Below are positions 1-64,000 of a stretch of 64,000 nt of DNA, piece by piece (within the stretch, counting starts at the first letter, position 1; the number at the start of each line of letters is the position of its first letter). Origin of the DNA: an uncultured Chloroflexia bacterium (GTDB taxonomy: Bacteria; Chloroflexota; Limnocylindria; Limnocylindrales; CSP1-4). The position numbers and the translations under genes were made by a program. The notes under the pieces are model-generated. The model did no database searches. It worked only from the letters and a program-made list of their open reading frames with translations, and was not told the origin of the DNA. The DNA lies in the NCBI GenBank assembly GCA_963819655.1, contig CAWFXA010000002.1, forward strand, positions 576,001-640,000. Reading direction: 5' to 3'.

Positions 1-2
1 TT

Positions 3-527
3 CGCCCCCTTTATTACATGGACTATCGAAAGGCCGAGGCCAAGCGGCTGCTCGAGACGTTTGGTTGGACGTGGTACGGGGGCCATCACTTGGAGAATCG
101 GTTCACGGCGTTCTTCCACAGCTACTTCCTGCCCCGGCGATACGGGATCGACGCTCGGCAGCTCGGTCACGCGGCGCTCGTTCGGAGCGGGCAGTGGACC
201 CGCGAGGAAGCGATCGCCGATCTGGCGACACCGATCGTGGCCGATCCGCAGATTGTGGCGCTCGTGAAGCGTCGTCTCGGCTTCACGGACGAGGAGCTGG
301 ATGCAGCAATGGCCCTACCGCATCTCCACTACTCGGACTATCCGACATACAAGCCAACCTTCGAACGCCTGAAGCCACTCTTCTGGGCTCTCTACCGCGC
401 GGATCGAGTGCCGAAGAGCTTCTACATGAAATTCACCAATGCGGATCCTGGTCGCCCGAATCGTCGAACCGCCCCGTTGCCGTCACCATTGCTGCATGGC
501 TCGCCGAGTCTTCCTCGGGCTGACTGA
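3..527 (+). CDS. N-acetyl sugar amidotransferase family protein (C-terminal part; runs off the window start)
   Basis: WYGGHHLENRFTAF..YFLPRRYGIDAR..ALVRSGQWTREEA resembles the WbpG-like N-acetyl-sugar amidotransferase C-terminus; frame open from base 3. Confidence 0.75.
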   Translation, partial: RPLYYMDYRKAEAKRLLETFGWTWYGGHHLENRFTAFFHSYFLPRRYGIDARQLGHAALVRSGQWTREEAIADLATPIVADPQIVALVKRRLGFTDEELDAAMALPHLHYSDYPTYKPTFERLKPLFWALYRADRVPKSFYMKFTNADPGRPNRRTAPLPSPLLHGSPSLPRAD

Positions 528-1795
528 GGTCGCCGGGTACTTCGCTGGTCTCGAGCAAGGGTTTCGCACGATAGGGGTCGAGGTTCGGCTGTTCGACCTA
601 TCGGCGCAATCCGCTCGGCGACGGCCACGGTGGCGCGAGCGAGCGTCGACCGCAGCGAGCGAAGCTTCTTCGGTTGGGAAAGGCCCGGGCCGGGACCTGG
701 CGTCGTCGAACCTGGGACGCGCTTCTGCGTGTCAACCGCACAGCGCGCACAGTTCGCGCTTCGATGTTGCTGCCGGTCGCGCTCATTCGTTACGACACGT
801 TCATCCTGGCGGGTGGTGGCCTCTTCGCAGATGGACGGGAGGCTCTCGCTGCTGCGTCGACTCGGCAAGGATGTGATCGTGGTCTTCCTCGGATCGGATC
901 ACCGGCCCCCGTACCTGAACGGGATCTGGGTCCGCGACGCGATGGTCATCGGGTACGACCAGATCGCTCGGGACACCCTCACCATCCGCGACCGCGTCCG
1001 CCGTGTGGAGAGAGGATCACACCACCGTGGTCGCCCTGCCGGCTTCCGCGCAGTTTCATGACCGGCCCGTACGTCAATTTCCTGGCTATCGGCTTTCCGT
1101 TCGCGCCGCCCGATGAAGGTCATGCGCGAGCCCATAGCGCTGGAGACCGTGTGGTGGCGCTGCATTGCCCGACCAACCCAGCCTCGAAGGGAACAGCCGA
1201 GATCGGGACGCCATTGCCACGCTCCGCGCGCGCGGGCTGGACATCGACTACCGGGAGATCACGGGCGGCCTCATCAGGATGTCATCGAGGCGATCCAAGA
1301 CGCGGACTTCGTGATCGATGAGGTGTACCTGGACACCCCTATGGCAGGCTTCGCAACCGAGGCCGCGTTCTACGGACGGCCCGCAGTCGTCACCGGATAC
1401 TTCGCCCAGTCGCTCGAGCAGCTGGTTCCATCCCCGGTACCGCCGACCCTGCATGCTCGGCCCGAGGGATTGGTGCAGTCCATCGAGCTGCTGGCGTCGG
1501 ATCCCGCTTTCCGGGCCGACCTCGGTCAGCAGGCAAGGAAATTCGTGGAAACACGTGGGCTCCGTCTGACGTCGCGAAACGGCTCCTATCGCTCCTGGAT
1601 GGCTCGGCGCCAAAGCGGTGGTGGGTCGATCCCGATTCGGTGACGTACTGCCACGGTTGGGGAATGGACGAAACGCTTCTGATGTCCGGCCTCCGAGCCC
1701 TTATCGGCCAGCGGGGGTCAGGGTCCCTTGCCATGGATCATCGGCCTCTCACGAAGCGGCGACTGGAAGCGATGACGGAAGGGTCGCCGACGTGA
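496..1795 (+). CDS. Glycosyltransferase (GT4-like), split by several indels
   Basis: Pieces in different frames: MARRVFLGLTEVAGYF, DVIVVFLGSDHRPPYLNG, LHCPTNPASKGTAEI, ADFVIDEVYLDTPMAGFATEAAFYGRPAVV; stop TGA overlaps the next GTG. Confidence 0.6.
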
Positions 1796-2930
1796 CGCGC
1801 CGATCGATCCCGCTGGCCCGACCGTCGTTCGGTTCCGCGGAGCTCGAGGCCGTCCAGGCGACGCTTGACTCTGGGTGGGTCGTCCAGGGGCCACGCGTCG
1901 CCGCATTCGAGCAGTCCTTCGCCGCGATGGTCGGGACCGAGCACGCGATCGCCATGAGCTCGTGTACGACGGCGCTTCATGCCAGTGTCCTGGCCATGGG
2001 GGCCGGTCCCGGCGATGAGATCATCGTGCCGGCGTTCACGTGGGTCGCCACGGCGAATGCCGTGGAGCAGACGGGCGCGAAACCTGTGTTCGCTGATATC
2101 AGGCTCGATACCTTCAACGTCGACGAGGCCGCGTTGCGGAGACTGATCACCCCGCGGACAGTCGGCCTCCTGCCCGTCCATCTCTTCGGTCTCCCGGCCG
2201 ATCTCGATCCGATCCTTGACATCGCGACTCAGCATCGACTTTGGGTCATCGAGGATGCTGCCTGTGGGCTCGGCGCGGACCTTCGAGGACGGCACGTCGG
2301 GACTGCCGGGCAGATCGGCTGCTTCAGCTTCATCCTCGCAAGTCGATCACGACCGGCGAGGGCGGGATGGCCGTCACGGACGACGGCGGGCTCGCAGACA
2401 TCCTGCGCTCACTGCGCGATCACGGCGCAGAGGCCGCGGGTGTTTCGGATCTGCTTCCCTCGGCCATCATGCCGTCGTTTCCCCGCCTTGGTTTCAACTA
2501 CCGGATGACAGACATCCAGGGGGCCATCGGCTCGGTCCAACTCGGGCGTGCGAGTGGCTTCATCGAGGAGCGGATCCGCATCGCTCGTCGATACGACGAG
2601 GGTCTCGGCGATCTCGCTTGGCTTCGGACTCGATCGTTCCGCAGGGCTATAGGCACGCCTACCAGTCATATGTCCTCCTGGTGACCATCGGTGAGGACGA
2701 TCCCCCGATGGAACGAGCGGCCAAGGTCCGTGACGGATTCGATGTCGTGCCTCGAGCAGGCCGGCATCGGTTCACGGCCGGGGACCCACCACCACCACTG
2801 CACGATGCTCCAATCGCGAGCGTTACGGTATCGGCCGGAACACCACCCGCATGCTGGTGGTGGCCGAGCGATCGAGCGTGGCCGCTGAGATCCGGGGCTC
2901 TCCGAGGAGGACATCATCATGATCGGGACG
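1792..2930 (+). CDS. DegT/DnrJ/EryC1/StrS PLP-dependent sugar aminotransferase, frameshifted (end approximate)
   Basis: SGWVVQGPRVAAFE, SSCTTALH, PVHLFG, IEDAACGLG, HPRKSITTGEGGM, GFNYRMTDIQGAIG. Confidence 0.85.
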
Positions 2931-3830
2931 ATCGCGGGATCGACCTGGTTGTGGCAGGTACTGACGTGATCTCGGCTGAGACCGTCTCGTCGTTGGGTCG
3001 AAGGCGATCGGCTTGCAGTCCAGGGACTGTTCCGCGCGCGGAAGCTGCTTGAGGATGATTACCTGGATGATCTACGGAACTGCGCAGCAGGCTGCCGCCC
3101 TGCGCGCCATCGGGGTACGGTCGTGACGGTACTGAAAGGAGGACAGATCGAGGTGGACGTCTCGCGTCAAGGCGGACGCCGTCGTGGTCGCCGGTCGGCA
3201 CTGGTTGATGGGGTCGAAGCAATTGCGCGCCGACCGCACATCGGGATCGATCACTGTAGCTGCTTCGCTGTATCGAGGCGGTCACCGCTGTCCGGCTCCT
3301 CATACGGGTGATACCGCGTCGTGGAGAAAGCTGTCGACGTTGACCGATGAGATCGACGCGGAGAAGATCTGGGCACAGGGCGAGATCGACGTCGGCGACG
3401 AGCTCTCGTACATCGACCACGTCTCGAGCGATGCGACGGCCCCGCCGGTGACCTTCTGCCAGGCCTCGATCCACTGACGAGGATCGCCCCAGGATCGAGT
3501 CCGTGGCAACTTGGTGCGCTCCGCGGCGTCCCAGAGGACGGGCAGATCGATTGGACGAGTCCGGCCGAGGAGATCGTTCGATCCGTGCGTGCGCAATCGC
3601 GACCGTACCCGGGAGCGTTCATGGACCACGAAACGGTACTTGATCATGTATCTGGCGAGCGCGCCGCTGACCCGCCAATACTTCGGTAGACCCGGAGGTC
3701 TTGTTCGACTTGACGGGGCAGGTCTTCGGCGTCCGGCGGCGATGATCATCTCGTTGTCGTCGAGGAGTCAAGCGAGCCGATCCGCCCAGGTCTCGGTGTT
3801 TCTGATCACACGCCTGACGCGACATCCGAA
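2930..3830 (+). CDS. Fmt-like (sugar N-)formyltransferase, heavily frameshifted (limits approximate)
   Basis: ADAVVVAG.HW, SLYRGG, LTDEIDAEKIWAQGEI and, read by hand at 3522-3620, PEDGQIDWTSPAEEIVRSVRAQSRPYPGAF (Fmt C-terminal signature). Confidence 0.65.
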
Positions 3831-3892
3831 GGTCGCGACAAGTACCTTCGGTGCATCCGAGCACCGCGCACGCACCGCGTAGACTGCCCCAG

Positions 3893-5057
3893 ATGTCCAG
3901 CCCGACGCTGACCGCAGCCGCGCCCGTCCCGTTCTCGCAGCGGTGGCGCTCGGGTCTCCGGGTGCTGGCCGATGATCTCCGGTTGGACGCGGGGCTGATC
4001 GCGATCTTCGCTGCGTCACGGTTCCTGATCGTCGTTGCCGCGGTCGTTGCGGAGACACTCATCCCGCGTAATCCGGGGCTCAACCCCGGTGCCGATGGGC
4101 CGATCATCCGCAGCCTGACGAGCTGGGACGGGTGGTATTACCTCGGGATCGTTTCCGGCGGCTACCAGGCCGATCCCGTGGCCGGCGCCTACTCGAATGT
4201 CGCCTTCCCGCCGCTCTACCCGGCGCTCGTGAAGGTCCTGTCCTTGCCGTTCCCGGCGTTCGCGGGCGTCGTCGCGGTCGTCGTGTCGAACGTCGCGTTC
4301 CTCCTGGCCCTGGCTCTCCTCGTTCGCCTCGGCACGCCTTACATCGGTCGCCGGCGCGCGACTGTGGCTGCGGGTCTCCTCGTGATCTACCCGTTCGCGT
4401 CGGCATTCGCGATGGCCTACACCGAGAGTCTGTTCCTCCTGCTGATGGTCGCGTCGTTCCTCGCGGTCGAGCGCGGCCATCGCGCGTGGGCCGGTGTGTT
4501 CTTCGCGCTGACCGTGCTGTGCCGTATCCAGGGGCTCGCCCTGATCCTGCCTCTGGCGATCCTGATGCTGCGCCGGGACGGCTGGCACCCGAAGGCGTCT
4601 CTGGGCTGGCTGCTGCTCGGGCCGCTCGCGGCCGCGGTCTTCCTGGCGTACATCGCGACCGTGACGGGCAGTTCGACCGCGTTCCTCGATGCCCAGCAGG
4701 CGTGGGGTCGCGAGGGGCTGGGCGGCGCCGCGCCCGACGAAGACCCTCGGTGCGGCGTTCAGTCCGTACCTCGGCGCCCTCCTCATCACGTTGCTCGCGA
4801 CGGTGTTCCTGCTGGTCTTCGTGCGTGCCGACCGGATCCCGGTCGAGTACGCCCTCGTGCCGGTCCTGTTCATCGCCGCGGAACTGTCGAGCGGGTCGCT
4901 CGAGGCCGTCGGCCGGATCACGATGGCCGGCTTCCCGCTTGTGTGGATCCTCGCGAACCGTCGCTCGATCCTGGCACGCCGGACGTGGCCGCTGATCTCC
5001 GTCGGACTGTTCGTGATCGTCGCAGTGCTCTCATTCGGCGGGTACTGGGTGCCGTGA
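3893..5057 (+). CDS. PIG-V/GPI mannosyltransferase-2-like GT-C membrane protein (one frameshift near 4740)
   Basis: SWDGWYYLGIV, AFPPLYP, YTESLF motifs; many TM helices; C-terminus is in ORF 4689..5057. Confidence 0.8.
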
Positions 5058-5851
5058 CCAGCGGACTGACCCTCGTTCTGCCCGCGTTCAACGAGTCCGA
5101 GCGGATCGATCCGGCACTCGACGAGCTGTTCGGCTATCTCGGTCGGCGCGAGGGTCGGGGACGGGACGGCGCACTCGGCGCGTCGGCGCTCCCGGAATCG
5201 ATCGACGTCCTCGTCGTCGACGACGGGAGCTCCGACGACACCGCGGCGCGGGTCGAGGCGCGACCGGAGGCATCGGGCGCGGTGCCCGGTGTCACGCTGC
5301 ATCTGCTGCGCGTGCCGCACGGCGGGAAGGGCGCGGCGGTGCGGGCCGGCATGCTGGCCGCGGCCGGCGACCTGGTCATCTTCGCCGATGCGGACATGGC
5401 CACCCCGCCCGACCAGATCCCAGTCCTCGTCGGGGCGCTCGCGGACCACGACGTCGCGCTCGGGTCGCGGATCCAGGCGGACGGCTCCGACATGCGGGCG
5501 ACGCAGCCCGGCTATCGCCGCCTTCTCGGCAAGGCGTTCCACCTCCTGGCGTCGGTGTGGGTGGTCGGCCCGGTCCAGGACACCCAGTGCGGGTTCAAGG
5601 GGTTCACCCGGGCCGCCGCCCAGGACCTGTTCGAGCGTCAACGCATCACGAGCATCGTGTTCGATGTCGAGGTGATCTACCTCGCCCGCCGTCGCGGCTA
5701 CCGGCTTGCGATCGTCCCGATCCGCTGGTTCGACAAGCGCGGGTCGCGCATGCGTGCCCGTCCCGGGCTGGCGCTGCGAGTCGCCTGGGACCTGTTCCGC
5801 ATCCCGCTCATGCACCGAGGGAGCCGCCGCAGCGCCACCGAAAGGGCGTGA
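5054..5851 (+). CDS. GT2 polyprenyl/dolichyl-phosphate glycosyltransferase
   Basis: LVLPAFNE, VVDDGSSDDT, GKGAAVRAG, FADADMATP, DTQCGFKGF, FDVE; GTGA overlap with the upstream gene. Confidence 0.88.
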   Translation: MTSGLTLVLPAFNESERIDPALDELFGYLGRREGRGRDGALGASALPESIDVLVVDDGSSDDTAARVEARPEASGAVPGVTLHLLRVPHGGKGAAVRAGMLAAAGDLVIFADADMATPPDQIPVLVGALADHDVALGSRIQADGSDMRATQPGYRRLLGKAFHLLASVWVVGPVQDTQCGFKGFTRAAAQDLFERQRITSIVFDVEVIYLARRRGYRLAIVPIRWFDKRGSRMRARPGLALRVAWDLFRIPLMHRGSRRSATERA

Positions 5852-6951
5852 TGGACCGTCAGGCTGTCTCGGGATTCGCGCGCGCGGCGCTCCCGGTCGT
5901 CGCGATCCTGTCGTTCGTTACGGGCCTCGGCGCGACGCTGGCGTTCGCGGGCGACACGCTCGGGTTCGACTTCCTCGCGTATCACCAGGCTGCCGTCCGG
6001 CTCCTCGACGGCCAGCCGCTCTACGACATGTCGTTCACGCAGACCGGTGGGTTCGGTCTCTTCTACTACCCACCAACGTTCGCCCCGTTGCTCGTGCCGT
6101 TCGGCGCGCTCGCGGCTGGGACCGCGACGTGGCTCTGGATCGCGATCTCGGTCGCGTTCTTCCTGGTCGGCGTCGCGGTCCTGCCGGTGTCGCGGACCGT
6201 GCGCTGGTGGATCGTGTTCCTCGCGGGCTGGTCGTTCCCGTTCGTCTACGCCGTCAAGCTCGGACAGGTCGGCCCGATCCTCTTCGGGCTCCTCGCACTG
6301 GGCTGGCGCTGGTTCGACCGACCGGCCTGGCTCGGCATCACCGGTGCCCTTGGGGCGGCGATCAAGATCCAGCCGGGTCTCGTCCTGGTGTGGGCCGTGC
6401 TGACCGGTCGCTGGCGGGCGGCGGCGATCGGAGCCGTCACGCTCGTCGTGCTGGCAGTCTTCGCCACGCTCCTCGCGGGGGTCGGGGCATGGAGCGATTT
6501 CCTGACGCTCCTTCGGACCGTCAGCGATCCGATCACGACGGAGCACAACTTCACGCCGGGCGCCGTGGCGTTCCAGCTGGGCGTGCCGGCCGAGGCTGCG
6601 GCGCTGATCCAACTCGCAAGCACGGTCGCCGTCGTCGTGATCCTGATCGCAGCCGTGCGGTTCGCGACGGACGAGGCGTCCTACCTGATGACCGTCGTCG
6701 CGAGCCAGCTCGTCTCGCCGATCCTGTGGGATCACTACGCGATGCTCCTTCTCCTTCCGGTCGCGTTCCTCCTGTCGGCCGGCCGCTGGTGGGCGGCGCT
6801 CATCCCGCTCGCGACGGCGTGGCCACTGGTCGGGCTCACGCCACCGGTGATCTATCCGATCGCGTTCTGGGTGACGCTGATCGTGACGTTCCTCGTGGGG
6901 CATGCGGCCAAGGACCCGCACACCAGCGTTGGTGAGCGGTGGGCGGCATGA
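5851..6951 (+). CDS. GT87 (DUF2029) membrane glycosyltransferase
   Basis: DFLAY, FYYPP, LGQVG, IKIQPG, SPILWDHY motifs; multiple TM helices. Confidence 0.82.
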   Translation: MDRQAVSGFARAALPVVAILSFVTGLGATLAFAGDTLGFDFLAYHQAAVRLLDGQPLYDMSFTQTGGFGLFYYPPTFAPLLVPFGALAAGTATWLWIAISVAFFLVGVAVLPVSRTVRWWIVFLAGWSFPFVYAVKLGQVGPILFGLLALGWRWFDRPAWLGITGALGAAIKIQPGLVLVWAVLTGRWRAAAIGAVTLVVLAVFATLLAGVGAWSDFLTLLRTVSDPITTEHNFTPGAVAFQLGVPAEAAALIQLASTVAVVVILIAAVRFATDEASYLMTVVASQLVSPILWDHYAMLLLLPVAFLLSAGRWWAALIPLATAWPLVGLTPPVIYPIAFWVTLIVTFLVGHAAKDPHTSVGERWAA

Positions 6952-8183
6952 CTGCACGACTCGATCGGGCGACGTGGGTCGGGTTCGCGGTCGTCGCCTT
7001 CAGCGCCGTCGTGTACTGGCTCGCGAACCGGGCCTTCGATGCGCAGCGCGGCGACTTCTTCTACCTCGCCGACGCATTCCTGCATGGGCGGACCTGGCTG
7101 ACGGTGCAGCTGGGTCCGGCTGACGTGATCCCGGTCGACGGACGCTTCTACGTGCCCTTCGCCCCGTTCCCCGCGATCGTCTTCATGCCACTCGTGCTGT
7201 TCACTGGGCCGATCCGTGCCGACCAGCTCGAGTCGGGGATCAACGCGGTCCTCGCCGCCATGTCCGTCGGGATGTGCTGGTGGGCTCTGGGCCGGACCGG
7301 TGTCGCTCGGCTGTCGGACAGGGCATGGCTGACCGCCCTGTTCGGGTTCTCGACCCAGATCCTGTGGGTCACCACCCGCGGCGGGGTGTGGCATACGGGC
7401 CACCTCATCGCCACGATCCTGACGTTCGCCTGCCTGGTCGAGCTGTTCGGACGTCGCCGGGCGTGGCTCGTCGGCCTGTTCGCGGGGGCGGCGTTCCTGA
7501 CGCGCGCGCCGCTCGCCTTCGCGGTCCCCTTTTACGCGTTGCTGCTCCACCCGACGGTCGACGAGCAGTCGCTCACGGGGGTGCGCGGCGAGGCGGGCGC
7601 CTACATCGTGCGGGCCAGGGATGCGATCCCGTGGCGGCAGTGGTTCGAGCTTGGCCTCGGCGTGGCACCCGCGGTCCTCTTCTTCTTCGCGTACAACCAG
7701 CTTCGATTCGGCACGCCGCTCGAGTCGGGCTACGCGCTGGCCACGTTGCCCGGCTGGCTCGAGCGACAGCGCGAGATCGGCCTGTTCTCGCTCGCCCACG
7801 TGCCGATGAACATCGACTACTTCCTGCTCCATCTGCCGCGAGTCCTGCCGAGCTGGCCGTTCATCCAGCCCGACGGACTCGGGATGTCTGTCCTCCTCAC
7901 GAGCCCGGGGCTCCTTTTCGCGCTCCGCGCGGACTGGCGTCAGTCGCGGACCTGGTGGCTCGCCGGGGCGGCGATCGCCGTCCTGGTCCCGACGCTCCTC
8001 TACTACGGCGGCGGGTGGCTCCAGTACGGCTATCGCTATTTCCTCGACTCGGTGCCGTTCGTCATCGCGCTCTGCGGCCTGGCCGCCGCCGAGCGGGAGG
8101 GCATCGGTTGGGGCTGGAAGGCGCTGATCGTGTTCGGTGTCGCCGTGATGGGGATCGGCGTGTACTGGGCGTACAACCTGTGA
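6948..8183 (+). CDS. Polytopic membrane protein, GT-C-like
   Basis: DFFYLADAFLHGR, FYVPFAPFPA, YNQLRFGTPLESGY, GWLQYGYRYFLD; coupled to both neighbours. Confidence 0.7.
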   Translation: MTARLDRATWVGFAVVAFSAVVYWLANRAFDAQRGDFFYLADAFLHGRTWLTVQLGPADVIPVDGRFYVPFAPFPAIVFMPLVLFTGPIRADQLESGINAVLAAMSVGMCWWALGRTGVARLSDRAWLTALFGFSTQILWVTTRGGVWHTGHLIATILTFACLVELFGRRRAWLVGLFAGAAFLTRAPLAFAVPFYALLLHPTVDEQSLTGVRGEAGAYIVRARDAIPWRQWFELGLGVAPAVLFFFAYNQLRFGTPLESGYALATLPGWLERQREIGLFSLAHVPMNIDYFLLHLPRVLPSWPFIQPDGLGMSVLLTSPGLLFALRADWRQSRTWWLAGAAIAVLVPTLLYYGGGWLQYGYRYFLDSVPFVIALCGLAAAEREGIGWGWKALIVFGVAVMGIGVYWAYNL

Positions 8184-8954
8184 TCGGTCCGCGCGCTCGT
8201 CGGCTGGTGCTGGTCGCGCTCGTCGCGGTCCTGTGCGCGGTCCTGGCGATCGAGACGATCCAGCTGTATTTCATCATCGACGGCCAGTCGGCGATCGGGA
8301 CCGATCTCGACTACTACCGGTTCGTGGCCGAGCGGTTCGTGACCACGGGCGTCTACTACACGGATGAGCAGCTGGCTGGTCCGTATGTCGTCCAGACCCA
8401 GGTCCACAACCTGTATCCGCCGCACGCGCTCTACCTCTTCGTGCCGTTCCTCTACTTGCCGGACATCCTCTGGTGGGTCGTGCCGCTGGCGTTCCTGGCC
8501 TATGTGATCTGGTGGTGCCGGCCGATCCCTTGGGCCTGGCCGGTCCTCCTGTTCCTCCTCGCGCTGCCGAAGGGTCCGGCCCAGGTCCTGTTCGGCAACA
8601 CCGACATGTGGATCGCCGCGTTCGTGGCAGGGGCGGTGCGCTGGGCATGGCCGGGCGTGCTGGTGTCGATCAAGCCATCGCTCTCGCTCTTCGGCTTCCC
8701 GGGCGTGCTGTCGCGTGCCTGGTGGCTCGGGGCGGCGGCGTTGGTCCTCGTCAGCCTCCCGCTGTGGACGTACTGGCTGCCAGTACCCCGTGATCACCCA
8801 GAATTCGAGCGCGCAACTGTCGTACTCGTTCGGAAATTTCCCGTTCTTCGTCGTGCCGATCGCCGCGTGGATGGGCTCGTCGCGTCGCGGCGACATGCCC
8901 GTCAGCCGGTGGTTCCTGGCGCTGCTCGGGCGCGGGAAGCCCGATCAGAGCTGA
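8180..8954 (+). CDS. GT87-like membrane protein (frameshift near 8780)
   Basis: GTDLDYY, LYPP, FGN, SIKP motifs parallel GT87; C-terminus in ORF 8715..8954. Confidence 0.65.
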
Positions 8955-10402
8955 CAGTCGGACAGGTCGCTCCGGACGTGGATCGACGCCTGTCCGTCGC
9001 GATACGCGAGACGCCAGTCTTCCGCCTCGGTCAGCCAATGGGATAGCGGCCCGGTGACCGGCATGAGCGCGATCTCGACGGCGTGGCCGTCGAGCCACGG
9101 TCGCGGATCGCCGGTCACCGCCTCGACGGCAGCCTGCTCCGCGAGCGGGCCCTCGGCGGAGTTCCCGTACGCCCCGACGTCGCGACCCGTCATCTCGATC
9201 ACGTAGCCGGCCCAGCCATACGCCGGCAGGATCCGGCCCGCGCAGGGTTGCGCCTCCAGGACGTCGAGGGCCACGACCGGCTGCCGGTGCGCGATCGCGG
9301 CCGCCTGGGCAGACGGCATGATGAACGACCAGCCCACCGCCAGGATGGCCAACGACGCCACCGCCGCGGTCGCGATGAAGAGCGCCGGGCGGGGAGCAGA
9401 CGGTGGCGCATCGCCCACCCTGACCGGCCCGATCCCCAACCATCGCGCGACAGACGGCCCGATCGCCGGGGCGGCGGCGGCCACGACGACCAGCGCGGCG
9501 ATCGGTAGGAACCGCACGGCCCCGAGTGCTGCGAAAGTCCAGCCCGCGGCCGTCAGCAGCAGGAACGGGTCACGCCCGCGCCGCGGCCAGGCGGCGGCGA
9601 GCAGGAGAAGGCTCGCGACCAGCACCCGGGCAACCAGCAGCTCCGGGGCACGGAAGTCCGGTGAGCGCCATTCGATGATGTCGAACGAGAACGCGCTGGC
9701 CACCGCGCGATCGAATGGATAGAGGAGCAACGCGGGGCCGTACGGATTGAGCATCGCCGCCACGAGCGAGGCCGCGGCCGCGACCGCGAGCGGTGCGACG
9801 CGCCGTCCCGGCCAGACGCCCCAGCGTGCCCCGATCGGCAGCGCGAGCAGGCCGATGGCGAGCATCGCCACCAGGCCGAGGAGCGCGCTGCCATGGAGGT
9901 TCGCCCACAGCACCCCGATGAACGGCAGCGCGAGCAATGCCGTCCGCGTCCCGAGCCGGAGGTAGCTCGCGATCGCGAACGCCGTCGCCAGGACGAACAG
10001 CACGTCGAGCGTCTGACCGCGCGGCGCCCACAACGGCAGCGACGCGACGACGCCGAGGACGACCAGCGCACTGCGCGCGATGGGCGGGATCCCCGGGGCC
10101 GCGATCCCGATCAGCGCCCATGCTGCTGCGAGGATCCCTGCGGTGACCGGCACGACGAGGAGGCTCGTGCCGGTCGCACCGCCGGCGCCGTAGGCCATCG
10201 CCATCAGGACATCCCAGAGCCAGCTGTGCGCGACGAATTGATCACCCGCCGTCAGCCAGCTGAACGGGTCGGTCGCCGGGATCCCGCCAGCCAGAACGGC
10301 TTTCCCGATAGCGATGTGCCACCACGCGTCCGGGTCGACCTGGGGGCGCCAGGTCGCGACCCACGCCGCCGCGAGGAGGATGACGGCGATCGACCGGCCC
10401 AT
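8945..10402 (-). CDS. Polytopic membrane protein, GT-C-like (DPDxWWH / WANLHG family)
   Basis: DPDAWWHIAIG, DPFSW, HSWL, LWANLHG, NPYG, IIEW; multiple TM helices. Confidence 0.7.
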   Translation of the reverse strand: MGRSIAVILLAAAWVATWRPQVDPDAWWHIAIGKAVLAGGIPATDPFSWLTAGDQFVAHSWLWDVLMAMAYGAGGATGTSLLVVPVTAGILAAAWALIGIAAPGIPPIARSALVVLGVVASLPLWAPRGQTLDVLFVLATAFAIASYLRLGTRTALLALPFIGVLWANLHGSALLGLVAMLAIGLLALPIGARWGVWPGRRVAPLAVAAAASLVAAMLNPYGPALLLYPFDRAVASAFSFDIIEWRSPDFRAPELLVARVLVASLLLLAAAWPRRGRDPFLLLTAAGWTFAALGAVRFLPIAALVVVAAAAPAIGPSVARWLGIGPVRVGDAPPSAPRPALFIATAAVASLAILAVGWSFIMPSAQAAAIAHRQPVVALDVLEAQPCAGRILPAYGWAGYVIEMTGRDVGAYGNSAEGPLAEQAAVEAVTGDPRPWLDGHAVEIALMPVTGPLSHWLTEAEDWRLAYRDGQASIHVRSDLSDCQL

Positions 10403-10499
10403 CGGCCCGTCGTCGACCAGAACTCGCCCGAGCCGCGCCCTCATGCGGCCCGATGGTAGGCGAACCACGCGCCCCCGACAGGCATGACAGACTCCGCCG

Positions 10500-12736
10500 A
10501 TGCGTCGTTCCCATGCCATCCTGGGCATCTTCATCCTGTCCGGCGCCGCCGGGCTCGTCTACGAGATCGTGTGGTCGCGCCAGCTCGTCCTGGTGTTCGG
10601 CAACACGACCCAGGCCGTGTCCGCGATCCTCACGGGCTTCTTCGGCGGGATGGCGATCGGTGCAGCGATCGGGGGCCGGATCGCCGACCGCGTCCGTTCG
10701 CCGTTGCGCATGTACGGCTATCTCGAGCTGGCGCTGGTGGTCATCGTTCTCGTCACGCCGCTCACGTTCCAGCTCATCCACGAGGCGTACCGCGGGATCT
10801 ACCCGGCGCTCGAATCGACGCCGTTCCTGGCGCTTGCGCGCCTCGCCTTGGCCGTGCTCGCCCTGGCTCCGGCGACCGTGATGATGGGCGCGACGTTCCC
10901 GGCCCTCGTCAAACATGTCGCCCGGACCGCCGCTCTGAGCGATGCCTTCGGCCGGCTGTACTCGGCGAACACGATCGGTGCAGTGGTCGGCACGCTGCTG
11001 GCCGGCCTGGTCCTCGTCGAGCTGCTCGGCCTGTCTGGAGCGCTGCTGGTCGGCGCAGCCTGCTCCGGGATCGCCGGGCTGATCGCCCTGTGGCTGGCCC
11101 GCGGCGACACCGAGGAGGTCGTCCGCCGAGAGACACCGGCCCGTCCCGCAGCGGCCGGCCCCCGGCCGACGATCGTGCTGGCGCTCGTCATCGCGTTCCT
11201 GTCGGGGCTGACGTCGCTCGGCTACCAGGTCACCTGGACCCGCCTCCTGACCTCCGGTACCGGCGGCTATACCTACGTCTTCACAGCTGTCCTTGCGCTC
11301 TTCCTGACCGGGATCGCGCTCGGGGCGGTGCTGTTCACCCGACTGCGCCCGCGCATCACCAGCCCGATCCGGGTGCTGGCGATCGCGCAGCTCGCGGTCG
11401 CGGCCCTCGCGGTCCTCGGTCTGCTGCTCGTGATCGAGTCACCGCGCCCGCTCGATCCGGGCGACCCGTTGGCCTCGGTCCGCGCGCTGATCGTCGCGGC
11501 GGTCGTCGTGGTCCTGCCGGTCTCGACGATCCTCGGCATCGCCTTTCCGACGGCCTCCGCGCTCCTCCGCGACGAGCTCGGCGAGGCCGGTTCGGAGTCG
11601 GGCGCGCTCCTGGCGTCGAACACGACCGGGGCGATCCTCGGCAGCCTCGTCATCCCGTTCGTCCTGATGCCGACGATCGGCTCGCCGGCGATCGTGATCG
11701 TGCTCGCGGTCGTCAATGCCACGCTCGGCGTCGTGCTGGCCTGGCTGGCGTCGCCGCGTTCGCGTTGGCTGTCGGCGGTCGGGATCGGCCTCATCGCCGT
11801 CATGGTGTTCCTCGCCGCACGGCCAGGAGCCATCACGCAGCCGAACGTCACGCTCATCGAGTCGCTCGGCGGTCGGATCTTCGCGTCCGACGAGGACGAG
11901 ATCGCATCGGTCCAGGCAGGCCAGAAGTCGTCGACGCCCGAGCTGTGGGTGGCCGGCACGTCGATGACGCTGCTGACCGTCGACGCGAAGCTGATGCCGA
12001 TCCTGCCACTCATCGCCCGGCCCGACTCGGAGCGCGCGCTGGTCGTCGCCTTCGGCATGGGGACGGCGTTCCGGTCGGCCCTGATCGCCGGTCTGCGGAC
12101 CGATGTCGTGGAGCTCGTGCCGTCGGTGCCGGAGATGTTCGGCTGGTACTACGCCGATGCCGCCGCGGTCCTTGCCGATCCCGACGGACGCCTCGTCGTC
12201 GCCGATGGCCGCAATCACCTGGAGCTCGCGACTGAGCGCTTCGACATCATCGTGACCGACCCGCCGCCGCCGATCGAGAGCTCCGGCGCGTCGGTCATCT
12301 CGTCGCACGAGTACTACGAGGCCGGGCACGACCACCTGACGGCGGGCGGCGTGATGATGCAGTGGGTGCCGTTCGGCGCCCCGGAGCCCGAGCTCAAGGA
12401 GCATATCCGGACGTTCGCCGCGGTCTTCCCCGAGGTCCTGATCGTCCGCGGCGCGGGAGGCTACGGGTTCTACATGCTCGGCTCGGACGAACCCCTCGAC
12501 CTGGACCCCGGATCGCGCGGAGGTCCTCGCGCGACCGGGCGTCCTCGAGGACATCTCGTCCGCCTACGACTCGCCCGCCGACGGCGATCGCCGAGTGGCT
12601 CGACGTCATCGATCGCCAGATCTGGCTCACGGACGACGAGGCGCGCGCCTACGTCGGCGATGGTCCGCTGATCACCGACGATCGGCCGCGCCCGGAGTAT
12701 TTCCTGCTCCGTCGCTGGCTCGGGCTGGCGGACTAG
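10500..12736 (+). CDS. Membrane domain fused to spermidine synthase-like SAM-binding domain (frameshift near 12510)
   Basis: SGAAGLVYEIVWSR, LYSANTIGA, VELVPSV, DGRNHL, FDIIVTDPPPP, ITDDRPRPEY. Confidence 0.82.
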
Positions 12737-12793
12737 CGCCGGCGCCGGTTGCGCCCGCAACCACTTCCCGCGACCGATGCTATCCTCGCGACG

Positions 12794-13994
12794 ATGACCG
12801 CCCCCACGCTCGACGCGGAGCCCGCCTGTCCCGGGTCCGTCGAGCCCTCGACCAGCGACCCGTTTCCGAACCGGCGCCTGCTTCGCGCCGAGCAGCGACC
12901 GATCGACGCCATCCCGCAGGCGACGTGGGATCGACTCGCCGCGCGCGAACCCCTGGGCCACGCCGTTCTCGCGTGGGCCTTCCAGCGCGCGTGGTGGGAT
13001 GCGTACGCGGCCAACGCCCACGAGGAGACGCTCGTGGTCTGCCGGGACGACGGCTCGGGCCGGAGAGCCGATCGCGATCGTCCCGCTGATGCATCGCCAC
13101 GAGGTCGAGCCGACCGACGCCCTCACCCACACGACGATGCGCCACGGGGCCGACCTGCGGCTGACCCCGGTCCCGCCGACCGCGAAGGCCGTCTTCTTCG
13201 GCGCCTCGTACCACGCCGACTACGCGACGATCCTGGCCGACCCCGCCGACCTGCCGGCCGTCGCCGACGCGCCGTCGCGGCCTACTTCGCCGAGCCCCGA
13301 CCGCGGCGACTGGGACGTCGTCGACCTGCGCCGGCTGCGCTGTGCCGACCCGACCGGCGACGGCGCTGGCCGCCGCGTTCGGCGCCTCGAGATGCCGAAC
13401 GGCTGGACGCTCAACGTCGAGCGCGAGGACGTCTGCCCGGTCGTGACGTTTCCCGAGGGCGTCGGACATGGACGGCTACCTCGCCACGCTCGGCAAGAAG
13501 GAGCGCCACGAGATCCGTCGCAAGGTCCGCCGGGCCGAGGCGGTCGGCGAGGTCCGCCTGGTCGACTCGCACCGATCCCGCTGGCCGACCTCGAGGCGTT
13601 CATCGACCTCCACCAGACGCGCTGGGGCGCCGACGGGCTGTTCCCGCCGACACGCCGGTGGCGACGCAGAGCCGCGTGCTGTTCGCCCGGCTGTTCGAGC
13701 TGTTCGGCGCCGACGGTCCGCTGCGCTCTGACGTTCCTGTGGGTCGGCGACCGGCGGATCGCCGCCGGCATCCACTTCGAGACCGCCGACGGCCTCCTGT
13801 ACTACAACGCCGGCGTCGATCCCGACGCGCGCGACCTGTCGCCGGGCGTGCTGATGGTCCACGCGTACGTCGCCCGTGCCCTCGACCGCGGGATCCGGCG
13901 GATGGACTTCCTGCGCGGCGACGAGTCCTACAAGTACGAGTGGGGCGCCGTGGACGAGCCCATCCAGCGACTGCTCGTCCGACGAGGCGCCTGA
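12794..13994 (+). CDS. CelD/BcsL-type GNAT acetyltransferase, frameshifted
   Basis: FFGASYHADY, YLATLGKKERHEIRRK, YYNAGVDPDARDLSPG, DFLRGDESYKYEWGA. Confidence 0.8.
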
Positions 13995-15207
13995 TGAGCG
14001 CCGGCCCCGGAGCCGCCCGATCCCTGCCTCGAGACCGTCCCGGACGGCGCCGACGGCCGGCAGGTCGGATCCGCGTCGTCGAGGTCCTCGCGACCGGCAC
14101 GAACGGCGGCGCCCAGGAGCACCTGTACGGGCTCGTCACCCGGATGGACCCGGACCGCTACGACGTCTCGATCGTGTCGCTGTCGACCGGGCAGCGCCGT
14201 CCGCAAGCTGCAGCGGGCCGGCTTCGACGTCCTCGTCATCGACGAGCCGGACGACGCGATCGCGGTCGGCGCGCTGGCCGCGCACCTGGCCGAGGTCCGC
14301 GCCGACGTCATCCACAACCACATGTACCGGGCCGAGACCGTCGGGACGCGCGCGGCGATCGCCCTCGGCGAGATCGGCCATCGCCGGCCGTACGTCGTGT
14401 CTCGACCGTCCACTCCAGCCGCATCCGGTCCGAGGAGGATCGCGACATGCTGCGCGACCTGACGCCGCACATGGACCAGCTGATCGCGGTGTCGACGATG
14501 ATCGAGCACAAGCTCGAGCGACGAGGGCCGGACGACCGCCCCGATCCGGCTCATCTACAACGGCGTCGACCTGTCCCGCTACGACCACACGGAGCCGTGC
14601 TGCACGCTGCCCGAGGAGTACGGGATGGAGCCGGGCTCGCAGATCGTCGGCGTCGTCGCGCGGCTCGAGCCGGAGAAGGGCCACCCGACGCTGCTCGAGG
14701 CGTGGCCCGCCGGTCCTGCGAGCGGTGCCGGACGCCTACCTGCTGATCGTCGGCGAAGGGTCGCGGCGCGAGGCGCTCGAGGCCCAGGCGCGTGAGCTGC
14801 GCATCGCCCATCGCGTGGTGTTCACCGGCCGACGCGACGACGTGCCGGCGGTGACGGCCGCGCTCGACGTGGCCGTGCTGCCCGTCGTATCGCGAGGCGC
14901 AGGGCCTGTCGATCCTCGAGGCGCATGGCGCTGTCGCGCCCGGTCGTCGCGTCGAACGTCGGCGGGATCCCGGAGATGATCACGGACGGCGTCAACGGGC
15001 TGCTCGTGCCGCCGCACGATGCCGACGCGCTGGCCGCGGCCATCGTCCGGCTGCTGCGCGACCACCCGTTCGCCGACACGATCGGTCGAGCCGGCCACGA
15101 CCTGGTCCACGACCGCTTCTGCATCGAGCTGATGGTCGACGCGGTCCAGACGATCTACGACGAGGGCGCGCGCGCCGTCCGCCCGATCCGAGGTCGCCGC
15201 GGTCTAG
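13994..15207 (+). CDS. GT4 glycosyltransferase, frameshifted
   Basis: GGAQEHL, IYNGVD, ARLEPEKGH, FTGRRDDVP, EAMALSRPVVASNVGGIPE pieced across frames. Confidence 0.8.
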
Positions 15208-15214
15208 ACCGGCC

Positions 15215-15263
15215 GACTAGGACCATCGGGCCGGTGCCGACGACGCACCGGGGCGCGTAGCAT
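15215..15263 (+). promoter_or_regulatory. Promoter: GACTAGGACCATCGG box, CGGTG..CACCG inverted repeat and TAGCAT -10 (leaderless)
   Basis: Same 15-mer recurs at 16708-16722 at nearly the same distance from a -10 hexamer. Confidence 0.5.
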
Positions 15264-15269
15264 TCCGGC

Positions 15270-16713
15270 GTGTCGCTCGCGCGCCTCTGGGTGTTCCTCG
15301 CCGTCGCGCCTGCCCGTGCTCGCGGCGCTCCTCGCGCCGATGTCGACGGTCGACCTCACCTACCACCTGCGCGCCGGCGCCGAGATCGCTCGCGACGCGG
15401 GCGATCCCGACGGTCGACACGTGGACGTTCACCGCGGCCGGGCAGCCGTGGGTCGACCAGCAGTGGGGCGCCCAGGTCGATCCTGCGCGCGGCCGAGCCG
15501 CTCGGCGGCTGGACCGGCCTCGCCCTGCTGCGGGCCGCCCTGAGCCGGGGTCGATCTTCGGCGTGCCTGTTCGTCATCGCCCGGCGTCGCGGCCTGGACG
15601 CCCGGACCGCGCGCGCTGCTGTCGCTCGTCGCCTTCGTCGTCGCCGCGCCGGCGATGGCGCTCCGGCCGCAGCTGCTCGGGATGGCCTGCTTCGCGCTCG
15701 TGCTCCTCGCTCGTCGACCGATCGCCGCGACGCACCCGCGCCGGCTGTGGCTCGTGCCGCTGGTCGTCGCGATCTGGGCGAACCTCCACGGCAGCTTCTT
15801 CCTCGGGCCGCTCGTGCTCGGGCTGGCCTGGCTGGAGGACCTCCACGATCGCGTCCGCGCCGCCGCATCGGACGCTCGTCGTCGCGCGTCGTCAGCGCGC
15901 CGCCGCCTGCCTCACGCCGTTCGGACCGGCGGTCTGGGCCTACGCGGTCGGGCTGTCGACGAACCCGGAGGTCACCGCCCGGATCACCGAGTGGCAGCCG
16001 ACGTCGCTCCGGACGGTGCCGGGCTCCTGTTCTTCGCCTCGGCGCTCGCGGTCGTCGCCCTGATCGCCCGACGCGGCCGCGCGATCGTCGTGGCCGACGC
16101 TCGCCTGGCTCGGCGTCTTCTTCGTGATCGGCGCGTACGCCGAGCGCGGGCGTGGCGTGGTGGCCGCTCGCGCGCGGTCGTCGCCGGTCGCCGGGCTCTG
16201 CTCGATCCCGTCGGCGGCCGGCGCGGTCGCGAGACCCGCCGATGATCCGGCGCCTCAACGTCGCTGGTCGCCGGCGTGATCGTCCTCGCCGGCGTCGCGC
16301 TCCTGCCGGTCTGGCGGCCGATCGACCCGGGGACCGGCGCGCCCGCGATCGGCGTCGCTCGCGGACGCCCCGCCGGGCGTCACCGCCGCGCTCCGCGACC
16401 TCGCCGCAGCCCGGCGACCGGGTCTTCAACCCGCAGACGTGGGGCTCGTGGTTCGAGTACGCGCTGCCCGACGCTCCTCGTCGCAATCGATTCGCGCATC
16501 GAGCTCTTCCCGCCCGAGGTCTGGGGCGACTACGAGGCGTCGTGCCGGGGGCGACGGCTGGCAGGACGCGGCTCGAGCGCCTGGGACGTGCGCGTTCGTC
16601 GTCACGACAGCCCGCGACGCAGCGCGTTCGCGACCGGCTTGCTGGCCGCCGGCTGGACGGAGCTCTATCGCGATGCCGGACGGTGCCCGTTCGCTCGGCC
16701 GACGGCGGACTAG
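15270..16713 (+). CDS. Polytopic membrane protein (WANLHG family, related to 8945..10402), heavily frameshifted
   Basis: DLTYHLRAG, LRPQL, IWANLHGSF, ITEW, FNPQTWGSWFEY, IDSRIELFP. Confidence 0.65.
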
Positions 16714-16754
16714 GACCATCGGTGCGGTGACGTCGCGCACCGGACGACTAGACT
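16708..16754 (+). promoter_or_regulatory. Promoter: GACTAGGACCATCGG box, CGGTG..CACCG inverted repeat and TAGACT -10 (leaderless)
   Basis: Duplicate of the 15215 architecture; -10 lies 6 nt before ATG 16761. Confidence 0.5.
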
Positions 16755-16760
16755 CCCGCC

Positions 16761-17970
16761 ATGACCGACGCACGCACCCGACCTCGATGTCGTCGTCCTT
16801 GGCGGCGGCGGCCATGTCGGCCTGCCGCTGAGCCTGGCCTTCGCCGACGCCGGGCTCCGCGTCGGGATCTACGACACCAACCAGGCGACGCTCGATCGGA
16901 TCGCGGCCGGCGAGATGCCGTTCCTCGAGAACGGCGCCGACGAGCTTCTTCGCGAGCGTGCTCACGACGGGCCGCCTGGAGCTCGGCACGAGCGGCGACG
17001 ATGATCGAGCGGACCGAGGCGCTCGTCGTCGTCATCGGCACGCCGGTCGACGAGTTCCTCGGACCGTCGATGACGGTCTTCGAGCAGGCCGTCGACCAGA
17101 TCTCGCCGCACCTCCGCGATGGCGCGCTCGTGGTCCTGCGGAGCACGGTCTATCCGGGCACGACCGCGTACGTGACCCAACACCTGCGCGCGGCCGGCTG
17201 CTCGGTCGACGTCGCCTTCTGCCCGGAGCGCATCGCCGAGGGTCATGCCCTCGAGGAGCTGCATACGCTGCCCCAGATCATCGGCGCGGACGACGACCAG
17301 GCCGCCGAGCGGGCGACCGACCTGTTCCACCACCTCGTGTCGAAGACCGTCCGGACGACCACCAAGGAAGCCGAGCTCGCGAAGCTCTTCACCAACACGT
17401 GGCGGTACATGAAGTTCGCCGTCGCGAACCAGTTCTTCATGATCGCGGACCAGGCGGGCGTGGACTACACCAACGTCCTGCGGGCGATCCGCGAGGACTA
17501 CCCGCGCGCGGCCGACCTGCCGGGCCCGGGCTTCGCCGCCGGCCCGTGCCTGTTCAAGGACACGATGCAGCTCGCGGCGTTCACGACCGACCACTTCCCG
17601 ATGGGCCAGGCGGCGATGCAGGTCAACGAAGGGCTGCCCGCCTACATCGTGGCGGCGCTCGAGCGGCGGTACGACGGCCTCCAGGGCAAGACCGTCGGCA
17701 TCCTCGGCATGGCGTTCAAGGCCGAATCGGACGACACCCGGGCGTCGCTCTCGCTACAAGCTCCGCAAGCTCCTGTCGTGGTCCGGCGCTCGTGTCCTGG
17801 CGACCGACCCGTACGTCCAGGACGATCGCCTCGTGACGCTCGACTGCGTCCTCCGCGAGAGCGACATCCTCGTCCTCGGGGCGCCGCATCGCGCCTATCG
17901 CAACCTGGAGATCGGCGGCAAGGACGTCGTCGACGTGTGGGGCGTGCTCGGTCAGGGCATCCGGCTCTGA
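16761..17970 (+). CDS. Nucleotide-sugar (UDP-glucose/GDP-mannose family) dehydrogenase, frameshifted
   Basis: GGGGHVGLP, LRSTVYPGT, FCPERIAEG, AELAKLFTN, GPCLFKD, LGMAFKAESDD. Confidence 0.88.
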
Positions 17971-18994
17971 TGCGAATCCTCGTCACGGGCGCGGCCGGCT
18001 TCATCAACGGCTACCTCGTCCCCGAGCTGCTCGAGGCCGGCCACGAGGTGATCGGCCTCGACGATTTCTCGAAGTACGGTCGGCTGACGAAGTCGTACGA
18101 CGACCACCCGTGCTACCGCTTCGTGGAGGGCGACGCCAAGGACACCGCTCTCCTGACGCGAGCTCGCCGCCGACGTCGACCAGGTCGTCGCCTCGGCCGC
18201 GATGATCGGCGGGATCAGCTACTTCCACGAGTTCGCGTACGACCTGCATGGCCGAGAACGAGCGGATCCTCGCGTCGACATTCGATGCCGCGATCGCCGC
18301 CCACCGGTCGGGCCACCTGGGACGGATCATCGTCGTCTCGTCGTCGATGGTGTACGAGTCGGCGACCATCTTCCCGACGCCGGAAGGCGCCCAGCTCACC
18401 TCGCCTCCGCCGATCTCGACGTACGGCTTCCAGAAGCTCGCATCGGAGTACTTCGCCAAGGGCGCATGGGAGCAGTACCAGCTGCCGTACACGATCGTCC
18501 GGCCGTTCAACTGCGTCGGCATCGGCGAGCGCCGCGCGCTGCGCGACACCGACATCATGTCGGGCAATGTGAAGCTCGCGTTGTCGCACGTCGTCCCGGA
18601 CCTCGTGCTCAAGGTGCTCAAGGGTCAGGATCCGCTGCACATCCTCGGCGACGGCTCGCAGGTGCGGCACTACACGTACGGCGGCGACCTCGCCCACGGC
18701 ATCCGGCTCGCGATGGAATCCGATGCCGCGGTGAACGAAGACGTGAACCTGTCGACCGCTGCGTCGACCACGGTCCTCGAGCTCGCGACCGCGATCTGGC
18801 ACAAGGTCCATGGCCCGGAGCGCGAGTTCCAGTTCGTGTCCGACCCGCCGTTCGAGCACGACGTCCAGATGCGGGTCCCGGACGTCCGCAAGGCGCGCGA
18901 GCTGCTCGGCTTCGAGGCGACCACCCCGCTCGACACGATGCTCGACGAAGTCATCCCCTGGATCCGCGGAGAGGTGGAGGCCGGCCGGCTGTGA
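17970..18994 (+). CDS. NAD-dependent epimerase/dehydratase, frameshifted
   Basis: MRILVTGAAGFING, SSSMVYE, YGFQK (YxxxK), RPFNCVG, GDGSQVR. Confidence 0.88.
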
Positions 18995-19650
18995 GCCGGC
19001 TCCTGCCCGAGCTGTACGACGCGCGGTTCGACGAGCGCGAGGTCAGCGCGAAGGACGCCGTGTGGCGCGAGATCGTCGCGTACCTGCAGCGCTTCGTCGA
19101 CCCAGAGGCGCCGATCCTGGATCTCGCGTGCGACCGCGGCCACTTCATCCGCTGGGTCCGCGGCACCGAGCGATGGGCCACGGATATCCGTGACATGCGA
19201 GCCGCCCTGCCGGAGGACATCCGGTTCGTGCAGGCGTCGGGGCTGGACCTGACGACGGTGATCCCCAACGGCTACTTCGGCACGGTCTTCATGAGCAACT
19301 ACCTCGAACACCTCGAGACGAGCGACGCCGTCGTCGACCAGCTGCGGGTCGTGCGCCAGCTGCTCCGGCCCGGCGGACGCGCGATCGTCCTGCAGCCGAA
19401 TATCCGCCTCGTCGGGCCGCGCTACTGGGACTTCATCGACCACAAGGTCGCCCTCACGGAGCGCAGCCTCCTCGAGGCGGCCGAGCTGGCTCAGCTCCAC
19501 ACGGTCGAGCTGGTCACCCGATTCCTGCCGTACTCGACCAAGGGCCGGCTGCCGACCGACGCACGGCTGGTCCGCGCCTATCTGCGCTTCCGACCGGCCT
19601 GGTGGCTCCTCGGACGACAGACCCTGCTCGTCGCAGAGGCTCGCGCGTGA
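18991..19650 (+). CDS. Class I SAM-dependent methyltransferase
   Basis: ILDLACDRGHF, SNYLEHL, LLRPGG; GTGA overlaps on both sides. Confidence 0.8.
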   Translation: MSRLLPELYDARFDEREVSAKDAVWREIVAYLQRFVDPEAPILDLACDRGHFIRWVRGTERWATDIRDMRAALPEDIRFVQASGLDLTTVIPNGYFGTVFMSNYLEHLETSDAVVDQLRVVRQLLRPGGRAIVLQPNIRLVGPRYWDFIDHKVALTERSLLEAAELAQLHTVELVTRFLPYSTKGRLPTDARLVRAYLRFRPAWWLLGRQTLLVAEARA

Positions 19651-20378
19651 CCGCCCCGGAGCTGTCGATCGTCATGCCCGTCTTCAAGGAAGGTGAGGCC
19701 GTCGAGCCCGCGCTCCGTGCCCTGACGCGCGACGTCCGCACGCCGCACGAGATCCTGGTCGTGTACGACTTCGACGAGGACCCGACCGTCCGGGTGATCG
19801 AGCGTCTAGCCGCACAGCTACCCGCAGTCCGCGGCTATCGGAATGACCTCGGGCGCGGCGTCCTGAACGCGATGAAGGCGGGGATCGCCGGCTCGACCGG
19901 ACCCTACGTCCTGATCACCATGGCCGACGGCTCCGATGAGCCACACATCGTCGACTCGATGGTGGCGCTGGCGCGCGACGGCGCCGATGTGGTGGCGGCC
20001 TCGCGCTACATGTCCGGCGGGCAGCAGATAGGCGGGCCGCCGTTGAAGCGGCTGATGAGCCGGACCGCCGGGCTGACGCTGCACTGGTTCGCCGGTGTCC
20101 CGACCCACGACCCGACGAACAACTTCAAGCTCTACTCCCGGCGGTTCCTCGACGCCGTCACGATCGAGAGCTCCGCCGGGTTCGAGCTCGCCCTCGAGCT
20201 CACCGTGAAGGCCACACTCGACGGCCGGACCGTCGCGGAGGTCCCGACGACGTGGCGCGACAGGACCGCCGGCCAGAGCAACTTCAAGCTCCGCAAATGG
20301 CTGCCGCAGTACCTGCACTGGTACCGGCAGGCGTTCGTCGGTCGCTGGCTCGGGGGCGTCCGCCGGGCAGCCCCATGA
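19647..20378 (+). CDS. GT2 polyprenol-phosphate mannose synthase-like glycosyltransferase
   Basis: LSIVMPVFKE, TMADGSD, ASRY..GG, DPTNNFKLY, GFE, EVPTTWRDR. Confidence 0.85.
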   Translation: MTAPELSIVMPVFKEGEAVEPALRALTRDVRTPHEILVVYDFDEDPTVRVIERLAAQLPAVRGYRNDLGRGVLNAMKAGIAGSTGPYVLITMADGSDEPHIVDSMVALARDGADVVAASRYMSGGQQIGGPPLKRLMSRTAGLTLHWFAGVPTHDPTNNFKLYSRRFLDAVTIESSAGFELALELTVKATLDGRTVAEVPTTWRDRTAGQSNFKLRKWLPQYLHWYRQAFVGRWLGGVRRAAP

Positions 20379-21299
20379 TCGAGCGCTACCGACTGGCCCT
20401 CGAACGGGTCGGCCTGCCAGCCTGGTTCCTGGCGATCGACGCTGCTCTGGATCGTCAAACCGGACACGCTCGGCATCGACGCCCGGCATTACCAGAACGC
20501 GGCCGCGGCCTGGCTCGCCGGCGGCGACCCATGGGCCGTCACGGAGTCCGGCATCCCGTATGCCTCGGCGCCGCACACCCTGCTCTTCTACGCGCCGACG
20601 AACGTGCTGCCGCTGACGGTCGCGACATGGGCCTGGCTGCTGGTCGGCGTCGTCGCGGCGGTCTGGCTCGTCCGTCGACTGGAGCTGCCGCTGTGGTGGC
20701 TGGCCTTCCCGCCGCTGCTCCACGGCGTGTGGAACGGCAACCCGCAGACGATCGCGCTGGCACTCCTCGTGCAGGGCAGCCTGGTCGGCGCCGTCGCCGC
20801 GGTCGGGCTCAAGCTCTACGCCGCCATCCCGTTGCTGACTCGCTGGCGCCATCTCGTGATCGCGGGTGCCGTCATCGCCGCGGTGACGCTCATCCTGCCG
20901 TGGCAGCTGTACCTCGACCGGGGGCTGGGCGTCGGCAGCCATCTGCAGACCGCCTGGAACGGCAGCGCGTGGCGGATCCCGGTCCTCGTCCTCCCGACGC
21001 TCGTCGGCCTGTGGATCCTCCGCCGCCAGGGTGCCGAGTGGTTCGCGGTCCCGGCCGTCTTCCCGGCCACGCAGTTCTACTACGTCGCGATGGCCCTGCC
21101 CGCCCTGGTCGGGCGGCCGGTCATCGCGGCGCTCCTCGCGGTACCGATGGTGCTCATGGTCCCGCTCGTGGTGATCGGGCTGGCGGTCCGGGAGGTGGCT
21201 TCGTCGCAGGGCTGGCTGCCGCGATCACGGGACCGGCGCCCCCTCGACGAGGCGGCGCCACGCCTCGGCGAGGACCTCGGGAGGGATGGGGCGCACTGA
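20375..21299 (+). CDS. GT87-like membrane protein (frameshift near 20440)
   Basis: GIDARHY, PHTLLFYAP, WNGNPQ, LKLY; multiple TM helices. Confidence 0.6.
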
Positions 21300-21555
21300 G
21301 CCCGGCACCAGCCGATCGGTCCGCGGATCGCCGTACTGCGCCACGATCCGACGCAGGGACTCGGGCGAGGGCACGAGGACGAAGGATCGCGTAGGATCGA
21401 CCCCGGGCGGCCCACTCGTCGGCGAAGAACGTCATGCCGAAGCCGAGCCCGAGCAGCGCGAGCGCTGCGGCCAGCGCGATGGCGCCGAACGCCACGACCC
21501 AGCGGTCCGGGAACGGCGCCCGACGGCTGATCTGCTCGGGCGCAGGTTCCGTCAC
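21154..21555 (-). pseudogene. Truncated N-terminal remnant of a GT-C-like membrane protein
   Basis: GTG overlaps the upstream stop; one TM helix then TFFADEW, after which the frame loses membrane character and runs into the convergent gene. Confidence 0.4.
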
Positions 21556-22793
21556 GCCGTCCTCGAGGGACCGCCGGACGATCTGCGCAGTGCCAGCCAC
21601 AAGGCAACGATGGTGCAGGCGGTCAGGACGATCGAGCCGACGATCGACACCGGCCCGCTGTGGGGCAACGTCCGTTGGATCAACGCCGTCGCCGGGGCGG
21701 CGCTGGCCAGGTTCAGCGTCAGCACTACGCCAAGGACCAGCCACAGGACGTATGCCCGCCGGTCGTACAGCACCAGCACCAGGAGGATGACCGCGGCGTA
21801 CGCGTAACGCTCGTGCATCTGCGTCATGAACGTGAAGAACGTCAGCACCGACGCGGCGAGCCCCAGGATGAGCCGCTCCGGGCGTGGGTCGCGGATGATC
21901 GCGAGGCCGATGGCCAGCGAGAAGAACGCGGTCACGGCGTAGCCGATGTGGCGCAGCGTGAATGGCCCCAGGAACGCCACGTCGTCACGGATGAAGTCAC
22001 CGCCGGCCGCCGCCTCCTGGAGCAGCCACCACGGGTTCCACGCCCGCAATGACAGGATCCCGAAGGCGCCGCTCGAGTAGTACTGGACGTTGTCCAGGTA
22101 CGCGATGGGGCCCCCGTCCGCGAGGAACGGGATCCACAGCACGGCGATCACGCCGAGGCCGATGACCGCCGCCCGGGCGACCTCGCGGATCCCGCCGGTC
22201 GCCCAGAACCACGCCGCGAACGGGACGAGGAACGGGATCGCCTGGGGCTTGGTCATGAGCGACACGGCCAGCAGAGCCGCCGCCAGCCCGTTCCGACCGT
22301 TGAGCGCCGCCACCAGCGCCCCGAGCCCGCTCAGCACGAAGATCGAGTCGTACTGGCCCCACCACGCGCTGACGTAGAACACGACCGGATGGAGCATGAC
22401 CGCCGCGAAACCGATGGCCGCCCAGCGCGGTCGGTCCCGGAGTGCGTAGGCAACCAGGGCCGCGATCCCAAAGTCGGCAAGGGTCGCGGGAAGCTTCATG
22501 AGCACACGGATGGCGGGGTCGGAGGAGTCCGTGACCGTGGCGAACGCCGACTGGATGGCCGCGAGCGCGGCCCATACATAGGCCATGACCGGTCCGAAGC
22601 TCACCCGCCCGGCGGCGATGTCCCCGTACAGCGAGCCGAGGCCGTGCGTTGCGATGTGGTGGACCCATCCGACGAACTGGTCGAGGTCGCCCTCGAGCCC
22701 CGGCATCGGCAGCAGCCACAGACGGATGAGGATCCCGGCGGCGAGCGCCACCAGGACGATCAGGCGGTCGGCGCGGCGCCAGCCGGCCGCCAT
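21552..22793 (-). CDS. PIG-M/Gpi18-like GT-C mannosyltransferase
   Basis: DLDQFVGW, KLPATLAD, SAWWGQYDS, TKPQA, MHERYAY. Confidence 0.8.
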   Translation of the reverse strand: MAAGWRRADRLIVLVALAAGILIRLWLLPMPGLEGDLDQFVGWVHHIATHGLGSLYGDIAAGRVSFGPVMAYVWAALAAIQSAFATVTDSSDPAIRVLMKLPATLADFGIAALVAYALRDRPRWAAIGFAAVMLHPVVFYVSAWWGQYDSIFVLSGLGALVAALNGRNGLAAALLAVSLMTKPQAIPFLVPFAAWFWATGGIREVARAAVIGLGVIAVLWIPFLADGGPIAYLDNVQYYSSGAFGILSLRAWNPWWLLQEAAAGGDFIRDDVAFLGPFTLRHIGYAVTAFFSLAIGLAIIRDPRPERLILGLAASVLTFFTFMTQMHERYAYAAVILLVLVLYDRRAYVLWLVLGVVLTLNLASAAPATALIQRTLPHSGPVSIVGSIVLTACTIVALWLALRRSSGGPSRTA

Positions 22794-22797
22794 CGAC

Positions 22798-23862
22798 TCA
22801 GACGCGGCTCGTCCGCCAGTAGCGCTCGGCCGGTCCGGCAACGTCGCCGACGACCCCGAGTGCCGCACCATACGAACGGACCGCGTCGGCCATCGCGCGG
22901 GTGCCGTCGAACAGCCGCTCGATCTGGCTCTCGTAGATGTTGATGCCGGTGATCTTGCGCTCGATCTGGTCGCCGATGTCCGCGAAGGCCGGGAACAGGC
23001 TCACACCGGCCGGCATGGCCGTGAGCGCATCAGTTCCGAGCTGGTCGAGCCCCCGGAAGTCGTCCCACATCGCGTAGGGGAAGTCCTCGTAGAACACGAC
23101 CGTGCCGGCGTACTCCGGCCCCGGCATCACCCAGCGGTCCGAGGAGCGCAGCAGGGCAACGCCCGCCTCGCGGCACAGTCGATGGTCGACGTGGCCACCG
23201 ACCCCGAGCGGCAGGTAGACCTGCTGCGGCTCGAGCCGGTCGATCTCGCGCTGCAGGACATCGAACGGGTGCGTGTCGTCGTCGCGCGGCGCCCCGAGAA
23301 GCTGCTCGTCGCCCGCGTACCCTCGGAAGACCGCCTCGGGCAGGTCGAGGAAGACGATCGACGCCTCGGCGAAATAGGCGTACCGCTCGTCCTCCAAACG
23401 TCGTCTCGCCATGAGGTCGCCGGCCGCCGCGGCCTCGACGACCTCGTCGGTCAGGACGGCGCCCTGGGTGGGCATGTCATCGATGACCGGCTGGCCGGCG
23501 AGCGACTCGTTGCGGATGCTTGCCCGTCGATACCAGGACGACCGCTGCCAGAACCGCTTGGCGGCCTGGTCTGCGTCGACCTGGGTCGCTTCGAGCGCCC
23601 CGTCGTCTGCCACCCATGCCGGCGCGATCGGATAGTCGGGCAGGATCGCGCTGCGGTTGAATGCTTCGGTCGAGGGCCACATCGTCTTCGACCCAAAGCC
23701 GAGTGCCTCGCGTTGGTAGGGCGCGAGCCCGTCGTTCGCTCCATCGCCCGAGAAGACCGTGATGATCGTCACGGTCTGACCCACCTCCCGGAGGCTGGCG
23801 ATCAGGCCGCCGCACGAGAGCGCAACGTCGTCCGAATGGGGCGCGACGAACACATGGGTCAT
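22798..23862 (-). CDS. PIG-L/LmbE family N-acetyl deacetylase
   Basis: APHSDDVALSCGG, RRLED, GGHVDH, FYEDFPY, YESQ, ERYW. Confidence 0.88.
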   Translation of the reverse strand: MTHVFVAPHSDDVALSCGGLIASLREVGQTVTIITVFSGDGANDGLAPYQREALGFGSKTMWPSTEAFNRSAILPDYPIAPAWVADDGALEATQVDADQAAKRFWQRSSWYRRASIRNESLAGQPVIDDMPTQGAVLTDEVVEAAAAGDLMARRRLEDERYAYFAEASIVFLDLPEAVFRGYAGDEQLLGAPRDDDTHPFDVLQREIDRLEPQQVYLPLGVGGHVDHRLCREAGVALLRSSDRWVMPGPEYAGTVVFYEDFPYAMWDDFRGLDQLGTDALTAMPAGVSLFPAFADIGDQIERKITGINIYESQIERLFDGTRAMADAVRSYGAALGVVGDVAGPAERYWRTSRV

Positions 23863-23898
23863 GGCCGGCCGAGTATACCGAGGGGGAACGGCCCCGGA

Positions 23899-24585
23899 TC
23901 AGAACCAGCGGCGCCTGTTGTCGGACGGGGAGCGACGCTCGTCGTTCGGGAAGCCGCCCGGTCCGATGAGCGGCACGAAGACCACGGCGCCATGGGGCGT
24001 GTCGCGCCAGTCGTCGCCGTGGCGGACGACCAGCGTCAGGATCTGGTGATCGCGTGGCCCGACCGGGATCACCAGCCGCCCGCCGTCGGCGAGCTGGTCG
24101 CGGAGCTCGGTCGGGATCGACGGTGCCGCCGCCGTCACGATGATCCCGTCCCACGGCGCGCCGCCGGGGTCTCCGAGGCTGCCGTCGGTCGTCCGGATCA
24201 TGACCGTGCCCGGCAGATCGAGCGCCGCGATCCGCTCGCGGGCCTTGTCGGCGAGCACGGCGTGCCGCTCGAGGCTCGTTACGTCCGCACCCAGCGCTGC
24301 GAGGATCGCGGCCTGGTACCCGGACCCCGTGCCGAGCTCCAGGATCCGCTCGCCCGGTTGCGGCGCGAGCAGCTCCGTCATCCGTGCCACGACCCACGGC
24401 TGGCTGATGGTCTGGCCGGCGTCGATGGGGACGGCTTCGTCAGCGTAGGCGCGATTCTGCCGGTCGCTGCCGAGGAAGTGGTCCCGCGGAACATCGGTCA
24501 TCGCGCTCAGCACGCGCTCATCGCGGATGCCCCGGGCGCGTAGCTGGTCCTGGACCATGCGCCGCCGATCATCGTCAGCGCCCAT
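23899..24585 (-). CDS. pcm: Protein-L-isoaspartate(D-aspartate) O-methyltransferase
   Basis: GQTISQP, LELGTGSGYQAA, DGSLG, IIVTAAAP, GGRLVIPVG, FVPL. Confidence 0.95.
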   Translation of the reverse strand: MGADDDRRRMVQDQLRARGIRDERVLSAMTDVPRDHFLGSDRQNRAYADEAVPIDAGQTISQPWVVARMTELLAPQPGERILELGTGSGYQAAILAALGADVTSLERHAVLADKARERIAALDLPGTVMIRTTDGSLGDPGGAPWDGIIVTAAAPSIPTELRDQLADGGRLVIPVGPRDHQILTLVVRHGDDWRDTPHGAVVFVPLIGPGGFPNDERRSPSDNRRRWF

Positions 24586-24624
24586 CCACAGAGAGTAGAC
24601 CCCGACAGGGGACAGGGGATGCGG

Positions 24625-25257
24625 TTAGGACGCGCTCGGTGAGGCGCTAGCCGCCGGCGTGGCGCTCGGGGCGACCGATGGAGCCGCGCTCGGGCTTGCC
24701 GAACCGCTTGGGCTCGCCGATCCGCTTGGGCTCGCCGATCCGCTTGGGCTCGCCGAACCGCTCGGGCTCGCGCTCGCACTCTCGCTGGGGCTCGCCGACG
24801 GGGTCGGGGTCGGCAGCGGACGCAGGAGGCCGCCACTCCCCAGCAGGATGCCGTTCAGCAGGATGAGGACGAAGACTGCGACCGTCCCGATGACGAACCA
24901 CTTCGAAACGTCGTCCTTGACATGGACCGCGATCTCGGATGGCGAAGGCGCCCGAGTCGCCGGGGTGGTGGTGCCGCTTCGGCGCTTGGCCGCCGACGTC
25001 CGCCGCTCGGCCGCGGCAGGGACGGCCGCGTCACCGCCGATCTCGCGGACCGCGGCATCGTAGTCGTCGATGTCCGCCTCATCGGCCTCGATCGCTTCGG
25101 TCTCCGCCTCGTCGAGGAGCTCTGCCTCGATCGCGTCGGCGTCGACGTCGTCCGGCCGCTCGCCACCGTCGTCATCGAGCTCGTCATCGATGTCTTCAGG
25201 GTCGTCGTCGATCGGCTCGAGCGGTTCCTCGGGCGCGCCGTCACGGGGTTCGGTCAC
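24625..25257 (-). CDS. Hypothetical single-pass membrane protein with acidic N-terminus and Ser/Pro/Ala tail
   Basis: D/E-rich first 70 aa, one TM helix, (SASPSG)n tail; AGGAG upstream of GTG. Confidence 0.7.
   Translation of the reverse strand: MTEPRDGAPEEPLEPIDDDPEDIDDELDDDGGERPDDVDADAIEAELLDEAETEAIEADEADIDDYDAAVREIGGDAAVPAAAERRTSAAKRRSGTTTPATRAPSPSEIAVHVKDDVSKWFVIGTVAVFVLILLNGILLGSGGLLRPLPTPTPSASPSESASASPSGSASPSGSASPSGSASPSGSASPSAAPSVAPSATPAASASPSAS
24690..24800 (-). repeat. 18-bp tandem coding repeat (SASPSG, about 5 copies)
   Basis: gggctcgccgatccgctt-type units repeated. Confidence 0.85.
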
Positions 25258-25338
25258 GGGTGTGTCACAGCTCCTGGCGCTCGACGCGGGCCGTCAGATC
25301 TGGCGCCGCGGACGGGCAGCAGGATACCCGATAGCCGA

Positions 25339-27381
25339 TCAGGCCTCGCGGACCGCCGGCACGAACCAGCCCGCCAGCCCCGCCACCGCGGTGACGATGC
25401 CGAACGCCGCGATGACCGTCGTGACACCGATGACCTCGGCGAGCACGCCACCCAGCCCGATCGCCAGCGTCATCGCCCCGAAGACCAGGGAGAAGCGGAA
25501 GCCGATCACGCGACCGATGAGGTTGGGCGGCGTCCGCTCCTGGAACAGGGTCTGGCTCGGGATGATGAAGACCATGTTCGCGATGCCGATGCCGAAGGCG
25601 ATCGCCAGGACGACGCCGAGGTTGTCGGACAACGCCATGAGTGTCGTGAGCAGCCCGAGCACGGTGTAGCCGGCGATGATCATCCGGCCCTTCGCCAGCC
25701 GCGCGCCGATCAGACCGATCACGAACCCGCCGATCAGGTTGCCGGCACCCTGACTGCCCTCGATGAAGCCGTAGACAGCCTGCCACTCGAACCCCTGGCT
25801 GCCGAAGACGCGCTCAGCGAAGACCGCCGTCTGGCCGATGAGCACCCCGATCGTCAGCTGCGCGACGACCGCCTGTAGCGTGTTCGCCAGCAGGACCGGT
25901 TCGTTGCGCAGGAAACGCCAGCCCGCCACGAGCTCGCTGCGGAACCCGGTCGATGCCGGTTCGCCGTTCGCATCCTCGGTCGCCGGGCGCGGCATCGGCC
26001 GCGGGATCAGCGTGCTCAGCAACAGCGCCGAGGCGAGGTAGGTCGCCCCATCGAACCAGAACGCGACCGACACGGCGTTGGCGACCAGTGCGACGAACAG
26101 GCCGGCCAGCGGGAACCCGATGACGTCGGCGATGGTCTCGCCGACCCACAGCGCGGAGTTCGCCGTCAGGAGCTCATCCTCGCGGACGAGTCGCGTCAGG
26201 ATCGCGACCCGCGCCGGCCGGAAGAAGATCGAGATCGTGGTCAGCAGGAACACCAGCGGGTAGACGAGGAAGATGTTGGTCGACGCCGCGATCGGCATGA
26301 TCAGGACGACCGCCGCACGGAGGATGTCGCTGACGACCAGCACTTCACGGTGGTCCCAGCGATCGACCAGCGTGCCGGCGAGCGGGCCGAAGAAGAGGTT
26401 CGGCAGGGTCGCGGCGACGAACACGAGCGCGACCGCGATCGGCGAGTCTGTGACAACGAAGACGATCGCCGCGATGGCGACCTGGTGGACACGATCGCCG
26501 AACAGGGAGATGAGCTGGCCCGACCACAACGCGGTGAACGATCCATTCAGCGCGAGGCGGACGTACGGATGCCGTCGGAGCCGTGCCACGACCTCCGGGG
26601 AGAGGCGTGGGATCGGCAGCGTCGGCGCCGTGGATAACCCGGGCGCGCCACCCGTGCCCGGTCCACCGCCACCGACGGTCGAGGTCCCCGGCGCGGCCAG
26701 TTGTTGTCGCCCGGTGCCGAGGACGGTCGGTCGATCGAGCGCCGCGGATCGCTCGAGACCGGGCGTCAGGCCCGTGATGCCTCGCTCGCCCGCCAGTCGC
26801 CGCCGGAGCTCGGCGTCCTCCGACTCCTCGGTCGGTGTCGGGACGCGCACGACACCGGCAAACAGGAAGAACGCGAGCCCGAGCGTCAGGAACACGTCGC
26901 CGAGCGAGTACACGTTGCGGATGACAGCGACCGGCACGGGTATGACGTCGCCGAGGATCAGCAGACGTCCGAGGAAGTCGGGCGAGGCGGCATCGACGAC
27001 CGTGTGGAATGCCCGGTCGACGTCGGCCTCGGTCAGACCGGCCGCGACAAGGGCCGGCTGCCAGATCGGCATGAAGCCGTTGTTCGCGACGATGACCAGC
27101 GTGTTCGTCAGGACGCCGAGGAATGCCAGGCTGAGGCCCGGGTACGAGCGATTGACCCAGAGCGCCACGAGGAGCACGACGAACGCCGCGGTGAGCAGCG
27201 GCAGCCGGAATGCCTCGACGATGCCGATGTGCGCGCCGAGCGCCCACTCGGTGGCGTAGCGCACGACGACGGCGGCGACGAGCAGCCACGTCCAGCGCAG
27301 CTGGATCTCGGCGAGGTTCCGGAGCCGCCCTCCGGCGAGGAGACCGAGGACTAGCCCGAGCAGGATCCCGCCGATCAGCAT
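25339..27381 (-). CDS. DUF5317 domain (aa 1-178) fused to an MFS transporter
   Basis: N-terminal GGRLRNL, NTLVIVANNGFMP, LGDVI, VYSLGD; Gly/Pro linker; MFS motifs LWSGQLISLFGD, GTLVDRWDHREVLVVSD. Confidence 0.82.
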   Translation of the reverse strand: MLIGGILLGLVLGLLAGGRLRNLAEIQLRWTWLLVAAVVVRYATEWALGAHIGIVEAFRLPLLTAAFVVLLVALWVNRSYPGLSLAFLGVLTNTLVIVANNGFMPIWQPALVAAGLTEADVDRAFHTVVDAASPDFLGRLLILGDVIPVPVAVIRNVYSLGDVFLTLGLAFFLFAGVVRVPTPTEESEDAELRRRLAGERGITGLTPGLERSAALDRPTVLGTGRQQLAAPGTSTVGGGGPGTGGAPGLSTAPTLPIPRLSPEVVARLRRHPYVRLALNGSFTALWSGQLISLFGDRVHQVAIAAIVFVVTDSPIAVALVFVAATLPNLFFGPLAGTLVDRWDHREVLVVSDILRAAVVLIMPIAASTNIFLVYPLVFLLTTISIFFRPARVAILTRLVREDELLTANSALWVGETIADVIGFPLAGLFVALVANAVSVAFWFDGATYLASALLLSTLIPRPMPRPATEDANGEPASTGFRSELVAGWRFLRNEPVLLANTLQAVVAQLTIGVLIGQTAVFAERVFGSQGFEWQAVYGFIEGSQGAGNLIGGFVIGLIGARLAKGRMIIAGYTVLGLLTTLMALSDNLGVVLAIAFGIGIANMVFIIPSQTLFQERTPPNLIGRVIGFRFSLVFGAMTLAIGLGGVLAEVIGVTTVIAAFGIVTAVAGLAGWFVPAVREA

Positions 27382-27414
27382 CGCGTCATGATGCTGGAGC
27401 GGGCTTCGGCTTCG

Positions 27415-28816
27415 TCAGGCCTGCTCGGGTGCCTGGGAGGGGACCGGCAGCGAGCCGGTGGCGGGCGGCTCGGCGAGCCGCGTGGCGGCCGCCTGACCGA
27501 GAAGGGGGATCGGTCGCGGCTGGACGGTGCGCCCCGGATCCGCCACGCCTTCGACGTGGTGGGTCTTGACGAACGCATCGACCACGACCGGATCGAACTG
27601 GATGCCCGCGAACTTGCGCAGCTCGGCGAGTGCCTGCTCGGCGCTCAGCGGCGTCATGCGATACGGCCGGGCGGCGGTCATCGCCTCGAATGCGTCGGCG
27701 ACGTGCAGGACGCGGGCGAGCTTCGGGATCTCGTCGCCCATGAGGCGGTCGGGGTAGCCGGAGCCGTTGTACCACTCGTGGTGGTGGCGGATGATCGGCA
27801 GCTCGGGAGCGAGCTTGGTGACCGGCGCGATGATCTGCGCGCCCAGCACCGGGTGCGCATTCATGATCATCCGCTCGTCCTTGTTCAGCCGCTCCTGCTT
27901 CAGCAGCACCCGGTCGGGGACGCCGATCTTGCCAACGTCGTGGAGCAGGCCGCCCCACTCGAGCGCTTCCAGCTCGCCATCGTTGACATGCATCACGCGC
28001 CCGATGTCGACCGCGATCTCCTTGACCCGGTGGCTGTGCTTCGCCGTGAACGGGTCGCGTTTGTCCACTGCCTCGGCCAACGCGCCGATCGTCTGGGTGA
28101 ACATCTCGCGCATCTCGATGAAGCGCGCATACGCAAGCCGGGTTGAGTACAGGGGAACCGCGAATAGAGCGGTCGCCCACCATTGGACTGCGTAGACCAC
28201 AGTCATTAGCCAGGACAGTGGCGCCAGGGCGACAACGCCCCCGAGAATCCCGCGAATGTCACCAAGGAGCACGTCTCGAGGCGACTGTCCCGTTCGGAGA
28301 CCAAGTGCGATCGAGACGAGCACCAGATTGAGCGCGATAAAGAGCAGCGCGGCGGCCATGCCAGACGCGAAGTCCCAGGCAAGCCGCCCCCAAGGGTCAG
28401 CAGGACCTCACGCAGGGTCCCGGCGAGGATCGCAGGTACGACCAAAGCTGCGTGATTGGCAAGCGTCCCGTACCAAGGAATGCGACCTCGGATCTCGCGA
28501 AGTTCGGTTGTACCAATGGCGGCAACCCACCCAGCGACGGCGGGCCCGCCAAGGAATAGCGAACCCATGATTGGAGCAATCGCAACGGCCTGTTGCGTTC
28601 CACGAGGCAGCTGTACGGGGAAGGCAGACCCAATAGGGTAACGACAATCCAGTGACAAGACGCCAAGCGCGAATTCGGGAGCGGTTGGAGCGCCACTTGA
28701 GCCCGGAGCGCAATCGCGATCGCGGGCTTGGCGGGAAACAGAAATGTCGCGGCCACCAGCGCGAACGCACCGATGACCACGACGGTCGCGACGTAGAGCT
28801 TGAGGGACTTCGGCAT
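27415..28816 (-). CDS. Membrane-anchored HD-GYP cyclic dinucleotide phosphodiesterase (sensor part frameshifted; start approximate)
   Basis: DKRDPFTAKHSHRV, LLHDVGKIG, HHHEWYNGSGYP, VADAFEAMTAARPYR, GIQFDP; N-terminal TM sensor pieced from three frames. Confidence 0.88.
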
Positions 28817-28884
28817 CGTTCCTGGATCGGCCACCGACCTCACTCTACGGCCAACGCCGCGAGCAGGGTAATGGGCCATCCGTA

Positions 28885-28974
28885 CTAGAAGCCCCTAAGA
28901 GAAGCCCCTCCGGCAAGCGCAATCATCGCCACGCTCGTGAGCGTGACGATGATCCGCATCAAACGGACCTTCAC
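28885..28974 (-). CDS. 29-aa signal-peptide-like putative precursor MKVRLMRIIVTLTSVAMIALAGGASLRGF
   Basis: Read by hand: AAGGA 7 nt before GTG 28974, TAG at 28885-28887; basic N-terminus, hydrophobic core, LAGG, short polar tail. Confidence 0.75.
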   Translation of the reverse strand: MKVRLMRIIVTLTSVAMIALAGGASLRGF

Positions 28975-28984
28975 TGGAGGGTCC

Positions 28985-29014
28985 TTACCAGGCCTTCGCG
29001 GACTCGGGAGCCAC
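28985..29014 (-). CDS. Putative 9-aa upstream ORF MAPESAKAW
   Basis: AAGGAGG 7 nt before GTG 29014; its TAA overlaps the RBS (TAAGGA) of the 29-aa ORF. Confidence 0.35.
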   Translation of the reverse strand: MAPESAKAW

Positions 29015-29048
29015 GGACGTTCCTCCTTCGCGGCCTCCGTGCTCTGAG

Positions 29049-29085
29049 GAACACGAAAACCGACCTGACTACCAGTCGGTCGGTT
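29049..29085 (-). terminator. Intrinsic terminator forming the riboswitch expression platform
   Basis: Minus strand AACCGACC-GACtggtaGTCa-GGTCGGTT followed by TTCGTGTT; 5' arm is the aptamer 3' end. Confidence 0.55.
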
Positions 29086-29156
29086 GCACTAGTCGCTCCG
29101 CCGCACCCTAAGTGCCCATTTCAGGTGCGGCATCGCTGCGTCCGGTATTGACGATT
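29070..29156 (-). ncRNA. c-di-GMP-II riboswitch
   Basis: Minus strand CGGACGCAGCGATG-CCGCACCT-GAAA-TGGGCACTT-AGGGTGCGG-CGGAG-CGACT-AGTGCAACCGACC; carries the class II hallmarks TGGGCACTT and AGTGCAACCG (GCAC/GTGC pseudoknot); sits upstream of an HD-GYP gene. Confidence 0.82.
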
Positions 29157-29161
29157 ACTTC

Positions 29162-29179
29162 CTAGTACTGGGGTACTAG
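29162..29179. promoter_or_regulatory. Perfect inverted repeat CTAGTAC-N4-GTACTAG, candidate operator
   Basis: AT-rich palindrome immediately 5' of the riboswitch. Confidence 0.4.
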
Positions 29180-29242
29180 TAAGTTGGCCGGACTTTAGGT
29201 ATCCGCAAGTAGACCGGTCAATACGGCACCTTACCTATCTGT

Positions 29243-32200
29243 CTAGAGCGATTCGAGGGGCGGTGGCTCCACGCCCATCTCGTCCCGCATCACAGCGGCG
29301 TAGTGCGCGTACTGCTCCGCGGCCGCGGAATGAGCGCCCGTCACGCGATACAGCCGCAACAGGCATACCTCGATCTGCTCGGCAGTCGGATCAACTTCCA
29401 ACGCTCGACGCGCGATCGTGATGCCGCGGTCGTAATGGCCCGAGGTGAAATCGTCGAGGACGGAACGCTCAACAATCTCTAGGTACGTCGCATGGAGGGT
29501 GTCGCGATACGCGGCCGCCCATTCCTCATACTCAAAGTCGAGCGCGAAACGGCCACGATAGAGCTGCGTTAGGCGATCTACTTCGTCGGGGCTCGGTCGA
29601 CTCGGCAGGTCTCGAAGTAGGTGCCGGCACTCGACACTGCGGCTTGAAACCAGCTCCGAATCAAGCCAGACCACGTCCGAGTCGTGGTGCACATAGCCAG
29701 GAGAAAGGTCGTCGGAGTAGTTCTCTTCAAAGACTCGTCGTAGGAAGTAGACGTCTGGTTCAGGGAGTTGACCGCTACCTCAGGGTCAAGTTCGGGCCAC
29801 AGCGCATCAAGGACTTGGTCACGCGTGGCGATCAGATCGGGGCGCGTGATCAGATAGCTGAGCATGGCCAATACTTTTCGCCGGATTGCTGGAACCAAGG
29901 ACAATTCGGACTCCCGATTTCCAGCGAGATCCGACCTTGATCCTCTACTTTCACAGTATCCGCGAGCCGTCGCGCTAGCGAGCGACCCAAGATTGCCGCG
30001 TCCGGACGTCGGTCGGGCGGAACGGCGAGACGACGAAGACGTGACGATGTCGCTGCGATCGCCGATGGACTCGAGTAGCCGTGCCGCTGGCAGATTGAGA
30101 TCGCGAGTGTCCTGATCCAGCCCCTGACGAAGGGCAGTGCGCCAGCGGTCAGGGTGTAGGGCAGTCGTTTGAGGAGACGAGACTAAACGTTGCCGCCTTC
30201 AGGTTCGGCAGGTGTGGAATCAAATCCTCCGCCAGGAAGCTCAGGTGCCAAGGCGACGATTGGCCGATCACGTCGATGGTTCGATGAGCTCGTCGGGACC
30301 AAGAACGGTCGAAAGGAGGAGTTCGCCCGTTCGTCGGACGCCGGTCGCACCCTGTGCAGCGGCAAAGTCTGTCGAATCGCGCAGCAGTTGGTCGATCGCC
30401 GAGCGATCACCTCGGAGAAGCGCTAGGTGGGCCTTTGTCATTCGAATGCGGACGTGACACCAACGACGGTCGGGAGTCCTGTGGGAAGGCAGTCGACTCC
30501 CGCTCGCACCAGGTGTCGCGATCGCCGTATTGCCATTCTCGCTCAGCTAGGGCCAAGCTGCCGGCGGTCTGCGACTGTGTGGGTTGAATGAGTCACCAAC
30601 TCGATCGAGAACGTCATCGCGACGAGTCGGGACGCAGAGCGAGTCGAAGGCTTCGGCCGCGTCCGCGAAGGCCTCGGTGGGGATGTACCGCGAGGCATCA
30701 GAGGTCATTCCAGAGACAAGGTCAGTGCCTCTGGTTGCTGCCTTAGTCGCAGAAGGATCGACGCCTGCAAGGACACTAGCCGCCGAGTGCTCGATCGCCC
30801 CCGTCGTCCCTTCAAGGGCCTCGAGCGCCGCTTCTGCGGCCTCTTCGAGTGCGTCATCGGTTCGATCCTGAACGAGCGAGTTCAACGCGAGGTTGAGCAT
30901 GGTGACGCCGTAGTGGTGACAGCTGTCACACGTTGTACCTGTGCCATGGCGCGGAGTCGACGATTGATCGCGTCCAGGTCTTCTCGTCTTTGGACGATCA
31001 AGGACGATATCGGCGACCTCCGCTATAGCACGCAAGTTTGGGTCAGCTGTTAACGCGGCCAAGCTTCGTCGACCAAGTCCAGGGCAGTTCTCCGTTTCCG
31101 AAGTTGAAGTTGACGAGCGTGATTAGGTTGAGCAGCGCGTGGTCTCGCTGCATGGGGTCGGTGACGCCCGAGTCGAGGACGGCTTGGCTCGCGGTTATCG
31201 CCGCTTCGTAGTCGCCGTGCTGCATATCGACCCGGCTGATGATCAGGTCGAAGCCGGGCGGTCGCTCGTGCGCCGAGATCGGGCCGATGAACGCCTCGGC
31301 CAAGGCGTATTGGCCATTCCCCATGATCGTCGGGATTGCGCCGGCGACCACGCCGAGCATCGCCTCGATATCGCCCGCCTCGCGATAGTGATGTGCCGCG
31401 ACCTTCCAGTCGGTGGCAGCCGCGGCCGCCGCCGTCCTGCGGTGGAGTGCCGCGACGGCGTCGGGCCCGTCCATCGACCGAAAGCGCGCCTCGAGGAACC
31501 CGCGAACCAGCGGGTGGTAGCGCTGGTGGGTCCGCGGACCGCCGGACAGGCGGCTGAGTAGCGTCAGACGTTCTGCGGCTGCCGTCAGTCGAGCGACATC
31601 GGCCGAGTCACGGCCCGACGCGACTTCGGCGAGCTCCGGTGTCACCACCTGCAGGATCGAGGTCTGCATCAGGAAGCGCTGCAGATCCTCCTCGAGGTCT
31701 CCGACGACCTCCTCGGCGAGATAGTCATACAGCTCGTGGTCCGCTCCGGTGAGAGTCCGGACGAAATGGCGGATCTCGGCCGGCGACCGATCGCGCAGCG
31801 CCGCCTGGACGAGTTGGAGCGATGCGATCCATCCCTCGGTGCGCACGGCGAGGTCGGCGAGGACATCGGGATCGATGCGCCGGCCATACGTCTCGGTGAA
31901 CAGCTGGGCGGTTTCCGCAACATCGAAGCGCAGCTGGTCGGTGCCGAGTTCGGCGACATCGCCCACGGCGCGCAGCTTCGAGAGCGGGATCGCGGGCGCA
32001 CGACGACTGGCGAAGACCAGTGTCAGGCGCTCCGGCGCGCCACCTACGAGTTCGCGCGCGAGGTACCGGACATCTGCCGCATCGTCGACCAGGTGGAAGT
32101 CGTCGAATACCAGGGCCGCGCCGCCCACGGCGATCGACGGCAGCTCGCGAATGAAGCTCTCGACCGCTGCTTCGCGTGACGGGCCGCCGCCGCCGGCCAC

Positions 32201-32713
32201 CTTCGCAAGGAGGTCCGCTGTCGCCGACGCAAAGCCAGGCTCGTGTTCGCGACCTGCGGCGATCAGGTGGTGGAGCAACGTCACCCAGTCGCGATCGTCG
32301 GGGTCGAGGCGATACCAGAGAGTCCGCAACCGGCTGCGTCGAGAGAAGTCGGCCAGCAGCGTCGTCTTGCCGTAGCCCGCATCCGCGAGGATCAGGACGA
32401 CGCGACCGTGGATCTTGACCCGGAGCCAGTCGAGCAGGCGCGGTCGTTCGAGCGTCTCGTCGCGGAGCGCCGGACGCTGGACCTTCGCGATCTGGATCGG
32501 GTAGCCGCCGCCTTCGTCGCTCAGGTGGGCACTCCTGGACGGCTGCGTCAGGGCCGGGCGACCCGAGTCTACAGAGGTCGGCGCGGGCCCCATGACCGAC
32601 CTGAGAGACGGGATCGTGCCGGGCCGCGCGAACGATATCGACCCCTCGCGTGGGGTGTCAACGGAGCCGATCGTGGGGCGGTCGGGCATGGGCGCCATGG
32701 TGGCGCCCTGCAC
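29243..32713 (-). CDS. MalT-like STAND ATPase with C-terminal wHTH/BTAD (SARP-type) regulator, heavily frameshifted 29.7-31.1 kb
   Basis: AKVQRPALR..LERPRLL, Walker A ADAGYGKTTL, Walker B LVFDDFH, RTEGW, YDYLAEEV, RYHPL; C-terminal TRDQVLDALWPE and LYRGRFALDFEYEEWA. Confidence 0.78.
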
Positions 32714-32736
32714 TCATCCGGCGATTAGCTGCGGGG

Positions 32737-32940
32737 TCAGCCCTCGTACTCGAAGCCGATCTTGAGCTCGACCCGATACTCGACGATCTCGCTGTCCTCG
32801 ACGACAGCGCTCGACTTCACGACCTCGACCGTCTGGATGTTGCGGACCGTCTTCGAGGCCGTCGCCACCGCCTGACGCGCGGCGTCACTCCACGATCGTG
32901 GGCTCGTCCCGACCATCTCGCGGATGATGATGACGCCCAC
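32737..32940 (-). CDS. Dodecin family protein
   Basis: EMVGTSPRSWSDAARQAV..ASKTVRNI..EYRVELKIGF; GGAGG RBS. Confidence 0.9.
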   Translation of the reverse strand: MGVIIIREMVGTSPRSWSDAARQAVATASKTVRNIQTVEVVKSSAVVEDSEIVEYRVELKIGFEYEG

Positions 32941-33050
32941 GGTGCACCTCCCAGGATGTCGGATCGGTCGGGGTTCGAACGAGGGCCCATCATGCCACGA
33001 GGCCGACCCGTCGCCGGGCTGGCCTCGTGGATCACTGTTCGACGCGGGGA

Positions 33051-33980
33051 CTACCCTTCGTCGTCGGGGAGCAGCGGTCGCAGGGCGACCGTGTACAGCT
33101 TGCTGTCGGTGCCGCGTAGGACGAGTCCGTTGAAGCCGCCCTCGAAGTCGTTGACGTCGAGCAGGGCGATCTCATCGGTCGTCATCGTCTTGTGCGGGAA
33201 CTGCAGACCGTTGGGGTCGGCGTCGGGCTTGAAGTCGGCCACGGTCAGGTCCGTCCACGGCCAGTCGCGGATATCCGGGGCGGCCATGCCGGGGCTGTCG
33301 ATCAGCGTCGCACGGTATGCCTCGGGGGTGTAGGTGTCGGTCGCGACCGACCCACCCTGGTCGAAATCGGCCAGTCGGTCGGCGAGCTTCTTGAACGTCG
33401 TCCGCGCCGCGGCGTCGGGGCTGCTCGGGTCGTCGAAGCCCAAGGCGTAGATCGAGACGGTCTTCTTGATCCCCCCAGCATCGACCGTGAAGATCGTCGT
33501 CCCGACGTCGGTGACCATGGGGTTGTCGTAGTTCGGGCGCGCCGCGGCGAGCCCCCCCTCGCCGAGGGCGAGCACGAGAAGCTCCTGGATCTGCTCCTCG
33601 CTGAGCTTGGCGGTCCGCATCGGATTGAGGGTCATCACGGATCCCTGCGGGGCCGGACCCTCGAGCATCCCGTTGCGGAAGATGACGGTCCCGTCGCCGT
33701 ACAGCGTGAAGGGCGGCGCCTGCGACGCGGAGTAGCCGGCGATCATGAACCCGCCACCCTCGTCGTAGCGGAGGAGGACGTCGGTCGCACCTGTTTTGTG
33801 TTCGACCGCGCCGGCGACGGGCGTCCCGCTCGGCGCGTTGCTCGGTGCGGCGGAAGGGCCGCTGCTCGGCGGCGTCGACGGTGCCGGTGACTGGGCCGCA
33901 CCGGAACTGCAGGCGAGCAGCGTGAGGGCGAGGACGGGTGTCAGGGCAAGGGGCGCCAGACGGCGCGGATGGTGTGACAT
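33051..33980 (-). CDS. Hypothetical lipoprotein
   Basis: Signal peptide with LLAC lipobox and Ser/Pro linker. Confidence 0.75.
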   Translation of the reverse strand: MSHHPRRLAPLALTPVLALTLLACSSGAAQSPAPSTPPSSGPSAAPSNAPSGTPVAGAVEHKTGATDVLLRYDEGGGFMIAGYSASQAPPFTLYGDGTVIFRNGMLEGPAPQGSVMTLNPMRTAKLSEEQIQELLVLALGEGGLAAARPNYDNPMVTDVGTTIFTVDAGGIKKTVSIYALGFDDPSSPDAAARTTFKKLADRLADFDQGGSVATDTYTPEAYRATLIDSPGMAAPDIRDWPWTDLTVADFKPDADPNGLQFPHKTMTTDEIALLDVNDFEGGFNGLVLRGTDSKLYTVALRPLLPDDEG

Positions 33981-34259
33981 GGCCGACGGACGTTCCGACC
34001 GCCGGGGAGGTTCCGTCCTGACGATCTCGGCGTCGGTCGGGTACCAGCCGACGGAACGCGCATCTCGCGCGGGTCGGGAATCGCGAAATCCGTATCCAAC
34101 CCCTTGACGGCGAGCGTATCTTCTCGGCTATGACCCGGGCTCCGCCCGGACCACACCGGGCGCGCGCCCCCCAGATGCCCAGCGCTCTCGGTTCAAGGGG
34201 TCCGGGTGCCTGCGCGCCCGGGCACCGTCACGGCGTCCGAGCGTGGAGGGTGTTGGAGG

Positions 34260-34565
34260 GTGTACCAGGACCGTAGCTTGACCTGTCGCGATTGCGCCGA
34301 GGAATTCGTCTTCTCGGCGGGCGAGCAGGCCTTCTATGCCAGCAAGAGTCTGGTCAACGATCCGCAGCGCTGCCCGTCGTGTCGCGCCGCGGCCAAGCGG
34401 GCCCGCAACAACGATGGGCCGCGCGAGTTCCATGCGGCGGTGTGTGGGGCCTGCGGGGGTCAGGCCGTCGTGCCGTTCGCGCCACGGAACGATCGGCCGG
34501 TGTACTGCAGCTCGTGCTTCGACAAGGTTCGCGCGGGCACGTTGGACACGCCTGCGCACGTCTGA
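34260..34565 (+). CDS. Zinc-ribbon / CxxC-x17-CxxC domain protein
   Basis: DRSLTCRDC..FVFSAGEQAFY..PQRCPSCR and CGACG..VPF.P...RPVYCSSCF. Confidence 0.9.
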   Translation: MYQDRSLTCRDCAEEFVFSAGEQAFYASKSLVNDPQRCPSCRAAAKRARNNDGPREFHAAVCGACGGQAVVPFAPRNDRPVYCSSCFDKVRAGTLDTPAHV

Positions 34566-34583
34566 CGCACATCTGAGCGCGCC

Positions 34584-35426
34584 ATGGCCGACCCACTCGT
34601 GACCACGGGAGCGCCGCCGGCGACCTTCGACGCGCAACCGGCAGTCTCGCCTGCTGGCCAGATCCTTCGCGATGTCGCCCGGGGCGGGATCGCTGGTGTC
34701 ATCGTGGGGATCTTCGTCGCGGGCCTCGGCGGTCGGCTGGTCATGCGGCTGGCGACGATCCTCCACGAGGACACCGTCGGTCTGAGGACCGAGAACGGCG
34801 AGGTGATCGGGAACATCAGCTTCAGCGGGACGATGGCGCTGATCACGTTCAGCGGCCTTGGCATGGGCCTTGTCGCCGGAACGATCTGGGTGATCGTCAA
34901 CCCGTGGATCCCGGGCCGGGGGCTGGCCCGCGCTATCTTGACGGCGATCGCTGCGATAGCCCTCGGAATACCGCCTCTCGTCCAGCGGACGAACCCGGAC
35001 TTCGCCCTTCTCGGCTACGACCCGATCGTGGTCGTGCTTTTGATCGGGCTGGTCGGCCTCGTCGGGTTCACGATAGCGCTCGTGGACGGCGCCCTTGACG
35101 CCCGTCTGCCGCCCCCGCGCCCGGGGATCAGGATCTCGACGACGGTCTATCTGATCGTCACGCTGCTGGGCCTGGTCCTGATCCTCCCCCTCGTTGTGTC
35201 GGTCCTGCTGCAACAGTCCGACTACCGCGCTCCGATCCGCGCCGGTTGGGCGCTGGCGGTCGTTGGTATATGCACCTTGATCTGGTGGATCGTTCGCGCC
35301 AGGGGTCGATCGGCACCGCCGAACCCACTGCGTGTGGCCGCATCGGTGTCGCTGCTGGTCGCAGTCGTTCTCGGACTGGTCACGAGCCTGCCGCACATCA
35401 TGGGTGCGATCGGGCTGCCCCGATAA
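34584..35426 (+). CDS. Hypothetical membrane protein
   Basis: About 7 TM helices; GLGGRLVMR, TENGEVIG. Confidence 0.7.
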   Translation: MADPLVTTGAPPATFDAQPAVSPAGQILRDVARGGIAGVIVGIFVAGLGGRLVMRLATILHEDTVGLRTENGEVIGNISFSGTMALITFSGLGMGLVAGTIWVIVNPWIPGRGLARAILTAIAAIALGIPPLVQRTNPDFALLGYDPIVVVLLIGLVGLVGFTIALVDGALDARLPPPRPGIRISTTVYLIVTLLGLVLILPLVVSVLLQQSDYRAPIRAGWALAVVGICTLIWWIVRARGRSAPPNPLRVAASVSLLVAVVLGLVTSLPHIMGAIGLPR

Positions 35427-35442
35427 GCGCTCGGCGCGGGTC

Positions 35443-35892
35443 TCAGATCCGCGTGTAGGTGAGGTGGAAGTCGAGCTTCCAGGCGGACCCATCGTCCGAC
35501 GTCTCCCAGCGGCCCTGGATCGTGTTCCCGTCCTCACTGAACTCGCCGATCCAGCGCTGCCAGAAGTCCGACCGCGGCCCGCTCGGCTCCCGTGTGAGCG
35601 TCCACGAGTGGCCGTCCAGGCTCATGGTGTAGATGCGCGACACGCCCCGCAAATCGAAGTAGTGCATGACGTACCCCTCGCCGTCGTCGGCGGGCCCGAT
35701 GACGGCGAGGGTGTTGGGAAACTCCTCCCGCTCGGTGGTCGAACGCTGGACCAGGAACCCGCCTCCGACGAGCCACTCGAAGCCGGTCCATCCGGATATC
35801 TCCATCGGCTCGTCGAGGGTCATCGTTCCCGCGACATTCCACTCGCCGACGAATGAATCCAGATCCCTGAGCGCATCACGCGCGTCGGGCAT
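35443..35892 (-). CDS. Hypothetical beta-barrel protein (DUF1579-like)
   Basis: LDSFVGEW, FEWL.GG.FL, YFD.RGVSR, GRWETSDDG..W..DF..TY. Confidence 0.65.
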   Translation of the reverse strand: MPDARDALRDLDSFVGEWNVAGTMTLDEPMEISGWTGFEWLVGGGFLVQRSTTEREEFPNTLAVIGPADDGEGYVMHYFDLRGVSRIYTMSLDGHSWTLTREPSGPRSDFWQRWIGEFSEDGNTIQGRWETSDDGSAWKLDFHLTYTRI

Positions 35893-35934
35893 CGTTCCTC
35901 TTCTACGGTTGTCAAGGGACCGCCGTTGGGATCC

Positions 35935-36195
35935 TCAGACCGCGCGACGCCGCCCGCTGATCCCCCGATAGACCGCCACGACGATGACTGCGCCGACCAC
36001 GGAAACCACGATGCTTTCGATATTGATACCCGTCACGTTGGCGAGGTTGAGAACGGTGCCTGCCAGGTATCCACCGACGACTGCTCCGACGATGCCCAGC
36101 ACGACGGTCCCGATCACGCCCTCCCGGCCGCCCATGATCATGTTCGTGATGAACCCGGCGATCGCACCGAGCACGATCCACGCGATGATGCCCAC
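35935..36195 (-). CDS. GlsB/YeaQ/YmgE stress-response membrane protein
   Basis: MGIIAWIVLGAIAG..LGIVGAVVGG..SVVGAVIV; AGGAGG RBS. Confidence 0.9.
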   Translation of the reverse strand: MGIIAWIVLGAIAGFITNMIMGGREGVIGTVVLGIVGAVVGGYLAGTVLNLANVTGINIESIVVSVVGAVIVVAVYRGISGRRRAV

Positions 36196-36312
36196 CGCTA
36201 CCTCCTAGCGACAGATCGGCGCCACGGTCGAATGACCACGGCATTGGGCCGCCTGATCCGTCTCGGGGCGATGGTACCCCGCCCGCACCTTCGCTCAAGA
36301 TGCCTTGTCCTC

Positions 36313-37665
36313 CTAGTTCACCTCCGCGAACCGTTCGCCGGCGTAGGAGACGAACCGGGTCTGGCGCTTCTTGAACCAGAGCTGGACCTCGCCGGTCGGG
36401 CCGTTGCGGTGCTTCGCCAGCTTCAGGTTGACGACCTCCCCCTCGGTGTCCTGATCCTCCGTGCCGCCGCGCTCCTTGTCCCGCCACAGGAAGAGGACGA
36501 GGTCGGCGTCCTGCTCGATCGCGCCCGACTCGCGGAGGTCGGACAGCCTCGGCTCCTTCGACTCGCGCATCTCGGGCTGACGTGACAGCTGCGACAGCGC
36601 GATGACCGGCACCGACAGCTCGCGCGCGAGGGCCTTCAGGCCTCGCGAGATCTCGGACACTTCTTGGACGCGGTTGGCGTCGCGGTTCGTGGTGGTCGCC
36701 TGCATCAGCTGGAGGTAGTCGACGACCACGAGGTCGAGGCCGCTCTCGGCCTGGAGCCGGCGCGCCTTCGTCCGCAGCTCCATCGCCGAGATGTTCGGCG
36801 TGTCGTCGATATACATCGGCGCCTCGGAGAGCGAGTTCATCGCCGGGGCGATCCGCGCGAAGTCGAGCTCCTCGAGAAAGCCCGAGCGGAGACGCTGGGA
36901 GTCGATGTTGGCGACGCTCGACAACAGCCGCAGGACCAGCTGCTCTTTGCTCATCTCGAGGCTGAACACGCCGACGCTCTTGCGCTCCTTCACGGCCGCG
37001 TGCTCGGCGATGTTGAGCGCGAAGCTCGTCTTGCCGACCGACGGCCTGGCGGCGACGACGATCAGGTCGCTCGGCTGGAGCCCGGTCGTCAGGGCATCGA
37101 GGTCGGTGAAGCCGGTCCGGACGCCGGAGATCTCACCGCGGTGGGCGTGCAGGTAGTCGAGTCGATCGTAGGCGTCGTGGAGGAGCGCTTTGAGCGGGCT
37201 GAACCCGGCATCGATGCGCTTCTGGCTGACGGCGAACAGCTCTGCCTCGGCCCGATCGATCGCCTCCTGGATCTCGGCCGGGTCCTCGTAGCCGATGCCG
37301 GCGATGCGCCCGGCCGCCCCGATCAGGTTCCGAAGGACGGCCTTGCGCTCGACGATGCGCGCGTACTGAGCGGCGTGGACAGCGGTCGGCGTCTCGTTGC
37401 TGAGGCTCGACAGATACGCTCGGCCGCCGATCGCCTCGAGGTCCTCGCGCCGCTCGAGCGCCTCGGCCACCGTGACGATGTCGATCGGCTCGCGCCGCTC
37501 GAAGAGGTCGAGGATCGCCGCGTAGATCCGCCCGTTTGCCTGGCGGTAGAAGTCCTCCGGACGGAGGAACTCGGCCACCTCCACGACGGCATCGCGGTCG
37601 ATGAGGATGGCGCCGAGCACGGACTGCTCGGCTTCGAGACTTTGCGGCGGCAGGCGGTCGATCAT
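36313..37665 (-). CDS. dnaB: Replicative DNA helicase
   Basis: PPQSLEAEQSVLG, AARPSVGKT, FSLEMS, VDYLQL, LSQLSR, DLRESGAIEQDAD, KHRNGPTG; no intein. Confidence 0.97.
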   Translation of the reverse strand: MIDRLPPQSLEAEQSVLGAILIDRDAVVEVAEFLRPEDFYRQANGRIYAAILDLFERREPIDIVTVAEALERREDLEAIGGRAYLSSLSNETPTAVHAAQYARIVERKAVLRNLIGAAGRIAGIGYEDPAEIQEAIDRAEAELFAVSQKRIDAGFSPLKALLHDAYDRLDYLHAHRGEISGVRTGFTDLDALTTGLQPSDLIVVAARPSVGKTSFALNIAEHAAVKERKSVGVFSLEMSKEQLVLRLLSSVANIDSQRLRSGFLEELDFARIAPAMNSLSEAPMYIDDTPNISAMELRTKARRLQAESGLDLVVVDYLQLMQATTTNRDANRVQEVSEISRGLKALARELSVPVIALSQLSRQPEMRESKEPRLSDLRESGAIEQDADLVLFLWRDKERGGTEDQDTEGEVVNLKLAKHRNGPTGEVQLWFKKRQTRFVSYAGERFAEVN

Positions 37666-37733
37666 CGGTCCCCGTGATGAATGCGAAACGAAGACCCCAC
37701 TGTCGCGGAGCGACACATCAATCGGCTAGGGCC

Positions 37734-37800
37734 TTATCCCCGAACCCCGTCCACCACTTGCGTCCCGCCGGTTAGTGGAGTGTGGGAAACATGTGGACAG
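37734..37800. promoter_or_regulatory. Degenerate DnaA-box-like sequences upstream of dnaB
   Basis: TTATCCCCG (37734), TGTGGGAAA (37781), TGTGGACAG (37792) versus TTATCCACA consensus. Confidence 0.35.
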
Positions 37801-37959
37801 CCCCTCGAACCGAGAATCGGCGCCGGGCGAAAAGAGAATCGGGTCGTTGGGCGTCCGAGGCCAAGGCGACGATCGAGCACCGGATCGAGCGCACCATAGT
37901 GCGTGAGCGAGGCGCGGAGGTCGTCAACGCCGGCAGTCGGGCGTCCAGCGACCCGCCCG

Positions 37960-38610
37960 CTAATCGAGCTTTCTAATGACCCCGATCAATTTGCCTTGAA
38001 TTCGGACGTCGTCGTAGAACTGGGCGGGATACTCCGGGTTTGCCGGCTGGAGCCGGATCTTGTCCTTCTCCTTGAAGAAGCGCTTGAGGGTGACCGCGTT
38101 CTCCTCGACCTGGGCGACGACGATGTCGCCGTTGCGGGCGGTCGACTGTGGCCGGATGAGCACGAAGTCCCCATCGGCGATATGGGCCTCGATCATCGAG
38201 TCGCCACGGACGCGAAGGACGTAGGCGTCTCCGCTCGGGGCGAGCATGTCCGGGACCGCGAGGGTCTCCGAGGCGTCCTGATATGCCTCGATCGGGCCGC
38301 CGGCCGCGATCTCGCCGATGATCGGGACGACGCGCGAATCCGCGGTGGTCGCCTGCGGGACGAGCTCGCTCGAGAGGCCTAATCGGATGGCGGCCGTGGG
38401 CGTCAGCCGGATGGCCCGACTCTGCCCTTCGACGCGCTCGAGATAGCCGTCCCGAGCAAGCATCTGGAGGTGGTGGTGGACCGCCGAGGTCGAGGCAAGG
38501 CCGACCGCCTGCATGATCTCGCGGACCGAGGGCGGATACCCCCGCGCGCGCAGCGTGGCGGCGATGAAATCGAGGATCCTGACCTTGCGTTCGGCGTCGT
38601 GCTTCGTCAC
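37960..38610 (-). CDS. lexA: SOS repressor LexA
   Basis: GYPPSVREI, STSAVHHHL, IAAG cleavage site, VRGDSM, TLKRF; AAGGAGG before GTG 38610. Confidence 0.96.
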   Translation of the reverse strand: MTKHDAERKVRILDFIAATLRARGYPPSVREIMQAVGLASTSAVHHHLQMLARDGYLERVEGQSRAIRLTPTAAIRLGLSSELVPQATTADSRVVPIIGEIAAGGPIEAYQDASETLAVPDMLAPSGDAYVLRVRGDSMIEAHIADGDFVLIRPQSTARNGDIVVAQVEENAVTLKRFFKEKDKIRLQPANPEYPAQFYDDVRIQGKLIGVIRKLD

Positions 38611-38629
38611 TCGCGCCTCCTTGTGAGCC

Positions 38630-38657
38630 ATCATACCGAACGAACGTTCGATGTCAA
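38630..38657 (-). promoter_or_regulatory. lexA promoter TTGACA-N16-TATGAT with SOS box GAAC-N4-GTTC (38638-38649) in the spacer
   Basis: Read directly; matches the Gram-positive/Chloroflexota LexA box. Confidence 0.85.
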
Positions 38658-38728
38658 GGTCGCGGTCGGCGGGCGGGCCCCGGATCGCTGGTAGACTCCC
38701 GTCCCGAACCGAGGAGGGCACGTCGAGC

Positions 38729-39226
38729 ATGGCCAGCAAGAGCCGCACAGGACGAGCGTCCGTGGGTCGTCTCGTGTCGCTCCTCGCCTTCCTGCCCGTC
38801 GCCAGCCGCGTGCCCGACTACGCCCGGCTCATCGGTGCCCTCGTGATCGATGAGCGCATGCCGGCCGACCGCAAGGTCCTGCTCGGCGCGGCGGCCGGAT
38901 ACCTCGTCATCGGGCGCGACCTCATCCCGGACACGGTCCCGCTCATCGGCGGCCTCGACGACCTCGTCGTCGTGGTCCTCGCGGTCGACCTGTTCCTCGA
39001 CGGCGTGCCGCCCGAGCTGCTCCAGGAGAAGCTCGACGATCTGGCCATCGATCGCGCGTCCTTCGACCGCGACGTCGCCCAGATCCGGCGCTTGACGCCC
39101 GGCCCGGTCCGTCGGACCATCCGCCGCATCCCCGGCCTCGTGACGGCCGCCGGACGCGCCATCGAACGATCGGGCGTGCTGCCTCGTGCGCGCGCCTGGA
39201 TCAACAAGGAGGGTTCCAGCACTTGA
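38729..39226 (+). CDS. YkvA/DUF1232 family protein
   Basis: GYLVIGRDLIPDTVPLIGGLDD. Confidence 0.85.
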   Translation: MASKSRTGRASVGRLVSLLAFLPVASRVPDYARLIGALVIDERMPADRKVLLGAAAGYLVIGRDLIPDTVPLIGGLDDLVVVVLAVDLFLDGVPPELLQEKLDDLAIDRASFDRDVAQIRRLTPGPVRRTIRRIPGLVTAAGRAIERSGVLPRARAWINKEGSST

Positions 39227-39669
39227 AGGTCATCCTGACGACGGACGTCCCGACACTCGGCAAGAGCGGCGAGCTCAAGCAGGTCGCCGACGGGTATGCC
39301 ACGAACTTCCTGATCCCGCAGTCGCTCGCTGTGCCCGCGGCCGGCGGCGCCTATCGCGCGTGGCAGCACGACATCGCGAGCCGCGAGGACAAGCGCAAGC
39401 GCGAGCGCGAGGAGGCCGACATCGCCGCCACCCGCATCGCGTCGACGACCCTCACGATGGGCGTCAAGGTCGGCGAGGGCGGCAAGCTCTACGGATCGAT
39501 CACCTCGAAGGACATCGCCGACGCACTGGCACGGCGCGGCATCGACATCGACCGCCACAAGATCGACCTCGAGGAGCCGCTCAAGTCCCTCGGCACGTAC
39601 AAGGTCGCGATCAAGGTCCACGCGGGCATGACGCCCGAGGTCACGATCATCGTCGAGCCGAAGGGCTAG
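39223..39669 (+). CDS. rplI: 50S ribosomal protein L9
   Basis: MKVIL..DV..LGKSG....VADGYA.NFLIP, KLYGSIT; TTG start with AAGGAGG. Confidence 0.96.
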   Translation: MKVILTTDVPTLGKSGELKQVADGYATNFLIPQSLAVPAAGGAYRAWQHDIASREDKRKREREEADIAATRIASTTLTMGVKVGEGGKLYGSITSKDIADALARRGIDIDRHKIDLEEPLKSLGTYKVAIKVHAGMTPEVTIIVEPKG

Positions 39670-41711
39670 CGCGGGCCGCTCGCAGCCGAGCCGGCGAGGC
39701 GCCAGACACTGACGCCGTCGGCCGCATAGACCGTCTCGAACAGCGGGCTCGACGCGAAGTCGGTCGGCTCGCCGGGGCAGTCGAGCACGCCCCCGGACGA
39801 CAGCACGTACGTCGCGTCGTAGCGCGCCATGCGCTCAGCCGCGACCTCCGGTCCGTCGCAATAGATCGCCTCGATGTCGGCTGCGCGTGGCTCGGGGTCG
39901 TAGCCCAGGTTCGAGACGTACGGTCCGAAGGTCGTGATCCGCAGGCGCCCGCCGAGGTCGACCGGGTTGTTGATGAAGTCGTCGGTTGCGAAGATCGCGC
40001 GCGGCGGGGTGTTCTGTTCGATCCAGCGGCCGGCCGCGGCCTGAGCCTGACTCATCACCACCGCCGGATGGGTGGCGTGGTGGATGGCGATGAGCGCCGG
40101 TGAGATCGCGCAAGCCGCGATGACCGCCGCGACCAAAGGTCGTGGCCATCGGTCGATCAGCCAGGCGGCTGCGATCGCGACTGCGATCCACATGATCTGG
40201 AAGTACTTGTTCATGTCGAAGACGACCGCGCTGACCACGACGAGATTGGGGATGAGGAACAGTGCCAGCGTCCAGCTGGCGAGGAACCCGCGCGAAGGCA
40301 ACGCGTCGCGTCCGCGAGACCAGATGAAGGCCACGATCGCCAGGACGACCGGGATGCCGAGGTTGGTCAGGTAGAAGAACGCGACAGCTCCCGGGCCGTC
40401 GACGATGCGCGCCTCGCCCCAGCCCTGGACGATCCGGAACGAGCCCTCGGCGCTTTGGCGCAGAGCGGCCGGGAGCACGTAGGGAAGTGCCAGCACGACC
40501 GGCCCGAGGAAAAGTGCCGTATCCCTGAGGATTGTCCTCTCGCGCCAGCGACCGGTCGTCAGAACGAACAGTCCGGCTATCAGGTAGGTCGCGGGGAACG
40601 CGTAGAAATGGAACGGTGCCAGCAATGCCGCCAGGAGTCCGGCCACCAGCACGCCGGCGGGCCGCCGTCCCCAGCAGGTGACGACGAGCAGGATGACCGC
40701 GACCAGCCCCGGCAGGCCGAACGTGGTTGCGCGGTGCGGCAGGAACCCGGTCCCGAACACCGACGCGATCCGAAAGAACGGCCAGCTGTCGGCCCACGAG
40801 TTGTCGTAGGGACGCTCGACGACGAGCGCGCTGATCGACGGTGCCCCGGCGAGGACGTCGCCGATGAGGCGCAGCCAGCCCATGCCGCCGCCGGCACAGA
40901 CCAGCAGCGTCGCGATCGTGGCCACGCTCCGCCGGCCCGTGAGGCGCTCGGCAAGCCCCCACACGACGAGGGCGAGGACGCCGGCCATGAGCGCACTCGA
41001 CACGAAGAACACCGGGATGATCGGCAGATCCGCCGCCACTGCGGCGATCGCGCCGTGGAAGTCGGCGAACCAGTGGTAGCTCAGCGGCTCGCCGGCGAAA
41101 TACGGCACGACAGGCGGGAAGTTGCCGTGCACGATGCTGTTGCCGATCGCGACATGGACCAGCAGGTCGCTCCAGTTCCAGCCACCGGACACGAAGCCGT
41201 CCTTCGTCTCGCGCCAGCCATTCACCCCGAGGATCAGCAGGACGACGAGAGCGACCCCCGCCGCGATGATCCAGGCGGGCGCGTCGGCCCTCAGCGCCCG
41301 ACCGATGCTCCGCGGGAGCGCGGCGAGCGGTGGCAGTGTCACGGGCGTCAGCGATGGCTCCCGCATCCGGGCGATGACCACCGTCGCCATCGCGAGCAGG
41401 GCCACGGCGACCAGGACGGCGACCCGCCCGAAACCATCGAGGTCGGCGACGAACCTGACCGTGTGCGCCGACAGGTACACACTCGTGACGACGGCCACGC
41501 CGGCGGCGCCGGGTGGCGGGAGATCCGGGGCGACGCGCCGGACGATGACCCAGCCCGGGACGGCGAACAGCCACGGCCACACGGCCACGACCGCGAGGGC
41601 CGGCACGAACCACGCCAGGAGAAGCGAGCCGGCGAGCCCGAGGAGGATGACGGTGACGGTCGTCGGCGGCAGGGGATCGACCCCGAACCGGTCGTCGGCG
41701 GGAGGCTGCAC
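39666..41711 (-). CDS. Large polytopic membrane protein, GT-C-like
   Basis: WSDLLVH, GNFPP..PYFAGEPLSYHW, many TM helices; the ORF-track extension to 42479 is antisense to dinB. Confidence 0.7.
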   Translation of the reverse strand: MQPPADDRFGVDPLPPTTVTVILLGLAGSLLLAWFVPALAVVAVWPWLFAVPGWVIVRRVAPDLPPPGAAGVAVVTSVYLSAHTVRFVADLDGFGRVAVLVAVALLAMATVVIARMREPSLTPVTLPPLAALPRSIGRALRADAPAWIIAAGVALVVLLILGVNGWRETKDGFVSGGWNWSDLLVHVAIGNSIVHGNFPPVVPYFAGEPLSYHWFADFHGAIAAVAADLPIIPVFFVSSALMAGVLALVVWGLAERLTGRRSVATIATLLVCAGGGMGWLRLIGDVLAGAPSISALVVERPYDNSWADSWPFFRIASVFGTGFLPHRATTFGLPGLVAVILLVVTCWGRRPAGVLVAGLLAALLAPFHFYAFPATYLIAGLFVLTTGRWRERTILRDTALFLGPVVLALPYVLPAALRQSAEGSFRIVQGWGEARIVDGPGAVAFFYLTNLGIPVVLAIVAFIWSRGRDALPSRGFLASWTLALFLIPNLVVVSAVVFDMNKYFQIMWIAVAIAAAWLIDRWPRPLVAAVIAACAISPALIAIHHATHPAVVMSQAQAAAGRWIEQNTPPRAIFATDDFINNPVDLGGRLRITTFGPYVSNLGYDPEPRAADIEAIYCDGPEVAAERMARYDATYVLSSGGVLDCPGEPTDFASSPLFETVYAADGVSVWRLAGSAASGPR

Positions 41712-41732
41712 TGAGGGCGGATGATACCGACC

Positions 41733-43043
41733 GTGACCGAGCGGACGATCCTCCACGTCGACCTGGATGCTTTCTTCGCAGCGGTCGAGCAACGCGACCG
41801 GCCGGAGCTGCGCGGCAAGCCGGTGATCGTGGGCGGCGTCCCGCCGGGTCGCGGGGTCGTCTCTGCGGCGAGCTACGAGGCGCGTGTCTTCGGCGTCCAC
41901 TCCGCGATGTCGTTGACGGAGGCCGTTCGTCGCTGCCCCGACGGCGTCTTCCTGCCGGTCGACGGACGGCGGTACCAGCAGGCGTCGCGCGATGTGATGG
42001 CGATCCTTCGGCGATTCACGCCGCAGGTCGAGCCGATCTCGATCGACGAGGCGTTCCTGGACGTCACGGGGTCGCGGCCGCTGTTCGGCGAGGGACCGCA
42101 GATCGCGGCGATGATCAAGGCTGCCGTCCGCGACGACGTCGGGTTGACCGCGTCCGTCGGTGTCGCGACGACAAAGCTCGTCGCGAAGATCGCGTCGGAC
42201 TTGCGCAAGCCAGACGGGCTCGTCGTCGTGGCGCCTGGTGACGAGGCGACCTTCCTCGCACCGCTTCCGATCTGGCGGCTCTGGGGCGTCGGCGAGAAGA
42301 CGGCTGCGGTGCTCGCCGAGTACGGCGTGCAGACGATCGGTGACCTCGCCGCGCTCCCGCCCGACCAGCTGACGCGGCGGTTCGGCAAACACGGCGGGTC
42401 GCTGGCGCTGCGGGCGCAGGGCCTCGACGACGACCAGGTCCACGAGGGAGACCCGGCGAAGTCGGTCGGCCACGAGCACACGTTCGATACCGACACCCTG
42501 GACGCGGAGACGATCGAGCGAACGCTGCTCGCCATGAGCGAGGGTGTCGCCGGGCGACTGCGCTCGGCCGGCGTTCGGGCATCGACGATCGCCGTCAAGG
42601 TGCGCGACTCGTCGTTCCGGACCATCACGCGGCAGCGGACGCTGCGCGAGCCGACCGACCTGACCGAGCCGATCTACCGGGCGGCCCTCGAGCTCGCGCG
42701 CCCGGAGGTACGCGGGATCCGCATCCGGCTCCTCGGCGTGACCGCGTCGAACCTCGGCGAGCGCGAGCAGCTGGCGATGTTCGCGGACGAGGATCCGCGG
42801 CGGCGGAAGGCGATCGAGGCCACCGACACGCTGCGGCGCCGGTACGGCTCCGGGGTCGTGACGCGTGGTCGACTTGTCGGGTCGGGCCTGCCGGCCCCGT
42901 TCGAACGCGACCCGCGCAACCCCCTCGACCGCCGTGCGCGGGGCGTCCCGACGGACCCGGACGAGCCGGATCCGGACGCTCCGGGGGCTCGTGACAGCCT
43001 AGCTGACACGGATATCGACGACATTCCTCCCGACGACGCTTGA
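41733..43043 (+). CDS. dinB: DNA polymerase IV
   Basis: ILHVDLDAFFAAVE, AASYEAR, SIDEAFLD, AKIASD..KPDG, KSVGHEHTF. Confidence 0.95.
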   Translation: MTERTILHVDLDAFFAAVEQRDRPELRGKPVIVGGVPPGRGVVSAASYEARVFGVHSAMSLTEAVRRCPDGVFLPVDGRRYQQASRDVMAILRRFTPQVEPISIDEAFLDVTGSRPLFGEGPQIAAMIKAAVRDDVGLTASVGVATTKLVAKIASDLRKPDGLVVVAPGDEATFLAPLPIWRLWGVGEKTAAVLAEYGVQTIGDLAALPPDQLTRRFGKHGGSLALRAQGLDDDQVHEGDPAKSVGHEHTFDTDTLDAETIERTLLAMSEGVAGRLRSAGVRASTIAVKVRDSSFRTITRQRTLREPTDLTEPIYRAALELARPEVRGIRIRLLGVTASNLGEREQLAMFADEDPRRRKAIEATDTLRRRYGSGVVTRGRLVGSGLPAPFERDPRNPLDRRARGVPTDPDEPDPDAPGARDSLADTDIDDIPPDDA

Positions 43044-43090
43044 CATCGAACGCCTGTTCGGTCTAGTGTCGTGACATCGAACAGATGTTC
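43040..43090 (+). promoter_or_regulatory. Promoter (TTGACA..TAGTGT) with two SOS boxes, GAACgcctGTTC (43048-43059) and GAACagatGTTC (43079-43090)
   Basis: Begins TTGACATCGAACG exactly as the lexA promoter does. Confidence 0.8.
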
Positions 43091-43244
43091 TGTCGGCCGA
43101 GTGCCCAGGTCGACGGCTTACAGACCATCCACTCGGTGCCATCTGGGTGGTCGATGCCAAGGCGGGAACGGGCCGGATCTGCCGGTCTGGGGGACCCGCC
43201 GGCATCGACCGAACCAGGCATCGGGACACGACAAGGAGCCAGAC

Positions 43245-43511
43245 ATGGCATTCATCCGTGTAGAGCCGGTCCCGGTCCACGTCCGCACCGATTGGTTCAG
43301 CGGCCGCCCGCGTGAGATCACGTGGGGCACCGAGCGACTCCCGATCACCCAGCTCTCCGCCATCCGCGAAGAGGCGGCGGCATACCCGGTCATCACCGGC
43401 CCGCGAACGCTGTTCGAGGTACAGACGCCTCGGGCCCGACTGGCTCTCACCTACCAGCACCGTTCGAAGCGCTGGACGGTGACGGCCCTGGACGAGGCAC
43501 GCGCCGCGTAA
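43245..43511 (+). CDS. Small DUF6504 / ImuB C-terminal-like protein
   Basis: GRPREITW...R..FEV......L.......RWTV pattern; AAGGAG RBS; downstream of SOS boxes. Confidence 0.6.
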   Translation: MAFIRVEPVPVHVRTDWFSGRPREITWGTERLPITQLSAIREEAAAYPVITGPRTLFEVQTPRARLALTYQHRSKRWTVTALDEARAA

Positions 43512-43698
43512 CCCGATCCTTCGAGCCGGCGGCGGAACCCTCCCCCGACTGCCGGCAGCCACGTCGGTAGGGGCGGAGGCGCCGGTACCGCCTCCGCCCC
43601 CTCGACGCCGCCCGCTGGATCCGCCGATGCCGGCGTTGTCGGCTGCGCCGCCACCGAGCGGCGCGCGAAGGTTGCAGGCGGCAACCTACAATCGCGCG

Positions 43699-44376
43699 GT
43701 GCATCCCACCGAACCTGCGGGTCGCTTTCGCGACCTGTCCCTCGATGACTTCACGGAGCGTCTCGCGTCGGCGGAGCCGGTCCCTGGCGGGGGCAGTGCG
43801 TCGGCCGTCGCCGCGGCCCTCGGGGCGAGCCTCGTGGCGATGGTAGGCTCGCTGACGTCCGGCAAGCCCAAGTACGCCGAACACGAGCCGATGTTGGCCT
43901 GGGCGATCGAAACCGGACGTCGCCTGTCGGACCTCTTCCTGACCCTGGCCGATGACGACGCCGTCGCGTTTGCCCGGTTTTCGGCGGCCATGAAGATGCC
44001 ACGCGACACCCCGGACGAGATCGCTGCGCGGACTGCCGCCATGCAGGCTGCCGCACGACGCGCCTCGGAGGTGCCGCTCACCTGCGTCGAGGCGTGTCTC
44101 GAGCTTCTCGGCGTGGCCGAGGCCCTGGCCGGGCGCAGCAATCCGAACGCGGCGAGCGATGTCGACGTGGCCGCGCTGCTGGGTGAAGCGGCTGCCAGAG
44201 GGGCCGCGGCGAACGTGCTGATCAACCTGCCGTCGACCGGGGACCCGGAGTTCCAGGGGACGATGATGGATCGGGTCGCCGAGCTCCTCGGGGCCATCGA
44301 CGATCTCGCGTCGCAGACCCACCAGGCCGTTGCGAGCGAACCCCGCGATCCGCTCGAGCGGGCCGGACCCGCGTGA
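43699..44376 (+). CDS. fchA: Formiminotetrahydrofolate cyclodeaminase / cyclohydrolase family
   Basis: LASAEPVPGGGSASA, DDDAVAF, GRSNPNAASD, NVLINL. Confidence 0.85.
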   Translation: MHPTEPAGRFRDLSLDDFTERLASAEPVPGGGSASAVAAALGASLVAMVGSLTSGKPKYAEHEPMLAWAIETGRRLSDLFLTLADDDAVAFARFSAAMKMPRDTPDEIAARTAAMQAAARRASEVPLTCVEACLELLGVAEALAGRSNPNAASDVDVAALLGEAAARGAAANVLINLPSTGDPEFQGTMMDRVAELLGAIDDLASQTHQAVASEPRDPLERAGPA

Positions 44377-45269
44377 TCGACGCCTCGACGGGCACCGCGC
44401 GACTGCTCGAGGGCGGCCCGATCGCCGCCGAGATCCGCGCCGCCGTCGCCGAGGACGTCGTCTCGTTCACGGCGCAACAGGGTCGGCCGCCGGGACTGGC
44501 GGTCGTGATCATCGGGCGCGACGCGCCATCGACCGTCTACCTGGAACAGATCCTTCGCGGCTGCGCCAAGGTCGGCATCGACGCCCGTTTCGTCGAGCTC
44601 GAGGGGGAAGCGACGGAGGCGTCGGTCGTGGAGGTCATCCGCACCGTCAACGCCGATCCGACGGTCGATGGCGTGATCGTCCAGATGCCGCTGCCGCCGA
44701 CGATCCGACTCCGCGCTGTCATCGACGCGATCGACCCCGACAAGGACATCGACGGCATCCATCCGCTCAACGCCGGCCTGCTCCGGCTCGGCTACGACGG
44801 CTTCCTGCCGGCCACGGCGCACGCCGCGGTCGAGATCCTGCGCCGCACGGGGATCGAGATCGCCGGCAAGGACGCGCTCGTCATCGGTCGCTCCGCCGTC
44901 GTCGGGATGCCGGTGGCCTTCCTGCTCGTCAAGGAGGACGCGACCGTCACGGTGAGCCACACGCGCACGCGAGATCTCCCGGGACACGTTCGCCGCGCGG
45001 ACATCGTCGTCGTCGCGGCCGGACATCCGGGTCTCGTCGAAGGGCCGATGCTCAAACCCGGTGCGGTCGTCGTCGACGTGGGGATCAACGTGGTCGATGG
45101 CCACATCCGCGGCGACGTCGATTTCGAGGGCGCGCGGCAGGTGGCGTCGGCCATCACGCCGGTGCCCGGCGGCGTCGGCCCGCTGACGAACGCGCTCCTG
45201 CTGACCCACCTCATCCGCGCGGCCGAACGCCAGGCCGCTGCGCGTCGATCGACCTTGGAGGATCGATGA
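44373..45269 (+). CDS. folD: Methylene-THF dehydrogenase/cyclohydrolase
   Basis: DGVIVQMPLP, KDIDG, GRSAVVG.P, DVGIN, ITPVPGGVGP. Confidence 0.93.
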   Translation: MIDASTGTARLLEGGPIAAEIRAAVAEDVVSFTAQQGRPPGLAVVIIGRDAPSTVYLEQILRGCAKVGIDARFVELEGEATEASVVEVIRTVNADPTVDGVIVQMPLPPTIRLRAVIDAIDPDKDIDGIHPLNAGLLRLGYDGFLPATAHAAVEILRRTGIEIAGKDALVIGRSAVVGMPVAFLLVKEDATVTVSHTRTRDLPGHVRRADIVVVAAGHPGLVEGPMLKPGAVVVDVGINVVDGHIRGDVDFEGARQVASAITPVPGGVGPLTNALLLTHLIRAAERQAAARRSTLEDR

Positions 45270-46972
45270 GCTTCCCGTCCGACCTGGCTATCGCCCGGTC
45301 CGTCACGCCGCGGCCGATCGTCGACATCGCCGCGGAACTGGGCATCCGCCCCGACGAGCTCGAGCTGTACGGGCCGACGAAGGCCAAGGTGACGCTCGAG
45401 GCCATCACGCGGCTGGAGGCGGAACGGCCGCGGGGCAAGTACGTGGTCGTGACGGCCATCACGCCGACGCCCCTCGGCGAGGGGAAGTCAACCACCACGG
45501 TCGGGCTCGCGCAAGGCCTCAACAGGATCGGCCGCAGGGCGTCGGTCAACATCCGCCAGCCGTCGCTCGGGCCGGTCTTCGGGATCAAGGGCGGGGCAGC
45601 CGGTGGGGGCTACAGCCAGGTCATCCCGATGGAGGACTTCAACCTCCACCTGACTGGTGACGTCCACGCGATCGGGGCGGCGCACAACCTGGGCGCCGCG
45701 TTCATCGATAACAGCCTCCACCACAAGAACCCGCTCGGCATCGACCCGCACGGGATCCTGTGGCCGCGCGTCGTCGACATCAGCGATCGCGCGCTCCGGC
45801 ATGTCGTGATCGGCCTCGGCGGTCGCGAGGACGGCGTCCCCCGCGAGACCGAGTTCGTCATTACGGTCGCGTCGGAAGTGATGGCCGTCCTCGCACTCGC
45901 GACCGACCTGTTCGACCTGCGCACCCGACTCGGGCGGATGGTGCTCGCGACACGCATGGACGGCTCGCCGGTCACCGCCGAGGACCTGGGCGTGGCCGGC
46001 TCGATGACGGTCCTCCTGCGCGATGCGATCAAGCCGAACCTCCTCCAGACTCTGGAGGGCGGACCGGCGTTCGTCCACTGCGGCCCGTTCGGCAACATCG
46101 CCCACGGCAACAACTCGATCATCGCCGACCGGCTCGCCCTCGTGACCAACGACATCGTCTGCACCGAGGCGGGCTTCGGGTCGGACATGGGTGCCGAGAA
46201 GTTCTTCGACATCAAGTGCCGGGCGTCCGGGCTCGCCCCCGACGCGGCCGTGGTGGTCGCCACGGTCCGGGCGCTCAAGATGCACGGTGGCGTCGGCAAG
46301 ATCGTGGCCGGCAAGCCGCTCGACCCGGCCCTGCTCGAGGAGAACGTCGAGGCGGTGCGGACCGGGTCGTCGAACCTGGCCGCGCACATCGGGATCGTCC
46401 GGAGGTTCGGCATCCCGGCGGTCGTGGCGATCAACGCATTCCCCACCGACACGCCGGCCGAGGTCGAGGCGATCAGGGAGGTGGCACTCGCCGCCGGCGC
46501 CCGGGACGCGGTGGTCGCCACCCATTTCGCCGATGGCGGTGCCGGCGCGACCGATCTCGCCGAGGCGGTCTGGGCGGCGACCGAAGACCCCTCGCGCGCG
46601 TTCCGGTTGCTCTATCCCGACGAGGCGCCGCTCGGCGAAAAGATCCTGACCATCGTCAAGGAGATCTACGGCGGCAACGGCATCGAGCTCACACCGGCCG
46701 CCCAGAAGTCGCTGAAGCTCTACGAATCGATGGGCTTCGGCCACCTCCCGATATGCATGGCCAAGACCCAGTATTCGATCAGCCACGACGCGGCGTTGAA
46801 GGGCGCGCCGTCCGGCTTCACGGTGCCGATTCGCGAGATCCGGCTGTCGGCCGGCGCCGGCTTCGTGACGCCCCTGTGCGGCGAGATGCGCACGATGCCG
46901 GGTCTGCCGTCCAGGCCGGGCGGCGAGAAGATCGATATCGACGCGGACGGGAACGTCGTCGGGCTGTTCTAG
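45266..46972 (+). CDS. fhs: Formate--tetrahydrofolate ligase
   Basis: TAITPTPLGEGKSTT, GIKGGAAGGGYSQ, GPFGNIAHG, TEAGFG, CMAKTQYS, TMPGL. Confidence 0.96.
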   Translation: MSFPSDLAIARSVTPRPIVDIAAELGIRPDELELYGPTKAKVTLEAITRLEAERPRGKYVVVTAITPTPLGEGKSTTTVGLAQGLNRIGRRASVNIRQPSLGPVFGIKGGAAGGGYSQVIPMEDFNLHLTGDVHAIGAAHNLGAAFIDNSLHHKNPLGIDPHGILWPRVVDISDRALRHVVIGLGGREDGVPRETEFVITVASEVMAVLALATDLFDLRTRLGRMVLATRMDGSPVTAEDLGVAGSMTVLLRDAIKPNLLQTLEGGPAFVHCGPFGNIAHGNNSIIADRLALVTNDIVCTEAGFGSDMGAEKFFDIKCRASGLAPDAAVVVATVRALKMHGGVGKIVAGKPLDPALLEENVEAVRTGSSNLAAHIGIVRRFGIPAVVAINAFPTDTPAEVEAIREVALAAGARDAVVATHFADGGAGATDLAEAVWAATEDPSRAFRLLYPDEAPLGEKILTIVKEIYGGNGIELTPAAQKSLKLYESMGFGHLPICMAKTQYSISHDAALKGAPSGFTVPIREIRLSAGAGFVTPLCGEMRTMPGLPSRPGGEKIDIDADGNVVGLF

Positions 46973-47607
46973 TCCTTGCGGGCGCGCGTCCGTCGCAGCA
47001 CGCCGACGACCCCGATGACCAGGCCGATGCCGAAGATCGCGAGCGCGAACGGGGCCACGGCCTCGATCATCGAGGCGGGAGCCGCCGGAGCGGCGGACGG
47101 ACTCGGCGCAGACGAAGGCGCCGCCGGCGGGCTGGGTGCACTCGGGGGGTCGGTCGCACTCGGCTGCACGCCGCCGAAGGTCTGGTTCGCCTCCGCCAGC
47201 ATCGCCTGGCCCTCCTGGGTCGCGAGTGATGCGTGCGGGCTGCACAACCCGACGGAGTACATGTCCTCCGCGCGGTACGCGATGAAGATGTACTCGGCCC
47301 CGACGGGCAGCGGTGGGACCGAGCAATCGGCTCCCCCGCCGACGAGACTGAACCCGCCCGGATGCAGCCACACCCGCGGCTCGATGATCCCTCCGCCCTT
47401 GAACCACCGGGTGACGGTGACGGGGTACCCGCGTCCGTCGCGCGGATCGACGATGCCGGTAAAGACCACTGCATCGGGCTGGGCCGCGGAATCCGCCATC
47501 GAGATCATCGCGCACGAGCACGCGACAGCCGCCCGTGGCATAGCCAGACCCGCGAGTGCCAGCCCGACCACGAAAAGGAGCAGCGTGGCGGGATTCGGTC
47601 GACGCAT
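46969..47607 (-). CDS. Secreted, C-terminally anchored protein with TIMP/NTR-like domain
   Basis: Signal peptide ending AVA-CSC, VFTG.V, two further Cys, Ser/Pro linker, C-terminal TM helix and basic tail. Confidence 0.6.
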   Translation of the reverse strand: MRRPNPATLLLFVVGLALAGLAMPRAAVACSCAMISMADSAAQPDAVVFTGIVDPRDGRGYPVTVTRWFKGGGIIEPRVWLHPGGFSLVGGGADCSVPPLPVGAEYIFIAYRAEDMYSVGLCSPHASLATQEGQAMLAEANQTFGGVQPSATDPPSAPSPPAAPSSAPSPSAAPAAPASMIEAVAPFALAIFGIGLVIGVVGVLRRTRARKD

Positions 47608-47651
47608 ACCCGGATGACGCCGGGGCTCGCGAGGAAGTTGCGCGGCGGCCC

Positions 47652-47804
47652 TCAGATCGTCGTCCGAGTTGCCAGGGCGAACGCCCACGCTACCGCGAGG
47701 CCGAGCACGACCCCGAGTGCTCCCGCGCCCCAGGCATACACGTCGATCGGGCCGAGCGGGTCGGTGTCGTCGTGGGCGTGGTCATCGTGGCTGTCGGTCG
47801 TCAT
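47652..47804 (-). CDS. 50-aa His/Asp-rich single-TM small protein (not in ORF track)
   Basis: MTTDSHDDHAHDDTDPLGPIDVYAWGAGALGVVLGLAVAWAFALATRTTI read by hand; fills the intergenic gap; GC-rich third positions. Confidence 0.6.
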   Translation of the reverse strand: MTTDSHDDHAHDDTDPLGPIDVYAWGAGALGVVLGLAVAWAFALATRTTI

Positions 47805-47863
47805 CTCCCGCGCATTGTCGCAGACACCCTAAGGGCCCTGGGGCTCAGTAGACTCCGGCGGTC

Positions 47864-49156
47864 ATGACCGATCCAAACGCCACGGGCGGATCCCGGGTGG
47901 ACCCGTCGCTTCTCGCCAGCCTGCGCGATCTCGGACCCGACGGTCGGATCCTGTTCACGCTCCGGACCATGCGGATGTTCGGGTACGGCTTTCTGGCCGT
48001 CGTTCTCGTCCTGTATCTGGCCGCAGCAGGCCTCGAGCCGCTGGCGGTCGGGGCGGTCCTGACCCTGACACTGCTGGGCGACACGGTCGTCTCGCTGTGG
48101 CTCACGACCCACGCCGACAGGCTCGGGCGCCGACGCGTGCTGATCATCAGCTCCCTGCTGGTCGTCGTCGCCGGCGTGGTGTTCGCCGCGACCGACTGGC
48201 TGCCGCTGCTCATCCTCGCGGGCGTCATCGGGGTCATCTCGCCCACCGGCAACGAGGTCGGGCCATTCCTCGCCGTCGAGCAGTCCGCACTCAGCGAGGT
48301 GGTGTCGGGCAGGCGTCGGACCGCGGTCTTCGCCTGGTACAACCTCGTCGGCTATATCGCGACCGCGACCGGTGCGCTCGGGGCCGGACTGCTCGGCCAG
48401 ATGCTCATCGAGGCAGGCTTGCCCGAGCTCGATGCGTATCGCGCCGTCGTCGTGGCCTATGCGGGTATCGGACTGGCGATGGCCGCCGTCGCCTCGCGCC
48501 TCGGGCCCGGGATCGAGGTACCAAGGTCCGCGGCCGCGGCGGATGACGGCATCACCCGGCGCCTGGGTCTCGGTCGTTCGAGGTCGGTCGTGCTGCGGCT
48601 TTCCGCGTTGTTCTCGATCGACGCGTTCGCGGGCGGCTTCATCCCGCAGAGCCTGATGGCGTACTGGTTCAGCCTGACGTTCGGCGTCGGCCCGGCCGAG
48701 CTGGGAGCGATCTTCTTCGCGGCCAATCTCCTGGCCGCCGTCTCGTCGCTGTCGGCTGCCCGGATCGCGGCACGGATCGGCCTGATCCGGACGATGGTCT
48801 TCACGCACTTGCCGTCGAACGTGCTGCTGATGCTCGTCCCGCTCATGCCGACGCTCCCGCTCGCGGTCGCGGTCCTGCTGCTCCGTTTCAGCCTGAGCCA
48901 GATGGACGTCCCGACCCGGCAGTCGTACGTGATGGCGGTGGTCGACCCGGACGAGCGGTCCGCGGCCGCCGGCGTGACGGGCATCGCGCGAACGGTCGGT
49001 GCGTCGATCTCGCCGTCGATCTCGAGTGTCCTCGTCGCCAGCGCGGGGACTGCTGCGCTCCCGTTCTACCTGGCCGGCGGCCTGAAGATCCTGTACGACC
49101 TGCTGATCTACCGCGACTTCCGCGCCGTGCGACCGAAGGAGGAGGTGGGCGGCTAG
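47864..49156 (+). CDS. MFS transporter
   Basis: About 12 TM helices; ADRLGRRRVL motif A, MDVPTRQSY. Confidence 0.9.
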   Translation: MTDPNATGGSRVDPSLLASLRDLGPDGRILFTLRTMRMFGYGFLAVVLVLYLAAAGLEPLAVGAVLTLTLLGDTVVSLWLTTHADRLGRRRVLIISSLLVVVAGVVFAATDWLPLLILAGVIGVISPTGNEVGPFLAVEQSALSEVVSGRRRTAVFAWYNLVGYIATATGALGAGLLGQMLIEAGLPELDAYRAVVVAYAGIGLAMAAVASRLGPGIEVPRSAAAADDGITRRLGLGRSRSVVLRLSALFSIDAFAGGFIPQSLMAYWFSLTFGVGPAELGAIFFAANLLAAVSSLSAARIAARIGLIRTMVFTHLPSNVLLMLVPLMPTLPLAVAVLLLRFSLSQMDVPTRQSYVMAVVDPDERSAAAGVTGIARTVGASISPSISSVLVASAGTAALPFYLAGGLKILYDLLIYRDFRAVRPKEEVGG

Positions 49157-49209
49157 GCGCTCGCTGGGCGGCTACGTGCCTTGCCGGGCGGCTAGGTGCT
49201 CGGCGGGCG

Positions 49210-49884
49210 TCAGGTGCTGGCGCGGCTGAACCAGCGCGGCTTGATGATGCGCAACCAGATCCAGGCGAGGATCAGGAGCAGCAGGACGGCGAGGATCGCG
49301 TACTCGAACTGCTTGATCACGGCGCCGACCGATTCCCAGTTGGCACCGAGCTGGACGCCCGCGAAGACCAGCAGCGCGGTGAACGGCAGGGAGCCGAGGA
49401 ACGTGAACACGATGAAGCGCCCCAGCGGCATGCGCGCGACCCCGGCCGCGAACGACACGAGGGACCGGATGACCGGCACCATGCGCCCGAAGAAGCTGGC
49501 CGCCTCGCCGTAGCGCGCGAAGAACGCCTCCGCGCGATCGAGATCCGCCCCGGAGATGCCGACGAAACGGCCCCACCGCTCGATGATGGGCCGGCCGCCC
49601 CACGCACCGATCGCGTATGCGATGACCGCTCCGACGGTGGCGCCGATCGTCCCGGCCAGAACGACCAGCCAGTACGACCACGGCTGTCCGGTGAGCGGCT
49701 CGACCGCATCGCCCGTCCCCACCAGGAAGCCGGCGAACGGAAGCACGAGCTCCGACGGGATCGGGATGATGACGCTCTCGATCGCGACCCAGAGCGCGAC
49801 CCCGAGATAGCCCACGGCGTCATAGATCTGGGTGACCAGGTCTCGCACCGGACCGTTCAGGAAGTCGAACACGGCCGGGAGCAT
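49210..49884 (-). CDS. DedA family membrane protein
   Basis: IESVIIPIPSELVLPFAG, FFARYG, GRMVPVIRSLVS. Confidence 0.92.
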   Translation of the reverse strand: MLPAVFDFLNGPVRDLVTQIYDAVGYLGVALWVAIESVIIPIPSELVLPFAGFLVGTGDAVEPLTGQPWSYWLVVLAGTIGATVGAVIAYAIGAWGGRPIIERWGRFVGISGADLDRAEAFFARYGEAASFFGRMVPVIRSLVSFAAGVARMPLGRFIVFTFLGSLPFTALLVFAGVQLGANWESVGAVIKQFEYAILAVLLLLILAWIWLRIIKPRWFSRAST

Positions 49885-49904
49885 AGCGGACTATCCTCGG
49901 CGTC

Positions 49905-51516
49905 GTGACCGACCCTATCGTCCTGACGGGTGCCGATCTGTCGATCGCCGATGTCGAGGCGGCTGCCCGACATGGGGCCCCGGTCCGGCTCGACGAGGCG
50001 GCGCGCGGCCGGATGCAGGAGGCGCGCGACGTCATCGATTCCCTGGTCGCCGAGGGTGCCGTCGTCTACGGCGTGACCACCGGGTTCGGCGACCTAGCGA
50101 CGACGTTCATCGAGCCGAGCCACGCGGGCCGACTCCAGGAGAACCTCCTGATGAGTCATGCCGCCGGCGTCGGGCGGCCGTTCCCGCGCGAGGTCGTCCG
50201 GGCGATGCTGCTCCTGCGCGCGAACACGCTGGCGCTCGGGCACAGCGGCTGCCGGCCCCTGCTTGGTCGACCGGTTGTTGGCGTTCCTCGAAAAGGGCAT
50301 CCACCCGGTCGTCCCGGAGCAGGGGAGCCTTGGGGCGTCGGGAGACCTGGCGCCGCTTGCGCACCTCGCCCTGCCGCTGATCGGACGCGGCGAGGTGGAG
50401 GTCGATGGTCGTGTCGTCCAGGCCGGGGAGGCCCTGGCAGCAGCCGGGCTGGAGCCGTTGGAGCTCGAGGCGAAGGAAGGGCTCGCGCTCCTCAACGGCA
50501 CCCAGATGATGGGCGCGCTGGCCGCGTTGTTCCTGGCCGACGCGGACCGCCTGGTCCGCACGGCCAGCGTCGCGGCAGCGCAGTCCGTCGAGGCGCTGCT
50601 CGGCACGGACGTCGCATTCGCCGCGGCCTACCAACTGGCGCGACCGCATCCCGGGCAGGTCGCCGTCGCGGCCGAGATGCGCCACCTCCTCCGCGACAGC
50701 GGCCTGCAGCAGGCCCATCACGGCTCCACCCACAAGGTCCAGGACCCGTACTCGCTCCGTTGCGTCCCGCAGGTACACGGCGCCGTGCGCGATGCGCTCG
50801 ATCAGCTCCGGCGCGTGCTCGACATCGAGCTCAACTCGGCCACCGACAACCCGCTTGTCTTTCCGGGCGGCGGGGTCGCCGACCCGGGGGCCATCGCGAC
50901 CGGCGGCGGCCAGGTCATCAGCGGCGGCAACTTCCACGGCGAGCCGCTGGCGCTGGTCCTCGACTACGCGAAGCTCGCGATCGCCGAGCTCGGCTCGATC
51001 AGCGAGCGCCGGATGGCGTTACTCGTGGATCCGCGGCTGAACGGCGGGCTCTCCCCGTTCCTCGCAGCCTCATCGGGGGTCGAGTCGGGGATGATGATCT
51101 ACCAGTACACGGCCGCCGCCCTCGTCTCGGAGCACAAGGTCCTCGCCCACCCCGCGTCGGTGGATTCGATCCCGACGTCCGCCAACCAGGAGGACCACGT
51201 CTCGATGGGCTCGATCGCGGCGCGCCACGCGCGCGCCGTCCTCGAGGGGGTCGAGCGGATCGTGGCGATCGAGCTGGTCATCGGCGCCCAGGCGCTCGAC
51301 CTGCGACTCGCATCGATGGCGCACGGGGGCGAGGCGGCTCCGGCGCCGGGTGGCGGGGTGGCCGAGGCTCATGCGCGGATCCGTTCCCGCATACGGCACC
51401 TCGATCGCGACCGCGAGCCCGGGCCGGACCTGGTCGCCGCGACTGCGCTCGTCCACGAGGGTGCGCTGGTGGATCTGGCGGGACCCGGCGACTCCTCCGG
51501 AACAGGGCGCAGCTGA
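49905..51516 (+). CDS. hutH: Histidine ammonia-lyase (one frameshift near 50255)
   Basis: YGVTTGFG, GSLGASGDLAPLAH (MIO-forming ASG), QDPYSLRC, SGGNFHG, NQEDHVSMG. Confidence 0.94.
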
Positions 51517-51530
51517 CCCGAGACTGACGC

Positions 51531-52016
51531 TCAGCCGGTCGGCACGCTCCGCCGCCAGGCGCGCGACTCCACGTCGCGCTCGGGGTTCCTGGTGATGCCG
51601 ATGCGCTGCAGGGCGGCGTCGATCTCCTCGCGATAGGGCTCGCCCTCTCCACGCTCCGCGAGCCACACGAGATAGCCCGGGTCGACGCGCGCGACCTCGC
51701 CGATCGACCAACCGAGATGGCGACCGAACTGGAGGACGCTGCCGGACGGCCGGCCGGGAGCCGGACCCGCGCCGCCCGTCCCGTCATGTGCCGGTGCAGG
51801 CGCCCGCGACGCCTCGTACTGTGCCCGCGCGTCGGCGGTCCGGATGGCCTCGAAGGCGGCATTGATGCGCATCATCCGCCGCGTCGCGCGATCGCCCGCG
51901 AGGTCGGGATGGTGGCGCCGCGCCAGTTGGCGGCGCGCCGCGGAGATCGTTTCATCGTCGGCGCCGCGAGCGACGCCGAGGACGAGGTAGGCGTCCTCAT
52001 CCGAGCGTTGAGCCAT
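51531..52016 (-). CDS. J-domain protein with DUF3820-like C-terminal domain (copy 1)
   Basis: DAYLVLGV..ARRHHPD..RINAAFE; VLQFGRHLGWSIGEVARVDPGYLVWL. Confidence 0.82.
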   Translation of the reverse strand: MAQRSDEDAYLVLGVARGADDETISAARRQLARRHHPDLAGDRATRRMMRINAAFEAIRTADARAQYEASRAPAPAHDGTGGAGPAPGRPSGSVLQFGRHLGWSIGEVARVDPGYLVWLAERGEGEPYREEIDAALQRIGITRNPERDVESRAWRRSVPTG

Positions 52017-52166
52017 CCGGGTGGCAATGCCCCCAAACTGCCCGGCGGCGCGGCTCGGACCACACCGGACCGGACTGGACCTCACTGTACCAACCCTGGC
52101 TCGGTCGCGTCAGGACCGCCGGAACCCTGGCCTCACGGCGCCGTCCCGTGTTTTCCCTGGCTCTTC

Positions 52167-52652
52167 TCAGCCGAGGCGAAAACCTCGCTTCCAGGGCGGC
52201 ACGGACTCCTCGCGGTCGACCGGCCGGCGCATCCTCGACCTGCCCAGGATGGCGTCGATCTCGGCGCGGTATGGCGAGCCTTCGGGCCGTTCGGAGAGCC
52301 ACGCAAGGTAGCCGGTATCGACGCGCGCGATCTCGCCGAGCGACCAGCCGATGTGGCGACCGAAGTCGAGCACACTGCCGGACGGCCGACCGGGCGGCCG
52401 ACCGGCGCCGCCGGTCCCGTCCTGCCTCCCGACCATGCGTCGAGCGCGGTCATATTCCACGCGTCGCTCCGCTGTCCGGAGAGCGTCGAACGCGGCGTTG
52501 ATGCGCATCATCCGCGCAGTCGCTCCATCCCCGGCCACGTCCGGATGATGTCGTCGTGCCAATCGGCGGTGTGCCCGTGCGACCGCACGATCATCTGCAT
52601 CGGACGAGACGCCCAGGACGACATATGCGTCGCCCTCGACCAGATCCAACAT
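52167..52652 (-). CDS. J-domain protein with DUF3820-like C-terminal domain (copy 2)
   Basis: DAYVVLGV..ARRHHPD..RINAAFD; VLDFGRHIGWSLGEIARVDTGYLAWL. Confidence 0.82.
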   Translation of the reverse strand: MLDLVEGDAYVVLGVSSDADDRAVARAHRRLARRHHPDVAGDGATARMMRINAAFDALRTAERRVEYDRARRMVGRQDGTGGAGRPPGRPSGSVLDFGRHIGWSLGEIARVDTGYLAWLSERPEGSPYRAEIDAILGRSRMRRPVDREESVPPWKRGFRLG

Positions 52653-52781
52653 CGTATGGGACCCCCGAGAGGCAGTGCCCCGAGCACCACCGTGGATCGG
52701 ACTGTAATCGGCGGGTCGGCAGATCGAAAGGGGTACGGCCGAGGCTTCGGCGCGGCGGCGCACCGTAGACTTCGTCGAGCC

Positions 52782-53561
52782 ATGCCAAGCCTCGATGCAG
52801 AACGGATCTCGATCGTCGACGTGATCGACGAGACGTCGTTCGCCCTTCTGCCACCCTGCGCGGACCCGGGCTTCGATCACCGATCGTGCGACTACTGGGA
52901 GGATGCCGACCGCGGCTCGAAGTCGATCCGCCTGGACTGGCTCGAGCCGCCTGCAAGCGCGGCGAAACCGCCGACGGCCGCGAGCGCGAACCCGTTCCTC
53001 GCCGATGCCCGGGAACGGTCGGCCAACCCGTTCGCGCCAGGCGGTGGCGGTGGATCCAATCCGTTCCTGGCCGACGACGATGAGGCGGGCGACAATCCCT
53101 TCGCGCCCCGCCGCGCAACGAAACCGACCGTCAGTGCCGGCGCGCCTCCGAAGCTTCGTCTCCTGGGCCGCGGGCTGGCAGTCGTCGGCAGTTATGCCAA
53201 GGTCCTGCTCGTCGACGACGTCCCGGCCGCGTATTCGCAGTTCGGGCCTCTGTCCGCCTATCCGAGGGCGATGCGGACGCGCGAGCTGTATCCAGCCCTC
53301 CCGGATGCCCCCTTGCCGGCCGTCATCACCTGCATCGCGTCGACCCAGGCAGCCCGGGGCGCCGGCCTCGCCCGGGCCCTGATCGACGCCGTCTGTGACG
53401 ACCTCGGGCGGCGCGGTTTCGCGGCCGTGGAGACCTACCCGGAAATGGGCGCCCGACCCGACGCGACCAGTGCCGCTACGCCGGGCTTCTGGGAAACCGT
53501 CGGGTTCGCTGTTGCGGCGCCCGACGGCCGCTTCCCTGTCCTGCGACGCGAGCTCGGGTGA
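52782..53561 (+). CDS. GNAT-fold protein with an NPF-repeat insertion
   Basis: C..CDYWE, AYSQFGP, VITCI, ARGAGLARAL, AVETYP, FWETVGF. Confidence 0.7.
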   Translation: MPSLDAERISIVDVIDETSFALLPPCADPGFDHRSCDYWEDADRGSKSIRLDWLEPPASAAKPPTAASANPFLADARERSANPFAPGGGGGSNPFLADDDEAGDNPFAPRRATKPTVSAGAPPKLRLLGRGLAVVGSYAKVLLVDDVPAAYSQFGPLSAYPRAMRTRELYPALPDAPLPAVITCIASTQAARGAGLARALIDAVCDDLGRRGFAAVETYPEMGARPDATSAATPGFWETVGFAVAAPDGRFPVLRRELG

Positions 53562-54187
53562 GAGCTCTCCCCCGGCCACGCGCGTGGCTCCTCGCGGGTC
53601 TCGTTGCGACGGCCACCGTCGCAACCGGATGCATCCCGCCCCGGCCATCCCCGACCCCGGCGCCGGAGCCCGCGAGCACACCCACCCCGACCGTCCCGCA
53701 GGCCACGGCCAGCGCCGCCGTGTCGGGTTTGGTGGTGGACCCAGCGCTGCTCGATCTGCTGCCTCCCGACGTCGATGGCGTGGCCTTGAACCCGGACCCC
53801 GATACGGCCGCTGAGATCGCGGCCGATGGCACGATCGGGCTGTTCGTGTCGGCGATCGCGCTGGCCGCGGCCTTCGGCCCGATCGCGACGGATGCAGCCG
53901 CCGACTACGTCGTGGTGACGGTCGCGCGACTCAAGCCCGGTACCTTTGATGAGCTCTTCTTCCGTGGCTGGCGCGACACATTCGATGCGGCCGTGTGCGA
54001 GCAGGCGGGCGGCGTCAGCGGCCACGCCGAGAGCGACATTTCCGGCCATCACACGCACATCGGCACGTGCGTGGGCGGCGTCCACACCTATCACGTCCAC
54101 CTACCGGCCAGCGACGTCATCGTCTCGATGCAGGGCATCGGGGAGGGCCGCTACGGAGAGCGCGTCGTGGCCGGGCTGGCGGAGTAG
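53558..54187 (+). CDS. Hypothetical lipoprotein
   Basis: Signal peptide with ATGC lipobox and Pro/Thr linker. Confidence 0.7.
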   Translation: MRALPRPRAWLLAGLVATATVATGCIPPRPSPTPAPEPASTPTPTVPQATASAAVSGLVVDPALLDLLPPDVDGVALNPDPDTAAEIAADGTIGLFVSAIALAAAFGPIATDAAADYVVVTVARLKPGTFDELFFRGWRDTFDAAVCEQAGGVSGHAESDISGHHTHIGTCVGGVHTYHVHLPASDVIVSMQGIGEGRYGERVVAGLAE

Positions 54188-54196
54188 CCTGAGCCG

Positions 54197-55867
54197 ATGA
54201 CGACGACCAGCGGACCGCGACTGGTCCGCGCGCCACGCGGCCCCGAGCTGACCTGCCGCGGCTGGGCGCAGGAAGCGGCGCTGCGCATGCTGATGAACAA
54301 CCTGGACCCCGAGGTGGCCGAGGATCCCGATCACCTCGTCGTCTACGGCGGGACCGGGAAGGCGGCGCGGAGCTGGGAGGCGTTCGACGCGATCGTGCGC
54401 GAGCTGCGTGCCCTCGCGGACGATGAGACGCTCCTGGTGCAGAGCGGCAAGCCCGTCGGCGTCGTGCGGACCCACGAATGGGCCCCGCGGGTGCTCATCG
54501 CGAACTCGAACCTCGTCGGCAAGTGGGCCACCTGGGAGGTGTTCCGCGAGCTCGAGCAGGCAGGCCTGATGATGTACGGCCAGATGACGGCCGGCTCCTG
54601 GATCTACATCGGGACGCAGGGCATCCTGCAAGGCACATACGAGACGTTCGCCGAGGCGGCGCGCCAGCATTTCGGCGGCTCGTTGCGCGGGACCGTCACG
54701 CTCACCGCGGGCCTCGGCGGCATGGGCGGCGCCCAGCCCCTGGCGGTGACGATGAACGAGGGCGTCTGCCTGGCGATCGAGGTCGACGAGGCGCGCGCGC
54801 GACGGCGGGTGGAGATCGGCTACGTCGATCGGTTGACCCACGATCCGGGCGAGGCGCTCCGTTGGGCGCGCGCCGCCGCCGCCGACGGCGAGGCGGTGTC
54901 GATCGCGCTCGTCGGGAACGCCGCCGAGATCGAGCCGGCCTGGGCTGCGGCCGGGGAGCGGTTCGACATCGTCACCGACCAGACCTCTGCGCATGACGCC
55001 CTTGGTGGGTACGTGCCGGCGGAGATCGGCCTCGCCGATGCGTCGACCCTGCGCGCGACCCAGCCCGACGAATACCAGCGCCGGTCCCGCGCGGCCATGG
55101 CCGCACACGTACGGGCGATGCTCGCGTTCCAGCGCGCGGGCGCGGTCGTCTTCGACTATGGCAACAACCTTCGGGCCCAGGCGCAAGAGGCGGGTGTCGC
55201 CGACGCGTTCGACTACCCCGGTTTCGTGCCCGCCTTCATCCGGCCCCAGTTCTGCGAGGGCCGTGGCCCGTTCCGCTGGGCGGCGCTGTCCGGCGATCCT
55301 GCCGACATCGCCCGCACGGACCGCGCGGTCCTGGAGTTGTTCCCCGACGACGCCGGTCTGCGCCGCTGGATCGAGATGGCGCAGGCACGCGTCCCGTTCC
55401 AGGGCCTGCCCGCGCGGATCTGCTGGCTCGGCTATGGCGAGCGGTCGCGCGCGGGCCTCGCCTTCAACGAGCTGGTCGCCGCGGGCGAGGTCAGCGCACC
55501 GATCGTCATTGGACGCGATCATCTCGACGCGGGCTCGGTCGCCTCCCCGAACCGTGAGACCGAGGCGATGGCCGACGGCACCGACGCGGTGGCCGACTGG
55601 CCGCTTCTCAACGCGTTGGTCAACACGGCGGCCGGCGCGTCATGGGTGTCGATCCACCATGGCGGCGGGGTCGGCATCGGCTATTCGCAGCACGCCGGGA
55701 TGGTCGTCGTCGCGGACGGCACGCCGCTCGCCGCCCAAAAGCTCGAGCGGGTGCTGACCACGGACCCCGCGATGGGCGTGCTGCGGCACGTCGACGCGGG
55801 CTACGAGCGGGCGATCGAGGTCGCCCGCGAACGGGGGGTCCGCGCCCCGATGCTCGAGGAGGGTTGA
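54197..55867 (+). CDS. hutU: Urocanate hydratase
   Basis: [47 protein letters not shown]. Confidence 0.97.
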
Positions 55868-55944
55868 CCGCCCGTTCACCGAGGCCGCCATCCGCGTCAC
55901 GAAATGACCACCTGACGGGCGGGGAGTCGGACTAGCATCAACGG

Positions 55945-56955
55945 GTGCTGGTCGAGTCCGTCCCGAACGTGTCCGAAGGCCGCCGGCTCGACGTGATCGA
56001 CCGGCTGGCCGAGGCCATTTCGTCGGTGCCCGGCGCCGCGCTTCTCGATCGGACGAGCGACGCGAGTCATAACCGGTCGGTCTTCACCATCGCCGGTGAG
56101 CACGAGGCGGTCACGACCGCCCTCGAGCGCCTGGTCGGCGCTGCGATCCACGAGATCGACATGGACTCCCATGAGGGCGAGCACCCGCGTATCGGAGCGG
56201 TCGATGTCATCCCGTTCATCCCGCTCGGGACGACGACCATGGACGCCGTCATCGATCTCGCGCGCGACTTCGGCGAGCGGATCGCCTCACGTTTCGAGCT
56301 GCCGGTGTACCTCTATGCCGAGGCCGCGTTCCGGTCCGACCGCGAGCGCCTGGCCGACGTGCGCCGAGGTCAGTACGAGGGCCTCAAGGCGGAGATCGAC
56401 CAGCGCGGGCGCGAGCCGGACATCGGGCCGCCCCGCCTCCACCCGTCGGCCGGGGCGGTCGCGGTCGGCGCCAGGCCGTTCCTGATCGCCTACAACATCA
56501 ACCTCGATTCTGACGACGTCGACCTGGCCAGGCGCATCGCGCGTCGCGTGCGAGAGTCAGGTGGTGGGTTGCCGAAGCTCCAGGCCAACGGGTTCGAGGT
56601 CCGTGAGCCCGAACGCGGCCACCCGCTCCGGGCCCAGGTGTCGATGAACCTGCTCGACTTCGCGGTGACGCCGCTCTGGCTGGCCTGGGACGCGGTGCGC
56701 GACCTGGCCGCCGAGGACGGCGTCCGCCCGGCCGAATCCGAGCTCATCGGGCTGGCGCCCGCCGCATCGTTCCTGGCCGTCGCCGACCACGCGGGAACGC
56801 CTCCGGACGAGCCGATCGAGGCGCGTCTGGCCGCCGCCGCGGGGTACCTCAAGCTGCGCGACTACTCCCCGATGCAGATCCTCGAGCTGCGGCTCCATGC
56901 AGCGCGCGGGGGAGCCGGTGCGATCTCGACGGGCGAGGGTCCCCGTCCGTCGTGA
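55945..56955 (+). CDS. ftcD: Glutamate formimidoyltransferase
   Basis: VESVPNVSEGR, HNRSV, GEHPRIGAVDVIPF, RRGQYEG, AQVSMNL, SELIGL. Confidence 0.92.
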   Translation: MLVESVPNVSEGRRLDVIDRLAEAISSVPGAALLDRTSDASHNRSVFTIAGEHEAVTTALERLVGAAIHEIDMDSHEGEHPRIGAVDVIPFIPLGTTTMDAVIDLARDFGERIASRFELPVYLYAEAAFRSDRERLADVRRGQYEGLKAEIDQRGREPDIGPPRLHPSAGAVAVGARPFLIAYNINLDSDDVDLARRIARRVRESGGGLPKLQANGFEVREPERGHPLRAQVSMNLLDFAVTPLWLAWDAVRDLAAEDGVRPAESELIGLAPAASFLAVADHAGTPPDEPIEARLAAAAGYLKLRDYSPMQILELRLHAARGGAGAISTGEGPRPS

Positions 56956-58316
56956 GCAGCGGGCCATTCCGGGTCATCGAGGGCGGCCGGACCGGCGAGC
57001 CGACGCCCGGCCTGCTCATCGTCGGCGCACAGGAGATCGCGACGCTGGAAGGGGGCGTCCGGCGCGGAGCGGAGCAGGGCGAGATCGGCCGGTTGGTGGC
57101 CGACGACCCCGCCTCGCCGGAGGCGCCGGCGGTCGCGGTCTGGGAGGGCCGGGTCGCCGGGGTCGGGCAGCGTGCCTCGGTCGAGGCTGCGCTGGTGGCC
57201 GACGGCCTGCCGCTCGCGCGTTTCGCGCGCATCGACGCGGCCGGCGGATCGGTCACGCCCGGGCTGGTCGACCCACACACGCACTTGCTGTTCGCGGGCT
57301 CGCGCGAGGACGAGCTCGTGCTCCGTCAGCAAGGCGCCACGTACCTCGACATCCTGGCCGCGGGTGGCGGGATCCTTTCGACGGTCGCCGCGACGCGAGC
57401 CGCGTCCGAGGCGGCGCTGCTCACCCACGGCCGCAGGTGGCTCGACGAGATGCTCACGCATGGCGTCACGACGATCGAGGCGAAGTCCGGCTACGGGCTC
57501 GACCTCGAGACCGAGCTCCGACTCGTCGAGATCGCCTATCGGCTCGGGCGCGAGGGGCCGATCGACGTCGTGCCGACATGGCTGGGCGCCCACGCGGTCC
57601 CGCCCGAGTTCCGCACGCGACCGGACGGGACCGAGGCATACGTCCGGCACCTGCTCGACGAACAATTGCCCGGGATCGCCGCCCACGGGCGGGCGCGGTA
57701 CGCCGACGTCTTCTGCGAGACCGGGGTGTTCAGCGCAGATCAGTCGCGGCGGGTGCTCGAGGCGGCCCGCGCATTCGGCCTGCTGCCGCGCCTCCATGCC
57801 GACGAGCTCGCGCCATCGGGCGGCGCGGAGCTCGCCGCGGAGCTTGGGGCCGCATCGGCCGACCACCTCGCCACCCCGTCGCTCGAGGGGATCGCCGCGA
57901 TGGGCGCCGCGGCCGACGACGGCGAGCCCGTGGTCGCCACGCTCCTGCCGGTCACGACCTGGTTCCTCATGAAGGACCACCACGCGCCGGCCAGGGCGTT
58001 CATCCAGGCCGGTGTGCCGGTCGCGATCGGCACCGACTTCAACCCGGGCACCTCACCCACACCGAACCTGACGCTTGCGATGTCGTTCGCGAGCGTCAAC
58101 CTCGGGATGTCGCCCGACGAGGTCCTGGCCGCGGTGACCATCAATGCGGCGCGGGCCCTGGGGCTGGAGGACGAGATCGGCTCGATCGAGGTCGGCAAGG
58201 TGGCCGACTTGGTGATCTGGCGAGTACCGACCAGCGCGCGGATCCCCTATCACCCAGGCGCGGACCTGGCGCGCACGGTGATCAAACGCGGCCGCATCGT
58301 GTTGGACAGACCCTAG
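56952..58316 (+). CDS. hutI: Imidazolonepropionase
   Basis: PGLVDPHTH, GGGILSTV, EAKSGYGL, LHADEL, SADHL, TDFNPG. Confidence 0.95.
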   Translation: MSSGPFRVIEGGRTGEPTPGLLIVGAQEIATLEGGVRRGAEQGEIGRLVADDPASPEAPAVAVWEGRVAGVGQRASVEAALVADGLPLARFARIDAAGGSVTPGLVDPHTHLLFAGSREDELVLRQQGATYLDILAAGGGILSTVAATRAASEAALLTHGRRWLDEMLTHGVTTIEAKSGYGLDLETELRLVEIAYRLGREGPIDVVPTWLGAHAVPPEFRTRPDGTEAYVRHLLDEQLPGIAAHGRARYADVFCETGVFSADQSRRVLEAARAFGLLPRLHADELAPSGGAELAAELGAASADHLATPSLEGIAAMGAAADDGEPVVATLLPVTTWFLMKDHHAPARAFIQAGVPVAIGTDFNPGTSPTPNLTLAMSFASVNLGMSPDEVLAAVTINAARALGLEDEIGSIEVGKVADLVIWRVPTSARIPYHPGADLARTVIKRGRIVLDRP

Positions 58317-58329
58317 AGCTCGTAACGGC

Positions 58330-59010
58330 TCAGGCCTGCTTGCCGCGCGACTCCAGGAGGACGGTCACGGTCTCGACCGGCAGGCTCGACGCCGTCACCG
58401 ACAGCTTCGGCTGCGTCACCGGCTCGGCCCCCATCTCGTGGAAGAACTTGGCGAGCACCTCGGCGCAGTCCTTGTCGTCCTCGCACAACGGCATCGGGAC
58501 GACGATCTTCGGGTCGAGCTGCGCCATCAGCGCCGCGGCCTTGGTCGGGCTCAGCGCACCGCCGAGCGGCACGCAGGCGATATCCACCGGGCCGATGTCG
58601 CCGATCTTCTCCTCGGACAACAGGTGTCCGATCTCGCCCAGGTGGATGGTGTGGATCCCGTCGACCTCGACCACGAACGAGACGCCCTTGCCGTTCTCCG
58701 CCCCACGCGCATCGTCGCGGTAGGTACGAACGCCGGTGACGAGGACCTCCTTGACTTCGTACTCGCCCGGGCCGTCGAGGACGAACGCCTGATCGAGGCT
58801 CGAGGGGACCAGCGTCGTGCCGTCCCGGGACACCTTGCCCTTCGGCTTGCCGCGGGCGACCGGTGCGTCGTCGGCATGGCTGAACGTGACGACGTCGCCC
58901 GTGATCCCGCGGCCGGTCGGCCCGACCACCGACTGATACGGGTCCGCCACGACGACCGCGTCCTTGCCACGCAACCGGACGCAGGTCCGGCCATACCACG
59001 TCACTTCCAT
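58330..59010 (-). CDS. MBL-fold (Lactamase_B_3-like) protein
   Basis: MEVTWYGRTCVRL, VADPY, FSH, GPGEYEV, HLGEIGH, PKIVVPM; metal motifs degenerate. Confidence 0.82.
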   Translation of the reverse strand: MEVTWYGRTCVRLRGKDAVVVADPYQSVVGPTGRGITGDVVTFSHADDAPVARGKPKGKVSRDGTTLVPSSLDQAFVLDGPGEYEVKEVLVTGVRTYRDDARGAENGKGVSFVVEVDGIHTIHLGEIGHLLSEEKIGDIGPVDIACVPLGGALSPTKAAALMAQLDPKIVVPMPLCEDDKDCAEVLAKFFHEMGAEPVTQPKLSVTASSLPVETVTVLLESRGKQA

Positions 59011-59108
59011 CGGGCCGATTCTGACATAGCACCATGCACGGGCGCTCAAACCTCGGGCCGATGGGGTCGGGGAGCTCCCCCTCGGACCTCGGTGGAGCGA
59101 GTGCCACC

Positions 59109-59187
59109 AACAGAAAGACCGGGAGCGCCTGCCCAATCGGCGCCCCCGGTCGGAGGGAGGGAGGATGGAACCCTGAGGGTTCGTCCG
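59109..59187 (-). ncRNA. Candidate small RNA with C/U-rich anti-SD segment and intrinsic terminator
   Basis: TAGCGT -10, 5' hairpin GAACCC-tca-GGGTTC, TCCTCCCTCCCTCC, 13-bp stem (59117-59151), TTTCTGTT. Confidence 0.5.
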
Positions 59188-59294
59188 ATCGCTACGCTAC
59201 GGCGCCCTGATTCACGGTCGAGCCGTGAAGCGGTTAAGAAAGCGACATCGAGCCCGTTCCGGGCGCGAAACCCGGAGCGTGTGACAATCCGGCG

Positions 59295-60572
59295 ATGAGC
59301 CGACCATCCCGTCTTTCACCGATCGCCCTCGCCGCCGTCACGGCCCTCATCATCGCGGCGTGCGGCAACGCGGCCCCGTCCGCGTCGCCGACCGCGACGC
59401 CTGCGCCCTCGCCGTCGACGGCAGCGTCGCCGACCCCGGCCGGCTCGGCCGATGTCGACGCCGTCTACGCCGAGATCAACGAGCAGGTCCGCGCGATCCG
59501 CGGCCTCGACGAGAAGAAGCCGATCGCGCCGACGATCGTCTCGCCCGAGGAGCTGTCGGCCGTCATCCGGACGACGTTCGATCAGGACTACCCACCGGAG
59601 CAGGTCGCTGCGGACGAGATGCTCTACAAGGGCCTCGGGCTGATCGCCATGGACGCGGATCTCGGCGCGATCTTCGTCGACCTCCTCGAGAGCCAGGTCG
59701 CCGGGCTGTATGACCCCGTCAACGACAAGCTGTACGTCCTCTCGAAGGAAGGCGGCGTTGGTCCCGTCGAGAAGGTCTATTACTCGCACGAGTACGACCA
59801 CGCCCTCCAGGACCAGCACTTCGATCTCCAGGCGATGACCGAGGGCCTCGAGGGTCAGACCGACCGGCTCCTGGCCCACCAGGCGAGCGTCGAGGGTGAT
59901 GCGTACCTCCTCATGACGTACTGGCTCCAGCAGCACCTGAGCCCGGCCGAGATCGGTGAGGTCATCCAGGCGTCCAGCGATCCTGAGCTGCAGGCTGCGC
60001 TCAACCAGATCCCGGCGATCGTGCAGGCGCAGATCCTGTTCGCGGCGACCGAGGGCACGCAGTTCGCGCTGCAGGCGCAGCTGTCCGGTGGCTGGCCGGC
60101 CATCGATGCGGTCCTTGGTGACCTGCCCGCATCGACCGAACAGATCAAGCATCCCGAGAAGTACGCGAGCCGCGAGGCGCCGATCGAGGTCGACCTGCCG
60201 AACGACCTGGCGTCGCGCATGGGCACCGGCTGGTCGGTCGTGCAGGAGAACACCATGGGCGAGCACCAGACCTCGATCTGGCTGGGCTCCCCGACAGTCG
60301 CCGCGGCGAAGGATGCGGCGGCTGGCTGGGGCGGTGATCGGATCGCGGTCCTCGGCGGACCGAACGAGACGTGGGCGATCGCCTGGCAGACCGTCTGGGA
60401 CACGCCCGCGGACGCCGCGGAATTCGAGGTCACGGCGGACGCGGCGGTCGCGAAAGCGGGCGGCCCGGGCGCGGTCCTCCCGGGTGTTGGCGGCCCGACC
60501 CGGTGGGTCGTGATCGGCAGCGATGACGCGACCCTTGCCAAGGTCGCCAACGTGCTCGGCCTCGCGGGCTGA
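59295..60572 (+). CDS. Lipoprotein with zincin-like HExxH motif
   Basis: IAAC lipobox, AGLYDP, SHEYDHALQDQHF, EGDA, STEQIKHPEKY, AAAGWGGDR. Confidence 0.8.
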   Translation: MSRPSRLSPIALAAVTALIIAACGNAAPSASPTATPAPSPSTAASPTPAGSADVDAVYAEINEQVRAIRGLDEKKPIAPTIVSPEELSAVIRTTFDQDYPPEQVAADEMLYKGLGLIAMDADLGAIFVDLLESQVAGLYDPVNDKLYVLSKEGGVGPVEKVYYSHEYDHALQDQHFDLQAMTEGLEGQTDRLLAHQASVEGDAYLLMTYWLQQHLSPAEIGEVIQASSDPELQAALNQIPAIVQAQILFAATEGTQFALQAQLSGGWPAIDAVLGDLPASTEQIKHPEKYASREAPIEVDLPNDLASRMGTGWSVVQENTMGEHQTSIWLGSPTVAAAKDAAAGWGGDRIAVLGGPNETWAIAWQTVWDTPADAAEFEVTADAAVAKAGGPGAVLPGVGGPTRWVVIGSDDATLAKVANVLGLAG

Positions 60573-60578
60573 CCCGGC

Positions 60579-62294
60579 CTACATCGCTTCCGGAGCCGAG
60601 ATCCCCAGGAGGCCGAGCGTCCGTGCCAGCGTGACTTGTGTCGCGCGTGCGAGGGCGAGCCGCGACGCAGATCGTTCGGGCTCGTCAGGGTCGACCACGC
60701 GGGCGTCCCGGTAGAAGGCATGGAACGCCGTCGCCAGCTCCTGCGCGTATGCCGTGATCCCCTGGGTCTCTTCGCCGACCACGGCATCCTCGACGACCTC
60801 GGGGAGACGGACGATGGCGCGGGCCAGGGCGGCTTCCGGACCCCCTGACAAGGTGCCGGCGACCGTCGCCGCCGGGGCGAGCCCGGCCCCGTCGGCCTTG
60901 CGCAGGATCGATGCGATGCGCGCGTGCGCGTACTGGACGTAATAGACCGGGTTCTTGCTGGCCTCCTCGTACTCGCCCCGCTCGAGTGCCTCGCGATGAC
61001 CGCGCATCTGCTCGATGTCGAAATCGATCGCGGACGTGGCCGCGCGCGACGCGAAGAACCAGCGCGCTGCGTCGACGCCGACCTCCGACAGGAGCTCGTC
61101 GAGCGTGACGTACTCACCGGCCCGCTTGGACATCGAGACCTCGACCCCGTCGCGCACGAATCGCACCCATGAGTACAGGTGCATCTGGACGCGCTCGGGG
61201 TCATAGCCCATCGCCTTGGCGGCGTTGCGCACCCGGGCGACCGTCCCATGGTGGTCGGCACCCCAGATGTAGATGAGGTGATCGAAGCCGCGGCTGAACT
61301 TCTCGGTCACATACCCGATGTCGGCGGCGAAGTAGGTCGGCTGCCCGTTCGAGCGATAGATCACGCGGTCCTTGTCGTCCCCGAACGCGGTCGATCGGAA
61401 CCAGACCGCGCCGTCCTCCTCGTAGACGTGCCCGCGTTCCCGCAGACGCTCGACGGCGCGGTCCACCCAACCCGCCTCATGGAGCGACCCCTCGGTCGTC
61501 CACACGTCGAAATGGACGCCGAGCTGCTCGAGGCTCGCCTCGATGCCCTGCCGGACCACTCCGGCAGCCCAATGCCCGACGATCCCAGCCGCGTCGGCGT
61601 CGGGCGCGTCGGCATCCGCCCAGACCGCGTCCGGTACCTGCGACGCCAGGTCCTGGACGTAGTCCCCGTGATAGCCATCGTCGGGCACCGGCTGGCCACG
61701 CCGGATGGCCACGATCGAGGCGCCCAGGTTCGGGATCTGGCCACCGGCGTCGTTGAAGTAGTACTCCCGCGTGACGCGCTGGCCGCCGGCCTCGAGTACC
61801 CGACCGAGCAGGTCGCCGATGAACGCCCCTCGCGCGTTGCCGACATGGAGCGGGCCGGTCGGGTTGGCCGACACGAACTCGATGTTGACCGAGCGGGTCG
61901 ACGTCGGCTCGACGTGTCCCCACGCCTCCGGCTCGGCCAGGATGCCGTCCACCACCGCCTCGAGGGCCGCCGGCTTGACGCGGACGTTGAGGAAGCCCGG
62001 TGGCGCGACCTCGACGGCCTCGACCGGGGACGCGGGATCGCGTGTCGCGTCGCGCACGAGCTTGGCAGCCAGGAGCGTGGCGATCTCCAGCGGCGCCTTG
62101 CGGTACGGCCGGGCGAGCTTCATCGCCAGGTTCGTGGCGAGGTCCCCGTGGTCCGGGTTCGCCGGGTGCTCGACTTCGATGTCGGGTCCGGCCGTGTCGC
62201 CGTCCAGCTGCGGGAATGCGCCGTCCGCCACGGCCAGGTCCCAGGCCCGACGGACGGCGTCGCGGACCTGCGTGCGCATGGGGGGAGGGATCAC
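60579..62294 (-). CDS. argS: Arginine--tRNA ligase
   Basis: HGDLATN, EFVSANPTGPLHVG, WGADHHG, MSKR, NPVYYVQYAHAR. Confidence 0.96.
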   Translation of the reverse strand: MIPPPMRTQVRDAVRRAWDLAVADGAFPQLDGDTAGPDIEVEHPANPDHGDLATNLAMKLARPYRKAPLEIATLLAAKLVRDATRDPASPVEAVEVAPPGFLNVRVKPAALEAVVDGILAEPEAWGHVEPTSTRSVNIEFVSANPTGPLHVGNARGAFIGDLLGRVLEAGGQRVTREYYFNDAGGQIPNLGASIVAIRRGQPVPDDGYHGDYVQDLASQVPDAVWADADAPDADAAGIVGHWAAGVVRQGIEASLEQLGVHFDVWTTEGSLHEAGWVDRAVERLRERGHVYEEDGAVWFRSTAFGDDKDRVIYRSNGQPTYFAADIGYVTEKFSRGFDHLIYIWGADHHGTVARVRNAAKAMGYDPERVQMHLYSWVRFVRDGVEVSMSKRAGEYVTLDELLSEVGVDAARWFFASRAATSAIDFDIEQMRGHREALERGEYEEASKNPVYYVQYAHARIASILRKADGAGLAPAATVAGTLSGGPEAALARAIVRLPEVVEDAVVGEETQGITAYAQELATAFHAFYRDARVVDPDEPERSASRLALARATQVTLARTLGLLGISAPEAM

Positions 62295-62560
62295 GGCGCC
62301 CATCGTACTGGTGCGAGTCCTGGGTCGTGCGTCCGGGGGTCCGGGGAGGACCCTTTGTTGCAGGCCCGCAACGGTATCCGGAGCCGCTGGGCGGTGGATG
62401 GCGGAGCGGTGCAGTTGAGGCTCGCCAGAGGTACTAGACCGGCCAGGACCCCCATGCGAGTATCCGGGGCCTCAGTCGGTGTACGGACACCCTTCCGAGG
62501 GAAGCCATCGACGGGGGGACCATCTATCGAGGCTTAGGCCTCCGCTCGGGGATCCGTCAC

Positions 62561-63829
62561 ATGTCGTCTACTCGATCCGGCGCGCGACCGCGCCTGGCCC
62601 GCCGCTTGTCGTGGCTGGCCGTCCTTTCCCTGACGTCGGCGGCACTGTTCGTGCCGTCCGCGACCGTGCAGGCCGCGTCGGTGAACCCGATCGCGGTCAA
62701 CAGTGGCAACCCGACCTGCGCATCGTTCGCCGGGGCATACGGCGGGGGCCAGCCGTGGCAGGAAGTCAAGTCGGATCCGCCGGGCAACGGCACGATCAAC
62801 GTGCCCGGCTTCGGGACCATCACCGTTTCGAACTTCGAGCAGTCGGCGTCCGGGCAGCCCGGCAGCTTCGACTGGTCGTCCACATTCGGCATCGACGCGG
62901 TCTTCGTGAAGGCCGGATCGTCGAAGCACCAGCTGTACGTTTACGCCGCGACCGCCGGCGCCACCGAATCCACGGGTGACACGGAGCTTGAGCCGCAGGA
63001 CGGCCAGGGGAATGGCATCAGCCACATCTCCTTCTGCTTCGATGTGGCCGTCCAGGCCACGCCCACGCCGACCCCGGTCGTCACACCGACACCGACTCCG
63101 GTCGTCACGCCCACGCCGACTCCGGTCGTCACGCCCACGCCGACGCCCGTCGTCACGCCCACGCCGACACCGCCTGGATCCACGCCGACGCCGACCCCGG
63201 CTCCGACGGAGGAAGCGCGCCAGGCCAGCATCCTGATCGCCAAGGTGGACAACAAAGGCACCGCCGACCCCGACGACGACGAGGCCCTCGATGGCGCGAC
63301 GTTCGAAGTCTGGGCCGACGACGGTGACGAGGTCTTCGAGACCGACCAGGACGAGCTCGTGTTCGGCCCGGCCGCTGCGCCGCTCGGCATGCTCGACACC
63401 GACCTGCTCGATGGTGGGATGTACTGGATCGTCGAGACGATCGTGCCGGCCGGCTTCATCGGCTCGGACCCGATCCTCGTCGAGCTCAACGTCGACCCGT
63501 CCGTGACCTGCGCCTGGGACTTCGGCGGGCTCATCGCCTGCGAGCAGAACCAGGGTGACGTCTCGGAGCTGAGCTGGACCATCGTGATCGTCGACAACAC
63601 GCCCGAGGGCGACACGCCCCAGAACCCGCCGACCGGCGGCGTGGGCGGCGCGGTGGGGACGCCTCGTGCGACCCTGCCGGCCACCGACACGCTTGACGGC
63701 GCCGGTTCGACGGCTCCCGCCGGCGACAGCTGGCGGCTCGTCCTCCTCGCGATGGCGGCCTTCCTGACCGCCGCGCTCGTCCTGACCCCGGCTCGCGCCG
63801 CGGTCCGCAAGGACGATCGAATCCGCTAA
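62561..63829 (+). CDS. Secreted surface protein: PT-repeat stalk, SpaA/CnaB-like domain and LPATD-TM-basic sorting-like tail
   Basis: Signal peptide (VQA), (TPTPTPVV)n, IAKVD..LDGATFEV..YWIVETIVPAGF, TLPATDT, TM helix, RKDDRIR. Confidence 0.75.
   Translation: MSSTRSGARPRLARRLSWLAVLSLTSAALFVPSATVQAASVNPIAVNSGNPTCASFAGAYGGGQPWQEVKSDPPGNGTINVPGFGTITVSNFEQSASGQPGSFDWSSTFGIDAVFVKAGSSKHQLYVYAATAGATESTGDTELEPQDGQGNGISHISFCFDVAVQATPTPTPVVTPTPTPVVTPTPTPVVTPTPTPVVTPTPTPPGSTPTPTPAPTEEARQASILIAKVDNKGTADPDDDEALDGATFEVWADDGDEVFETDQDELVFGPAAAPLGMLDTDLLDGGMYWIVETIVPAGFIGSDPILVELNVDPSVTCAWDFGGLIACEQNQGDVSELSWTIVIVDNTPEGDTPQNPPTGGVGGAVGTPRATLPATDTLDGAGSTAPAGDSWRLVLLAMAAFLTAALVLTPARAAVRKDDRIR
63058..63170 (+). 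repeat. 24-bp tandem coding repeat (TPTPTPVV x4)
   Basis: acgcccacgccgactccggtcgtc-type units. Confidence 0.85.
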
Positions 63830-64000
63830 CCCCGTGGGTGCCAGGGGCACCCGGCCCTGAGCAGCGGACGACTGCCGCCCGACGTGGGCGGCGGTCGTTC
63901 GATTCGTGCGGATCGTCGCACGGTGCCGAGTTGCACCGAATGTCGGGAGATTGACGGTCCGATGTCGCCAAAAGTACTAGACGGCGACCCCGGACCATGG

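Follow-up and report, generated by a model that had tools for sequence, protein, structure and literature searches.

Membrane-anchored HD-GYP phosphodiesterases are common, and the signals that they sense are unknown. A locus in an uncultured Chloroflexia bacterium of soil raises the question of what such an input might be, as it offers testable candidates in a conserved micro-protein missed by ordinary gene callers and in DUF5317. The window, the whole stretch of DNA that was analyzed, comprises 64,000 nt of contig CAWFXA010000002.1, and the locus occupies positions 25339 to 32713 of its minus strand, where a regulator, a promoter-like site, a palindrome, a riboswitch with its terminator, two micro-ORFs (ORF1 and ORF2), an HD-GYP gene, and a DUF5317-MFS gene follow in order of transcription (Table 1). 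The original prediction, made from the letters alone, had named six closely spaced elements: regulator, palindrome, riboswitch with terminator, 29-aa ORF, HD-GYP protein, and DUF5317-MFS fusion. Profile, covariance-model, and ORF searches found all six in place on the minus strand. The prediction had overlooked the 9-codon ORF1 and also that, in the assembly, the HD-GYP and regulator genes have broken frames. Literature searches on this type of locus found nothing.

Table 1. Features of the locus in order of transcription, followed by the two fast-diverging blocks
Feature	Position	Strand	Remarks
MalT-like STAND NTPase, TPR-like middle, wHTH + BTAD (SARP) regulator	29243-32713	-	Several frames in assembly
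Sigma-70-like promoter, TTGACC-18-TAAAGT	29192-29221	-	Consensus match only
18-bp perfect palindrome CTAGTAC-N4-GTACTAG	29162-29179		Between -10-like box and aptamer
c-di-GMP-II riboswitch aptamer (RF01786)	29071-29152	-	62.2 bits vs gathering score 53.5
Terminator-like hairpin + T-run (intrinsic type)	29051-29085	-	Hairpin 29081-29058; conserved in genus alignment
ORF1, 9-codon micro-ORF VAPESAKAW	28985-29014	-	Shine-Dalgarno GAAGGAGGA at 29021-29029
ORF2, 29-aa micro-protein	28885-28974	-	Basic N-end, hydrophobic helix, tail GGASLRGF, TAG stop
Membrane-sensor HD-GYP phosphodiesterase gene	27415-28816	-	Catalytic 27415-28359 in one frame; sensor 28360-28816 frame-split
DUF5317-MFS fusion, intact 680-aa ORF	25339-27381	-	DUF5317 residues 25-173, DHA3/MFS_3 residues 280-673
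Block 1, low-GC, fast-diverging, indel-rich	28100-28999		HD-GYP sensor part + two micro-ORFs
Block 2, low-GC, fast-diverging, indel-rich	29900-31099		Regulator middle, presumed sensor part

The riboswitch and the genes that it precedes

The match to the class II aptamer spans the full model, positions 1 to 84 of 84, and the aptamer's 3' terminus doubles as the 5' arm of the terminator-like hairpin, so that the expression platform shares bases with the aptamer. One such hairpin was found, against 0.3 expected in shuffled sequence. Because the aptamer 3' strand overlaps the terminator 5' arm, ligand binding should favor read-through, and we infer that the riboswitch is an ON switch for c-di-GMP. 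The architecture described in the original prediction and the feedback loop that it envisaged are both upheld. Riboswitches for c-di-GMP often precede genes of c-di-GMP turnover, and the operon is like others with RF01786 in that a full-length aptamer above the gathering score is followed by a base-sharing intrinsic terminator. It differs from them by two conserved and probably translated micro-ORFs between terminator and enzyme gene and by running on into DUF5317-MFS. To our knowledge, a leader that bears two selected micro-genes is unusual among c-di-GMP riboswitches.

To judge from gene order and sequence, Limnocylindrales-type Chloroflexota have conserved this operon. Relatives have the riboswitch at the same site ahead of it, 1.1 to 2.1 kb before the DUF5317-MFS gene in 15 of 15 genomes with coordinates compared. 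Other genera and a second family contributed 20 loci; the riboswitch scores above the Rfam cut-off in 11 of these, and the order micro-ORF, sensor-HD-GYP, DUF5317-MFS is retained in 18. The palindrome is unique in the window, with 0.02 expected by chance. Of 99 loci fetched, 36 contain it, and all of these except L061 belong to the genus; its half-site CTAGTAC recurs at the ORF2 stop codon.

HD-GYP domains hydrolyze c-di-GMP. The gene found here matches HD_5 with 131.4 bits, and its translation reads LHDVGK and HHHEWYNGSGYP, so that both motifs, HD and HHExh(D/N)GxGYP, are kept, the latter in the form given in passages of bioRxiv 10.1101/2021.11.05.467447. The MASE9 model (PF20972) matches the HD-GYP piece with 17.8 bits (E 0.0032) and one of two intact orthologues with 17.9 bits (E 0.0031), against a gathering score of 24.3. 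With a polytopic membrane N-terminus fused to a motif-bearing HD-GYP domain, the protein resembles HdgA (vnz24090) of Streptomyces venezuelae, the one such enzyme known to have been studied, although HdgA is a MASE9 protein and the sensor described here scores below that cut-off. According to passages of two papers (PMC6205966; bioRxiv 10.1101/2021.11.05.467447), the input signal of HdgA is unknown and its activating signals were probably missing; passages of the former add that HdgA gave no phenotype, for which the authors suspected a missing signal (PMC6205966). A riboswitch, micro-ORFs, or a DUF5317 partner are not mentioned in these passages of either paper. An N-terminal extension of the HD-GYP protein from an ATG at 28879 was considered and rejected, as relatives do not conserve it.

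The last gene of the operon joins two membrane parts. Pfam searches of its 680-aa product returned DUF5317 (PF17248, 88.3 bits against a gathering score of 25) and MFS families (MFS_3, 88.1 against 27; MFS_1, 86.6 against 33.4) only, with no AgrB or peptidase similarity. The MFS part, which scores 185.8 with TIGR00900, below the cut-off of 319.6, is nearest to exporters of the H+ antiporter, Mef, EntS, and Tap types. Both the genus and two families of the class retain this fusion, and the best 120 of 619 longer homologues all combine DUF5317 with MFS; across loci the two are joined in either order or stand side by side as separate genes. A structural model of DUF5317 (pLDDT 90.3) has five helices and a small beta domain that bears the conserved polar residues, with D145 and D162 invariant, S159 near-invariant, and a near-invariant His in a larger alignment. 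Against the PDB, the best Foldseek hit of this model had an E of 1.9, and a wide VIA-align search reached a best Z of 8.9 with generic helical bundles only, results that neither assign the fold nor make it a new one. The two invariant Asp residues had suggested a GxGD-type aspartyl protease or prepilin peptidase, and no result supports that likeness. Full-text searches for DUF5317 found no paper on the family.

Upstream of the promoter-like site lies a regulator that is a single gene of about 1150 aa in five relatives and is broken into pieces in the window. In the intact orthologue from genome G007, positions 5 to 390 of the MalT model match residues 78 to 470 with 177 bits, against an equivalog cut-off of 537. 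Trans_reg_C (31.2 against 26.2) and BTAD (50.5 against 22.1) are also matched, AAA_16 and AAA_22 weakly. The protein thus shares a MalT-like NTPase with MalT (STAND) regulators and C-terminal Trans_reg_C and BTAD domains with SARP regulators. What sets it apart is a SARP DNA-binding module placed C-terminally behind a MalT-like NTPase/sensor, together with a hypervariable middle part.

The broken regulator raises the matter of whether the locus is functional in its source genome. Two blocks diverge fast: block 1 has 69 to 75% identity to the closest genome, G072, against 85 to 93% in the flanks, with a GC content of 0.61 to 0.63, and block 2 has 66 to 77% identity to G072 and cannot be aligned by blastn to G064, G070, or G024, and no match was found for residues 621 to 806 of the G007 regulator; positions 25400 to 28099 align to G072 without gaps. 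Between 28360 and 28816, the HD-GYP sensor part is split over three frames in the assembly, with no single open frame, and departs from G072 by four frame-changing indels, at 28382, 28636, 28656, and 28704. The gene is intact (463 to 486 aa) in 12 of 13 listed relatives of the genus, and contigs from three short-read studies carry an extra base behind 28382. Relatives and short-read contigs lack these frameshifts. The breaks in both genes are most likely consensus errors, of long-read or strain-mixture origin, in strain-variable blocks. Decay of the locus to a relic, with the sensor part and the regulator as true pseudogenes, is improbable, even if four frame-changing indels within about 330 bp of the sensor, many more in the regulator middle, their position outside long homopolymers, and the lower GC of the broken blocks are all compatible with it. 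Against decay, the breaks fall only within the two fast-diverging blocks, the pattern expected from a mixed-strain consensus; among other assemblies of the genus, those of few contigs have breaks in these genes at different places, whereas those of many contigs have them intact; the extra short-read base points the same way; and the micro-ORFs, riboswitch, and DUF5317-MFS gene are intact in the source genome.

The micro-ORFs and the neighbors of DUF5317

ORF2 is a real gene under purifying selection. In 24 intact copies, codon entropy over the C-terminal 16 codons is 1.27 at third positions against 0.09 at second positions, and the stop is TAG in every copy. The C-terminal motif is present in 32 of 35 genus segments, and throughout the genus the tail is invariant, beside proteins that diverge by as much as 45%. 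Other genera and family f3 have homologues as well. None of 39 aligned sequences contains Cys; what they conserve is their extreme C-terminus, and the hydrophobic stretch is approximately 17 to 22 residues long. ORF2 shares its operon with the HD-GYP sensor gene. ORF1 has a strong Shine-Dalgarno sequence and ends 2 to 30 nt before ORF2. It was found in 33 of 39 loci, where its length changes stay in frame and its substitutions preserve W, F, or Y. Its last five residues have the same build as the ORF2 tail, S-x-[KR]-G-[FW].

Pfam searches with five micro-proteins gave nothing above chance, and searches of the ESM Atlas returned unnamed clusters of 32 to 47 aa, with a weak lead to DUF7503 at 0.76 to 0.86. 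Contigs from RNA libraries cover positions 29000 to 29153 and 28751 to 28945, for which DNA carry-over is a possible source. In the search of sequencing runs, no run contained more than 0.16 of the words, and the contigs represent relatives, that is, other strains, at about 88 to 99% identity.

Evidence that the pairing is old comes from stand-alone DUF5317 genes in other genera. The original prediction had called for a census of HD-GYP genes and small ORFs at other DUF5317 loci, and both were found, so that its refutation test did not overturn it: an HD-GYP domain lies within 2.5 kb in 15 of 20 loci, on the same strand in 14 of these, and a similar micro-ORF stands at the start of the operon in all 20, 13 by a first rule and seven by a looser one. 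Both rules, looser than the strict one given below, were set after the first examples had been seen. These 20 are the best-scoring DUF5317 matches with room on the contig rather than a random draw, and kin among them are not independent. A strict micro-ORF rule matched at the expected place in 11 of the 20, against one match elsewhere in 481,990 strand-bases, and gave eight matches in the 6,975,556 strand-bases of the own genome. The micro-ORFs are built alike: the N-end is basic, a hydrophobic helix follows, and G-A-[PDSGN] precedes a short tail that differs between lineages and is fixed within them; the same build occurs at loci that have no riboswitch, with quite different tails, some of which lack an aromatic end.

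The partners vary. Four loci (L074, L083, L086, and L091) have micro-ORF and DUF5317 with no HD-GYP gene, and an MFS gene is present at only three of the 20. No counterpart of ORF1 was found at any of the 20, which lie outside the class, including the three with a separate MFS gene. The own genome has a second DUF5317 gene, which comes directly after a GGDEF-EAL gene; no micro-ORFs were found near the two DUF5317 paralogues there, one of which has no adjoining c-di-GMP gene. HD-GYP genes adjoin DUF5317 in five of five Acidimicrobiia loci, which represent one lineage and a narrow DUF5317 alignment. By gene neighborhood, then, the micro-protein, DUF5317, and HD-GYP are associated with one another; the pairing of micro-protein and DUF5317 recurs across the phylum and may be an input to a class of membrane HD-GYP sensors.

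A putative membrane input to c-di-GMP turnover

The explanation that we favor, with belief and doubt about evenly balanced, is that the operon would place c-di-GMP under riboswitch-gated negative feedback, with the micro-protein/DUF5317(-MFS) module as its membrane input. When c-di-GMP is high, the class II aptamer would fold and withhold the 5' arm of the terminator, and transcription would continue into two micro-genes, a membrane-sensor HD-GYP expected to lower c-di-GMP, and the DUF5317-MFS fusion. Gene neighborhood suggests that the old, phylum-wide core is the micro-protein with DUF5317, usually beside a membrane HD-GYP gene. The 29-aa product is most likely a single-pass micro-protein lying N-in/C-out in the membrane, a topology predicted from charge and hydrophobicity only, so that the end of its helix and its tail could meet the polar cluster of DUF5317 (D145, D162, S159, and the His) at the outer membrane face. 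DUF5317 would either hold the micro-protein as a subunit or cut it, and the module, with or without MFS, may act within the membrane to control how active the HD-GYP sensor is. Prediction of a complex of sensor, DUF5317, and a 35-aa orthologous micro-protein scored 0.54, against 0.00 and 0.00 for controls with the peptide replaced and 0.66 for the control with the sensor replaced, a set of scores that speaks neither for nor against the complex. ORF1 is left unaccounted for by this explanation.

A functional parallel may lie in small membrane regulators of the MgrB type, in which a short single-pass protein is likewise made together with a sensor and closes a feedback loop. Here the action is putative, as is the binding, and would be directed at a c-di-GMP phosphodiesterase and not at a histidine kinase; DUF5317 is a third conserved partner, and the micro-protein has no sequence relation to MgrB.

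Alternative roles for the micro-proteins

The placement of the micro-ORFs invites a different reading, that they are cis-acting leader peptides whose translation, or pausing at [KR]-G-[FW]-stop, tunes the downstream genes, the peptides themselves being inert. The terminator and the first long gene flank both ORFs, which end in the same three residues and a stop, a micro-ORF is always first in its operon, and the ribosome-binding site of ORF1, its spacing to ORF2, and the constant TAG of ORF2 would all suit such a role. Yet selection acts on the entire hydrophobic helix of ORF2, the same build occurs with no riboswitch and with tails that are quite different and not always aromatic, and the CTAGTAC half-site also explains conservation of TAG-TAC. 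We regard leader peptides as very improbable.

The original prediction took ORF2 for the precursor of a released peptide. In an extended form of that model, which we find doubtful, the peptide would be an autocrine or quorum signal, cut out by a DUF5317 peptidase near the step from A to S in G-G-A-S. The MFS part would export the product, or the 9-aa ORF1 peptide, and the HD-GYP sensor or the STAND/TPR regulator would read a peptide of the form [SG]-x-[KR]-G-[FW]. Much is consistent with a released peptide: a precursor-like build is kept beside DUF5317 across the phylum, tails vary between lineages and are constant within them, a five-residue tail is common to both ORFs, the invariant Asp and near-invariant Ser and His residues lie beside the membrane, and DUF5317 is fused to an exporter-type MFS. 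At pherotype loci, specificity regions diverge fast, and the input halves of both signaling genes fall in fast-diverging, low-GC blocks of this kind. But DUF5317 has no peptidase similarity by Pfam, the ORF2 tail stays constant in the genus beside divergent neighbors, unlike diversifying pheromones, and conservation of the helix itself fits a resident membrane protein at least equally well. The three loci with a separate MFS gene lack ORF1, and the operon has no Cys in the peptide, no histidine kinase, and no Opp-type importer. Cleavage to GASLRGF or ASLRGF, as first proposed, is a guess.

Likeness to agr (AgrD/AgrB/AgrC/AgrA) and RRNPP/SHP systems lies in a precursor-like ORF beside a polytopic membrane protein, an exporter, and a membrane sensor, and in an upstream cytoplasmic regulator with a TPR-like middle. 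The system is not of the agr type on which the original prediction had drawn: Cys is missing from the peptide, and the operon encodes neither a histidine kinase nor a response regulator. Pfam and fold searches detected no relation of DUF5317 to AgrB or to a site-2 protease, which does not exclude one, and the ORF2 tail does not diversify within the genus. The broadest form of the idea is distinctly unlikely: that DUF5317 would be a new family of membrane peptidases maturing phylum-spanning micro-proteins into peptide ligands of MASE9-like HD-GYP sensors, with cell-cell or autocrine signals setting c-di-GMP, and that in Limnocylindrales this would be wired to a riboswitch, a twin cytoplasmic peptide, and pherotype-like blocks in the sensor and the STAND/TPR regulator. 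A peptide signal, if real, would tie peptide signaling to the turnover of a second messenger in a large lineage of uncultured soil bacteria.

Unlikely, too, is a transport or envelope module with no peptide signal, in which DUF5317-MFS would export a small molecule or lipid, the micro-protein would be a transporter subunit, and the HD-GYP protein would sense membrane state or substrate. Some pumps have small-protein accessory subunits, and the affinities of the MFS part, its fusion to DUF5317 in either order or as a neighbor, and the four loci that pair micro-ORF and DUF5317 with no HD-GYP gene are consistent with such a module. Against it, the twin tails of ORF1 and ORF2 are left unexplained, and stand-alone loci have an HD-GYP domain five times for every MFS gene; the steady partner of DUF5317 is therefore a signaling enzyme and not a pump.

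Operon layout and its conservation in Limnocylindrales

The original prediction named six elements, a regulator, a palindrome, a c-di-GMP-II riboswitch, a 29-aa ORF, an HD-GYP gene and a DUF5317-MFS fusion, and all were located on the minus strand of the window. Its list lacked a further micro-ORF, the 9-codon ORF1. After the operon comes a gene (24625-25257, minus strand) for a 210-aa protein whose N-terminal half is very acidic and which also has one hydrophobic helix and a repetitive tail of the ASPSGS type.

Elements of the operon and the regulator gene upstream of it
Feature	Position	Strand	Basis or remark
STAND NTPase / wHTH / BTAD regulator, in pieces	32713-29243	-	upstream of operon; ORF and profile
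Sigma-70-like promoter match, TTGACC-18-TAAAGT	29221-29192	-	consensus match
Perfect palindrome, CTAGTAC-N4-GTACTAG	29179-29162		unique in window; 0.02 expected by chance
c-di-GMP-II aptamer (RF01786)	29152-29071	-	62.2 bits vs gathering score 53.5, full model
Terminator-like hairpin and T-run	29081-29058	-	5' arm is the aptamer's 3' end
ORF1, 9 codons, strong Shine-Dalgarno site ahead	29014-28985	-	alignment of relatives
ORF2, 29 aa	28974-28885	-	ORF
Membrane-sensor HD-GYP gene	28816-27415	-	ORF and profile
DUF5317-MFS fusion, 680 aa	27381-25339	-	ORF and profile

Near relatives are named Candidatus Limnocylindrales, Chloroflexota, at NCBI. The DUF5317-MFS fusion occurs throughout the genus and in every sampled genome of two families of the same class, f1 (16/16) and f3 (15/15), in a tally drawing on 301 genomes, the unpublished G278 included. 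Of 61 genomes of the genus, 39 have an RF01786 match above the cut-off, and the riboswitch lies 1.1-2.1 kb ahead of the fusion gene in the 15 genomes whose coordinates were compared. Among 20 loci of other genera and f3, local profiles recovered the order sensor, HD-GYP, DUF5317, MFS in 18, the exceptions being one locus cut by a contig end and one, L070, with a different order; 11 of the 20 have a riboswitch above the Rfam cut-off.

L070 (2041-4811), a second copy in one f3 genome (G177:C3), encodes HD-GYP and then an MFS fused N-terminally to DUF5317, the reverse fusion order; a c-di-GMP-I-GGC riboswitch (61.1 bits) follows closely downstream on that strand. At another locus, L073 (G148:C28; oriented 1805-2057, and 8575-8658), two identical tandem 31-aa micro-ORFs precede the sensor-HD-GYP-DUF5317 genes, and a c-di-GMP-II-GAG variant riboswitch lies upstream (40.9 bits vs cut-off 40). 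In the window's own genome, outside the window, another c-di-GMP-II-like aptamer scores slightly below the cut-off (C3:757400-757484, minus strand; 52.5 bits), directly ahead of a gene for a signal-peptide protein, with an ECF-sigma-like ORF next.

Two small genes beside broken reading frames

By comparative sequence evidence, ORF1 and ORF2 are both genes. The motif at the C-terminus of ORF2 is present in 32 of 35 genus segments, the other three being one N-masked locus and two others. In the 24 intact copies (11 were left out for frame breaks, no start or no motif), the last 16 codons have an entropy of 1.27 at third positions against 0.09 at second positions, and their pairwise codon differences are synonymous in 2162 cases and non-synonymous in 417. 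Homologues with the pattern [basic]-[hydrophobic]-A-G-G-A-[SGT]-x-[KRT]-[GP]-[FWL] occupy the same position in 15 of 20 loci of other genera and a second family. ORF1, found in 33 of 39 loci with 8-10 codons, varies in length solely in three-base steps and ends in K-[GAS]-[WFY], the aromatic residue being kept through substitutions. The five-residue tails in the window are alike in build, S-A-K-A-W for ORF1 and S-L-R-G-F for ORF2. No ORF1 counterpart was found at 20 stand-alone DUF5317 loci of other genera, and ORF1 is restricted to its class. Its product may be a cytoplasmic counterpart to the tail or a peptide for export, or ORF1 may serve to couple the translation of ORF2.

All 24 ORF2 copies stop at TAG, with TAC coming next. 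The resulting CTAGTAC (28885-28891), kept in the genus alignment, equals a half-site of the upstream palindrome, and might act as a further operator half-site or as a pairing partner in the RNA.

The adjacent genes have frame breaks in this assembly. In the window, the HD-GYP catalytic part is in a single frame and the sensor part runs through three, and the regulator, a single ORF of ~1150 aa in five relatives, is broken; residues 621-806 of the intact regulator of relative G007 have no match in the window. Compared with G072, the closest genome found (~85% identity), 25400-28099 contains zero gaps, and the blocks 28100-28999 (69-75% identity) and 29900-31099 (66-77%) are poorer in GC and rich in 1-base indels. 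The sensor part has four indels (28382, 28636, 28656 and 28704). An extra base at 28382 is in all covering contigs of three short-read DNA studies, which come from relatives rather than from this strain, and two of them differ at the remaining indel sites too. The same genes are broken at different positions in other few-contig genus assemblies and whole in many-contig ones, and the micro-ORFs, riboswitch and DUF5317-MFS gene are intact in the window. Very probably the breaks are consensus errors in strain-variable stretches; genuine decay of the two genes is distinctly unlikely.

DUF5317 loci in other lineages

The original prediction proposed a test of its own, that other DUF5317 loci would carry a membrane HD-GYP or GGDEF gene and a small ORF. 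It was run on 20 loci with a stand-alone DUF5317 gene, all in different genera of the phylum than the window's, a non-random sample of the top-scoring loci with contig room. An HD-GYP domain lies within 2.5 kb of DUF5317 in 15/20 (same strand in 14; gene order HD-GYP, MFS, DUF5317 in three of the 15) and a micro-ORF of 24-47 aa opens the operon in 20/20, so the expectation held and the contrary outcome was not seen. With ~5 HD_5 genes per 3.5 Mb, as in the window's own genome, chance adjacency would be below 1% per locus. These micro-ORFs have a basic N-end, a hydrophobic helix and a small-residue motif ending G-A-[PDSGN], followed by tails of 3-17 residues, often W- or F-ended. As the rules that called them (13 loci by a first, 7 by a looser one) were both tuned by eye, one strict rule was fixed; it matched 11/20 loci at the expected place and once elsewhere in 481,990 strand-bases, and gave eight matches, one of them ORF2, in the own genome (6,975,556 strand-bases). 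At four loci the micro-ORF stands directly ahead of DUF5317 without an HD-GYP gene. Judged from these neighbourhoods, the steady core pairs a micro-protein with DUF5317, and in most cases a membrane HD-GYP protein accompanies them.

In one lineage of Acidimicrobiia, HD-GYP genes are convergent with DUF5317 in 5/5 loci, and an ORF of the same build (31 aa) was found in one of three loci checked on the other strand. On these MAG contigs (L095-L099) DUF5317 faces two tandem HD-GYP genes, one scoring weakly against the profile, an arrangement reminiscent of the hdgA-hdgB pair described in Streptomyces. Locus L091 has a c-di-AMP (ydaO-type) riboswitch (9593-9729; 97.7 bits) 3 kb from its stand-alone micro-ORF/DUF5317 pair. 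The own genome contains two more DUF5317 paralogues outside the window, one (stand-alone; 507319-507915, within C1:504513-507915) directly after a GGDEF-EAL gene and one (C1:611955-612500) without an adjoining c-di-GMP gene; a search near both found no micro-ORF.

DUF5317 and a possible mechanism

A search of one library found no paper mentioning DUF5317 or PF17248. In a 48-sequence alignment G17, N77, G82, G89, N93, N100, M104, P105, D145, G161, D162 and G168 are invariant and S159 nearly so; in a larger alignment a His is nearly invariant as well. The AlphaFold model (pLDDT 90.3, pTM 0.84) has five helices plus a small beta domain (residues 100-159) that contains most conserved polar residues. 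From the charge distribution and the MFS fusion we infer that DUF5317 is oriented N-out/C-in and that its beta domain lies outside. Fold searches returned only generic helical bundles among solved structures, and a catalytic role is possible, if unsupported.

The analysis shows which parts are present, in what order and how conserved they are, that the micro-ORFs are coding, that the HD-GYP motifs are intact, and which genes are neighbours. A general model goes further. Binding of c-di-GMP would turn the riboswitch on, and the operon's output would feed back negatively on c-di-GMP. The ORF2 product would sit N-in/C-out in the membrane, its tail may contact the outer face of DUF5317, and the resulting module would control the HD-GYP phosphodiesterase. 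We regard this model as evenly balanced between right and wrong, its functional links being drawn from gene neighbourhood and conservation in genomes that are related to one another and mostly uncultured. The original prediction, in which DUF5317 cuts a 29-aa precursor, the MFS moves the product and the HD-GYP sensor reads it, is rather unlikely; that the micro-protein is instead a resident subunit is somewhat more probable.

The operon would work partly like known c-di-GMP riboswitch operons, and its aptamer belongs to RF01786. By motif the enzyme is an HD-GYP protein; the match of its sensor part to the MASE9 model lies below the cut-off, which leaves MASE9 a candidate assignment. The peptide has no Cys, the operon lacks a histidine kinase and an AgrB was not detected, so it is not an agr system. 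The regulator joins a MalT-like STAND protein to a SARP output.

Follow-up and report, generated by a model that had tools for sequence, protein, structure and literature searches.

The question raised by this locus is what the DUF5317 domain does in a protein in which it continues, in a single open reading frame, into an MFS transporter. The original prediction read the domain as an LspA-type (signal peptidase II) aspartic peptidase that processes a precursor, with the fusion linking processing to transport. The window, i.e., the whole 64-kb stretch of DNA that was analysed, holds the gene and its parts as follows.

25339..27381, minus strand: DUF5317-MFS open reading frame, 680 aa, with DUF5317, linker and MFS in a single frame
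26848..27381, minus strand: DUF5317 domain, aa 1-178 (Pfam PF17248, AF2 model)
26545..26847, minus strand: linker, aa 179-279, without a predicted helix family
25339..26544, minus strand: MFS part, aa 280-680, of DHA3-like efflux type (MFS_3 and MFS_1 matches)

In the Pfam search, PF17248 matched aa 25-173 over profile positions 1-150 of 151, scoring 88.3 bits (cut-off 25), and aa 280-673 matched both MFS_3 (PF05977; 88.1 bits, cut-off 27) and MFS_1 (PF07690; 86.6 bits, cut-off 33.4). The best NCBIfam match of the MFS part was TIGR00900, whose 185.8 bits lie below its cut-off of 319.6, followed by weaker matches to Mef, Tet(V), Tap and EntS. The linker of about 100 aa is abundant in Pro, Gly and charged residues (27 P+G, 13 K+R, 9 D+E). 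The motifs on which the peptidase reading was built lie where it had placed them, with GVLTN at aa 89-93, ANNG at aa 99-102, LGDVI at aa 143-147 and VYSLGD at aa 157-162; its numbering of N93, N100, D145 and D162 is correct, and the in-frame continuation from DUF5317 into the MFS is borne out by the Pfam matches on one ORF.

Such a frame could also be produced if two genes had been joined by an assembly or gene-calling error, through a lost stop codon or a frameshift. Three frame breaks occur within 1.4 kb just upstream in the same window, and the codon-position GC signal is weaker in the linker (GC3 of 0.80 vs 0.91-0.93), both of which would fit an error of this kind. Against it, the frame survives linkers of varying length in hundreds of independent assemblies, and we regard the error as extremely improbable and, for practical purposes, refuted. 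The DUF5317 part is matched by 640 database proteins of 374-1190 aa, and PF17248 and MFS families occur together in 119 of the 120 such matches listed. A profile search with the Pfam model found open DUF5317-MFS frames of 660-753 aa in 12 of the 15 class genomes sampled, the remaining three consisting of one frame cut by a contig end, one genome with a standalone copy only and one without a match. The extended loci of seven relatives all carry single ORFs of 639-718 aa in which the frame is kept. In contigs from four public runs, none of the seven listed insertions or deletions falls inside 25339-27381; these contigs represent related strains, none of the runs containing more than 0.27 of the sampled words. 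Contigs from an RNA library (X17) align to stretches of the gene, differing at 1-3 letters per 150-240 bases, and are not evidence of transcription. The two partners also meet in other arrangements: one class relative carries a reverse-order fusion (MFS_3 at aa 13-203, DUF5317 at aa 510-645), and another family has MFS_3 as a separate gene immediately upstream of DUF5317 (loci L051 and L057). DUF5317 and the DHA3-like MFS exporter form a true fusion that is conserved across the class Limnocylindria; database proteins, class genomes, extended loci and related-strain contigs all agree on it.

The domain belongs to a family of 2588 cluster representatives at E<=0.001, is present in 48 of 151 sampled Chloroflexota genomes and, among control genomes, in Thermus and Thermotoga, and occurs in three copies in this genome. 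A literature search found no paper naming DUF5317 or PF17248. An alignment of 55 domains has a mean column identity of 27%, with G17, N93, N100, P105, D145 and G161 invariant and D162 present in at least 90% of the rows; once a row with a garbled C-terminus (P0323) was removed, D145 and D162 were both invariant (55/55). The full set of invariant or near-invariant columns comprises G17, G18, N77, G82, G89, N93, I97, N100, M104, P105, G115, D145, P150, S159, G161, D162 and G168, with no invariant Lys, Arg or Phe among them. As judged from the sequences, the motifs are more than chance. The four residues of greatest interest are encoded here:

27082..27105, minus strand: two invariant Asn on helix 4, N93 (codon 27103-27105) and N100 (codon 27082-27084)
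26896..26949, minus strand: two invariant Asp with a spacing of 17, D145 (codon 26947-26949) and D162 (codon 26896-26898)

An AF2 model of the domain (pLDDT 95.6, pTM 0.87) predicts five helices, the last two joined by a strand-rich loop (H2-15, H31-49, H59-76, H83-99, E104-107, E126-129, E145-151, E154-159, H160-177). D145 is the first residue of strand 145-151, which pairs with 154-159 in a hairpin; D162 occupies the third position of the last helix (160-177). Judging only by the hairpin register in the secondary-structure string, D145 and D162 would lie close to each other. The N-terminus of an MFS transporter is cytoplasmic, so the linker puts the C-terminus of DUF5317 inside, and helix 5 would run from outside to inside; this would place D162, D145, N93 and N100 at the outer membrane face. 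There, D162 at the helix start, D145 in the preceding hairpin, and N93 and N100 in the outer half of helix 4 would together make up a polar cluster.

We compared this arrangement to LspA (MEROPS A8, PF01252; PDB 5DIR, 6RYO and 6RYP), likewise a small polytopic membrane protein. The LspA motifs cited in the original prediction hold among 28 Chloroflexota LspA sequences, in which G113, N117, V127, D129, N144, A146 and D147 are invariant, and the asserted similarity in Asp distance is also found, at 17 residues in DUF5317 (D145-D162) vs 18 in LspA (D129-D147), with the outward placement of the DUF5317 pair suggested by the fusion topology and the model. In the model of the genome's own LspA, whose canonical gene sits between ileS and rluD, helix 101-124 is followed by strand 127-135, which contains D129, and the last helix, 145-167, has D147 as its third residue. 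In both proteins, the first Asp would stand on a strand after an Asn-bearing helix and the second at position three of the final helix, with the pair at the outer face. LspA has four helices vs five in the DUF5317 model, and its strand-rich element lies between helices 1 and 2 vs in the last loop of that model.

Descent of DUF5317 from an LspA-type (A8) peptidase found no support in HMM, profile or fold searches. PF01252 gave no match on aa 1-178 even at E<=10, in the same search in which the genome's own LspA scored 124.8 bits. Alignment of the 55 DUF5317 domains to the 28 LspA sequences with hhalign gave a probability of 7.5% over 18 columns, pairing aa 8-25 with LspA aa 103-120, i.e., DUF5317 helix 1 with LspA helix 3, and the Asp motifs were not aligned. 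In the fold check, LspA was absent among the 26 Foldseek matches of the DUF5317 model and among the 50 VIA matches listed, a null that demonstrates neither a new nor a different fold; as a control, the model of the genome's own LspA found 5DIR, 6RYO and 6RYP at E 1.5e-12 to 6.6e-11 (best 5DIR, 1.5e-12). A PDB sequence-profile search with DUF5317 gave a chance match only, to a soluble carbamate kinase (E 0.016), and the ESM Atlas yielded no usable match. A true LspA descendant at the clan level would have to have gained an extra N-terminal helix and moved its beta-cradle to the last loop. Consistent with this, the last four DUF5317 helices would share their in/out order with the four of LspA, judging by the models and the fusion, the Pfam model of DUF5317 begins after helix 1, an Asn-bearing helix precedes the first Asp at a nearly matching Asp spacing, and the reverse-order fusion places the domain behind an MFS with a cytoplasmic C-terminus. 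However, the invariant LspA residues D33, K37, N64, G66, F69 and R121 (numbering of the genome's LspA) have no counterpart in DUF5317, the Asn helix and the first Asp are about 45 residues apart vs 12 in LspA, and the hhalign and fold results above do not favour it, so that we hold such descent to be very improbable. By HMM and profile, DUF5317 falls outside the LspA family; homology to LspA is not supported, and the remaining likeness is a local analogy.

With descent from LspA set aside, the genes around the fusion bear on what the domain may act on. They are listed here in the direction of transcription.

29246..30156, minus strand: BTAD-type transcription activator gene, frame-broken near 29752
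29192..29221, minus strand: promoter-like site, TTGACC and TAAAGT spaced by 18 nt, lying 40 nt before the aptamer; one found vs 0.3 expected in shuffles
29071..29152, minus strand: c-di-GMP-II riboswitch aptamer, RF01786 (62.2 bits vs gathering threshold 53.5, E 1.8e-11)
29058..29081, minus strand: terminator-like hairpin from a consensus scan only, overlapping the aptamer 3' end; a possible expression platform
28985..29014, minus strand: micro-ORF 1, 9 aa, GTG start after an AAGGAGG box, tail KAW
28885..28974, minus strand: micro-ORF 2, 29 aa, GTG start, with a basic N-terminus, a hydrophobic helix, AGGAS and tail LRGF, without Cys
27415..28816, minus strand: gene for an HD-GYP c-di-GMP phosphodiesterase whose N-terminal membrane domain is MASE9-like; the gene is split over three frames

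The operon runs from the promoter-like site through the c-di-GMP-II riboswitch, micro-ORF 1, micro-ORF 2 and the MASE9-like HD-GYP gene to DUF5317-MFS as the last large gene. The RF01786 match is full length (model positions 1-84 of 84), and the riboswitch recurs upstream of the operon in 6 of 10 class relatives' loci. In the HD-GYP gene, the ORF at 27415..28359 scored 131.4 bits for HD_5, and MASE9 (PF20972) reached 17.8 vs a cut-off of 24.3 in the truncated ORF. A tblastn search with an intact 470-aa homologue placed aa 1-56 at 28810-28631, aa 56-129 at 28634-28413 and aa 143-462 at 28374-27418, in three frames. In the relatives' HD-GYP proteins, MASE9 scored above the cut-off in L066 (29.0) and L069 (32.0) and below it in L064, L065 and L072 (19-20), with no match in L063. 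The regulator is similarly interrupted, as tblastn with the L063 regulator recovered aa 71-204 and aa 205-373 in two frames. With both genes frame-broken, this strain may be losing the cassette, assembly errors being the alternative. BTAD regulators are neighbours of DUF5317 in 10 of 31 loci, and 12 of the 31 have an HD_5 or GGDEF-EAL gene no more than 1.5 kb away from it, a membrane HD-GYP in 11 and a GAF-GGDEF-EAL in one more. Within this genome, c-di-GMP enzymes adjoin two of the three DUF5317 copies; one copy (L002/L074) has neither a c-di-GMP gene nor a micropeptide nearby.

Both micro-ORFs are conserved in all seven aligned leaders, and in micro-ORF 2 an R and AGGAS are invariant (7/7). 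The KAW tail of micro-ORF 1 matches the KG[WF]-type tail of the relatives' micro-ORF 2. From its sequence, micro-ORF 2 looks like a signal-peptide-like, conserved precursor gene within the operon. A micropeptide motif filter, written post hoc after the peptides had been seen, matched 11 of 43 DUF5317 loci (182 kb) vs 0 of 30 LspA control loci (99.5 kb), and micro-ORF 2 was its only match in the window. The other 32 of the 43 loci had no micropeptide match, with short flanks and a strict filter; these and the L002/L074 copy weigh against a micropeptide-handling role of DUF5317. In other orders, similar micropeptides also immediately precede standalone DUF5317 genes, and no riboswitch is reported there. 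An NHLP-clan small protein, found near DUF5317 in other orders, was considered as an operon member and rejected, PF14407 (Frankia_peptide) being unmatched in the genome at E<=1. The LspA reading as a whole is only partly sustained: the fusion, the invariant Asp pair, its predicted outward topology and a precursor-like gene in the operon stand, and descent from LspA does not.

To examine a direct association, we used the DUF5317 domain of L066 with its 32-aa micropeptide in place of the window's own 29-aa micropeptide. The complex prediction scored 0.60 vs 0.01 for the best of three controls and was graded weak support, with contact agreement of at least 96% and partner pLDDT of at least 74 across the runs. 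In calibration, with counts that are only approximate here because our own alignments were used, 116 of 157 solved complexes reached the mark, as did 2 of 215 mismatched pairs, and scores of 0.60 or below came from only 18 of the 157 solved complexes, plus both mismatches that passed. The control partners possibly were not membrane helices, and unspecific helix packing could account for the 0.60.

Our preferred reading, tentative and rated as short of probable, is that DUF5317 handles, and perhaps cleaves, the micro-ORF 2 micropeptide at the outer membrane face, with a peptidase activity and a coupling of processing to transport as inferences. With its basic N-terminus inside, micro-ORF 2 would present the invariant AGGAS and its short tail at the same outer face as the polar cluster. 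The micropeptide would be bound by DUF5317 and probably cut near AGGAS by the Asp pair, whose chemistry and local geometry would be convergent with those of LspA, acting on a substrate that carries neither lipid nor Cys. The MFS would export the micropeptide itself, the short soluble peptide of micro-ORF 1, or something derived from either one. Expression of the operon would be turned on or off by c-di-GMP, on which the HD-GYP from the same operon would feed back. Several observations run against parts of this scheme. Sequence, profile and fold searches of DUF5317 found no similarity to any peptidase, which leaves cleavage as the conjectural part of the role. AGGAS could equally be a small-residue helix-packing motif, and a micropeptide inserted with its tail already outside does not obviously need an exporter.

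The same neighbourhood can be read without cleavage. A complex of DUF5317 and the micropeptide may sense a membrane or extracellular cue and modulate the MASE9 of the neighbouring enzyme (HD-GYP or GGDEF-EAL) and, here, the fused MFS, with the Asp and Asn residues binding an ion or ligand; we consider this doubtful, though a serious contender. It draws on the c-di-GMP enzyme genes beside DUF5317 in the loci counted above, on the finding that two of 46 long family members are HD_5-DUF5317 read-through or fused proteins, on the MASE9 scores of the six class relatives (two above the cut-off, three below) and on the weak complex prediction, which fits a stable subunit as well as a substrate. A preprint on this domain describes MASE9 as a sensor whose unknown ligand probably binds within the membrane, and its passages on MASE9 and HD-GYP make no mention of DUF5317 or a partner gene (Galperin and Chou, bioRxiv 10.1101/2021.11.05.467447). 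Thermotoga maritima, from which the MASE9 prototype TM1467 comes, also carries DUF5317 among our control genomes. On the other side, an Asp/Asn cluster of four residues that stays invariant at about 27% identity is seen more typically in catalytic or ion-binding proteins than in scaffolds. Micropeptide tails that are conserved within lineages and common to the soluble micro-ORF 1 would be left unexplained by a pure membrane subunit, as would the recurrent tie to an efflux-type MFS in three arrangements.

That recurrent tie, whether as fusion or adjacency, together with conserved acidic and amide residues in or near the membrane, would suit a small transporter, a channel or an ion-coupling accessory of the MFS, e.g., one offering a cation or proton path via the Asp/Asn cluster, with the micropeptides being unrelated regulatory leader peptides that belong to the riboswitch operon. 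We find this distinctly improbable, since most family members are standalone and away from an MFS (fused or adjacent in only 7 of 31 loci), the micropeptides accompany standalone DUF5317 genes in other orders where no riboswitch is reported, and the polar cluster, as placed by the AF2 model, would sit at one face rather than span the membrane.

Handling of the micropeptide by DUF5317 could be part of something broader. We think it unlikely, but worth stating, that DUF5317 constitutes a new membrane aspartyl peptidase family, convergent with LspA, that trims micropeptides into oligopeptide signals at the outer face and that, with DHA3-type MFS, MASE9 phosphodiesterases, c-di-GMP riboswitches and BTAD/STAND regulators, makes up a c-di-GMP-wired peptide-signalling circuit widespread in Chloroflexota and present in other phyla. 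The substrate pattern in such a family would be a basic N-terminus, a helix, A-[AGS]-G-A-[PS] and a short tail. DUF5317 is a large family with no attached function and no structural relative found. Because the fusion to an exporter fixes its orientation, the invariant Asp/Asn cluster would lie outside, beside the conserved end of a co-encoded micropeptide, and the DUF thereby becomes a sharply testable hypothesis, as a new membrane peptidase or a peptide receptor. For MASE9, an orphan sensor domain, the locus supplies the first candidate partners, and it connects micropeptides to control by c-di-GMP.

Parts of the locus resemble several known systems. Among c-di-GMP-II riboswitch operons, the regulated genes here are two micro-ORFs, a c-di-GMP phosphodiesterase and DUF5317-MFS. 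Enzymes of the MASE9-HD-GYP or MASE9-GGDEF-EAL type are represented by the neighbouring gene, MASE9 being no part of the DUF5317 protein. The C-terminal 400 aa match DHA3-type MFS exporters (MFS_3 PF05977; Mef, EntS, Tap and ryptide export MFS in NCBIfam), but every NCBIfam match is below its curated cut-off, and a DUF5317 domain at the N-terminus is not part of the description of any of those families. The GxGD peptidases (A24) have in common with DUF5317 a small-x-G-D at the start of a membrane helix (SLGD162 in DUF5317); the Asp pair of A24 prepilin peptidases is cytoplasmic. The GxGD aspartyl peptidases (prepilin peptidase A24, PF01478) were rejected as relatives, hhalign against 20 Chloroflexota A24 domains giving a probability of 0.4%. 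LspA cleaves diacylglyceryl-Cys prolipoproteins at the lipobox; the candidate substrate of DUF5317 shares the signal-peptide look and the small residues at the boundary but has no Cys, so lipobox chemistry is impossible for it.

The pheromone systems of Firmicutes offer a further likeness. In Rgg/SHP and ComR/ComS, precursors 20-35 aa long begin with a basic segment, continue with a hydrophobic core and end in a short conserved tail; they are encoded next to a regulator gene, and their maturation involves the membrane protease Eep, the exporter PptAB and a TPR-type receptor. The locus would share with these a short precursor by a regulator gene that needs a membrane protease and an exporter. 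Processing and signalling are hypothetical here, and the components differ: DUF5317 is not Eep, the MFS is not an ABC exporter, BTAD/STAND regulators are not Rgg, and the operon described here adds a c-di-GMP riboswitch and a c-di-GMP phosphodiesterase.

The DUF5317 domain and the transporter that follows it are encoded in one open frame:

25339..27381, minus strand: DUF5317-MFS ORF, 680 aa, intact

Pfam places PF17248 (DUF5317) at aa 25-173 of the product (88.3 bits against a cut-off of 25) and MFS_3/MFS_1 at aa 280-673, and in NCBIfam the transporter part comes closest to DHA3-type exporters, with every match under its cut-off. The fusion, as proposed in the original prediction, is genuine, being borne out by database proteins, by the ORFs of relatives and by contigs of related strains. 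The DUF5317 part is matched by 640 database proteins of 374-1190 aa; among the matches listed, 119 of 120 have both PF17248 and MFS families, and their source names point to Candidatus Limnocylindrales, Chloroflexota. DUF5317 is present in 48 of the 151 Chloroflexota genomes sampled; open frames of 660-753 aa containing it occur in 12 of 15 genomes of the same class (the other three being one cut by a contig end, one with a standalone copy only and one without a match), and no long frames of this type were seen outside the class in that sample. In the extended loci of relatives the fusion is one ORF of 639-718 aa, the frame being maintained despite linkers that differ in length. Related-strain contigs from four public runs show seven insertions or deletions on 25300-29200, none within the fusion gene; the strain itself is absent from the public runs examined, the best share of words being 0.27. 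An artefactual fusion is thus extremely improbable. A contig of metagenome run X2 (depth 3.8) connects 25406 to 27361 through 7 other letters, a junction that would leave out nearly the whole gene; the contig may come from a foreign organism or be a chimaera. A scan of 46 longer DUF5317 family members found MFS domains in 23 and an HD_5 domain in two. The class relative L070 carries the reverse fusion (MFS from aa 13-203 onward, DUF5317 at aa 510-645), and in two loci of another family (L051 and L057) DUF5317 is directly preceded by a separate MFS_3 gene; the DUF5317-MFS link gains strength from these two independent arrangements. A transport or ion-coupling role for DUF5317 itself seems unlikely.

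A library-wide HMMER search returned 2588 cluster representatives of the DUF5317 family at E<=0.001. In the fusion protein GVLTN lies at aa 89-93, ANNG at 99-102, LGDVI at 143-147 and VYSLGD at 157-162, exactly where the motifs had been placed, and they are conserved across the family rather than occurring by chance. An alignment of 55 diverse domains has G17, N93, N100, P105, D145 and G161 invariant and D162 retained in at least 90% of domains with row P0323 included; once that garbled row was removed, D145 and D162 are invariant in 55 of 55. DUF5317 therefore carries an invariant Asp/Asn cluster. The proposal that the domain is an LspA-type peptidase did not hold up. PF01252 gives no match to DUF5317 even at E<=10; hhalign of DUF5317 (55 sequences) against LspA (28 sequences) gives 7.5% probability over 18 columns, which pair DUF5317 helix 1 with LspA helix 3 and leave the Asp motifs unaligned; a profile search of all PDB sequences yielded only a chance match; and the LspA invariants beyond the dyad (D33, K37, N64, G66, F69, R121) have no counterpart among those of DUF5317. 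DUF5317 is therefore not a member of family A8. As a positive control, the model of the genome's own LspA (pLDDT 89.8) finds 5DIR, 6RYP and 6RYO with E-values of 1.5e-12 to 6.6e-11 and TM-scores of 0.74-0.86. This canonical lspA (176 aa, PF01252 at 125 bits) lies between ileS and rluD, and LspA is present in 40 of 41 genomes of the phylum sampled, a tally that takes in the unpublished genome G038, from which no sequence was drawn. Kinship with GxGD-type (A24) peptidases was rejected (hhalign 0.4%). By these sequence and model comparisons the DUF5317 domain fits no known family and no described system, and no fold relative was detected; the missing structural match is no proof of a new fold. 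A search of a literature library found no paper containing 'DUF5317' or 'PF17248'.

The fusion gene ends an operon, with these features in and ahead of it:

29246-30156, minus strand: BTAD-type regulator gene, upstream of the riboswitch, split over two frames with a break near 29752
29192-29221, minus strand: promoter-like site, 40 nt upstream of the aptamer
29071..29152, minus strand: c-di-GMP-II riboswitch (62.2 bits against a gathering score of 53.5), heading the operon
29058-29081, minus strand: terminator-like hairpin overlapping the aptamer's 3' end
29014..28985, minus strand: micro-ORF 1, 9 codons, preceded by an AAGGAGG box
28974..28885, minus strand: micro-ORF 2, 29 codons, in which a basic N-terminus and a hydrophobic helix precede AGGAS and the tail LRGF
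27415-28816, minus strand: HD-GYP gene, HD_5 at 131 bits, followed 33 nt on by DUF5317-MFS

Both micro-ORFs, which lie after the riboswitch and ahead of the HD-GYP gene, are conserved in an alignment of seven leaders, and each has a K-G-[W/F/L]-type tail in relatives. Micro-ORF 2 resembles a signal peptide, with AGGAS invariant and a Cys-free product. In 6 of 10 class-relative loci the operon is likewise preceded by a c-di-GMP-II riboswitch. The N-terminal membrane domain of HD-GYP scores over the Pfam cut-off for MASE9 in two of six class relatives and just under it in three; Galperin and Chou (bioRxiv 10.1101/2021.11.05.467447) describe MASE9 as a sensor whose signal is unknown. Compared with intact homologues of 462-484 aa, the HD-GYP gene falls into three reading frames, with breaks near 28632 and 28374-28413, and related-strain contigs have single-base insertions or deletions exactly at both (28382; 28633-28704, net +1). 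The G+C content of 28001-30000 is 0.61 against about 0.70, and the frame breaks fall within this low-G+C stretch; those in the HD-GYP and BTAD genes reflect either assembly error or strain-specific decay (pseudogenes). Downstream of the fusion by 81 nt, a gene at 24625-25257 (minus strand) has a product with an acidic N-terminus, then one hydrophobic helix and last a Pro/Ser/Ala-rich tail with SASPSG repeats; a PCMT methyltransferase gene comes next. The product matches no Pfam family. By eye, the ORF in the same position in a locus of the same genus (L064, 4018-4776) resembles it in starting with an acidic, Pro-rich stretch and in being rich in Pro/Ser/Ala at its end; tblastn gave no match between the two at E<=1e-3.

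Across 31 DUF5317 loci of the phylum, surveyed with 1.5-kb flanks, neighbours include HD_5 in 11, BTAD regulators in 10 and GGDEF-EAL in one. In other Chloroflexota a small NHLP-clan protein of about 90 aa (83-107 aa) is often encoded directly downstream of standalone DUF5317 (L036, L038, L040, L041, L044, L050), often between it and the HD-GYP gene; NF038399 (Os1348 family) is over its cut-off in one of six and under it in five, PF14407 matches in L044, and no such gene was found in the window's genome. BTAD-type cassettes encode a micropeptide of the same build directly upstream of DUF5317, in which a basic N-terminus and a helix precede L-A-[AGS]-G-A-P and a 4-8-residue tail. A micropeptide filter matches 11 of 43 DUF5317 loci (182 kb) and a single site in the 64-kb window, against none of 30 LspA control loci (99.5 kb); as it was written post hoc, after the peptides had been seen, what the control demonstrates is specificity rather than an unbiased frequency. 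In L070 (G106:C3 1595-5398, minus strand) the parts are rearranged: HD-GYP comes first, then the 676-aa MFS-DUF5317 fusion, a c-di-GMP-I-GGC riboswitch, a micropeptide of 36 aa whose end is GAERKWGPF, and last a cNMP-binding protein. The window's genome holds three DUF5317 copies. The second (L073, G000:C1:503000-510500) lies at 4320-4916 (plus strand) after a GAF-GGDEF-EAL gene (1514-5083, plus strand), with a c-di-GMP-I-GGC riboswitch at about 4982-5059 (plus strand) just downstream of it and before an OmpR-type response regulator. The GAF-GGDEF-EAL frame continues some 900 bases beyond the EAL domain, where it overlaps the differently framed DUF5317 ORF, and may reflect a missing stop or a frameshift. 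The third copy has no neighbour of this kind.

MFS N-termini are cytoplasmic, and the linker between DUF5317 and MFS contains no helix. As such, DUF5317 helix 5 would run from outside to inside, and the Asp/Asn cluster would therefore lie on the outside, as in LspA. Two basic loops, GGRLRNL following helix 1 and NR following helix 3, fit an inside placement. In L070, where the five-helix domain stands behind an MFS with a cytoplasmic C-terminus, helix 1 may not span the membrane.

Our tentative reading is that DUF5317 binds the signal-peptide-like, Cys-free micropeptide, whose AGGAS and tail may sit at the same outer face as the Asp/Asn cluster, and probably cuts it with the Asp pair, that the MFS part would move a peptide or product outward, and that c-di-GMP would control the whole circuit. 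Complex prediction rated the DUF5317 domain of the relative L066 with its 32-aa micropeptide as 'weak support', at a score of 0.60 against 0.01 for the best of three controls; at least 96% of contacts are shared between the runs, with a partner pLDDT of at least 74. Of 157 solved complexes 116 reached the mark, as did 2 of 215 mismatched pairs, and scores of 0.60 or below belonged to only 18 of the 157 and to both mismatched pairs that passed; because we used our own alignments, these counts hold only roughly for the L066 pair. The predicted score fits a substrate and a subunit equally, and unspecific helix packing may also produce it. The main rival, a non-catalytic sensor complex that would modulate the MASE9 enzyme, is only slightly less likely than this reading.

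Part of the original comparison with LspA stands, namely an invariant Asp pair similarly placed on a strand and at the start of the last helix; membership in the LspA family does not. In the LspA model, D129 is on strand 127-135, straight after helix 101-124 bearing G113 and N117, and D147 occupies the third position of the last helix (145-167). In the DUF5317 model, helix 83-99 bears G89 and N93, with N100 just beyond, D145 opens strand 145-151, and D162 likewise stands third in the last helix (160-177). Strands 145-151 and 154-159 look like a hairpin; if its turn has two residues, residue 145 would pair near 160, so that by this register D145 and D162 should lie close together. The Asn helix and the first Asp are about 45 residues apart in DUF5317 and 12 in LspA. 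The predicted in/out order of the last four DUF5317 helices is that of the four in LspA. We regard the likeness as local convergence or at most, and very improbably, as the trace of a true remote homology with LspA too distant to detect.
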